A DNA stretch of 55,196 nucleotides, counting the filler, from Sluysia triapertura (lineage: Eukaryota), in assembly GCA_046118255.1 (NCBI GenBank). It is 4 parts of 4 records of this genome, joined end to end, with 100 filler letters (N's around TTAATTAATTAA, not from the genome) between each part and the next. Parts side by side here need not be neighbours in the genome. Positions count along the whole stretch, not along the records: positions 1 to 15,645 come from JBJNIA010223021.1; 3 more parts are not named here. One strand, written 5' to 3'. Both the position numbers and the translations under genes were made by a program. This document shows, piece after piece, positions 1 through 55,196 of this stretch. How positions within the stretch are numbered: position 1 is the stretch's first letter; each line of letters opens with the position of its first letter. Below the pieces are notes generated by a model, which was not told where the DNA came from, searched no databases, and saw only the letters and a program-made list of their open reading frames with translations.

Positions 1-560
1 AAGCTTTATAAATTGAAACAAGATCTATACATTTGATTTAAGTTTGAAATGCTTGTTGAAAAGGTTGAAGTTATTTTGATTTTGAATGGTGATTGCAGAA
101 CAAATTTTAGTGTTTGTTGTAATGTTGTTAAGAATATTTGTTTTTGATGTGTATGTCTATATAAAATGAGTTTAAATTGGTGTGATTGATTAAAGATTTA
201 AGTGTAAATGGTCTATGTTTCTGAAGTAGTTGTTAGCGTTGTTTAGGTGTTATTATGTTTATGATTTATGAAGTTTATGCTGTGATTATGACTTGTTTGA
301 TGAAGTATTTAGTGCGTAAATGTTGTGAATTGTTTGCATTGGATGTAGAAGTTTATTAAGTTAGAGATGGTTGAGGTATAGATTGATTTGTTGGTGAATA
401 TAAGCTAATGAGGTATTGTGATTGTGGAATGTAGTTTTTTGGTATTTTTGATGATGCAGTTGTAAAATAAAGGTATGACTATTGAGAAAATGGTATTTTA
501 ATGAAGTGAAATTTTGTGATTATGAGTTTTAAATTGAGGTTGCAAATGCTGACCACTACA
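1..560 (-). mobile_element. LTR-like fragment related to the CsRN1-type 3' LTR at 40123
   Basis: Minus strand starts TGTAGTGGTCAGCATTTGCAACC at 560, resembling TGTAGTGACCAATCGTTATAACC at 40123, with the same strong A/C strand skew. Runs off the window edge. Confidence 0.4.
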
Positions 561-662
561 GTTGGGATTCGAGAAGGATAAGGGTCGATATAAGGATCAA
601 GACTGAGGGTAATAAATATGGTGAATGTTATTGAAAAATTAAGATAAAATATTGTAATGAAC

Positions 663-1735
663 TGTAATGGTAAAATAAGCATAATAAATACTTGAATTAA
701 AACAAAACAATAAGAAATATGAAGAAATAACCATGTACAATGTTTTATTTGTTAAAATACTAAAGTACATTTGTTAATTAATTTAATTAAAATTTGTTTA
801 ATTTGATAACTCAGTAAAAATGTTTGCTCATGATATTGGATTGAGTGTATAATATTGAATTTTATTAGTGTTTTTTAATGACGAAGTATTGCGAAGCACG
901 TCAACGTAGATAACATAAAAATTGGTTATTTTAATTAATTTTTATATTTTAAAATTAAAAATAAATATGTTCAGTTGTCTAAGTATTAATAAAGTATACG
1001 TCAAATTGATGCTTATAGAGACTAATTCAAATATATTGTTGAACTTGACCTGCAACGTATTATGCAAAAGACTCCTGTGAGAAATAAATTTATTATTTCA
1101 TAAATTTTATCTTTAAATTAAGTTAAGCAATTACGTTATATAATAACAGTATAATAATAATTTTAAATTGTAATTAGATGATATTCAAAGGGATTCTTTA
1201 CCACAAATCCAACTATCTTTGGATAATTAGAATAATGATAATGGAAATTAAAGCTATCCATTCTCAATTTGCTGACTAGATTTTGACAGCAGTTAAATTT
1301 CTACAAGAAAAGAGAAGTGAAGCCGACATTAAGACGGAGTAAAGAAAAATCGAATTAACTTTTCATCAGTGGATAATGGTGATACTAAAGTTGTTTATTT
1401 AGTAATTGACTAAAACGAACCATTTTCTTTAGTAATATATTTCTTACTGTTTATATTTTGCATTAATACGGATGATAAAGTTTAAATAGGCTGTGCCACT
1501 CCTGGTTGTGATTCGTCTTTAAAGAATATTTTACTTATTGTACTGTTATTGTTATAAAGGATAGTTTGTATTTGTTATAAAGAGTAATTTGTATTGTCAT
1601 TGTTATAAGAATAATTTATATATTTTAGTTGTAATCTTGTGATAATATAAAGAATGTATCGAGATTGTGAATTTATTTAGTTATTGAGTTCTAATTTAAT
1701 AATTTGGAAAAATAAAAGTACTAAAAGATATTACT
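663..1735 (+). repeat. 5' LTR of the env-carrying Gypsy element
   Basis: Starts TGTAAT and ends ATTACT (expected ATTACA). Both boundaries coincide with the ends of the inverted homologous copy at 9402-11536 (e.g. TGCGAAGCACGTCAACGTAGATAAC near 890 is the reverse complement of the sequence near 11280-11305). Confidence 0.7.
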
Positions 1736-1845
1736 TAAATTTCGGTGACTCAGGAAAGTTATATTATTTAGATTTGTTTTAATCAAAGAATAAGTTTATA
1801 ATTTCAGATTTAATATTATATGACAAAAAACCCAAGAAAAGAGAA

Positions 1846-2915
1846 ATGAATATCGAACCAGCACGATTTTTTGTACTTCCACTGGAATCTTTCGATGGAA
1901 ATCCAGATGCTTTGTCAAATTTTGTAAACCAATTACCAATTTTATGCGAATGCGGTTGGCATGAATAAGCTCAGTAAAAGCGCTTTCCGCTCCATTTAAA
2001 AGGAAAAGTGCATAAGCTTATTCCCGACAAGAAAAAAATGCCTGGAAAAATTTAATTAGTGACTTTAGAAACCAATTGTTGCCTAAAGATTCTAAATTCG
2101 TTAATTTTAAAAACTTACGAAACAGGATACAAGGTAGTAAGGAAACAGTTACACAATTTTTATTTGACTTTAAACAATTAGTAAATAAGGAGTATCCAAG
2201 TTTTACACATGAAAAAAATCTAATTAATTACTGAAAAATTTATAGATTGGTAAGGAACCGATAAGAACACAGCTTTTAATGTTAGACCGAACTAATTCAA
2301 ACGATTTACTCCAAAAATCTCAAATTTAGAAAGTAGTGATGAACATTGAGCTCTCAATTCGTACCGATGTTGATAGACAAATGAATAAATATTCGAATAA
2401 TCAAAATAATTTGAAATACAATATTCTGCCGAATAATGTACGTTTAATAATTATAGAATAACATTAATATTATATGGAGTTTTAATATTAATATTATATT
2501 AATATTATATAATAATATTATATGGAGTTTTAGACAAAGTACACCATTTATTAGATCTAACGGACGAAATACGTATAATGGAGTAATGCAACAAAATAGA
2601 ATATGATTTACAAATGAACCATGTGAAATTTGCAAGAAAACAGATCATAATAATAAAAATTGTTGGTATCGAAATTCATACGATAATAACTGTAGAAGCA
2701 GTAATAATTCGGAAAATAGAAATAACCGAAAGCGTACTAAAAGTACCGTTTCTCAAGTATTATGTAATCAAGTTGATTCATTTAATGAAGAAAATAAAAA
2801 TATGAAAGAAGTAATAAAAGAGTTAATTCCACAGTTACAAAGGCAAAAATTAAACGATGAAATATCTCAGAATGACACAATAGTACGAGTGAATTTTTTA
2901 CGCTATTTACAATAA
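1846..2915 (+). pseudogene. gag: Gypsy gag (frameshifted, with stops)
   Basis: N-terminal PLESFDGNPDALSNFVNQL...CGW...FPLHLKG capsid-type motif. Perfect CX2CX4HX4C knuckle CEICKKTDHNNKNC at 2622-2663. Confidence 0.8.
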
Positions 2916-3380
2916 AAATGAAATTAAAAATAATGAAAAAGAAATGGGAAAAGAAGTAATAAACAATAAAATGGATATTGATATTATTGATGATGATAAA
3001 ATTATTACTGAATTAATTAATACTGAAGATAAAAATATAAGAAATATAATGGAATATTTAAACAAAAACCAATAGATGATATTAGTAATAGTGAAAAAAT
3101 AATATAATTTTTACAAGATAATGTGAATTTTCTTAAACCTTGCTCTTTACAATCAAAAAGCCTACTTAAAGAAGTAGGACATTACTGGCAAAATAAAAAC
3201 AATAAAGCAGTTTTACCTATTATACTGTCGCATTCAAATGGTAAATAAGTAATACAAGTGCCAATGAATATTACATGTAAAGAATTAATGTCATTAACTT
3301 TCATGTTATTTAATATATTAGATAATATGGAAGAAGATATTAGTATTGTTAAAACTGAAAATAAAATTAAGAATAATTTA

Positions 3381-3427
<47 letters not shown>

Positions 3428-3569
3428 CGATAAGGAGAATGAAGGTAATAATATTAATGATAACGCTAATGCTGCTAATAATAATGTTTATGATGATAAT
3501 AGGAATATAAATAAAAAGGTGAAAACGGAACCAACTCTAAGGCGAAATGAATTTAATAGTAATTTAAAT

Positions 3570-4218
3570 ATGTTGGCAAAATTTATGACAATAATCACAA
3601 TAATTTTAGGATTACGAATTGCAAAATCTATTAAGGCATTTGATTATGAAAATGCAACACTTGGTCCAAAGTTTTCGATAATGGATGTAGAAAAATGTCC
3701 TGACGCAAATCCAAATAAATTCATTAAACAATACTATTAAATATATCATATTTATCAAGAGAGATGATATATTTATACAAAAGCATATGAATGTGCAATA
3801 TCTAAGAAGACATCTATTAGATGGTGTGTACATAATAGTCATATTTCATTGATTAACAACATTGGAAGAGTAACACCAAAAATTGATATAATGCATTTCA
3901 AACTCATGAAATACAAATTGATACAAGAATAAGGCTTAAAGCGAAACCATGTGTTATCATACAAGAAGAAATATTCGTAGTAGGAAGTTTAGTTTATGAT
4001 GGTACTTGTGAATGTGGAGAATTTTGGAAATAAAATTCGACAAGCATTAGTTATTGATACTTATGTTATTGAAATTAAAAACACTGAAATAGCTTTTGAT
4101 CCAGACACAAAGATAATGTTTTGATGGCAAATATACAATTGTTTATGATGTGGAAAATCGTGAATGTAGTTTAGTATATTTAAAAACAATTAATTTTGAT
4201 ACAATTACAGATAACTGC
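3570..4218 (+). pseudogene. N-terminal part of a chuvirus/Monjiviricetes-like (class III-type) fusion glycoprotein, env-like
   Basis: Signal peptide MLAKFMTIITIILGLRIAKS, then IKAFD(Y<C)ENAT..FSIMDVEKCP..IYQE..KAYECAISKKTSIRWCVHNSHISL..VVGSLVYDGTCECGEF..ALVIDTYVIEI..C..ECSL..TDNC across 2 in-frame stops and frameshifts. Cys spacing matches the recalled GYDC..SLLDVGEC..C..YCGMHSH..AG..DGTC pattern. Confidence 0.75.
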
Positions 4219-5200
4219 ATTAGTCAAGTATTGCATCGATTGGAATTCGCAGGATTAAAGATTAAATTATCTAAATTTGAATGGGCAAAATCTAGTGTAT
4301 CGTTTTTAAGTCATATAGTATCAGTCAAAGGGATTCAACCAAATCGCTTTAATGTACAAAAATAAAAGATTTTCAAACCCCTAATAAAGTAAAACTATTA
4401 CACAGATATTTAGGATTAGCAGGATACTATGAAAAATTTATCGAAAATAAAATGATATGTATCTATTGATCAACCACCAGCACAATGGCTTATGACACAT
4501 AAAAATACAAGTCGATTAATACGATGGTCTCTCTTATTGCATTAGTATAATATTTAAATAAAATATAGGCAAGGAAAGTCTAACGCAAACACTGATTTTT
4601 TATCCAGATTAGATGACGAATACATGTCTTTGGCAACTTTTGTAGGACGAAAAATTAAATATTATTAAGCAGAATAATGAATTATTTAAAAAGTCAAAGG
4701 AGAACCCATATTATTTCTTCCCAAATGATATTTTAAAATATAATATAAAAGGAAAATTATTAATTGTTTTTCCAGAAGCTTTTCGGGATAACTTTTTTTT
4801 ACAAACATTATAATGGAATATTAGAAGGATATTTATCAATTAAGAAGACATTGTCTGCAATAATGAGAAGATATTATTGGGATAATTTAAAACCAGATGT
4901 TAAATAGAGGTATAATAACTGTGAAACTTGTCTACCAATAAAAAACAAAGAGATACATAAAACTTACCTTAAACCAATCCGAGCTACTTCAGGACCAATG
5001 GAAATAGATGCTATGGATGTAACGGGTCCATTACCTGAAACTATAAAAGGAAATAAATATATATTAGTATTTTCAGATTATTTTACTAAATGGCCTGAAG
5101 CAAAAGCGATGTCTGATCAAAGACCATCATAAATGGCAAAAATTTTTAAAGAAATTATTTTTAGATATGGTCCACCTAGAAAATTAATTACTGATCAAGA
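4219..5200 (+). pseudogene. pol: Gypsy pol remnant: RT C-terminus, RNase H tail, integrase zinc-binding and core
   Basis: VLHRLEFAGLKIKLSK.EWAKSSVSFL.HIVSVKGIQP; YLGLAGYY; RLIRWSL..KYR.GKSNANTDFLSR; RRYYWDNLKPDV..CETC; AMDVTGPLPETIKGNKYILVFSDYFTKWPEA..FRYGPPRKLITDQ. Confidence 0.9.
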
Positions 5201-6780
5201 TGTTGGAATTGTCAAATTAGTGTAAGAAAGTAGATAAAAGGGCAAAATAATTTAAAATATGTATAAAGAAAAGTGATATAGAATATGTGAATTATGATAT
5301 TATGAAGTATAATATTCCTAGATCAAGAATAATGAACAGTAAAATGTTTATAATGGTTTTGAAACCGAAAAACACCTTGGAGTTCCAAAGATCCTTGTTG
5401 GGTATTGAGACCCTTATGAAGACTTAAGTAGGGTTTGGAACGATTCAAGAAACTTTTGAATTTCGGAACTTTGGAATCATTTGAGACCTTGTTGATCTCT
5501 TGGAACCTTTTAATACTCTTGAGACCTTAATAAACTTTTGAGACATTCGAATAACCTTTGAAATGTTCAGAGACTAAAATTATGGTTAATGATATTAAAG
5601 ACAAATTTAACACATTAATAATTAAACTGAAAAGTAGGAAAATGAATCAGAGTGGCGAAGGTGAAAACACCTAGAGCCTCCTGAGCACCTTATAAAGTAT
5701 TTAACAACTTTATAACTATGATAAAACCTGTACACTTAGAATAAAATAAGTTAAAATAAATAATTAATTAATTAAAATCTTAATTAACCTAATTAAGAAA
5801 AATTACGTTGTGTGTATAACTTTTGAATGAGGAATGCTATGTTAAATCTTTAATTGTACATGCATGTGTTTTAATGAGACCTTTCGATGAAGATAAGGTT
5901 TGATCGAGTTCATACGAGGAAAGCCTCTATATTGAGAAAAGTCGAATTTTAATTAATTTTTAATTTAAAATGATAAAATTTTTATGTTTAGAATGATTAA
6001 GAGATGATGAGTTAGGTATAGAATGATTGCTATGAAATAGGAGAATCCAAAATGAGATTGAAATGTTTGTGAAATGGTTTGTTTGGGAATGAAAACCTTA
6101 AACATTTTCCATTAAAAAATTGAGTTTGAGGAATTCATTAAAATTAATTAAAATGTAAAAACTAAAGTTAAATTCATTATTTTTAAGTATGCCAATAATA
6201 AAAATAATTGTTATTTTAATGTTAGAAATGATTCATGAAAACATAGATCGAGTAGAGTAAAAAAGAATATGAGAGTTGATTGTTAATCCATTTGTTTTGT
6301 TTTCTTGACAGGTTGTACCATGTAAGTGTCAAAGTCGTTTTAGTCGGTTTAATCTTTAAATGAGGTTTTGGTGATTTGTATAAGAGTAATTCCTGATTGC
6401 GAATGTAGAAATGATTGGATGACATAAAACTATAAATTAGAACACTTAGGAACTTTTACTCACACACGTAAAAAGGAGACATCATCCCGAAAAGAAGATC
6501 CATGCTTTTGGTAACATTTTATTTTAATGTATTTTTTTAAATAAATATTGAATTTAATTAAGAATATTTTATTGATATGTTTAAAATAAATTTTTAAATA
6601 TTGATTTCATAAGGAATAATTTGCTATAATAGTTAACTTTTGTAGTTACTGATCTGGTTAAAGTAAATTTCTTAGATATTGTTAAAGAATATTTTGTCAT
6701 AGAGACTTAAAGTTTGTTATTGAACTACTCAAAATAAAATTTTATTTTAAATAAATATTAAGGTATATTTTGTCCCAACA
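5201..6780 (+). mobile_element. 1.58-kb LTR-like dispersed repeat, copy 1 (TGTTGGA...TCCCAACA)
   Basis: TG..CA ends with a short terminal inverted repeat. Conserved core GAAGGTGAAAACAYCTAGAGCCTCCTGA is shared with the copies at 7523 and 35719; the 5' part is shared with 29286. No coding capacity, no matching TSD. Confidence 0.7.
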
Positions 6781-7500
6781 TTTTATATTTTTAGTTAAGA
6801 CTAAAGTATATTTGAGAGGATTCACTCTTTCATATTCTGTAGTCAATCTTGTTATTTTAGGGTGATCTCCGATTGATTTTAATTTAAATAATTCATAATA
6901 CTTCTATTTTTCTTTTGTATGAAACATTAATATTCTACTTTTACCAAATTTATCCTTTAATTCTATTCCTCTTTCATTAGTAGTTCAGCAGCCTGTTTCA
7001 ATATATCCATTCCGATTATTATGTTATAAGGACAATACTTCATATCTCTAGGTATGCACTGCATATTTGTCTTGAATTTAAATTTCTCATTTTAGTTTTC
7101 TTAGTAAGATTTGCTCCTATATATCTTACTGCTTTATTATGAGGGACTAATTTATTACTCATATCTTTGTCCAGAATTTGACTATTGAGGAGAGAATGCC
7201 TTTCCCAAGAATCCGCTAAGACTTTATATTTTCTTTTATTAAAGTTTATTCTACTGAGAATACGTTTTTTACTTATCTTCTTGTTATATCATATAATTCT
7301 CGCTATTTGTGTCACCATTGGTAATTCTGGTGACGATAAATAATTGTTATTCTGATTATTCAGTTGTGATTATATAATTGTTTGATCTAAACATGAATTT
7401 GTGTTGGTCATAATATTGTAGAAAAGTTTTAGTTTTTACTCCAAGTAGATATAATGCCTTGGAAAATATAATAGTTTTAATTTATTATTTGGTATTTTTC
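6781..7500 (-). pseudogene. Retropepsin (aspartic protease) remnant of another LTR retrotransposon
   Basis: Minus strand reads RINFNKRKYKVLADS(G) near 7210-7250 and PYNIIIGMDIL near 7000-7035. Confidence 0.55.
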
Positions 7501-7522
7501 ATTTGAGATCTAGGTAAGAAAA

Positions 7523-8990
7523 TGTTTGGATTGCCCAAATGTAGATCAGGAGATGAGTAAGAAACATATAGAACTATAAAATCAAGGAAGAACTAATACA
7601 AAGTGATAGATTGAACATTGTAAACATTGTGAAATAAGTATCATGGAAAAGAAAGCATTTATAATGATCCTAACAGTTAAAGAATATCTTAAGGTTCCAA
7701 AGACCTATATAAGGGTTTCAGACCTATGGAAGCTTGAGATGGACTTGAAAAACCTTTAGAAGCATTAAGGTACTTTTGAACTTTAGAACCTTAGATCATT
7801 TAAGACCTTAGTAACCTTTAAGTATCTTGGAACGTCAATAGCATTTGATATCCTTTAGTAATATTATAAAGTGTTTAAAATCTTTAAAATAGTTGAGAAA
7901 TAAAATCATTGTTATTGGAATTAAGAATAAATCTAGTATAGTAATAATTAACACGAAGAAGTAGAAAAGGGAATCACATAGGTGAAGGTGAAAACATCTA
8001 GAGCCTCCTGAATGCCTTATAAACTACTAAATAACTTTAGAGCCTCAATATAACCTTTAAACATAGAATAAGATTAAGTCCAAAAATAGATTAATTAATT
8101 AATTAAAATCTTAATTAACTTAATTAAGAAAAAGTACGTTTTTATGAATAACTTTTGAATGCGGAAACAATGTTAAATTTGAAACTGCTTATGTATTTGT
8201 TTTAAAAAGACCTTTAGATGAAGGTATGATTTGACCAAGTTCGTGCAAGGAAAGCCTTAATAATTAGCAAAGTTAAATTTTAATTAATTCTTAATTATCC
8301 AATGTTGAATTTTTTATACTTAGAGTGATGCAAATGTAATGAATGGAATATGAGATGAGTGATATGAAAGAATAGAATATAGAAGTGAGTTTGAAATATT
8401 TGTAGAGTGGTTTGTTTGAGAATAAGAAGCTTAAACATTTTCCATAAGAAAATTGGGCGTATAAAGCCAAAATGAATTAAATTCTGAAAACTAAAATTAA
8501 ATTCATTATTTTTTATGTATGTTAACAATAATATTGATTAGTATATTAATGTGAGAATTAACTTAAGTAAAAGTAGATTGAGTAGAGAAAGGAAAATAAT
8601 AGATAATCGTAAATCAATTTTTTGTGTTTTGTATCTAATAAACTTTGACAGTCTGTACCATGTAACTGTCAAAGTTATTATTGTCAAATTACTTCTCAAA
8701 GAATGTTGCAGTGATTTATGTGAGAATGTTTAATCACAATTTGGAAATGATTGGATAATGAGAAAATATAAAAAAGGAATACCTAAAAATTTAATTCACA
8801 ACAAAAACAATTAGTAATGCAAATGAGAATATCCATGCTTTAAGTAATTTTTGAATTTATTTTATAATTAAAAATAATATTAATTTTTTTGGGATCTTAT
8901 GAAAATATTTTTTGTTCTGTGTTGTTTTTCGGAAATTTATATTTTATTATTAATAAGGAATAACCATTAATAATAATTAATATTTTTCTT
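7523..8990 (+). mobile_element. TGTTGG LTR-like repeat, copy 2 (3' end approximate)
   Basis: Colinear similarity to 5201-6780 and closer similarity to 35719-36438 (GTTCCAAAGACCTATATAAGG; GAAGGTGAAAACATCTAGAGCCTCCTGAATGC; AAGACCTTTAGATGAAGGTATG). Confidence 0.75.
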
Positions 8991-9401
8991 AGTGTTGCGT
9001 CACCTCTAGTTTCTTGGGATATATTGTTGTAACTATAATATTATAATAAACAATTTTGTTAACTTTGTGATTTAGTCATTTTTATTGTTGCTAAAGCTGA
9101 AACTTATAATAGTAATTTTTATTTGATTTTTGTAATCATTAAATTATTGAGTTGTTATTAATTTGATTTAAGAACTTAATTTTTGGATTGAATAAGTATT
9201 ATTATTAAATTAACAAAATTTATGATAAGTTATACTTGGTCTATTAAATATTGAAATTATTTGATATTGATATTGGTTTATTGTTACTACTAATTTCAAA
9301 TACGTAACAATGTTAATTATTACCATATTAAATTTATCTTTATTATTTTGAACAATGATTTTATTTCTCAAATATTTTAACGATATATTACTTTAAGGTA
9401 C

Positions 9402-11536
9402 TGTTGTGTCTTTTAATACTGTTTTCCTAAATTATTAAATTAAGACTCAATAATTAAATAAATTCAAAATCTCGATATGTTCTTCACGTTATCACAAGAT
9501 TACAAGTAAAATATTCTTTTTAACAACAACGATACAAATTATTCTTTATAACAATAACAATATAAATTATTATTCAATGAAGAATATTAACCAGGGTGAC
9601 ACAACTTACTTAAATTTTCGCACCATATTAATACAAAATATACTCAATATAAAATAAATCACTAGCCCTAGATCATCTAACTCTAAATATTTGTTAATCA
9701 AATACTAAAGAATAAGCCTTAATATCACCGTTAACCACGGATGAATTAAGGCAGCGTCCCTCGGCTGGAAAGTTCTGTTATCTTAAATTTAACTCTGGTC
9801 TCTGTCGTTTTTACTTCTAACTCTATGTAAAATGTAACTGCTTATATAAAAGTTTTGTGATGTAGGAAATGAAAATTAGAAGTTGAACGAGAAGAAAATC
9901 AAAGCCATATATTCTCTTTTAGTCGGCAATAAGCGAATCAATTTTACTGATTGAATTTCGACAGCAATTTCCATCTATGGTCAAATTCAATCTCATTTTA
10001 ATTATCTAAAGATTATGGGATTTGTGGTAAACAATTCAATTATCTTCTTAACATCTCTAATTTAAATTTAAAATCATTGTTACAATGCTATTGTCATAAC
10101 ATGAACTTTGTGATTTGTGACTAAATTTGAATTATATTTTAACTTTAATATTTGAATTTTACTTATTTTTGAACTTTTATTTATATTTGAATTTTATATC
10201 TGATTTTTATTATTTGGAAATATTTGAATTAAGGTAAGAAATTGTATATTAATTGTTAATTAAAAAATTATAAAATTATATTAAACTAATGTAATAAATA
10301 AATTTTAATGTTTTGTTTTAGTAAATTAAACTTTAAAGTTTTGTTTTAATCTGAAGATCAGATTAAAAACAACTGTATATAGATTTGAATTTTGTAAAAT
10401 ATCACACAATTTTTAACATAATTTTGTTATTCGTGGTCTATGGTTTCGGAACCAGTTTACTACTGAATTTTAAATAAATCCTTTTTCACGTTACGTGAGT
10501 TTAATTGTTATAAGTTAAGATATTAATAATAATATCAACGCAAAATCACACTTAAAATCTTTTTATTAAATATTTACATCTTATAATAGATCTCACGAAA
10601 AATCATTTATAAACTTATTTGATTTTTTAATTTTAACCCTTATTGAGTTAAAAATACGTAAATTGATATCATTGTAATACACGTTTTATTATTGCTTCGT
10701 AATTGTTTCGTAATAAATTATTAAAATCGAGTTTTATTGTTCAATTTATATAGTTGCAATTTAAAATAACCCAAATGATGTTATCATTATTAATTTTTGA
10801 TAGTCTCATAAAATTTTTTAATAACCAAACTTACCTCCAGACATTTTTAATTCGCTATTTAAAGATATAAAATTAGCATCACAAGCACAGTCCTTTGAGC
10901 ATCTCTTTTAGTCTTACTTAAGAAATCCTTTTATTCACAAATCCAACGCCTGGCCCTAACTGGTAAGCCCAGTACGTTGGTAAACTCACGTTAAAACTTC
11001 TGCTTTATTCTATTATTCTACTTTAAATATTTTCCACACTTAATTTGTCAACTTAAATTAAAGATAAAATTTATGAAATAATAAATCTATTTCTCACAGG
11101 AGTATTCTGCACAAATACGTTGTGCGTCACCAGTACGTTTCACTTCAAGTTCGATAATATATTTGAATTAGTATCTTTCTAAGTATCAATTTGATATATA
11201 CTTTATTAATACTTAGACATCGGAGTATATTTAACTTTAATTTTCAATTATAAAATTAATTAAAATAACTAATTTTTTCGTTATCTACGTTGACGTGCTT
11301 CGCAATATTTCATCATTAAAACACTAATAAAACTCAATATTATTTTCTAAATCCAATATCATCCCATCATAAGCAAACATTTTTATAGAATTATCAAATT
11401 AAACAAATTTTAATTAAATTAATTAACAAATGTACTTTATATTTTAACAAATGAAACCATTCAAAGGGTTATTTCTTCGTACTTCTCATTATTTTATCTT
11501 GATTTGAGTATTTTATATACTTATCTTGCTGTTACA
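9402..11536 (-). repeat. Second, inverted copy of the 663-1735 LTR, split by an insertion of about 0.9 kb (about 10100-11040)
   Basis: Minus strand starts TGTAAC at 11536 and ends ACAACA at 9402. 11040-11536 matches 663-1130 and 9402-10100 matches 1130-1735. Confidence 0.7.
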
Positions 11537-11546
11537 CTTCATAAAA

Positions 11547-11587
11547 TGGACTGACCGGGTATCGAACCCGCGACCTCTCGCTGCGCA
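11547..11587 (-). tRNA. 3' half of a tRNA-Ala gene, disrupted at the anticodon loop
   Basis: Minus strand TGCGCA GCGAG AGGTC GCGGG TTCGATA CCCGG TCAGTCC A TTTT gives the anticodon stem 3' strand, variable loop, T arm with B box, acceptor strand with U70-C71-C72-A73 (compatible with the G3:U70 Ala identity) and a Pol III terminator. Anticodon ambiguous (TGC or CGC). 5' half not found in the window. Confidence 0.75.
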
Positions 11588-12026
11588 TTTTGATGAATTG
11601 AATTGAAAACTTTTATTTTACAACAAAAAAACAAGTACGTACATAATCAAATAATATGGTACAATAAATATAAATGGATCACATTTATATAAAAGTAGTT
11701 GGTGTAATAAGGCTGAATCTGATTGTTCATTTAAGAAATTGATATTCGTGCTGATGGTGATAAGGAAAATTTTAATAATTGTTGTTGAACTATGGAGCCA
11801 CAAGTACACTATTAAAAGTCAGAAAGAACAAAGAAAGATATTAAATCACAATCACACCAATGATGAATCACAGACATACAATTAAATGGGTGAAATAAAG
11901 AAATGAGAATATAAGAAAAAATACGGGAAATAAATAAATAAAAATAAAAGAATAAAAAGAAATAAAAACAATTGAATGCAAAATTAAAAGAAGAATGAAA
12001 TGAAAATGAAAATGTTAAAGAGTATA

Positions 12027-13600
12027 TCATGACTTCGATTTGATATTTGATTTTATTTGGTCCTCACAGTAAAAGAAGCTAGCGGAAATTCGGTATTTTC
12101 GGCGCAAATTGAGGATTGATTGTCGAATTTTGGTCCGCCATGTCAGAAGTCGTGAACGCTTATCAGGCTTACCGCCATTCACCCAAGATAGAGCATAAGA
12201 AATGTTGTCGACTTTATATAATCTATCATTGGCGAATCGAAGAATTTCATGCAAGGCAAGAGTACGAACAAGCTTTGTTATACCATTAAAAAGGCGGAAG
12301 GCGCAAATTATATTCTGGCACATATAGTCATCATAAGCAGATATCAGGCTTAAACTGTCGTGATTTTTGTGTCCAACAAAGAAAGAATTGTTTAAAGGGT
12401 TGTTTTTCAATCCTAGGAAGCCCTTGAGTAGATGGTTTATTTTTCGTCATATCCAACAGATTGTGCAAGGTTTTTTATATTGTCGTGCGTTAGAACTACT
12501 AAGGGTTTGGGTATTAATATTTAGATTGCGCAAGTGAAATTGAGGGCCAGAGTGAATAAAGTTGCTGAAACTTAAACTGGAGTCTTTGATTTTTTGGACT
12601 ATTGTTAGGTTCTTTCCAAGAAGGTCATTCAAGGCCCCCTAGATAAATCGCATTTTCACCATCTTTCATATTTACAACTGTGGTGCCATCAATGAAGACA
12701 GAAAGATTTGTCAAATCAAGGATATTGTGGAAATCTAATTACTAGGGCGAAAGATCAGATTGGCAGATTTAGCATGTCCTACGATGTAGTGTTTATGCGA
12801 AGTAGCAATAAGTGCAATATCATCTATATATGCAAAATAAGGGGAAAATGATATTCCACTAATTGAGATGTAATCTTCCGTGGAGGTGAACCTATGAAAT
12901 AAGTAATCAATAGCCAAACAGAAAATACTCAATGTTTTACACCATATCTAATTTGAACAGGATCAGTAGTGAGGTTATTCCATTTGCATCATGTACTACT
13001 ATCTTCATAAAGGTCCCTAAAAAGATTAAGTGTGTGTTGGTTCAGGCCCATGAGTAATAAAGTATGCCAGATCAGTTGGTGGGGGATAGAAAATAAAAAC
13101 AATGGTTTAGTCAAGGAATATAACATGGAGCTTAATCTTCCTAGCCTTTTGTTATTTAGGAAAATAATAATTTTCTATAGGGAAGGTAACAGGAAGTTAT
13201 CCTACGTGCAACCATCAGTCGTAGAAGCGCAGCCTGATGAGCACTGATAAGGTTGCCTGCATGTATTCAGGAGAGAAGACAGGCATTAGTAAAAATGCGA
13301 TATGTGGAATCAAGTATAACAATAGCCCTCCAAGATGAAATTTATTAGGTTTTATTATAAGAAGGGTGGTAAAGTTCTTCCAGGCCGGCGGTATTTTTTG
13401 GATAGAAATAATTTCATTAAAAAGGAGGAATAGAAATTTACCTGATGGATCAACCTTTTTAATATGTTTAAACGTGATTTGTTTGTGCCAGGAGCGGAAT
13501 TTTTACAGAATTTCAAAATAGCCAAGATTTCTTGGTTAGTGATTGGGTTGTTAGTGTATATATCCATAGAGGCAGTGTACCAAGTTGTGATGGGTCAAAA
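12027..13600 (-). pseudogene. Non-LTR reverse transcriptase and post-RT region (fragmented)
   Basis: PITNQEILAILKFCKNSAPGT (region 0), WK..T.LI.K, FCLAIDYL...FAYIDDIALIA (YxDD), typical of R2/NeSL-type RTs. Confidence 0.85.
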
Positions 13601-13854
13601 GGAGGAACAGTACCAGAACTGTAGTAATCGCAAATTTCAATAGCTGAAGGTGTAACTGGAGGACAGGAAATACCAGTTATTAATTGGAATGCCGTAGATT
13701 GAATTTGCTAGAAGATTTTATCCAGGTCATTTTTATTTCCTCGTTTGGTTTAGTGTGAGATTTTTTAAACTGACACAGGAATTGGGTGGACACAACCTAT
13801 GTATTAAATTACAGAATTTCGAAAAGACTTCATCGACAGAAAGGTCATCCTTAC

Positions 13855-14262
13855 TTATTTTATTGCAAAGGGACTCAAGAGAAGGATGTGGGTGTTTAGC
13901 TTTCGTGTCAGATGGAAGTTTAATAGAATGAGCAACAATATTATAAAGTATATCCCTTGTAGCATCGATATAGGTTGGAAAAACATTAGTACATCGGGAT
14001 TGTGCTTATATTGCAATTCAATGTCACAAATGAAGGGATTGAAATCATTAGGACCAATTTGAGTTGGATAGGGAATGACTTTATATACAAAATCTTGTTT
14101 AGTTGGGTGCACTTGTAGTGTAGTGTATGCGATCATAATTTTTTTCAGGAAGTGATATAAAATGGACATGTGACGTGGAGACGAGCGTAATGGGTCAATG
14201 ATGTAGTAGAAGTTAGAATCTCTATTGAAAATAAGAACAATCCAATGATTTTCAATATTCAA
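13855..14262 (-). pseudogene. Ulp1/SENP-like cysteine protease (peptidase C48) domain of the non-LTR element
   Basis: NHWIVLIF...FYYIIDPL...YPTQIGPND(FN<CG)PFIC matches the His-Asp-Gln-Cys motif order; catalytic Cys is mutated. Confidence 0.75.
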
Positions 14263-15579
14263 AATCCAGCTGAAATGCTCCCAACTTGAACATTACGGAG
14301 TTGGCCGTGATGGAATCAATTACTACTGAGTTAGCGCCAGAGACATATCCATCAAATAAAGTCATGATCGCGTTTAGGGAAAGTCACTCAGACCGGTGGG
14401 TGGAATCAAGGTCCTTAGTGTTGGAGTAAGAGTCAAGTTAAACCAAACTATTGAAAAGAAGGGATCAGGAGTACTTAACAATGACTTGATTTCCTTTAAA
14501 ATTATGCATCTTGAGTTGGTGACGCTTAAGGCTACTGCAATCATTACGGTTGGTTAACTCAGAGACGGTCGGAATAGGTACATCACCAATTCCACAGGAA
14601 GTATACCCAACAGTGGTAGGAGATGAGACTGTGTACAGGATCTGTGTATCTCCTTGTGGTATAAAGGTAGGACGGTGACTTTTTACCCGCACAACGAATG
14701 TGTCATGGTGTGTCATGATAAACTCTTCCCATGTCTTGATTGCTTCACATGTGCATTTTACTTTAAGATTACTCAAGGTGGTGGTGAACTGGTGTTTGGT
14801 AGTAAAATGCCTACGAACTTCCTTGAAATCAGAGCAGTTCTTAATAGTAATACCTTTCATATTGCAGTCAAGTACAGAGCACTAAATTTATCCTTTAGGA
14901 GAGATAATGATGTGAGCATTATCATTCAACTTATTGCAATAAGTTGAAGAAATGTACGTGGTACAATCACCAAGATCTGTACCATTTTCGAAAGCTGAGA
15001 GTTCGTGAGGAGTCGTGGAGATAGATTCATTGTGGAAAGTAGGAATTAAAATTTGTATCTTGAGAAAATTATGTATAGAGACGATTTGAAATTTCATTAT
15101 CATATTTGGTTTTGTAATATAAAAGTTGACTTCGTTTGTAATGCGAGATTTTATGGTGTTAATTATGAGAAAAGATGTTGGTGTGGTGTAACTAAAATTT
15201 TCTTTGTGTTATATACGAAAATAGAAGGCATTGTATTAATTTTATTTCTTTGAAGATCTATTCAAAACTATTCACAAAATAAATGAAATAAGCACCAAAT
15301 TAATATATTAGTACAGGCCTAACAAAGTGCCATTTAGTATAATGATATAATATAAATATAAATTTATTACAAAAATTAGATCTTTGTAAAATGATTATTT
15401 CTAACAAATGTGTTAAATTATTTTCAAAACCAGATTCTGCATACTACTGCTGTTTTAACAAAACGTTGTTTTTGAGCTTAATAGCGCTTATTTATATATG
15501 AAATATTATTGGGCCATTTTACCACGCTTTGTTACAAAATTAACTGACTTAATTTTAAATTTAGATAACGTTAAATTTA

Positions 15580-15588
15580 TTATTATTA

Positions 15589-15640
<52 letters not shown>

Positions 15641-15645
15641 GTTAT
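15580..15645. repeat. (TTA)n microsatellite abutting a gap
   Basis: Direct observation. Similar (TTA/AAT)n tracts at 3381-3425, 16753-16803, 34398-34431, 34834-34866 and 48121-48193; (AT)n at 46738-46772. Confidence 0.95.
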
Positions 15646-15745
15646 NNNNNNNNNNNNNNNNNNNNNNNNNNNNNNNNNNNNNNNNNNNNTTAATTAATTA
15701 ANNNNNNNNNNNNNNNNNNNNNNNNNNNNNNNNNNNNNNNNNNNN
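15646..15745. other. Artificial scaffold linker N44-TTAATTAATTAA-N44
   Basis: Exactly 100 bp with a six-frame-stop palindrome in the centre; identical layout at 30564-30663 and 44051-44150. Confidence 0.95.
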
Positions 15746-15824
15746 AATTTAATTAATCCAGCTTGATCATCGTCAAAATAACGGATGAATATTCGTGTAC
15801 CTATCCTGGTATTGTTTGTAAACA

Positions 15825-15872
15825 CACTGGCCGCATGATTTGCCTCCGCGGGCCGCCACTTTGACACCACTG
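15825..15872. mobile_element. Terminus of a hAT-like DNA transposon/MITE
   Basis: GGCCGCATG...CCGCGGGCCGCCACTTTGACACCACTG, whose reverse complement is CAGTGGTGTCAAAGTGGCGGCCCGCGG, a typical hAT (Charlie-like) TIR/subterminal pattern. The other end would lie in the gap. Confidence 0.55.
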
Positions 15873-16751
15873 CTTTAAATTTTTTAACATATTTTATGAC
15901 ATTTTATTATAAATTATTGTTTTCAATATTTTCCAAATTAATTTAAATATTTGTAATATTTAAATAACGATTTGTAAACTTACTTATTATTTCAATGGAA
16001 TGATAACTTCATAATAAAATATATAAAATATATAATTAAGATTTATTTTAAATTAATTATAAATTTAATTTAAAATCAATTTAAATATGAAAGAGAATTA
16101 TTTTTCATTTTATCTTCTGAATGCTTAATTTATTCAAATTATTTTAAAACTAATTTTAGTTTCTAAAATTTGAACACAGAAAAGTATTATTAATATTATC
16201 AAAATTGCTTTTAATAAGGAATTATTTTAAATTATTTATTATTTGATTATGATTTAAATAATTTTACTAATTTATTTTGTACAATGTTAACTTTTACTAT
16301 AAAATAATTATAATAATTTGTTTGGGATTAACGTTAATAAAATATTATTTTTTACAGTTTTGTTTTGGATGAATTTCGTCTATCAAATGTTTATTTATTA
16401 TTTATAACATTTTATTATTTTAATAGATTTAAAAACTGTAAAAATTATAAGTTTAATTATTTGTGCTGTTTCTGAATTGCTATTAAAATGTCTCGTTACC
16501 TCTTATATGAGTTATTTCATATACCAAAAGCTTAATGTCACATTATGAATTTTCTCGAACCATGTTTTTGAATATTTCTTTTTCTTTCTCTCTGTTTTTA
16601 TTTTGAAAATTTTTAGGATGGTCTACAAGTCATTTTATTTTTGAGATTCTGAGCTTTAATTATTATTATAATTATTATTAATGTAATTATTAGTATTATT
16701 AAGAATTTATTATTCTTATAATCAATAAGAATTTCTTGTTATTATTAGTAC

Positions 16752-16803
<52 letters not shown>

Positions 16804-18289
16804 TTTACTAATTAACAAGTGTGTAAAGTTTACATATCCATAAATTGTATTTTTATGCTTATTTTAAGAATTTAAAACTATCAATATAATAAAATAAATT
16901 TTTCGTTTTTAACTAATTAAAATTTAAAATTTAACGCAAGGTTTTTAATAAATTAATTTTCCATGAATTTTTCATAAAGTTTTGTCTTCGTGTAACCTAT
17001 TAGTAAAACCCATTCATGAGAATTATATTTTCTTAAATAATGCTTATGGCACACATTTATTTAATTTTTTATTTTTCGAGTTGTTAATTAGAAACATTAA
17101 AAACCATGATGGAATGTTATTTATTAATTGTGATATCTATGCATTATTTTATTATAGTTAATACAAATTAATTATGGTTAATAGTTCATTAATTTTTAAA
17201 TAAAATAATAAATTTCATTAAATTATTTTATTAGTTTAAATTTTAATTGAAAAATTTTGTTTTACTTAATTTTGTAAACTAAACTGCCTTTAGATAAATA
17301 ATATAAATAAAACAGTTTCATTATTTTATAAGTATAAATTAGTACATATTTGATAATGCAAATAAAATTTGACCTGACATTTATATTGTAAGGAAAGAAA
17401 ATCTAGAATTATTGAATGAAATCAAGAGGAATAATTGGGTTTACTTTTAAATTATACATAACACACCAAATATTATAATCTAAATCAGATGTATGCATTA
17501 TTGTTTGTATGCTTTTATAGTCGTTTCTCTTGCACATATATTGATTTATAAATATTCAAGTTTGTCTTTAACAGTTGTTTGACATATATCATAAAATTGA
17601 TAATAAAACATTATATGTATGTTTGTTTGTTTCATACTTAGAATGAATTTTACGCGTATTATTTTATATAAACTGTTTCAACTAATACATCTTTATTCAT
17701 GTATTAGTTCATAGTTCACTGATTAAACTTTTATATCTCATTCCAAAATAGGGTATGTATAATATAAAAGAAAATCAATTAATTGTTCTACAAATTTTTG
17801 CAGTTTTTTAAACATGTGAAATTATCGTATTAATATAGAATTAATAAAAGCATTGTTAAAATGAAGTGTTTATTTACAACCGTTTACTAAGAATTAAATA
17901 AAATTAAACATTAATTAAATTAATTGTTTAACGTATATACCGTTTTTTTTCGTTAGCAAAAAAATGACGTAAAACTGCTTAAAGCTAGAAAAAATTAAAA
18001 ATAAAACAAAAATTTAAAGGAACAAAGAAATAACATTTTCGTGACGTTTTGTTTAACTAAGAATGATTAACTAAGTTAAGTTTTAATATAAACAATTTAT
18101 TATTACTATCAAAATAATAATTATTGCAGCGTTATCAAAAAGAAATTTTAATATTAATTTTTTGATAAAACGGTCTAAGTATCGGTATTTATTCGAAATC
18201 ATTTTAAAATCTTTTTTGATTAAAATATAATAATATAATATAATTATAAAAATATAAAATATAAAAATATAAAACATGATTCATCGAGA

Positions 18290-19030
18290 AAAAACCGCTT
18301 TAGTGAGAGCTTCCGTTGATTGTGGTGAAAACTCCAGATTGAAATTGTGGCTCCATTTGGAATGGTGTATTCTTTGAACATTAGCTGCTTGCACAAAGGT
18401 CGTGCTGCATGGGTGAGAGAGTGCGGGGTTTTAACATTTTCTGAAGTGAAACTCTAAGGTTACATTGTTATGCACAATAAGTGCTTTTAATCTTTTAATT
18501 GTGGAATCTTTATTGGTTTTCCTATTGAATAGAGCATTGAATTTGACAAAGTATTTTGTTCTATGGGTTTTGAATGTTTCTGAAAAGACTTTGGTCCGAT
18601 ATCAGGTTTTATAAAGCTATTATTGTTAGACTTTTGACTTTTGTAGTTTCTTGTTATGATGATTGACTTCAGTATTTTTGTTTAAGAAATATTTGTCCAG
18701 AGTTAATGACTTGGAATGGGTTTGTCGGCTTTTCTGATTGTTCTTATTTGAGCTGGATTTGTTTTCTGTTGGTTTTAATTGGTAGTTTTGTTGTCATATG
18801 TAACTGAGAATTTTTTGACGATTTATCATCTTTGTTTTAACTTCATTGAGTTCTTTATTAAATGTGGACTTTATGGCACATTTGTCATGGATTCTGGCCC
18901 TAAACGTTTGCGCAAAATAGTTAGAAATTTGTTCCGTTTTTAGTCAAAAGTTTTAATATTTTTTGGGTAAATATTTTGGAATATAAAGTTTTTTTGGAAC
19001 CCGTTATTGCTTTGTTGTACATAGGTTTTG
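18290..19030 (-). pseudogene. Possible LINE ORF1 remnant with PHD-like Cys/His clusters
   Basis: GC-richer, A-skewed minus strand with broken C..C..FH..C and YCANC-like motifs. Heavily frameshifted. Confidence 0.25.
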
Positions 19031-19567
19031 TGGTGGCCAACCTTTAATTTAAGATTCAAATTAATTTTTTCGCAATATCACATGTTTTAACATTTTTACA
19101 TTTTTTACCTATTCATATCTATTAGAACATTTAAATACACAATCTTTCAACATCCAAACCATATTTACATTCAAAACCATGAATGTTCATTTAAAAATTC
19201 ATTAAAAAAAATTTTATTCATTATCCCACAACATTAGAACCACAATTATACTTCAGATCATCAAATATCTACTTCAAAATTAACCCAAAACATTTCAAAT
19301 TCACAATCTTTTAATACATAATCTTTTATATAATCGAAAAACATTAAACTCATAAAATGATAAAAAGAGTACATTGAAGATTAAAAATAGAAGCTTTAAA
19401 AAATAATTATTGTAAAAAATTCAGTACAAGCGTTACTTCACTTTATAGACTCAGAACTTATCAATAAGTATTAAAAGGTTAAAAATTTGAAACGAAAAAA
19501 GAAATTCTTTATATTATAAAACTAAAGTGAAATCCTAATTTAATTATTAGACATTAACTTTTCGAAA

Positions 19568-20400
19568 TGACTGATAAACATTACATGATGGAATGAATTA
19601 TGGATGAATTAGGTGTTACAAACGAATATCAAAGTTTGATAATAATTTTCAATGACGCCAATTTTGCATTTAATGAACGATTTAGTTTTCGATTACAAAC
19701 TATACTAACATAAATGATGTATTTTAAAAGATCTCGTATAATGTATTTTTTAAAGTTTACTTATTCTTGGCTATTAGTGCCGACAACATTAATCTTGATG
19801 TCAAAATTGATGAATTTAGTATACTTTCCCAAGAGACTTTTACGCAAATTTGCAACAATGTTAATAGACAAGTTGGATACATTCCTACACAAGACATTGG
19901 TCAATCCACATTAGATCGAGGATTCACTATTATCGACATTATTTCATTAGATGAACAAGGTAATTATGATAACCAAGAAAGATCTATATTGATTATTGTT
20001 GAAAATTTTACAAGAAAATCAAGCAGCGTCGTCAATAAAATTATTTCCACAAATAACTCTACAATTTTTCATAAAATATTAAAAACGAATCTTTAGAAAA
20101 TTATTGCTTCATTTTGCTGAAGAAAATATAAACGTATTTGGAAATATTAGTATTATGCATCCTTCAGCAAATATTCCCCACCATATCGATAAAATCAATT
20201 CTGCAGAAAACCACAACGAGTTCAAATCATAACAATGTCCATTCAAAACTGACAAGTCAGGGAATTCTATCAAATTTGGATTCTCATGCAAGTTTTTCCA
20301 TTTTATCGATCAAATTAGTCACGTTGGCAATAATATACCAGTCTTACACGAACATGTCCAAAGTATTCAAGGTCTAGTAAAACCATTCTAAAATTCAGCA
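19568..20400 (+). pseudogene. Degraded intronless ORF of unknown function with CCCH-finger-like motif
   Basis: Overlapping ORF fragments 19714-20377; CPFKTDKSGNSIKFGFSCKFFH near 20236-20302 resembles a degenerate C-x8-C-x5-C-x3-H. Confidence 0.3.
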
Positions 20401-20799
20401 AAACCAGTTTTCCAACACATAAAGAGAACCTTAAGAAACATAATGAAGAGACTCAATTAATTATGTATTCAAATAACAACAATTCCAAAGTAATATTAAT
20501 TTTTGATAATCAGTTCTTGTTTAATGTTTATTTTTTGTGTAACCCTACGCACCTACAATCAATGAAACAGGCAGTGTGTCCCCAGAGAAGCATTCTGAAT
20601 AATATTCGCAATTATAATTTAGTTCATAAGTGTTTCATTTTTATATTTGACTATAATAAATATATTTCTATATTTCTATATTCTTATCTTATAATTTTAA
20701 ATTCAAGTAAACATGTTGATATTAAAATTAAACTAAAGAAGTTTGATAATCTAGTGTTTAATCTCAGTACTAAAAATAACGTTAATTTAATCAAACCAT

Positions 20800-21680
20800 T
20801 CAACCCACCACAGGTTTGACGTTCCCCCATAACGAAAGTATAGATCTTGTGATGTTAAATCAGTTACCCAATATTTTATTAACCTTGCGTAAAGGTGAGG
20901 TCTATTCGCAAATTTTGTTATTCGTAAATTTTTCTTTATTTTTGAAAGAATTGGTTACGAAACAAATGAATTAATAGGGTTTAAATTTTTAAGCGTTGCT
21001 GCTGGTCTTTGTAAATGATGAAGAATGCAGTTTGTTGTCAGTTTTCTGATTTTTTATCGCCGAAATAATTTGTTGCATATTTTCTGCCATTTCTTGTATC
21101 ATTTTATCGACGTTTCGAGTTTTTATTATTGTGCTAATGTATAATCTGATGGTTTTCTCACGTTTTTTCATATGATTGGCTTGAGTTTATGTGTTAATTT
21201 TAAAGTATAATTTGACTATTGCAGATATAGTTCGAAAATGTCACGAAAATATGTTTGTAATATTTTTTGTTTAGTTTCTGTAAAGAATGATGTGTTGTAT
21301 ATTCGAGTGAAGTGCCAATTTAACACGTTTTTTGTCTGAAGATAAAGATTTGTAGATTAGAAAACGTATATCTATATTTTTAGTTTGTGTTGTGCGAACA
21401 TTAGTGATATTGTTAAAAGAATTTGGTTTTTTTAGTTGTCGCATATCAGTTTATATCATTTCTCATTTTTATTCATTGTGTTTTCTGGGATCTGTGATGA
21501 GTTATTGTTGTCTTTTTGTCTTTTTATTAATTTCATTGTGTTTGAATATTGCAAGAGTTAATGTTTGCGCATGATAAGTTTTGCGTGATTTATGCACAAG
21601 AGATGTGTTGTTGGGATATTCCATTTATCGACTTGAAGTGCTAATAGAACTGATAATGTACACATTGGGTAATAGCAGCA
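20800..21680 (-). pseudogene. Possible CR1/L2-type ORF1 remnant (PHD-like finger + coiled coil)
   Basis: Minus strand fragments PMCT..ALQ.DK...QHISCA..SCNI, then coiled-coil-like VDKMIQEMAENMQQIISAIKNQ and a DLT motif. Confidence 0.3.
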
Positions 21681-24600
21681 ATGACGATGATAATAGTAAT
21701 AACAATAGTAATAATAGTATTAAAATGTTATAATTTGATTAACTATGGAATATGAATTAAAATTGTCGTTAAGAATTGTAATGAACTCCAGGTAAACTCA
21801 TAAAAATCAACATATCTTACATAAACAAATTGTTAAACAAACTATAACATTTCAAACCACTACTAAATGCATACGAAATATAAGCACAGTTATAATAATT
21901 TCATAATCGCTCAAATTTTGTCAATTATTATTGTTGCAAGATTTGGATTGTTGTTCATTTTTTGTTTGTCTGAGTATCTTTATGTATATATCTTTTTATT
22001 GTTACTTATATTTTATTAGTATTACTATTATTATTTCTACTATTGCCACATACACTTGCTTCATTATATTACGTTAAAATAGACAGTATTTCTTAAATAG
22101 AAAAAAATTATCTCTCTTTTGAATTCTATCCTTGCTTTTACAGGAAATCAATATAATTTTTTTATGATAAATTTTTACGAGATCTACTTCTCACTTTGAG
22201 AATTAGTCTTGTTGCTTCTTTAATTATTAATTGTAATTTTTCTTTACTCTTCTACATGTTATTGGTTATCAATGAATGAATAAGAAGTTCAGCTGTTTCT
22301 TTTTTAATAAGTTTTCGAATATTTGATATTTTCTTTAATTGATATTTAAACTTAAACATTATAATTAATTTTATTTTATATTTTATTACTGCATGGAACT
22401 ATTTAAAAAATAATCAATAAGTTACAAAATTGTAATTGTAAAATTAAATTTATAAAGTTAAAAATATACAATGAAGTTGATGCGAATAGGCAGGATTTAA
22501 CAATATCTCTCATTCGATCAAATGTTTTTCCTTTTTCACCAGCATTAGCTATGTGATAGGTTTACAGCATATCAATTTTCTACATCGTCAGGTTCATTTT
22601 TTCTATCTAATTTTAATTTGAGTTAGGAATTACTTAAAATGGATGTAGATCCTAAATAGGATACATAAGTTTTTGTATAAGTTTTATGATTTTTGGACTA
22701 ATTTATTTAACCATCTCAAAATACTTATTGTGATGTTTATATGTATTTTTATTTTAATTTTAGTCAAAATGTTGGCTTTATGCAGAAGTGAAAATTTTGT
22801 ACATTTTTGAGCTGTAATACTATTTATAGTAACCGTAGTAGCAGTAATTGAAATTAATACCATTAATGATTAATATTTGACATTATATTTAAGTGAATCA
22901 ATTGCTGAGGTAACGAAATAATTTAAAGTGAAGGATTGTACAATACGTAAATCACATTAACAAAAAGTAAGTAAAATAGTAAACCAACACTTAGTGATAG
23001 TATATTGGTTTTAATGGCTATTTTTAAATGTGGTTTAAATACTTACGAAGAAATTTATCTTGGAAATAAAACTTTACAACAATTGTTTTTATTGAAAGTA
23101 ATGTTTGAAAGTAGTTTATAAACAATTTTGGTTCTTGAAGTATTAGCGTTTTTTTGTTTTTGTACTGCATGGTTACATATTTTCATATTTATTATATGGA
23201 TAAAAGCATTAGGAAAGGATTCAAAAATTTCGTCAAATATATGGAATATAATTTAAATATGATTCAAATTTCATCCATGCTAAATATTTTAGATATTTTA
23301 AAGTCAACGCTACGTAACTTATAATATGTCAACACCGTGGATGATGATTATATCTCAATTAATTGGTTGTACTTTTTTATTGTTATTTATTGTTTTAACA
23401 AGAAGTGCATTAATACTATGTCATAACAATCAACATACGTCCTTACTGAAGAATTATTTCTAAATGTATGCTTTTGTTTTATTTTGTTTAATATAAAATT
23501 TCGCGTTTTAAATTTAATTGAATTATTCATAATAATGCATTTTGTTTCGTTAAAAGCCTTAAGCCAAAATTAAATGTTTTAATGTAAAAAAAGGATAATT
23601 ACAATTTTTCATGTATTTAATTTTTAATTTAAACCATACACCTACAAATTATGTAAAACTCACGAAAAGAATATTTTGAAATATATGATATTTTAAATGA
23701 ATTTATTTTAAAATATTTTCGATGATTTTATGTGATTTGAGATGATATAGTACGCTGTTGTTATGTGGCTAAGTGGTAATTATGTTGATATATTGTCAAT
23801 GACTTCAATTGCATAACTTTGTCAAAGATGATTGATCAAATGGTGTTGGTGTTATCTTAAACAATATTAGTCTAGTGTAACTGTATGTATCATATCGAGG
23901 AAATAAACTTAATCGATTTTGTTGATTTTACTTTATTCCTAATTAGTAAGCATTTTAACTGCGAGTTGTCATAATTTAATTCTTCAAAAAATTGTATGAT
24001 AGGCACGAATGTTGTGACAATTTACATTGCTTTGTCACTTGATTTCATTATGAATTAATTAAAACGGGTTTAGTTTACCACTAAAGTAAAAAATATCAAT
24101 AAAAATTAAATCGATTAAAAAGGCGACTAAAATTATATGCTTACTAAAGTTTATGATTGCACATCTTCTATCTATCTTGGTGATGTGTTAATCATTGTGA
24201 GTATATACAGAATCTTTTGTTAAATATATTTGTTAACTTTAATGGGACTAGACATACTGAATCCAGAGTACTATTATTTATCAGTATGATAAGCTCGAAC
24301 GTTATTATACGGCACTGAAATTGGTAATAGCAAAACTTTTTCGCTAACTGTTAATCTATTTCTTTTTGCTAATATTTTTAGATCAAAATAAAATACAGTG
24401 CATTGCCATCTTGCCATCATTACGAACATAATTGTAGACTAACGCTAATATTATCCATTTGTGATTATATTATTAAAGTTCAATAATTTTGTAATTTATC
24501 GAGTTGATATTTAATTTAAACTCAATCACTAATTGCAAATGGGTTCTGAAAAAATTGAATTACTAATACCAATAACTTTAATTTGTCCGGCGGTGAAAAA

Positions 24601-24979
24601 GAATGAACATGGAATTAAGAAATATGGACTAGAATATGAACGGGGTTATTTGGATATGGAACAAACATATGGACATTCAGACCTTCAACTTTTGGAATCA
24701 TTAATTTTAAATGAATATACTCAATTTTTTTCGCGAATTGCCTAAGAACTATTACTACAAAAATTTCCCCAGTGATTATATTATCAAAACTTACAGTTAA
24801 AAGCAATATTAAAGTTTTGTAATATTGTAATTATTAATGCAATTGTTGGTATAAATATATATTTTTGTTATGCTAAAAGAAAAGAGAAATTTGTTTCAAT
24901 ATTCAGAAATATTAAAAAGTTAAATAAAAATTTAGTTCATTTTTAATTTGTTCATTTGCAAATATTAATTTAAAAAGTT

Positions 24980-26055
24980 ATGTCTATGTTTAATTTGAAT
25001 TTTGTCAATAACATAGAAAGTGAAGATAAAATTGATAAAGAAGATGTACTGGCGGGTTTTCCAAGAAATTATGAAAAATGTATAAAGTATTATGAATTAT
25101 TGAATTTGCTTATTTCAATAACATCAGAATTAATTTTAAATTTATGCGAAGAAATGAGTCAATATCAGCGAAAAGAAACTATTTTTAATTTACTAAAAAA
25201 TCAATAAACTTAAATTTTGATGAATTAGATGAATGGGAAGAACGACAAGAATACGAAAGGGTATTAGTTGATGTAGCTCCAGATGTTATAAATGTAGATA
25301 AAGTAGAATGTCAAGATTTAAAAGAAAGTGGTTTTCAGAATTCAAAATTTCAAAATTTAGTTCACTCATTCAAAAAATCATCCAACGCGGTCGCTGTGTA
25401 TTGCTATTTGACTCAAAACCAATATATCTCTTTAATGGAAACAAATGGTAATTTATTCAAAACACAGACAGTACTCGGATCAACAAGACACCGAGCAGAA
25501 GCAATTTTACTATCAATAATATCAAATCGCTCGAAGTCTCCTTTGTATAATTACTTTAAGAGATTGTTAGAAGATATTACAATAAAGTCTACGTTTGTAA
25601 ATTTAATAGTTTCAATAATTTACAATTTAAATTTAAAACCTAATGAAAATATGTATGATAGATTTGAAATAATTGACCAAACCGAAGATTCGAAATTAAT
25701 TTTATACTACTTACCAAATAATAATGCTTTTGTCCTAAAGAGAGGTTCGGATTACAGGGTTTGTGAAGTTTATCGACTGCATGTAATCGTTTATTTATGT
25801 TTTACAATTAATTTGGTAAAGAGAAGTCAAGTCAGACAAGAGCATTACTTAGTTGGTACTATTGACGATTTAGCAGACATAGAAGCTTGTAATATCATTT
25901 TTGATTTAAATTTAGATTCAATTTTTGATCGCACTTATAATATCGTGCATCATTATTATGATAATCTTACTTTGATAACGTATTCTCATAAGCCGGATGT
26001 CGAATCTGACCTTGTAAATAATTTTGAAAGAGTGAAGAATGTAAGTCTTATATAA
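24980..26055 (+). CDS. Intronless hypothetical protein of about 358 aa with one frameshift in an A6 run (pseudogene or assembly error)
   Basis: ORF 24980-25207 connects at the A run 25195-25200 to a frame open from 25201 to 26055 (SINLNFDELDEWEERQEYER...VKNVSLI). No recognisable family. Confidence 0.55.
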
Positions 26056-29000
26056 TTAGAACTGTTCATTTTTTAAATGTGTCAGCAATTTTTGTAAAAC
26101 TCGTTATATTTGTCTATAATAAAAATTTTCCATGTTATTTTTATTTAAAAATTGACTTTTATAAAGAAAGTTTTGAGTGCCTTAAGCACCAGTTTTATAA
26201 TGACTTTTGTTTTTATATGAATGGAACTTTTTTATAACGAATCGTATACGAAGAGAAATAATGATAATTTTAATCCCGTAAATAATAAAACCAAATTCAC
26301 AATAGTTCACTACAAATATAAAATAATATATTTATTCAATATCATAAATTAAATATACTTAATTAATTAAAATTATGCAGTAAAATAATACAATCGATTA
26401 TTTTGTGTACATAGTTTTTACTGCAAAAAACTTGCCACAATTCAAGTGTATGCTTTTACTGCGAAAACTATACTAATTTTAAATGTCATTTCAATAACCT
26501 CATAAAAATACACAATAAGTATATTGCTTTATAATTATTTTGTAAATTTTATTTGAAATAAAAAATATAATGAAAACTAAATTTCAAAGAATATATATTT
26601 AATTAAATATACGGAGTTATTAAATAGAAATTTAAATTATTTTTGGGTGTGGTAAAATATTACTCATCTGCATTTTATTTAATNNNNNNNNNNNNNNNNN
26701 NNNNNNNNNNNNNNNNNNNNNNNNNNNNNNNNNNNNNNNNNNNNNNNNNNNNNNNNNNNNNNNNNNNNNNNNNNNNNNNNNNNNNNNNNNNNNNNNNNNN
26801 NNNNNNNNNNNNNNNNNNNNNNNNNNNNNNNNNNNAAAGTAAGTTAAATATAGAAATTCATATACGTTAGTATAAGTGATTTATTATTGAGGTTCATTGA
26901 ATGATAATTATTTTTAATATTATGGTGTAATGTTTTATTTAATATATTTTTTTGTTTTTATTGATCAGTAATCTATGCTTGTGGCTCCAAAGAAAGCTAT
27001 CAAGGATTGTATGTAAATATTTATATCTGACTAGTTCATACTTAGCATTACAGGTTTCCAGTATTAATGGATTTAGTTAATATTTTGTTAGATTGCCTGA
27101 GTAACAAATAACAATTTCTTCTAAGTGTCATACCGATTAAATCATTGATATATTTTCAGTATGATTAGGCATTTAATAATAAGAGGAGGTCATTTATCTT
27201 AGACGAATGAGGCATTTTGCAAGAAAAATTTTTTACTTAATATTTTGAAATTATTTAAAATTTGAACTAAAAACATGCTATTAGAAGTTGCCTTCATTTT
27301 AATGTATTTTGTTTTATATTTATCTTATAAATTTAAGATTAATAAACTTAAGAATCTTATCAACCGTAAAGTTTAAAGAGGTTCCAGTGTTTAGTCAGAT
27401 AATTACAATTCAAAATATGTATCAAATAATGTTATATGAATTCATTTATTAATATGTATTTTAAATGACTTTTATACAATGTGAATGCATTGTTAACAAA
27501 GACTTTGTGATTAATGCTATACATGGTAATACACTTTTAATAGTAACACAAGAATACTGCAGGTGTATTATTTAAAAGGTTCGAAACTTAACTCAGAAAA
27601 ATAAGTAATACTGGGTTCGTTTATAGTAATTAATTTATGACCTTTCAGTGGGCGTTTCAACATTTAAAAACTGTAATACATTTTCGAACATTTACACAAC
27701 ACTATCTTGATTACATTTTCCTGTCCTTATTACGTGCAAAATAAAAACTGAACTGTTGGGTGTGGCTGTGGAAGGAGAACTAAATGTGTCACGATTCTAC
27801 TCATGCTATTCCTAATTCTTCTTAAGTCTAGCAGAACTACTGTTCGACTATGTTCTCTTAACTCTTTAAAATGACTATTTTGACCATTACCATTGTAGTA
27901 AACACAAACACAAATTAACACATATCACTTAAGCAAACATCATCACATCAAATCATCACACTATACACGTGAAATACAAACACAATTCTTGTAATATTGT
28001 AATATTTAATAAATACTCATTTTGTAAAGTAATGTCCATATTGTAAAAATAATACTGCTTTTTATAAAAATAATATTAAAATAATTATCATTCACGTGTA
28101 TTTTAATTCTAAAATAATTTTAAAATAAAAGATAATTCTTTATAATGTTAAAATAATTTTTAAAATAATACTCAAAAATTACTGATATTATAATGTATCA
28201 ATTTAAAATATGATTACATACAGTTAATATAAATTCAAACTTTAATAACAAATAACAATCAAATCTAAATTGAAACTGTATAAATAATTATTTTAAAGTA
28301 AGAATCAATAAATTCAATATGAATTTAAATTTATAAACATCAAACATCACTATTATAGTTAATAGAATCATTTTAAAATAAGAATTAATAACAATGATAT
28401 AAAATCAAACTTTAAGAACATAAAATACGATCAAAATTATCTTAAAAACACGATTTAAAATATGTATAAGATAAGAGTATATTAAATTGAGATTGAATAG
28501 AACAAAATTAATTTAATTACAATTTAGAACAGACTAAATAATAATTTAATGACTGGAAATAATTCTTATTAATAATTATAATTTTGTGATTACAAGTGAA
28601 TAATTGTTTATGATAACAAAAATATATATGATAATGGATTAATTGACTGGAAATAATTTATATAATTTAGTGATTACAGTGAATAATTATTTATAATAAC
28701 AATCTGTATAGTAAAAATATATATAAATTCCAATTTCAAAGTAAAATTTACAATAACAATGTGGGTATTTAAATAATAAAATGAAATGTTAAGGTTTTTT
28801 TGCAAAGTGTGAGTCCCCTACGATATTGGTCTTTACAGTTAAGGGCCAACTCGTAGGTGTCAACGAAAGAAAATGCAATAGTTTCAACGATTGTTTTTGG
28901 AGGTCAATTGATTATAATCCGCTTTTATAGCAAGGTTAAATATTGTCAAATTTATGTGAGATCCAATGTAAAAGGATCTTATATGGTGTCGATTTTAAAT

Positions 29001-29285
29001 TATTATATTCACAATTGTTCTTTATTATTTCCTCAGATTTTATTAATTTTGAAACTATTAAAGTTTTTTCTACTTATTTCGTAAGGTAAAGCAATGAAAA
29101 TCGTCAGTGAGTGTTACTCGATAAAGGAAAGATTAAATTCTGCCATTAACAAATTGATTAACTTAATGTAAACAATAATTTTATAACATACAAATTATAA
29201 ATTATACGATCAATATGTAATTAAAAATTTATACAATCAAAAGAAAATTTTCAATTAATTTAAATTAAAGTAGTTCAGCTGAATA

Positions 29286-29627
29286 TGTTGGGATTGTCCA
29301 GTTAGGATATAGAAAATAGGTTAAAAAGTAATAGAAATCAAACATATAAGAACAAGTGATGTAAAATACCTGAAATATTATAATATAAACATAATTAAAT
29401 ATTTCTAGAGCAAGAATAATGATCAAGAAATGTTTAGAATCATTTTGAAACCGAAGAACACCTTGGAGTTCCAAAGACATTTGTATGGTATTGAGAACCT
29501 TATGAAGATTTAAGAAATGTTTGGAAAGATGTCTTGAAGTGTGAAGATACCTTTGAACTTCTGAATCTTGGGATCATTTGAGACCTTGTTGATCTTTTGG
29601 AACCTTTGAAGACGTTTAAGACCTTAA
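29286..29627 (+). mobile_element. TGTTGG LTR-like repeat, copy 3 (5' fragment)
   Basis: TGTTGGGATTGTCCAGTTAG start; TTTTGAAACCGAA.AACACCTTGGAGTTCCAAAGA and ATCATTTGAGACCTTGTTGATC are nearly identical to 5357-5500. Confidence 0.8.
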
Positions 29628-30563
29628 TTTTTATTTATGGTTATTATAAATTTAATTTCTTTGGTAATTGTTAAATATTTCATATTAAAGATAATCATTA
29701 TTTTGTAGATTGTTTAAAATATATATTAAATTGTATTTTTTCGATTTTATCATTGATCAATAATATTAGAAAAGGATTTATTATTGTAGTAAATGTTTTT
29801 GGGAATTTCTATTATTATTGTTAGAAAAAACTTTTGTGACAGTTTAATATAAGTTCCAACAAATTCAATTAATACAAAGGAACGAAAACTATAAGATTAT
29901 TCAATGCAATGACAATAAAATTGTAATTCTTTCAACATTCTATTTATCAAAATGAATTAGTATAAATAAATGAAACTTTAAAATTATTCAGTGTAATTAA
30001 TAATAATAAAAATTGTAATTTTTGAATGATCAATTTGTAAATTATCAGAATGATAATCAACTATTTAGATTGTCATGACATTATTTTATTCTCGTAATTA
30101 AATTTTACTAAAATAAATTATACCATAAAGTTTTTACTTACTTCGTGCAAGAGTTGACACTTATATAAATTAGTAACTAATTATTATTTTGATGAAATAT
30201 CAAATTTTATATTAACTTATTGTTTTTCAACGTATTAATATGCTTGAGACGTAGAAGAATTCCAAATTTACTTTTATCCGATCAAATATCATGGATAAAT
30301 ATTATTACGAATAATGATTGTTAAGAACTTCCAAAAATTATAAACATAAAAAATTCTTTAAACTTTTTATGGTTGTCTTTTATACTCTTTGTAATACGCA
30401 TAAAACGTCTGCAATCATGACTAATTCTTGTCTTCGTATTTAAGTATTGTATTTTTTAGTTTAGATTTTTTTAGCTTTTTAGTTTCAAATTAAATAATAT
30501 AATTTTAATACAGTAATATAGTTTTAATGATAATATAATGTTAATATAATAATACTGATCTTA

Positions 30564-30663
30564 NNNNNNNNNNNNNNNNNNNNNNNNNNNNNNNNNNNNN
30601 NNNNNNNTTAATTAATTAANNNNNNNNNNNNNNNNNNNNNNNNNNNNNNNNNNNNNNNNNNNN
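30564..30663. other. Artificial scaffold linker
   Basis: N44-TTAATTAATTAA-N44. Confidence 0.95.
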
Positions 30664-31341
30664 ACCTTGTTTTCAATTTACAAAATTTCAATTAATTTCA
30701 ATAAATTATGTTTAACACTTTCCATTTCACTTAACCATAAACATTACACAATTTTCAAACAAATCTTAAATAACTTTAAAGAAATTCGTAATCATACTGT
30801 GAAGAAACAACCACAAACAATACATCTTTCATTTAACTGTTGTTGTTCCTTCACAGTACAATTGTCTCTTTCATTTTTATTTCGTTTTCAAATATGTAGA
30901 AGTAAAAAAAGATAAAAGAAAAGATTATGTTAACATCTTTTTAAAGATATTTATGTATTTTTATCTTTATTAGTTTATAATAATAATAATAATTATTATT
31001 ATTATTATCATCATTATTATTATCATTGTTATTATTATTATCACTAATTATTATTCTCATTATCATTAACGCTATTATAATTATCTGTTATATTAGTAAT
31101 TATTAAACTGTCAATTTTGACAGTTCTCAATTAGTTTGTCGACAGTCACTATAATCAGAATTTTATAACAATATGCCAACTAGACAATTACTGATTATCC
31201 AATCAGATTTTTGTTCAGAAATTTTCACAATTACGAAGTCAAATTTTATCATAGTTTTTGAATTAAATTTAGAACGTCAAAGAATTTATTGATAGAGTAA
31301 AAAATTGAAAATCAAAATTAACGAGAGGAGCATAGTAAGTC

Positions 31342-32826
31342 ATGTTATTCACAAATACTGAGTCAATCAGAAGGTGTCTAAAGTATAAAACTGATCACGA
31401 AACATTAAAGCTTATCAAATTTGCCGATTCTATTATGCTATTTAATTTAACATGGTTCGACTGTAATTCAGCAATAAAGTATTTAAAGTATAAAGCTGAT
31501 CATGAAACATTAAAGCTTATCAAATTTGCCGATTCTATTATGCTATTTAATTTAACAAGGTTCGATTGTAATTCAGCGATAAAGTATTTAAAGCATAAAG
31601 ATAATTATAAAGCATTAAAGATTATCAAGTTCAATGATTTTATTATGCTATTAAATTTAACGTTATTCGACCATAACGAATTAGAGGCAAGATCTTTAAA
31701 GTCTGACGTCGATCATGAAGCAGTAATGATTACGAAGTTTAGCAATTCATTTACAACATTTAGTACCATATTATTGGATATTCACGGAATGATCGAAAGA
31801 CAATTTTATACATGCAGAGATGATACATTCGGCGTAATGCTATTAATTATCCAAGAAATGATCAGAAGACAAATTTGTGCACATAAAGATTATACATTTA
31901 TTGTAATGCTATTAAATGTTTCTCGAATAATGGAAGGACAGCTGTCTACACTTAAAGATGATGTATTCGGTATTATGTCATTATATAATGATGAAATAAC
32001 TACGAAGCAACCTGTTATACGTAAAGAAGCTAATGCATTCAATCTCACTAACATCGCGGATTCATTCCAGTCAATTACGCTTCTTAACCCAATCATCTAC
32101 AGATGTGATCATTTTAAGATTAAGAAAGGTAATATTTTCACGTTAAATTTTTATTATCATATTCGTCATAGCATGTATTTATATATTATTTATTGTAGCT
32201 CTTACAACTTAGAAGTTAACGAAACCAGGATTCGGAATGAGGCAACGTGTACAGGAGATTTTGCAAAACCTGAAACATTTAATAACTTAATCTCTTTATT
32301 TATCAATTTAATAAATAATTATCTTTGTTGTCATTATAAATTTACTTCGAATAATGTAAAATCTAAAAACGTTAATGGTAATCTCTTGATTCTCTACATT
32401 TTTAAATTTAAAGTTATAGATAAAACAACTAAGACCATAATTAATACTAATAAAATTAATATTGAACATAACTACAAAGTTTTTAACCTAAGAGTAGGAT
32501 TCAATATAATTATCACTCACATGAGAACATTGAAACGAATAAATCTTTTATTTCTAGCAAACAATAAAATTCTTCGTATAAAAATTACTGATTATATAAT
32601 AAACGGCAGATACGCCCTCTTAATATTTAAAAAGATTAAGTTCACGGCCATCTCTGATAAATTATGGTGTATAACAAACATCCACAAAACACTCAAATCA
32701 AACATAGACCCCATAAAGATTGTTTATCTTGGACAACTACATTTACCAATCAAAATGACCGTTTTCTTTTTTTCCAAATGCATTTTCCAATTGAACTTGT
32801 TCTACAAAACATTAGCTACCTACTGA
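31342..32826 (+). CDS. Intronless 494-aa hypothetical protein with 35-aa and 23-aa tandem repeats
   Basis: Longest uninterrupted ORF in the window. 105-nt repeats (LKYK.DHETLKLIKFADSIMLFNLT.FDCNSAIKY) about 3.5 times, then 69-nt repeats (TF.VMLL.I..MI..Q....KDD) 4 times. Confidence 0.55.
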   Translation: MLFTNTESIRRCLKYKTDHETLKLIKFADSIMLFNLTWFDCNSAIKYLKYKADHETLKLIKFADSIMLFNLTRFDCNSAIKYLKHKDNYKALKIIKFNDFIMLLNLTLFDHNELEARSLKSDVDHEAVMITKFSNSFTTFSTILLDIHGMIERQFYTCRDDTFGVMLLIIQEMIRRQICAHKDYTFIVMLLNVSRIMEGQLSTLKDDVFGIMSLYNDEITTKQPVIRKEANAFNLTNIADSFQSITLLNPIIYRCDHFKIKKGNIFTLNFYYHIRHSMYLYIIYCSSYNLEVNETRIRNEATCTGDFAKPETFNNLISLFINLINNYLCCHYKFTSNNVKSKNVNGNLLILYIFKFKVIDKTTKTIINTNKINIEHNYKVFNLRVGFNIIITHMRTLKRINLLFLANNKILRIKITDYIINGRYALLIFKKIKFTAISDKLWCITNIHKTLKSNIDPIKIVYLGQLHLPIKMTVFFFSKCIFQLNLFYKTLATY

Positions 32827-34397
32827 AAATGTAGTGTTGATTATATTCAGTTATATTTTCATAGTTTTACGTAAATGAAATTTGGAAATTAAATTTAGTT
32901 TTAAAGTTAAATCCTTATTTGACAAATTGATAATTATTTTTTTTCTGCATATTTTTATGAATTTTACTAATGAAAAATATTGATTTTGATTTTACAGTAA
33001 ATTATTAATGTAAATGTAATCATTTCAAGATTTACTTTGGGTGCTGATATGTACAGTAATGAGTATTTCCGTCTATCTTCAGTAATTTGCATCAATTTTC
33101 CTAAAATATCAAATTAAATTAAAATACTTACCTTTTTAAATTATAAGAAAAATTGTGTGTAATGAAAGATGAAAATTTTTGATCGATAAAAATACGAATG
33201 TACTACTAAAACGCGCACATAAGAATGTCTTTATGCTATATTTGGAGGGTTATTTTTGTATGTGACCTTTTATAATCACTTTTATCATTTTTGTTTGAAA
33301 AGTTGCTGCAATTTACATAATCGAATTGAATTTTTTAAACAAAAACATGTTATACTATATTTTTTTAATTTTAATTTTTGTAATTTTTATATGAAATTTA
33401 GTACAATATACCATTGTTAAAATCTAGGTTGTTAGTTAAAACTCAATAAGCAATTAATTTATTTATCTTTATTAATTGGTGTCACAACATTTGATACTTT
33501 CTTTGGTTTACATTTACACATTTTAACAATAAAATTAATATCTTTGTAATAAAATTATTACCTCATTTGGAGTAATGTTATTAAGATAATGCATTTAACT
33601 AATATAACATTACTAAAATAAGATTCGTTAAAATCGTTTATTAAATTAGATTTATAGAAATTTCTTTTAAAAAATCTTGAATTAAAATTAATTTTACGAA
33701 AAACGACAATAAAAACAATCTAAAACGTATTTATTTGAATTGTGACTACATAAAATATATTTTGTTTAAAACAATTTAATAAGGTTGAATCTTGTAGATC
33801 AATCGGTCTAAGTTTTCCGTAAACATAACTAAAGCACAAAGTTTCATCATTAGAATAAAAATGATTAGTTATAGAAATTAACGTGGTTAATCTTGAAACA
33901 ATGTTGAATATTTGTCGTAGCCGTTGTAGTTGTTTCTAATATTTCTCTATTGAATGATCGTATTTTATAGGTACATTTGATGATTCTTTTTTAAGTTATA
34001 GATAATGAGGTTGTTGGTATTATTGGTCGTATTGTAATGTCGTTATCATTAGAATGATAACCAAAGTACAAAGCACACATATAGGTGTAATTTTAATTTC
34101 ATTTTTAATTCGCAACAATAAGATTTTAGTTCTAACACAATTTTAAAATTTTTCCAATTTTTTATGCTGATTGTAATTGCGGTTAAAATTGTTGTGCTAT
34201 TAAAATGTCGAAATTTAATTTATATTCATTTTAAATGACCAATAACATATGAATGATTATTAACACACAATTTGGTTAGCAACTAAAAAGCGTAAAATAT
34301 TTAATAGGAATAATGATAATTATAATGATGTTAGTAATAATGATAATTATAATGATGTTAGTAATAATGATAATGATAACTAATAATAATTAATAAC

Positions 34398-34434
<37 letters not shown>

Positions 34435-34833
34435 TAAAAATAAAAATAATTTCTTTTGTTTCATTCGTTAGTTCCACGACATCTTCCAAATAGATAGATG
34501 GTTAAGGTTTTTGTAATTTATCAACATTAACTTCATTACCAACTTTTCTAACTTCAATAAATTTCTGTACTTTATTTGATATGTCTTATAACAGTTTCTG
34601 AGGACTTTGAGTTAATGGACTTTTAAATCGGTCCGTCGTTTTCCAAATGAGTATAGTAGAATGTGGTAAGAAAATCGGGATCATTTATATTTGTAGCATT
34701 AGTGTGTAATTGTGTTAGAACGAGTGTTTTAATTACGTCGCTGTTTTTTATATTCCATGGTGATTTATTGGAATAAGTTTCTTGTAAGTATAAACCAACA
34801 TAATAACGTCTAGAGTAGGGTTGTTCTTGCTCC

Positions 34834-34868
<35 letters not shown>

Positions 34869-35718
34869 GAAAATATGAAAGAGAGTTGTGATAGAGAATT
34901 AATGAAGTTAAATGTGTTAACAGAAATTCCATTTACTTTATTGTTATTTTGAAATTTAAAATACAAATTTAATGTTTTTTTGATGTAATGAATATTTTGA
35001 GTGATTTTTAGTGTATTGTGATGTACTAAAATTTTGTGTGAAGATATTGGCCACCACACCTTAATCCTGAACTTATAAAATGCTTAAGCTTTTAATAAAA
35101 TTAAGTTAATTGTTGAAATATGTTAAATATTACTATTTTTGTTTACTTTACCGAGAATTGGTTAACATAAACTTTTATAAATTTATTTATCTAAAAATGG
35201 TTTTTAGACAAAATCTAAAAATTAATCGGAGTACGAAACGTTATGTTATTTTACGTTAATAACAAATGTTTTATTTGATTCCCCTGTACTGATGAGATGG
35301 AACTGTGACTTCCTTTTAGAATATTTAATTTAGCAACTAATTATGATATATTTAGCAGCTGAGTGGTGAATATATTGTGGTCTTTAGTGACCTTGAATAC
35401 TTTGGAAACCACTTATGTGAAATATTGTGAAAGGGTAATTCTGTAATCGGAAAATTTTATCCTCCTAAAAAAATTAGTCTCTAAAATTAATTAAAATAAA
35501 TTTTATTTATTCACTCCGACCTACATGGTCCAAATTAATTTGAATTTTGATTTTGGTATTTGTTGATTTATCGGTGGTGGGTATAGCTGAGTAAACCAAA
35601 GTTGATATAAATGAAATAATTTTTTTGCGGCTGCAGAATGTGACACTTTTTTATGCTGCTTAGGTTTTACGATTTCATTTAATGTCTGAGGTCAGGCATT
35701 TTCTTCGGGAATGAGATA

Positions 35719-36438
35719 TGTTGGGATAACTAATTGTGAATCAGAAAACAAGGGAGAAATATATGAGCTATATATGAAGAGAAACTGATACAAATTGATG
35801 GATTTAACATTATAATCATTGTAAAAATAAGAATCTTGAAAGTAAAAACATCTATAATAATTTTAATAGCTAAAGAATACCTTGACGTTCCAAAGACCTA
35901 TATAAGGTGTTGTAATTTTGTGGAAGCTTGAAAAGAACTTAAAAAACATTTGAAGGCATTAGAGCACCTTTGAGCTTGTTAATCTTGAGATCATCTAAGA
36001 CCTTATTAACCTTTAGATATTCTCGAAAACTTGATAAGCATTTGGGATCTTCGAGTAACCTTATAAAGTGTTTAAAATCTTTAAAATAGTTGAGAAATAA
36101 AATCGTTTAGTATAAGTTTAGAATAATATTAATTAACATGAAGATGTAGAAAAAGGAATCAGAGAAGTGAAGGTGAAAACATCTAGAGCCTCCTGAATGC
36201 TTTATAAATTAGCTTTGGAACCTTAATAAAACCTTTAAACATAAAATAAAATTAAGTCTAAAAATAGATTAATTAATTAAAATCTTAATAAACTTAATTA
36301 AGAAAAATTACGTTTTCGTGAATAACTTTTGAATGCGGAATGCTATGTTGAATTAGAAACTGTATGTATTTGCATTGAAAAGACCTTTAGATGAAGGTAT
36401 GGTTTGACTGAGTTCATGCAAGAAAAGCCTTAATACTG
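35719..36438 (+). mobile_element. TGTTGG LTR-like repeat, copy 4 (3'-truncated at the junction with the CsRN1 element)
   Basis: Starts TGTTGGGA; colinear with 7523-8265; similarity stops after GAAAAGCCTTAATA. Confidence 0.8.
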
Positions 36439-36879
36439 AACAGAACAACCAGAACAACCACACCAAAACAATAACACCACTCTCAATTCTTAAAAAGAAA
36501 CAAATCTTACCAAGAACAATAATTGATTCAAACACGCTATTCGAACGCCTTGTACACACCAATATCAACATAGCCACCAATTCGAAAACCCTAAACAACA
36601 GAACAATAAACATAAAAATAAAATGCACAGCGTGCAATTTAAATTCGCGCCTTAAAATTAAAAATTCTGACCCTATTAATATACTACATAGGCTAAGTAA
36701 ACACCCTCAAGCATGGTTTACTTATCAGGCGCAACCTTTACGTCCTCACTTAAGATTCAGCGATTATATCAATTAACCATCAACTACCTGGCGGCACTGA
36801 CGACGATCCTGAAATTCCACCACGTACTGAACAAGACCAAGTAACAAACATCAGTACTCCTTCGTCGTCTAAATTTTTC

Positions 36880-37728
36880 TTGGACGATACTGGCTCTCAA
36901 AGTACATGGTTTTTGGTTGTTGAAGCCATGTTTAAAACCAATTCGGTTAAACATCAAACCACAAAGTTTAATCACACGTTAGCAATGTTGCCCCAGGCAT
37001 TACTAAGTAAAATTAGCCCCAAAATCCAAGCGTGTATTGCTTCAAAATCTCCGTATGACGAACTTAAGCAAATAGTCATACAGCAATACCGCCCAAATTC
37101 GGAAAAGGTCTTCCAAGACTACTTTAAGGTACAAACATTAGGTACTATTTCACCTTCCGAATTTTTAGCAAAAATAAAAAGGGACTTAGCACCATTCGGT
37201 TGTGACATCGACGAAAATCACGATGTCTTAAAACGATTTTTCCTCGGTGCTATGCCTCTTACAGTTCAAGGCATACTAAAATCGACGAGCTGGCCAAGAT
37301 CGCCGATAACATCATTTCTGTATGGAACAAGAATCACCAACAACCTCTTCCTCTTCCAACAACCAACAACGAGACACAAAACCTTCTGCTACAAGTCCAA
37401 AATCTCACAAAACAGGTCGCAGACCTTACAAAAATTTTATGCTCAAAATCAAGAGAGAACAAGTTCTCCCACATTCTCAACGAGTTCCTCTAACTCAAAT
37501 AAATCTACTAAAAACAAAAAACCCTTTAATGGAATCTGTTACTATCACAACAGATTCCAACAACAGGCTAAATCTTGCTTACTAGGATGTAGATTTCCAC
37601 ATAAATCTACAAATTTAACAATTAAAAACTTGTGCGTATATCATGTACATTTTCAAAAAAGCTCTAAAAGATCCATGGATGGTTGCATCTACTTTAAACA
37701 AAATTTAAAACCATCATCAAAAAACTGA
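36880..37728 (+). pseudogene. gag: CsRN1-type gag
   Basis: STWFLVVEAMF...TKFNHTLAMLP...PYDELK...LGTISPSEFL; CYYHNRFQQQAKSCLLGC (C-x2-H-x9-C-x3-C). Probably an internal compensating frameshift around 37280-37440. Confidence 0.85.
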
Positions 37729-37771
37729 AATTGCCAACGTTTAAAGCGGCTAAACCGAAACAATTGGCAAT
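37719..37771 (+). promoter_or_regulatory. -1 programmed ribosomal frameshift signal (gag-pol)
   Basis: A AAA AAC heptamer (37719-37725) directly before the gag TGA; pol is in the -1 frame; downstream stem ATTGCCAA (37730-37737)/TTGGCAAT (37764-37771). Confidence 0.75.
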
Positions 37772-40090
37772 CAATGGCATCTTCACTTTGCTGCTTATTT
37801 TCACCAATTTCAAGCACCCCAAATTGGATTTTCTAATAGATACTGGAGCTGCCTTGTTTGTAATCCCTCAACACCTTATCAAAAATATACCACAGACACG
37901 TTCTTTTCTTACAGCAGCTAATGGAACAACCGTTACCTGCTACGGCTCCAGAAAATTACAATTCAAACTGCCACACTTCAATAAAAATTTCGAATGGACT
38001 TTCTTAATCGCCGCAGTCCAGAAACCGGTAATAGGAGCTGATTTTCTAACTCATTACAGACTCCAAGTCAAGTGCCACAACAAAACTTTAATAAAGTCTT
38101 TCGAACAACTTAGTCATATTAAAATCAAACTTGAGGATCTCAATGATCCAACCCGAACTATTACTCGAACAATTCAACCCAGAATACGTTCCTAAATCTG
38201 AACACTTTATAAAAACTATACCTGCATCACCATGCAGCAAAGACGACGATAATTTGCACAAAAAATATGTTTTCAGGCGGAGACGGAATTCATTGAAATG
38301 GAAAGACAAGGAATCGTGCGACGCTCTTCTTCTTCATGGGCCGCACCTCTGCAAATCGTCAAGAAGAAAGATGGGACAATAAGGATATGTGGTGACTACA
38401 TAATGTTTAATAAAGTCACTGTTCCAGACGCATATCCTATGCCACTTATAACAGACATCTTTCACAGATTCACTGGTTGCACAATATTCTCTTCAATAGA
38501 CCTCGCAAAGGTGTACCATCAAATCCCAGTACATACTGAGGATACACCAAAACAGCCGTAACAACTCCTTTCGGTCTGTTTGAGTATCTACACATGCCTT
38601 TTGGTCTACGAAATGCAGCACAAACCTTCCAGCGACACATCGATCAAGTTCTTCAAGGCCTAACTTTCACAACAGCCTATATTGATGACATCATAATTGC
38701 TTCCAGAGATTTCAAACAACATCAAACACACCTGGAACAAGTATTCCAAAGACTTTTCGACAATAATTTAATAATCAAAATCAACAAATGTCAATTTTTC
38801 AAAAATAAGATCAACTTTCTAAGCCACAACATCTCTGTTGACGGGATAGAACCACTGGAAACCCGCACAACAGTCATAAGAAACTTCCCTCAACCTAAAA
38901 CAGTTACACAAATGAGAAGTTTCCTAGGCCTAGTTAATTATTGTCGACGCTTCATCCCGAAATTATCAGAAACAATAGCAACGCTAACCGCACTGTCATC
39001 GGGAAAGAAAAATCAACAAATCAATTGGAATACCAAATCTCTGCAGTCCTTCGAATAAACAAAACAAGCAATTATGAAGATGGAAAGTTTAGCGTTTCCA
39101 CAACAACACCTACAATTAACCTTAACAACTTACGCTTCAAACACAGCAATAGGTGCGGTACTAACACAAAACCAACAAGAGACAACCAGACCAATCGAAT
39201 TTTATTCCCACAAACTTTCTGCACAACAAACCAGATATTCGGCATTCGATCGTGAATTTCTCGCAATTTATCTTTCCGTAAAACATTTCGAGTATCAATT
39301 CACGCTCAGAACAGACCACAAACCGTTGTTGCACATCTTTACAATGAAAAACCCTACTTACAACAACAGCATATCAGCTACTTGTCCAAATTCAACTTTA
39401 ACATAGAATTCATCCCGAAACAAGAAAATGTGGTCGCCGACGCATTATCACATGTAGGTTTAAAGAGCATCGAATTTCAATCAATATTCACTGTAGAGGA
39501 GTTACAAAATAATCCACCATCCAGTCTAGAAATTTCCAAATTTTCAACAAAACTATCATTACAAAATGGAATTTTCTATGACTACCAATTTTCTGGTGCT
39601 TCTCGACCAGTGTTAGGACAACAGCTCCAAATCAAAGCCTTTGAGCACATTCATAACATGACACATGCCGGAGCTAAGGCCACATATGAATTATTACACT
39701 CAAAAGTAGTATGGCCTTCAATGCGCAAAGACATCAAACACTGGTGTAAAGCCTGTTTGACTTGTCAATCGGTGAAAATACGCAAAAACATAAAACCTCA
39801 AACGCTTCACTTTCCTACAGGCCAACTCTTCGATACCATACATATGGATAAAGTCGGACCACTACCACTTACATTTTAACCATACTGGACAGACACAGCA
39901 GATGGCCCGAAGCGTTTCTAATCAGATCAGTTACAACAGACACCATATCCAGAATCTTAATAACAAACTGGATTTCAGTTTCGGTGTACCAAAAAGAATT
40001 ATCACCGATCAAAAACACTGTCACATTTTTAAACGAACAAGGATCACATAGAATCCAGCTGAAGGTACTTGATCCAGTTTAAAACTAAAA
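37731..40090 (+). pseudogene. pol: CsRN1-type pol (protease, RT, RNase H, integrase), frameshifted
   Basis: FLIDTGA; SSWAAPLQIVKKKDGTIRICGDY; YPMP; MPFGLRNAAQTFQRHID; AYIDDII; ASNTAIGAVL..YSAFDREFLAIY..TDHKPL; HNMTHAG..CLTCQ; IHMDKVGPLP; FGVPKRIITDQ followed by an internal deletion. Confidence 0.93.
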
Positions 40091-41408
40091 ATATATCGCT
40101 CCGCGTCTTCAGAGGGGACTGATGTAGTGACCAATCGTTATAACCACTAAAATTTTATTGAAAATTACCTCTTTTTTCTTTCTTCCTTTCCATTTCATTA
40201 AATCTCAACAATTACACATTCATCTATTACATATTTTTTTAACAATCAAATTCCACAACATCTAAATCACAATCATACTCAACATTACCAATTTACATTA
40301 ACTAATTCACCTGAAACATTAATCGACATTCACGATAATGCAACAACAAACTCATTCGAAATAATCCATTTAATACTTTCGAACCCTTTATTTTATACTA
40401 CACTTTAACAATCAATACCTAATAATTAATAACATTTATTCAATAGTTTATTTGCTCAAACCAAGTCACAATCATAAACCTATAACGCATAAACCACAAT
40501 TACATCTAATACCATTCCATAACACCAATAAATCTACTCGAAACGCACAAAATACCTACTTCACACCTTCAAAGCAATTACAACATTTCAAACTCACTAT
40601 CCATCTATACATAATTATCAACAACACAGATCAGCAATCCCAAAAACATCAAATAGACAAACCACACAAAATATTGTACAAATACACCTTAAATTTAACA
40701 AGAGTTGTCCTTTTAAATTTATCGTAGTTGTCCTTTCCTTTTAAATTCCACAAATTACAATCTTCTCAATAAACATTTTATCCATGATATTTCAATACAT
40801 AAAATTTGTTTTTAAATATAAACTTCAATCAATTTAGAAAAACTTATTCTAACATTCATTATTTCATTTCTAAACTCAAATCAATCATTATATCTTCATA
40901 GGTTAACTATACTTACCAATTCTTTCGAAACAATTATAGCTTAGTAGTTTATTCCAAAATACATTTTTAATTCATTCCGACATGCTTAAAACCTTCAAGA
41001 AGTTTAAGAAAATATAATACAGTTTTAAAGAATTCAATTTTATACAGTGGGATAACAACGACAACTCGAGCATTATGCACCCTGTTATCGTTGCTATTTC
41101 ACTCATTTTCATCAATTTTTCTTCAATTTCTTTTGTTACCTTTTTATATGTACATTTTATTTGAAAAAAGGAAAGTTTATGTATTAATTATTTTTTTTTG
41201 CTCTAGTAATAATAATAATACTATTGTTATTATTATTCTCATTCATCAAATTAATTATTATTATTAAAATTTTTATGCATTTTATAAAGTTGTCATTTCC
41301 ATCACCAATGTTGACGTTTTAATCGTGACCATCAGTATTTTGTCAACACTGATGAGGGCTATCCATACCTAATTTTGTTCTGCACAATGTAATCAATAAT
41401 TTTTACAT

Positions 41409-41473
41409 GTCACCCAATCAGAACTGATATTATTTAATGATCTCTCTCGAGGCTCTGATTGGATGACCAATCA
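41409..41473. promoter_or_regulatory. Cluster of three CCAAT boxes, two forming an inverted repeat
   Basis: GTCACCCAATCAGA (41409-41422) / TCTGATTGGATGAC (41454-41467), 13/14 complementary, plus CCAATCA at 41467, about 70 nt upstream of the ATG at 41538. Confidence 0.35.
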
Positions 41474-41537
41474 ACCATTATTGTTATTAGTCGAATTTTA
41501 TAATTTTTAATAGTTGATTACGGATTAGAATATACAT

Positions 41538-42905
41538 GATAATTGCTGTAACAATATTTCAAAAATTAAACAAAAATTTTTTCGACAGTGACTCCAATTT
41601 AAAAGCATCATTGCAGAATGCATTTGAGATGGGAATTCATTTTGTACAGATTTTTCAAAGTTAATAATTATGTATCTGATGATATCAAATTATATGTTCT
41701 AAATTCTCACGAAGAATATGAAAGGGATGAATCTGAATACGCTAGAGATATAAAAAAGATGATCGTAACATCTGATGATTCCAATCAATTAGTCTACCTA
41801 ATTAATTGCACTATAGATTCAATTTGTAGTAGTTATTCGAAGCCAACATTACAGCTTTTTATGATAATCAAAAATGATAATGTTAATATTCATCCTTATA
41901 AATTAGTCGATGTTATCGCGATAGTGATAATAATCCAATTAACAAAAGATGACAAACTCAACTTCGATCCGATTAATCGATTTTTTACAGTACTAGAATA
42001 AAGGATTTAAGTTATTTAACAATGAATGATAAAATTCATGAGTCAACCGATACAAGAATCCAATACCGTTTAAAATTAGAAGAAGTACGCGTCGAGATTG
42101 ATGTATCGAATAAATCCTTTAAAAATATACCAAAACTAGATTTTTCCGTTAAACAAGTTACACGACTTCTAAAATATGCTAAATTTGGCCATATTTCAAT
42201 TGCATGTAATTTAGTTATGTTATTGAAATTAGTCTCTGTTTGTGAGAAATTACTGATCAATGAAGAAGCAATTCCAGTTCTGATTAGTTATTACCTTCAA
42301 CCATTAACGCAAATCTTAAATACCAAGAAATCTTATTCTATCAAAGATAATTCTACATCGGTAAAGTTTTTACAGGAAAAAATCAATAACAGTCATTATC
42401 GAACATTGATAACAGTAAAATTCTATTTTTTAATCTTAACTACTATATTGATTTTTTAATTTTTTTAGAATTTAATCCAAGAGCTGGGCTTGCTGACATA
42501 CCGATGGATTCAGTACAGAAATCATCAAAGCTGAACAAAAATTTCAGTAAAACTTTGAAGGCAATAAAATGTATTCTCACAATATCATACAATTTAATAA
42601 ATAATAGATTTTCCATAGTTTTCAAATTCTTGATTATTAATGATTTGTGTAATAATGTAAAAATCAAATCGTCGCAAGTAAATAGCAAATTCATAAGTTA
42701 TGCAGCCCTAGATTATCAATTTGTTAAGTTTGTATATTGCGATTTCATTAAGGACGATAGATTACTACCACTCAGGCATAAGAATTTCACTTTAAGAATA
42801 TTAAAATATAAAAAGACGACATTTGAGACTCTAAGTTGGTCCTTTTTATATGAAAACGACAGTCTTCTAAACCTACATTCCTACCTCAATCAACAAAATC
42901 AATAA
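41538..42905 (+). pseudogene. Hypothetical helical protein gene, apparently frameshifted
   Basis: Three adjacent ORFs (41618-42001, 42022-42459, 42504-42905) with protein-like composition and one plausible GT-AG intron (42415-42468). Frames do not join cleanly. Confidence 0.4.
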
Positions 42906-44050
42906 TATTCACTAAATAGTAATTTCAATCTAAATAAAATATTAATTATCCTTTTAAAAATTTTTAAATAAATAATTTTATCACAAAAATTTACCTTACA
43001 AAATTTTATTTTGACATTATTATTTTATTATTTTTGATTATTTTTAATATTACATTGTCTGAAAATATAAATATTATGAATATTATATTAAAATAAATTT
43101 AAATATTAATTTATAAACCTTAAAAAAGATTTAATAGAAAAAACCAGTTTTAAAAATTATTAGAAAAAATTCTTATTGGCTAATTTGCTTTATTATTTCA
43201 AATAATAAATATTTCAATACAAAATGGCGATGAAGAAAATATAGTATAAAATTAAGGAATTTTAATCTACATCAAACAAGAATTTCATTCAATTTTTAGC
43301 GAGATAAAAATCTAATTAATGAAGATATTTTCCCCAACAGTTCCATGATAGATGTAATGCGCTTTTTCATTAAGTTTCACTTTACAACATAAAGAAAGTT
43401 AAAATTTTTTTATTTATTTATGCAAGACCGTAATAAAGCTTGCTTAATTTAATTAAAAAAATAATTTAAAATCACTAAGAAACAGTTCTTAAGTGATTAT
43501 TATAAAAAATTAGTATTAGTAGTATATTAACAGTAATTAAAATTTTATATTTTGTTGGTAAATATATTTTATTAACTATTATTTATTAAAGTTTTATATC
43601 TTGTTAGTTACGTCTTGTTGGTAGATAAAAAACCATTTCGAATTATTATTTTATTGTTGGTCATAATACCTAAATTATTCATTAGTTCCAATAGGCCTTA
43701 ATAGGGCTAGTTTAAAGTTTAAAATTTCTAAAATGTTTTACTGTGTACGCTAGACCATGCCGGCTAGCTTAACTGAATTTTAAAATTAGACTATAATTTG
43801 GCTAGTTTAATTTGTGGGTGATTTTAAAAGATAAGACCCTTATAGAATAAAATAGAATTTTAACGTGAGTCCACCAACGTACGAGGCTTACCAATTAGGG
43901 CTAGCCGTTGGATTTGTTGTGTTTTTCGTTTATAAATAACCTTTTTAAATAATTCAAATCAAATAAAATCGATTCTCTTTATATTTTTCTATAACAATTA
44001 TACAAATCAAATCTTATAACAAAAATCTTTATATCACAGTTATATTTATA

Positions 44051-44150
44051 NNNNNNNNNNNNNNNNNNNNNNNNNNNNNNNNNNNNNNNNNNNNTTAATT
44101 AATTAANNNNNNNNNNNNNNNNNNNNNNNNNNNNNNNNNNNNNNNNNNNN
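44051..44150. other. Artificial scaffold linker
   Basis: N44-TTAATTAATTAA-N44. Confidence 0.95.
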
Positions 44151-44348
44151 TGTTTCAAAAATATACAACCAGTACTACCAGAGAATGTCAAATTACTGGA
44201 AGATTATGAAATATTTAAGAAAAAGGCGAAGTTGTTTCTGTTTCAGAAATATTATAGTGAATGATTTAATTTAAGTGCTTTTGAGTACTTACTTTGTAGT
44301 AGATACGAGCGTAATATAAATTAATATATTATAATTATTATTATTATT
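44151..44348 (+). mobile_element. 3' end of an L2/CR1-group LINE (second copy)
   Basis: Near-identical to 47532-47740; ends in an (ATT)n tail. Confidence 0.8.
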
Positions 44349-45689
44349 TGTATTCACATCATAAAATATAAAACCAAATTATTGTACACTTAATACAAAT
44401 ATTAATAAAATATTTAACTACCTATTTAAATCAACTAAACCATATAATTACTATACTCATGAAAATCAATAACCACACCACAATAAAAGCTTCATTTTGA
44501 TTTAAATCAATTTAGAGACTGTAGTAACAGTTGATTTCAATAGTAAGAAATATAGAAATAGAGACAGAAATAGATTATAGTAGTAATTATAATCATAGTA
44601 ATTAGTTATCTAGTTTTGCAGATGGTTACGAAGATACTGAAACAAATTTCTCCTACGTTTATTAAATAATCCCTTTTTTTAGTATAATTTTAATTAAAAC
44701 ATTTGAAGGGTTTCAAACAAACGCTCGCTTGATTGTACGTTCTAATTGTGTGTTCTAATAACTATTTTAATGTTTCCTATACTACTAATCGATGACCTAT
44801 AACTTGAATTAGACTAAGGCCAATCAAAAACCATCTTATAAAATTAGTTAGATAAGTCGACTTAAATTGTTTCATAGTCCGATTTGTACTGTCCACACGC
44901 TCCGTTGCGATTCCATCTTAACCATCATATGAATAAGTATAACAGGCCATACTGTAGTTCGTATAAACTCATTTAAATTGACGTCATTTCGTGAACCACA
45001 AACTTCCATAACTTCCATCTTCAATTTTAGTTTTACTCAGTACTAAATAGAGAGTATGTTTGCAACTTTGCCACGTACATAATATATATGAAATAAATTT
45101 AAATAATTTATATAATTTAGGTACCGCTTTTTCGAGTATATCAATTAAACAAAGCCATAATAAGACATAGTGTGATTATCTTCGTAATGCAATAAATTAC
45201 GGTAGCATTTTACGACTTTTCATTATTTTAATGACTATATTAGTTTAAATAAATTTTAGTCACTGATTATATTAAATAGGTAACATTTATTAAAAAATTA
45301 AATCATAATAATACTATAAGTAAAAAAAATTACTGGTATATGCGTAATAAATTGAAATTTATAGGATATATACAACGACGATCATAGTGAACAAATAATA
45401 AACATTATTATAAGATAAGGAATGTGATTCTTTTATAACGAAACCAACTGCTACTGAAGATATCAGATAGAAATACCGTTTAAATTATGACAATCTAAAG
45501 ATTACATCACGGCAATCCCATTCTTGCAATAGTCGTTGTAATAAGATTCCAATAAGATTAATTAAGAAATTAATACTGCAAGCTTTGTTACACTATAGAT
45601 AAAACAAAGTTTATTTAGCCAACAAATTTTTGACACATAAAACGGAAATTTCGATCAATTAAATAAATTATGTAAAAAATAATTAAAAT

Positions 45690-45880
45690 GAACTGATTTA
45701 TTCCATAATGACTTTCTCCCAAGTAACCAAGATTTTCCGGTAAAAAGATCCACAGTGTTCATCAGTAATTTCAATAGTACAACGGGAAAAATGTAGAGGT
45801 GATAGAAGATCTAAACTTACGCTCGAAATGAAAGAGCAAATATTCACAAAAGTGGATCAAAAGTGTACATTGATACTTTG
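45690..45880 (+). mobile_element. IS630/Tc1-like transposase N-terminal fragment
   Basis: RGDRRSKLTLEMKEQIFTKVDQKCTLIL resembles the (R)GGxRxxKLT..E..I...D..CTLTL linker/second HTH of Tc1-type transposases. Confidence 0.4.
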
Positions 45881-46734
45881 CATATTCTTCTAACTTTTAT
45901 AACTTTTCTATAACTTTTAAATGACTTATGAAAGTGCACATTAATATTCAGGGATGTTGAGCCACCGACACATTTCAGTACCGATATTTGATTCGTCAGT
46001 TTCGGTACTGTCCATAATTTTCGAATCCCGATATTTACCGGTATTGAAAACTGATTAGTAGAATACCCTTCAAATGTTTTTGTGATTATTCTTTCCCTTA
46101 TAGATGACCGTTGTTATGTGGAAATGACATGGATTGTCTAATTTTCAAACAATCTATTTTCATTTTTTAAGATTAATTTGTTTAATTTAAATCCTTCTTT
46201 TCTACATAATTTATTTAATTGAGTGCAAAGATTATTTAATTGGTCGGAAAAGCAGCCTATATATTTATTAAATTATTTTTTTTGGTTTTTGAATTTGTTT
46301 TTATCTAAATTTGAAAATTTTCTTTCTATTATGAAAATAGTAAGAACAAATAAAATTTCCTAATTTCAATAATTCATTTATAGTTAAATATTTGATGTTT
46401 ATTATTGGTCAACAGTGACAGCATATGAAAAATTGACAGAATATTATATAATTAAGGAAATTAATCATTGAGATGTGCCNNNNNNNNNNNNNNNNNNNNN
46501 NNNNNNNNNNNNNNNNNNNNNNNNNNNNNNNNNNNNNNNNNNNNNNNNNNNNNNNNNNNNNNNNNNNNNNNNNNNNNNNNNNNNNNNNNNNNNNNNNNNN
46601 NNNNNNNNNNNNNNNNNGGTATGATTTTGATAATAATTAACAATTGTTTTAGAACATTTAAAATATTTGTTATTTTGTTTATTTGTTTGTTTAATGTTCT
46701 ACAATAAAAATATAATTGTAAACAAAATATATAA

Positions 46735-46774
<40 letters not shown>

Positions 46775-47059
46775 TTATTTTTAGAAACATAGTACTATAT
46801 TTAATAAATAAATAAAATGATTAAAATTTAATGATAAAATTTGAAATTTAAATGAAAATTGTTTGAACTTGAATTTGTCCAATTAAATTCAAAAATATTT
46901 TTCATTGGATAAAATTGGATATAGGCACAATTATGTGACTCTAGTTATTGTGAATGCTTAAGAAATAAAACTTTATTTCATATTACCGGAAATATCTTTA
47001 TAAATAAAAAATAAAAATATTATTAGTAGTATAATTCAATATTTTTTTGTCGATGTGAA

Positions 47060-47740
47060 GCAAAAGTATGAAATATAGACTCTTATATGGATCTAAAAAT
47101 GAACATGGAAGAAAATATTAATTGTATTGTTAAAAAGTGTAAATATCAATTAAATAAAATATCACATAATAAAGAAACAGCTAAATTAATTGTTCATTCA
47201 TTGATAACTAACAATGGTATATTGTACTCAATTTCAAATAGAAAAGTGAAAAAATTACAATTAATAATTAATCAAGCAGCAAGACTAATATTCTCCAAGT
47301 GGGAAGAAGATCTCATATAACACCTTATCTTAAGGAATTACATTGCTTGCCAATAAAAGCAAGAATAGAATTCAAAATCATGACAATAATTTACAAATGT
47401 TTACATTACGAAAGTCCTTAATATCTTTTAGAAACAATAAAATTGGATAAATATTTCATTGAGACATAATAATAATCTATACAGAATCCATAGTGATAAT
47501 AAGAGCTAGGTGATAGGTTGTATAGCGTTTATGTTTCAAAAATATACAACTAGTACTACCAGAGAATGTCAAAATTACTGGAAGATTATGAAATATTTAA
47601 GAAAAAGACAAAGTTCTTTCTGCTTCAGAAATATTATAATGAATGATTTATTTTAAGCGCTTTTGAGTACTTTCTTTGCAGTAGATATGGGCGCAACATA
47701 AATTAATATTATTAATATTATTAATATTATTATTATTATT
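47060..47740 (+). mobile_element. 5'-truncated L2/CR1-group LINE (RT C-terminus and 3' tail)
   Basis: AKLIVHSLI...KKLQLIINQAARLIF...SHITPYLKELHCLPIKARIEFKIMTIIYKCL...P.YL...GDR...YN.LP; tail AAGCGCTTTTGAG...GCGCAACATAAA(TTA)n. Confidence 0.88.
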
Positions 47741-47859
47741 AAAATATTATTACATAAATGATTATTGAAAGTTATATCTGATCAAACAAGAAGAATAAGC
47801 ATTATTAAATACATCAATAATTTTGTAAAACTTAATTGCATATTAATAAAATATCAGTA

Positions 47860-48132
47860 ATATGTTCTGTAGGATTACTCTAATAGATAAGTTTGATTAC
47901 GACTTATCTTACAATGACATGTTAGAAATCCATCCCAATCAATCGATGATCAATGACTATACTATTCAGAATATAAGACTCTCCTCGAACACACTTGTAG
48001 TTCATGATATTCTGTACTCGCAAAGCATAACAAATTACTAACATAAAAAACATCCTCATTTAATTAGTTATTTAATAATCTAAATGTAAATTCGTTTATT
48101 CTCAATGTGCTTAAATAAATTTATTATTATTA

Positions 48133-48193
<61 letters not shown>

Positions 48194-50426
48194 CTTAATT
48201 ATCTTTTAACCAATAACGAACATTTCAATGTTCAAATACTTTAGATTTTGGCTAAATTTATAAAAATCTTTAAAAACGTTATTTAAAAATACTTTAAATT
48301 GATCATTCATAGTATCATTGTTACATAGATTAATTTTGCACACAAAAGTATTGCGTAATAATTATAATCATTTTTTAATTATTATCTTTAATTATCTTTA
48401 TTATTATTATTATTAATATTATCATCATTATTATTATTCTTTTTAGATTGTCATTACAACCCTCTAAAATCATGTAGAATGACTTAATATTATTTAAGTC
48501 TTTTAAAATCACTTAGAAAATGTTTATTTTCCAAAAAGGAAAATAAAATTTCTAAATAAGAAAATTCGCTTCTAAAATGTTCTAAAACATTTCATAGATT
48601 GTCATTGGCTGATGACTAGTATTTTCAGCATTGATAGCCATTTTAAAAAAATCAAGATTTTGTTCGTTACATCACCATTCTCAATCATTTTGGAAAAAAT
48701 ATCATTGAAAAATTTGGATACTCATTTAGTTTATAAGGTAATACTAATTTTAATTAAGAAAATTAAAATCAACGTAAAATTTATTTCTAAAAGAAAAAAT
48801 TAAGTTTCCCCGATATAAAATTTAACACAATTAAAGGCTTTAATTATTTTATAAATCAATAATTGTGTAATTGTTATTAGATTTTGTTTAATAAAACTTT
48901 TTTTAACTTTGAGTACAAGATTAGGTTACAAGATTAACTTATAAAGTTGCGTTGTAAGTCGTTTAAACATGTCTGAACTCCGCTTAAAGAAATATCTTCT
49001 GTAATCCGTACTCTTCACACCTTTTAATCAGCCTCTTAATTTTCATTCACATTATAATATTCATTGTTTATTTGGTCAAATTTTCAGAATAATTCATTTA
49101 ATTTATAGTTGCAGTTATGAATATTAACAATGATAAACAAGAAATGTTTCTTTGTCTTATTATTGATTATCTTTATTAATATCATTACTTACGTCATAAT
49201 TACAAATCTTAATAAAATTAATAAAACAATATTTATTTTTGAATTTTTAGAAATATTTCTATAATTATATAGTTTGATTTGACTTCATTGTTTATCACAT
49301 TTTTCTATCGTTTTATTTTTTTACCTTTTTTATTCGCAATATTCAATAATATTTAACCCATTAACGGCTATTCGTGTATTCAGATCATATTACTAAAATC
49401 TCATTCAAAATCAATAAAAATTTCTCATACAAGCTTCTCTGAAACTTTAAACCTTATTTACAATTTTTATTGACTAGGTTAAGTTAAAAAACTTATCCTT
49501 ACGAAATTCAACTTTTAACAATACTTTGATTCATTTAAATAGTTAGAGTAAATTGTAGATGAGCTGTGAAAATTTATCAATATAAAACAAAAAATGTTTA
49601 TACATACACATAACTTTTTTTCACAGATAATATAATTGAACACAAGCTTACTTTTATTTCTGGAAATTCAGTCAAATAATTATCCACATATTTGAGAATA
49701 TTTTCTCTGAATTCCTTCACATACGTTTTCCACGCCATTATCGATTCCTGAATTATTTTTATTATTATTAATAAAACATCACTTACTCGTCTACATCTGT
49801 TAAACTCGATTCGATCATCCCAATTATCTTCATATAAATTATTAACACAGTCATTTAAATTTTCCATTGTCTCGACTAGATCTAATAAATTTGTCAATTT
49901 TATTTTTATTCAATCTAACCTTTTAATTGACCAACATAAATTTCAAACTGTTTTTTCAATTCTTTTAAATTTTCCTAAAAACAATGACAGAGTCACACAA
50001 TGAGTCATACAATGCGGAAAATGTAATATACACACACAATATTTTAATTCTCTGTACAACAAAAATCAATAAAAAATATCACTATCCAATTTCACAATAA
50101 AAATTAAATGCTTGTAATTGTGTGCATGCTTATCATGCATTTTATCGTAATTCAAAATGGGATTATGTAGAAAAAAAATTGAATGCAGTTTAAATTTATT
50201 TCTAATTAGTACAAAATGTTAAAAGTGCAAAGTCTAACATCGTTTGAACATAAAGTATAATCTACTTACATATTGGTTTCTAAATTTTTTTCCACAAATA
50301 TTAATTAAATCATCATCAGTTGTAATCTTCAAATACGATTCTGTCTAATATAATCAATCAATTTTCAATAACGAAGGAAACTATTACCTTTCCTTTATCA
50401 CGAAATCGAAATTTCATGCGACTCAT
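47860..50426 (-). CDS. Divergent amphiphysin/BIN1-like N-BAR (+ probable SH3) protein; 3' exons uncertain
   Basis: Exons 50426-50388, 50344-50270, 49974-49920, 49881-49787 and 49747-49652 splice in frame via GT-AG introns (43, 295, 38, 39 nt) to give TTDDDLINICGKKFRNQYENLKELKKQFEIYVGQLKDLVETMENLNDCVNNLYEDNWDDR...WKTYVKEFRENILKYVDNYLTEFPEIK. This parallels the recalled BIN1 sequence ..LNECLQEVYEPDW..DTYLGQFPDIK. SH3-like FASTEYHELQ..VRGE near 47980-48025. Confidence 0.75.
49353..49375. mobile_element. Possible piggyBac-type terminus inside an intron
   Basis: TTAA followed by CCCATTAACGGCTA, similar to the terminus at 51948. No partner end found. Confidence 0.25.
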
Positions 50427-50707
50427 TGGAATTAACAAAAATAATGGATATAAAACAAATAATTAACCGATATTTTATGAAAAATTAAATAATTAAAAAG
50501 TTTGATTAGTGCTAATTTATATTGTTAAAGAAAATTCTCATATTGATGTAGTTAAACAAATTAAAAGAATAATTTTCATATTTGATTCATAATAATTTAA
50601 ATTTTATATTTTAATTTAACAAAAACAAATATCTAAATAGGTATATTATTACTAATTGTATTTAAATAATTTAATATTAAATATTTTTAATCAATTATAA
50701 TTCTATT

Positions 50708-51381
50708 ATGGAATCTAATGAATCAAGTATACGAAAAATTGAAACAAGTAAACTCCAAGTTGATTCACCAGGTCCAAAACCATTACATTTGAAAAATCGA
50801 TGTTCTATTTCAGATAATTCTAATATTTATCAAACATCCAAAAATAATCGTAGAGCTATTTCAGATCCAGTTTTGATGCAGGATAGAGATTTAGGTGAAC
50901 TAAAAAATTCTTTTCAACGAAATAATCGAAGTGAATTATATGGAAATGATAAAGATCCTGAAAGAAATTCAATAAATATGAATCTTCATGACTATATTGC
51001 ATCACGAGTAATATCTGAAAACACTGAAATATCTGAAAAACTTTCTGAATCACTCGTTAGTTAGATTCAAAATTACTCGAAATGAATAATTTTAGATTGA
51101 AAAAATGCACGAATTTGCAGCATCACATGAAACTCAAAGTTTTGAATCTTCAGGAACAGAACCACTTATTCAAACAGAAATTGCTGACTTCTTAGCTGTT
51201 GATACTACTAAAAAGCAAAAACAACATCCATTGTATCATATTCTTGGTGACATCATTGGAGACATTGCAGCTATTATGAGTGTAAATGTATTCAAAAAAC
51301 AAATTCGAATATCTAAAAGATCTACTTCATCTCGAGAAGAAACTAAAACCACTGCTAAATTAACTGCTACTAAACAAGCGG
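50708..51381 (+). CDS. 5' exons of an unknown spliced gene, divergent from the amphiphysin-like gene
   Basis: Exon 50708-51055, 40-nt GT-AG intron 51056-51095, exon 51096-51381 join in frame (..SESL|IEKMHEF..); donor GTTAGT at 51382. Downstream exons not identified. Confidence 0.65.
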
Positions 51382-51947
51382 GTTAGTTTTGTTGATTTGT
51401 GATGTAAAGACATTTTAAAATAATGTTACCGTTTTTATACTGTTTTTACTTTATTCCTACATTAATTGTAAATCTTAACAATTAGGTAAAATAACATTAA
51501 TAAATATAAATTCAACAAATAAGGTTAAAAAGTAAAATTTTCCAATAAATTATCGAAGGATTGAGTAACCTTTTTGTAAATCTTCGGTATAATCATAAAA
51601 GTAAAGTTAAAAATTTAAAAACTAAAATACTTTAATTTCTTCTGATATTGCAAGGAAAAATTTCATTCTTTTACCATGTTTTTCAAAATGTTTCAAATTT
51701 CGTTAATGTTAAGAAATTGTAACATTTCGATATGACGATTATTAATTTGATTATATATATTAGGATTAATAATAAAGTATACTTATCATCAACATAATCT
51801 AAAACAAACTTTAACTCAATTTAACATGTTTGTCAATTCATCAAACAATATATTTATCATACAACAAAGAACGATTGTTTTATTGCACTACAACGAAAGC
51901 TCAATATGTTCACAACTTTTATATTTTATAATCAACATTTATCATGC

Positions 51948-52340
51948 TTAACCCATTCGATACCAAGCCTAAATTGTATGAAGTTATACGCTTTGCCATT
52001 TCTGTTTTGAGTGTTATTGTTTATCTAAGATTTATTATTTCAAGATAAATACACATTTTGTCATAAATAATCATTTACGTGTATAAAAATTGGAATACAA
52101 GACTCGACATCCTTTTTCTTATTTGCAAATGCGTTTAAGCAAAAAAACAAATCATGATTCACACAAATAGATGAAAGTAAAAAATATTTAAAAACGGGAC
52201 ACAATTTTCTGTAAATTTGCCAAGGTCTGTTGGAAGCTATCTTGATGCCTTTAGAAAGAATACAAACTCCACTACTCTTGTACTCTTGTACTCCATATGA
52301 TTTAAAATTCTACTCTTGATTTTATTGAAAACCACCGTAC
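51948..52340 (-). mobile_element. Possible piggyBac 3' end
   Basis: TTAA|CCCATTCG terminus at 51948-51959; minus-strand Cys-rich remnant RVQECGVC...LCPV...ICVNH...CLNAF like the piggyBac C-terminal domain. Confidence 0.35.
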
Positions 52341-52906
52341 TTCTTTACGATAAGAAATTATAATAGGTGTTTTTTATTTAATCTTTGTATAAATTTAATC
52401 CTATATTATTCATTTTTATCCTACTTATATTTGTAAATAGGATATCATTATTATTTTATTATTATTACAGTATTATTAATAAAGATTATTGTTTTATTGT
52501 TCTTGTTATTGTTACTTTATTATTAATGTATTATTAATTAATGCATATCTGATTTGTATTTTGTCTTTTGTCTGTATGTCTTATCACAATCATTTGTCAC
52601 GCTGTATGTACAAAGTAATTTTTTGTAGTTTTATGATGATTGTATTTTGTATATTTTAATGATTATGTCAAATTAATATATAATGCTAGGTGTTTTTCTT
52701 AATACAAAAACCTAACTTACAGCAAAATAATTTATTATTCTGAGTCCGTTTATAGCATACGACTTACTAATGGCGTACCTGTAAAAATTACGTGAAACCA
52801 ATTATTAAGATTAATCGTATAAAAATACTATTTGCCTTAACTTAAACAATAATGGCAAAATCAAGAGACGGGGGAGGAGGCGAATTACAGTTTGGGTATG
52901 AAAGGA

Positions 52907-53074
52907 GTGTGATATAAGAAGGTATATATAATTAATTATCAATTAAATTAGTTTGGGATATATTAGTTAGTTGGTTGAAAAAAGGTAAAACTACTTTATT
53001 TACAACGCTATGAAAAGAATGAAACTTGTTGGTTTAGAATATGACCCTTTGTGGGTGGGGGTCAGCCATCACAC
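52907..53074 (-). repeat. Short (168 bp) solo-LTR-like insertion
   Basis: Inverted termini GTGTGAT...ATCACAC, flanks AAGGA/AAGGT (TSD-like, 4/5), minus-strand AATAAA, internal hairpin TGACCC..GGGTCA. Confidence 0.35.
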
Positions 53075-53262
53075 AAGGTCAATTATTACATAACCAACTC
53101 GCTTAATATTATTTAAACCTTGATAAATAGATGGGCTCTATAACGAAGAAAAGCATAAAATTTATGAACCTGCACCAAAAAATTGGTCGCAAGTGCAGCG
53201 AAAAGAATGATCATTAATACATAATGATGGAAAGAAGTTTCATTATTACAATTATTATCTCT

Positions 53263-55196
53263 TTAAATATTTTGATGTAAATTTAGATTAAAATTATTTT
53301 TAATGGAAATATTATTTAACGATTTTGAATCAGTCTTATCACTTAAAATTGGTATACTTAATGATTTTATGTCGTTTTTATCCCTAGTAGTTGACTTACT
53401 TAATTGTATTTCCTGAAACTTATCTATAATCAGAATCCTTAAATCATATGTTCTAATGTTAGGCCAGAAACCTAATGTATCTTCTGTTTCAGTAATTCGG
53501 TAAGCTGATAAGTGAAATAATTTGATACTTGAATGAGGGGCAATTAACTCATAGTGCAACCCATTGTATAACTCGTAGGTAATAATAATTGTATTACTTA
53601 CTATATGAACAATATCACCATCGTAACGATAAATAGTCAATGGAAATTCAACGGTTATTGATGTTTTCAGAGTTGTAGAAAATCCTTGAAAAGCGATTGG
53701 TTTGGTCCGAATTTTATGTTTCTGTGCTAATATATTAATTTCGAGTTATGTGTCAGTTCATATTCGAATCCTAAAATGAGTGTAACTTGAAATAATTGAT
53801 ACTCGAATAAGTCTTCACATGCTATCTTCCAATAAAAAACGTTGTGTCGGTAATGTGAAAGTCAGTTCCACACCAACTTTGAAGACAACATTTCATAGTA
53901 ACATTAACTATTTTTGCATTGCTCAGATTATTAGTAGCATAAATATCTTTTTGATTCTAGAGTAATTCGAGGTTGGTTATGCTTTGATATTAATCCTATC
54001 ATAGGAGTATTTTTGGCAACGCTTGTATGTCCGAAATATATGTTAAGCAGATACAAGCCACTAAAGTAGATCGTAAATTCGTTAATGGCATTCCGTTAAA
54101 CGCAAATGGATAATATCCTTCTATATCATTTTCGTATATAAGAGAAGGTGATGGTAATATCCCTGGTGGTGGATTAAAGTCAAAATGATGTAGTGCAGTA
54201 CAATGATCATCATTGTCCTTATGAGATGGTACATTCGAATAAGAACATTTATTCATGATAAATATTGTGATTAAAACAAATATAAAAATTAATGCAATTA
54301 TAAGAATTATCGCAATTGCGATCATTATCCTTAATATGTAATCATTTCTCAACATGTCAAATATTGTCGGGGTGTTTTTCGTACCTCTCAAAGCGAAATG
54401 CAAACATTCGATTTTCTTAGATGACAAATAGATTCGTGCTATTATGTGGCGTTCTTCATTATCTAGAAGGTATTCATGTGATATTCAGAAATAATCCAAG
54501 TGCTAAAACTGATTCGAGCCGGACGTAGACATGGAAATTGAATTCGAATATTACTATATAACAACTTAACTTTTACTTCTGTACCAGAGTTATAAAATTC
54601 GAAATACTCAGATTTGTAAGATTGACGGTTACATTATGCAACTGAAATTATCGTTAACAATGCTATGGGTAATAAATTATGTTTAATCCTATGAGTTCTC
54701 GAAAGATTGCTATATGCAATAAAATATACTATAGTTCCTATAACATATATTACAGCGAATAATGTCAGCATAATAAATAAACGTTTACTGGTTTTTCATT
54801 CCGTTTTTCGAATGATTTTTTCCTTAATGCAGCTGTCTTAAATGTTGAATTACAATCTAATTTCCCATTATTATTTTGTTTTGTGACATTCATATGTAAC
54901 TCATTATCGTGTTTCAATTTTTGTATGAAGTTTTGTACTACTTGCGTGTTTTCAGTATTATCTATTGTGAACGCTATTAACATAGGTCGATAAGCGTAAT
55001 GCAAACAATGTGGAACATTATCTATATGATGTGGTTTTCCTATAAGTAATGAATTGAAGTACATACAATAGATTTCAAACGTATGTCTTAAAATAATTCT
55101 CTTAGAAACGAATTCCATTTTCCAATCATGATTATAAATATTTGTAATTTCTATTTTTTGATTTCGTCCGTCATTAATTGCGATATTCATATTTCT
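53263..55196 (-). pseudogene. Decayed intronless multi-membrane, glycoprotein-like polyprotein (possible endogenous viral element or env)
   Basis: Consecutive minus-strand ORF pieces with alternating ectodomain / TM / signal-peptide-like segments and several N-x-S/T sequons. Continues beyond the window. Confidence 0.5.

Follow-up and report, generated by a model that had tools for sequence, protein, structure and literature searches.

The plus strand of positions 1846-5198 of the window, by which we mean the whole 55,196-nt stretch of Sluysia triapertura DNA analysed here (26% G+C and repeat-rich), carries gag remnants, a CCHC zinc knuckle, a linker, a signal-like N-terminus, a glycoprotein, the end of RT, the end of RNase H and integrase, in that order. 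Direct reading of the strand agrees in this with the succession of parts given in an earlier note on the same DNA. The open reading frames are not intact, being broken by stops, frame changes and two large deletions, and the locus is a decayed, non-functional copy of a Ty3/gypsy endogenous retroelement with env between gag and pol. The features are as follows, with alignments given against P0002, an intact relative described below.

657..1728, plus strand: LTR-like repeat, a candidate decayed 5' LTR upstream of gag (three blastn pieces)
1742..1756, plus strand: possible degraded tRNA primer-binding site, putative, from its position directly behind the LTR-like repeat
1846..2915, plus strand: gag, split by stops and frame changes (matches to gag of gag-env relatives)
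2622..2663, plus strand: CCHC zinc knuckle (direct sequence reading)
2894..2900, plus strand: T-rich heptamer of the -1 frameshift type near the gag stop, putative (pattern scan)
2916..3569, plus strand: linker rich in Asn, Asp and Lys, about 218 codons (direct reading; homology to the P0002 linker in part)
3570..3635, plus strand: internal signal-like sequence of Env, aligning with the hydrophobic stretch at P0002 368-386
3570..4206, plus strand: 5' third of a fusion glycoprotein of HSV-gB/Monjiviricetes type, in four frame pieces (PF24664)
4200..4218, plus strand: deletion join, with the env 3' part, TM segment, protease and most of RT gone (alignment to P0002)
4213..4448, plus strand: C-terminal end of RT with the beginning of the connection domain (62-63% to P0002 1519-1595)
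4468..4647, plus strand: C-terminal part of RNase H (62% to P0002 1717-1777)
4803..5198, plus strand: truncated integrase, comprising the zinc finger and the beginning of the core (PF17921 and PF00665; 59% to P0002 1844-1976)
5197..5531, plus strand: a different repeat that interrupts integrase, starting TGTTGG at about 5200 (76% to 29282-29628)

The repeat at 657-1728 has an inverted counterpart at 9409-11542 (blastn, three pieces, 68-80% identity), and we infer from the position of the former that it is an LTR. The motif directly behind it, at 1742-1756, may be a degraded primer-binding site. ARAGORN found no tRNA in the window, and no host marker gene was recognised among seventeen long ORFs lying elsewhere in it. 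At the other end, no 3' LTR matching the 657-1728 repeat was found within the window: the element breaks off within integrase, at about 5197-5200, and its 3' end is lost.

The N-terminal pieces of gag match the gag of two relatives, P0017 (tblastn, E 4e-5) and L002 (E 0.007-0.008), and the 3' piece matches P0002 26-113 (E 4e-8). The heptamer, T TTT TTA, lies in the gag frame at 2894, with the gag stop at 2915, and may be either a regulatory element or a product of decay. Frame changes also occur within the linker; a single frame is kept only over 3072-3920, with stops. Because the gag frame ends at 2915 and the linker switches frame, the copy itself shows no Gag-linker-Env fusion. The length of the linker is as described earlier (about 220 codons, Asn/Asp/Lys-rich). 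It contains an (AAT)n expansion at about 3381-3425 and is more than low-complexity sequence, since its part at 3069-3338 shows homology to P0002 182-266 (34%, E 5e-8). The distance from CCHC to Env is about 338 codons in the window and 362 in P0002.

In P0002, linker residues 226-301 are ubiquitin-like, a pattern first spotted by eye in the relatives. L002 matched Pfam ubiquitin at E 3e-5 and 24.1 bits, under the 25.4 cut-off, and a six-row linker profile that included the window row retrieved ubiquitin and UBL structures. A ubiquitin-like profile built without P0002 found P0002 at E 1e-4 (406 targets plus 406 reversed decoys), and on this profile the window's linker piece, which is homologous to the first half of the domain, scored E 2.4, no better than decoys. 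Atlas matches of the linker (0.84) are leads only.

The glycoprotein begins with a signal-like sequence that falls below the hydropathy threshold in the window. The 3570-3920 piece, translated with X at stops for the Pfam scan, matched PF24664 (Monjiviricetes_fusion) at E 1.4e-7 and 30.3 bits (cut-off 27) over profile positions 3-100 of 653. Aligned with P0002 Env, 107 of 195 residues are identical and six of the seven covered P0002 cysteines are kept in the window, two more being uncovered; in the Env tree, the window is sister to P0002 (100/99). The bracketed residue of the motif AFD[C], as it was written in the earlier note, is missing from the sequence, because the copy has lost that conserved cysteine. 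The P0002 Env ectodomain was modelled with AlphaFold2 from 18 sequences (pLDDT 65.9, pTM 0.48). Among PDB structures herpes gB came out on top at E 4e-10, with a TM value of only about 0.3, and in BFVD the top matches were chu-like virus glycoproteins (E 1e-26), at 15-20% identity in the fold search. The modelled fold marks P0002 Env as a class III fusogen of the chuvirus/mononegavirus type. The claim of a chuvirus-like fusion glycoprotein is therefore borne out by a profile match above cut-off and by the relative's model, which resembles both gB and chu-like G, and the lack of any profile or structural similarity to fusogens, named beforehand as counting against it, did not materialise.

What remains of pol begins abruptly behind env. 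Measured on P0002, the first large deletion took out about 914 aa, between mid-Env and late RT, and the second about 121 aa, reaching from the RT connection domain into RNase H; small deletions and many stops and frame changes come on top of these. Of the Pfam matches in this part, Integrase_H2C2 is above cut-off (E 2.6e-8), rve is below it (7e-5), and RVT_1 and RT_RNaseH are weak (E 0.04-0.06). No protease appeared in two Pfam scans of the region, and tblastn with P0002 left its protease unmatched, in agreement with the earlier observation that none follows the gag knuckle.

Intact relatives and native gene order

With the env piece as query, phmmer (full search) gave 24 matches at E<=0.001, the best of which was P0002 (E 2e-23, 47%). 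This protein is one intact 2627-aa ORF that holds CCHC (position 31), linker, signal, Env (374-1024), TM segment, PR (about 1083), RT (1394), RH (1615-1744) and IN (1833-2004), and the best PDB match of its Pol is Ty3 Gag-Pol (E 5e-119). By tblastn, its parts line up with the window in the same order all the way from CCHC to IN:

P0002 26-113: window 2607-2879, plus strand
P0002 177-561: window 3054-4118, plus strand
P0002 574-603: window 4117-4206, plus strand
P0002 about 1517-1595: window 4210-4448, plus strand
P0002 1717-1777: window 4468-4647, plus strand
P0002 1844-1976: window 4803-5198, plus strand

When 21 reference proteins were compared across 13 window segments, P0002 was on top in 10, on both sides of the env/RT join; two of the other three segments lie upstream of the P0002 start and one had no match. 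At the RT end the margin was thin, with P0002 ahead of P0030 by 61.6 to 60.1 bits, and the integrase tree left its forks open, so that P0002 is nearest to the window there by path only. Since P0002 is collinear and scores best to the left and to the right of the join, we read the window copy as having arisen by deletion from a native gag-env-pol element. A native gag-env-pol origin had been proposed with a single internal deletion; the native order holds, and the single event does not, there being two large deletions and the 3' interruption.

As to other relatives, at least three loci were confirmed among the metagenome matches listed (593 pattern matches): L003 is a complete 2693-aa ORF reading gag-env-PR-RT-RH-IN, L001 is a 5'-open 3426-aa ORF reading env-PR-RT-RH-IN, and L002 has gag and linker, a single TGA directly before the Env signal, and then env. 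Env precedes PR-RT-RH-IN within one ORF in P0002, P0013, P0026, L001 and L003, and the stretch from CCHC to Env is stop-free in five of six relatives (P0002, P0009, P0011, P0017 and L003; the exception is L002). RT or IN upstream of env in the same ORF was seen in none of the 20 sequences scanned, a count from which separate env ORFs would escape. Five matches (P0003, P0004, P0006, P0008 and P0014) were env-only, with no readable context. The relatives also gave weak Bcl-2 matches, and P0026 (4844 aa) has ankyrin repeats.

Together, these data make it very probable that gag-env-pol is the native order of the lineage, as judged from the sequences of relatives of the window's family. The order gag-PR-RT-RH-IN-env, which had been set against this possibility, did not turn up: the intact relatives read gag-env-pol. 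The suggested Gag-linker-Env polyprotein is found in the intact relatives, where Pol belongs to the same ORF as well, and not in the window copy, whose frames are broken. The TGA of L002 and the gag stop at 2915 in the window imply that reading through from Gag to Env is not universal, or that these copies are damaged.

One DNA-type sequencing run, X1, was listed (share 0.20) and no RNA run, and the listing has no bearing on expression. X1, possibly the source sample of the window, contains 5519 contigs, mostly 80-95% alike, that together cover 30 of 30 bins; contig depths in this run are not copy numbers. On one contig of 1486 nt (about 84% alike), pieces of the linker and of env follow each other as they do in the window and at the same spacing. 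Among the 8 pieces listed of about 5700, none spans gag-linker or env-pol. Searches of other databases added nothing further: a P0002 search of genome contigs gave 21 pattern matches and an Env alignment run against viral contigs gave 314, with 0 confirmed in either case, and a word-index protein search with the env piece found nothing within its range of 206-2000 aa, which left P0002 out. A region search with P0002 returned P0002 itself only and must be insensitive, because phmmer does show relatives.

Proposed mechanism and competing explanations

In an intact element, Gag, linker, gB/chuvirus-type Env and Pol would be made as one chain. Gag and the linker would be expected to remain cytosolic, the internal signal would put Env into the ER, where host signal peptidase likely cuts, and the Env TM segment would bring the chain back to the cytosol for PR-RT-RH-IN. 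With the chain returned to the cytosol in this way, Pol would be tethered to the Env tail, and it would likely stay on this cytoplasmic tail until cut loose by its own protease. The signal/ectodomain/TM module that follows integrase in relatives (see below) would provide a second surface protein, and the element could leave the cell by budding, as an enveloped particle, and enter neighbouring cells by fusion. The window copy itself is incapable of the proposed budding and fusion steps.

Three other explanations bear on this scheme. The copy is heavily rearranged and its env/RT join is abrupt, as might be seen in a chimera, either of two copies of a canonical gag-pol-env element or of an env-bearing 5' half with an unrelated pol 3' half, produced by recombination, template switch or mis-assembly; no X1 contig among those listed crosses the join, and the integrase tree gives the window no resolved placement. 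[quoted passage not shown] It seems scarcely credible that a free chuvirus-like glycoprotein, an endogenous viral element, landed by chance in an env-less gypsy copy, even if certain animal genomes commonly contain solo chuvirus glycoproteins, as stated in Dezordi 2020 (PMC7642597). The collinearity of P0002 contradicts such an insertion, as do the homology of the linker upstream of env to that of P0002 and the finding that, where the context can be read, the nearest relatives are polyproteins of retroelements. In addition, X1 covers the env bins as it does the gag and pol bins, and in the fold search the relative's Env model is 15-20% identical to true chu-like viruses, compared with 55% between the window and P0002.

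The remaining explanation keeps the native gag-env-pol order and makes Gag a separate ORF, with programmed -1 frameshifting or read-through giving linker-Env-Pol and leaving Gag in excess. Retroelements generally need Gag in excess of Pol, and this general need speaks for such an arrangement, together with the heptamer that precedes the 2915 stop by a short distance in the gag frame and the single TGA immediately before the Env signal in L002. We consider it unlikely, given that P0002, P0009, P0011, P0017 and L003 are all stop-free between CCHC and Env and that a slip in a T run is to be expected from decay, because the copy has many other frame breaks. Burro, a planarian element, is likewise described as one polyprotein in the relevant part of PMC6431247. 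We favor a single Gag-linker-Env-Pol chain in native order for the intact elements.

Related elements in the literature

Several published elements resemble the one described here. In the part of their paper that concerns us, Arkhipova and Yushenova (2019; PMC6431247), who cite Grohme 2018 and Jurka 2007 for Burro and GYPSM1, describe Burro/GYPSM1 as giant gypsy-like LTR retrotransposons of planarians, with decaying fragments in Dugesia japonica. In each, a polyprotein of about 4900 aa holds, in a single frame, Gag with CCHC, Ubi/SUMO-like and BCL2-like motifs, then an env that matches mononegavirus fusion glycoproteins, and then PR-RT-RH-IN. This placement of env was called the first case of its kind. 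Like Burro as described in those passages, P0002 and L003 are polyproteins in which an in-frame env separates gag from pol (broken in the window copy). Relatives of the window show a ubiquitin-like domain between Gag and Env, the window's own piece scoring no better than decoys. Unlike Burro, the P0002 lineage is compact: it has a single knuckle, about 340-360 codons separate CCHC and Env, and neither the window nor P0002 gave a Pfam match to the accessory domains of Burro (MATH, BIR, ankyrin and Bcl-2). The window element resembles Burro in its working but is not classed with it.

Chary and Hayashi (eLife 2026; PMC13524379) report GAG-ENV-POL errantiviruses in Platyhelminthes, Nematoda and Bryozoa, among them 'ancient errantiviruses' with HSV/gB-type ENV that include Platyhelminthes C1a (Smed_errantivirus_1-6). 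The main text makes no mention of 'polyprotein', 'single ORF', 'fibronectin' or 'ubiquitin'. The window lineage shares with these elements, as presented there, a Ty3/gypsy Pol, a gB-type Env and the same order. About 175 residues in the N-terminal half of P0002 Env can be set without gaps against Smed_errantivirus_1/2 with the cysteines in register, a comparison made by eye in one of the 114 parts of supplementary file 2 of PMC13524379. This resemblance of Env and the low G+C of the window suggest that the host is probably a triclad flatworm. The window copy differs from the catalogued errantiviruses in not being intact; intact ORFs are the entry criterion of that catalogue and not of the lineage. 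For nematodes, the text of PMC13524379 cites Sacco et al. 2022 (J Gen Virol) for NERV, a Ty3/gypsy element with env before pol. From that account, NERV is like the window lineage in having env ahead of pol in a Ty3/gypsy element. It is reportedly one continuous gag-env-pro-pol ORF. In the same part of the PMC13524379 supplement, nematode Env rows are, by eye, visibly unlike P0002 Env. Anakin, a BEL/Pao element of mosquitoes with a chuvirus glycoprotein in the account of PMC7642597, has a fusogen of the same family, likewise captured by an LTR retroelement; it differs from the window lineage in its BEL/Pao backbone, the lineage's Pol being Ty3-like and the Pfam scan of P0002 giving no BEL/Pao-specific family.

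The gene order is therefore already in print, and the window holds a further example of something already described: a small, Burro-like Ty3/gypsy element of GAG-ENV-POL order with a gB-type Env. The earlier note had seen a possible lineage with non-canonical order: the order is native in P0002 and L003, and the implied novelty does not survive comparison with the cited parts of PMC6431247 and PMC13524379. Gene order adds little here, because it has been published for planarians, nematodes and bryozoans and because this copy is dead.

A module beyond integrase in relatives

In 8 of the 11 Pol relatives examined, the integrase C-terminal motif is present and the same ORF continues into a further module; the window copy ends before this point. 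Six of these eight post-integrase tails have both a signal-like and a TM-like stretch above threshold, and six of the eight contain an FN3-like motif, which was written after the sequences had been seen. The post-integrase ectodomain of L001, the sole one modelled, is predicted to form two beta-sandwiches that match fibronectin-III tandems. Pfam fn3 appeared among the tails in P0028 only, at E 0.21, and atlas matches of the fibronectin-III tail (0.87-0.89, with low recognition) are leads only. We found no description of a fibronectin-III module in such elements in the searchable literature, subscription papers, Repbase and figures aside.

Tentatively, and with slightly more doubt than confidence, we suggest that the polyprotein of this lineage may encode a two-glycoprotein envelope, consisting of a gB-type fusogen and a post-integrase type I membrane protein with tandem fibronectin-III domains that would serve as a captured, host-like protein for attachment or receptor binding; a role of the module in cell attachment is a guess. 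If true, the element would have a division of labour between fusogen and attachment protein that we did not find described for Ty3/gypsy elements, and the fibronectin-III module could explain the choice of target cells.

The value of the present case lies in the compact intact relatives, P0002 and L003, as small natural models for how a Gag-Env-Pol chain might thread its way across the ER membrane and be cleaved to give capsid, fusogen and enzymes. As a minor observation on the relatives, two gag-env-pol polyproteins bear the names of bacterial MAGs in NCBI; these are likely from animal contigs that were binned as bacteria.

Modules downstream of integrase in relatives

Among the 11 Pol relatives examined, 8, all of which carry the integrase C-terminal motif used, had an ORF that extends beyond that motif, and in 6 of these 8 the tail contained both signal-like and TM-like hydrophobic stretches above threshold. 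A signal/ectodomain/TM module was seen 3' of integrase, in the same ORF, in the metagenome loci L001 (9101-9958) and L003 and in the protein relatives P0002, P0013, P0026, P0028, P0029 and P0030. The post-integrase ectodomain of L001, the only tail modelled, was predicted to form two beta-sandwiches (pLDDT 71.5). This model resembled tandem fibronectin-III domains, with a Foldseek E of 1e-7 and, in VIA, a Z of 10.2 and an rmsd of 2.7 across 85 residues. An additional module of the same kind sits between the protease copies of L001. Two of these gypsy polyproteins, P0002 (HBK71150.1) and P0028, are deposited under bacterial MAG names (Flavobacteriaceae, Turicibacter), labels that likely stem from animal contigs binned as bacteria.

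Linker, protease repeats and accessory ORF

The Gag-Env linker of several relatives contained a ubiquitin-like domain (L002:1963-2190, L001:47-280, P0002 226-301, P0011, P0014 and P0017), and in some relatives a weak Bcl-2-like domain lay directly upstream of the Env signal; both domains were previously recorded in Burro, the planarian gypsy-like elements (PMC6431247, excerpt). In the metagenome locus L002, one TGA (L002:3058-3060), either a read-through site or a mutation, separates the 999-aa gag-linker ORF from the Env signal.

Several aspartic-protease-like repeats per polyprotein were observed in P0005, P0011, P0012, P0013, P0026 and L001, where a pattern scan counted 2 to 8 DTG-like motifs in each; Pfam bore out 2-3 distinct protease stretches in P0011-P0013, P0026 and L001. 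Immediately 3' of the L001 polyprotein, a separate ORF (L001:10617-12065) matched an RNase_T (DEDDh-type) exonuclease (E 1.4e-5). Comparable accessory exonuclease ORFs are on record for rotifer LTR elements (PMC5408684, excerpt).

Other features of the window

The window also held the following:

11545-11590 (-), short tRNA-like stretch adjoining the LTR-like repeat
13855-14292 (-), Ulp1/Peptidase_C48 match (E 5e-5)
36754-40012, second, distant gypsy-type element with DUF7041 gag, protease motif, RT and IN
25189-26055, 31339-32826, 41603-42905 and 53263-55196, long ORFs

ARAGORN did not call the tRNA-like stretch, and no env match was found among the ORFs scanned in the second gypsy-type element. 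The Ulp1/Peptidase_C48 match falls within a GC-richer block at 12-15 kb, which is probably another transposon. The four long ORFs lacked a convincing Pfam match; that at 31339-32826 contains tandem repeats of 105 nt and 69 nt.
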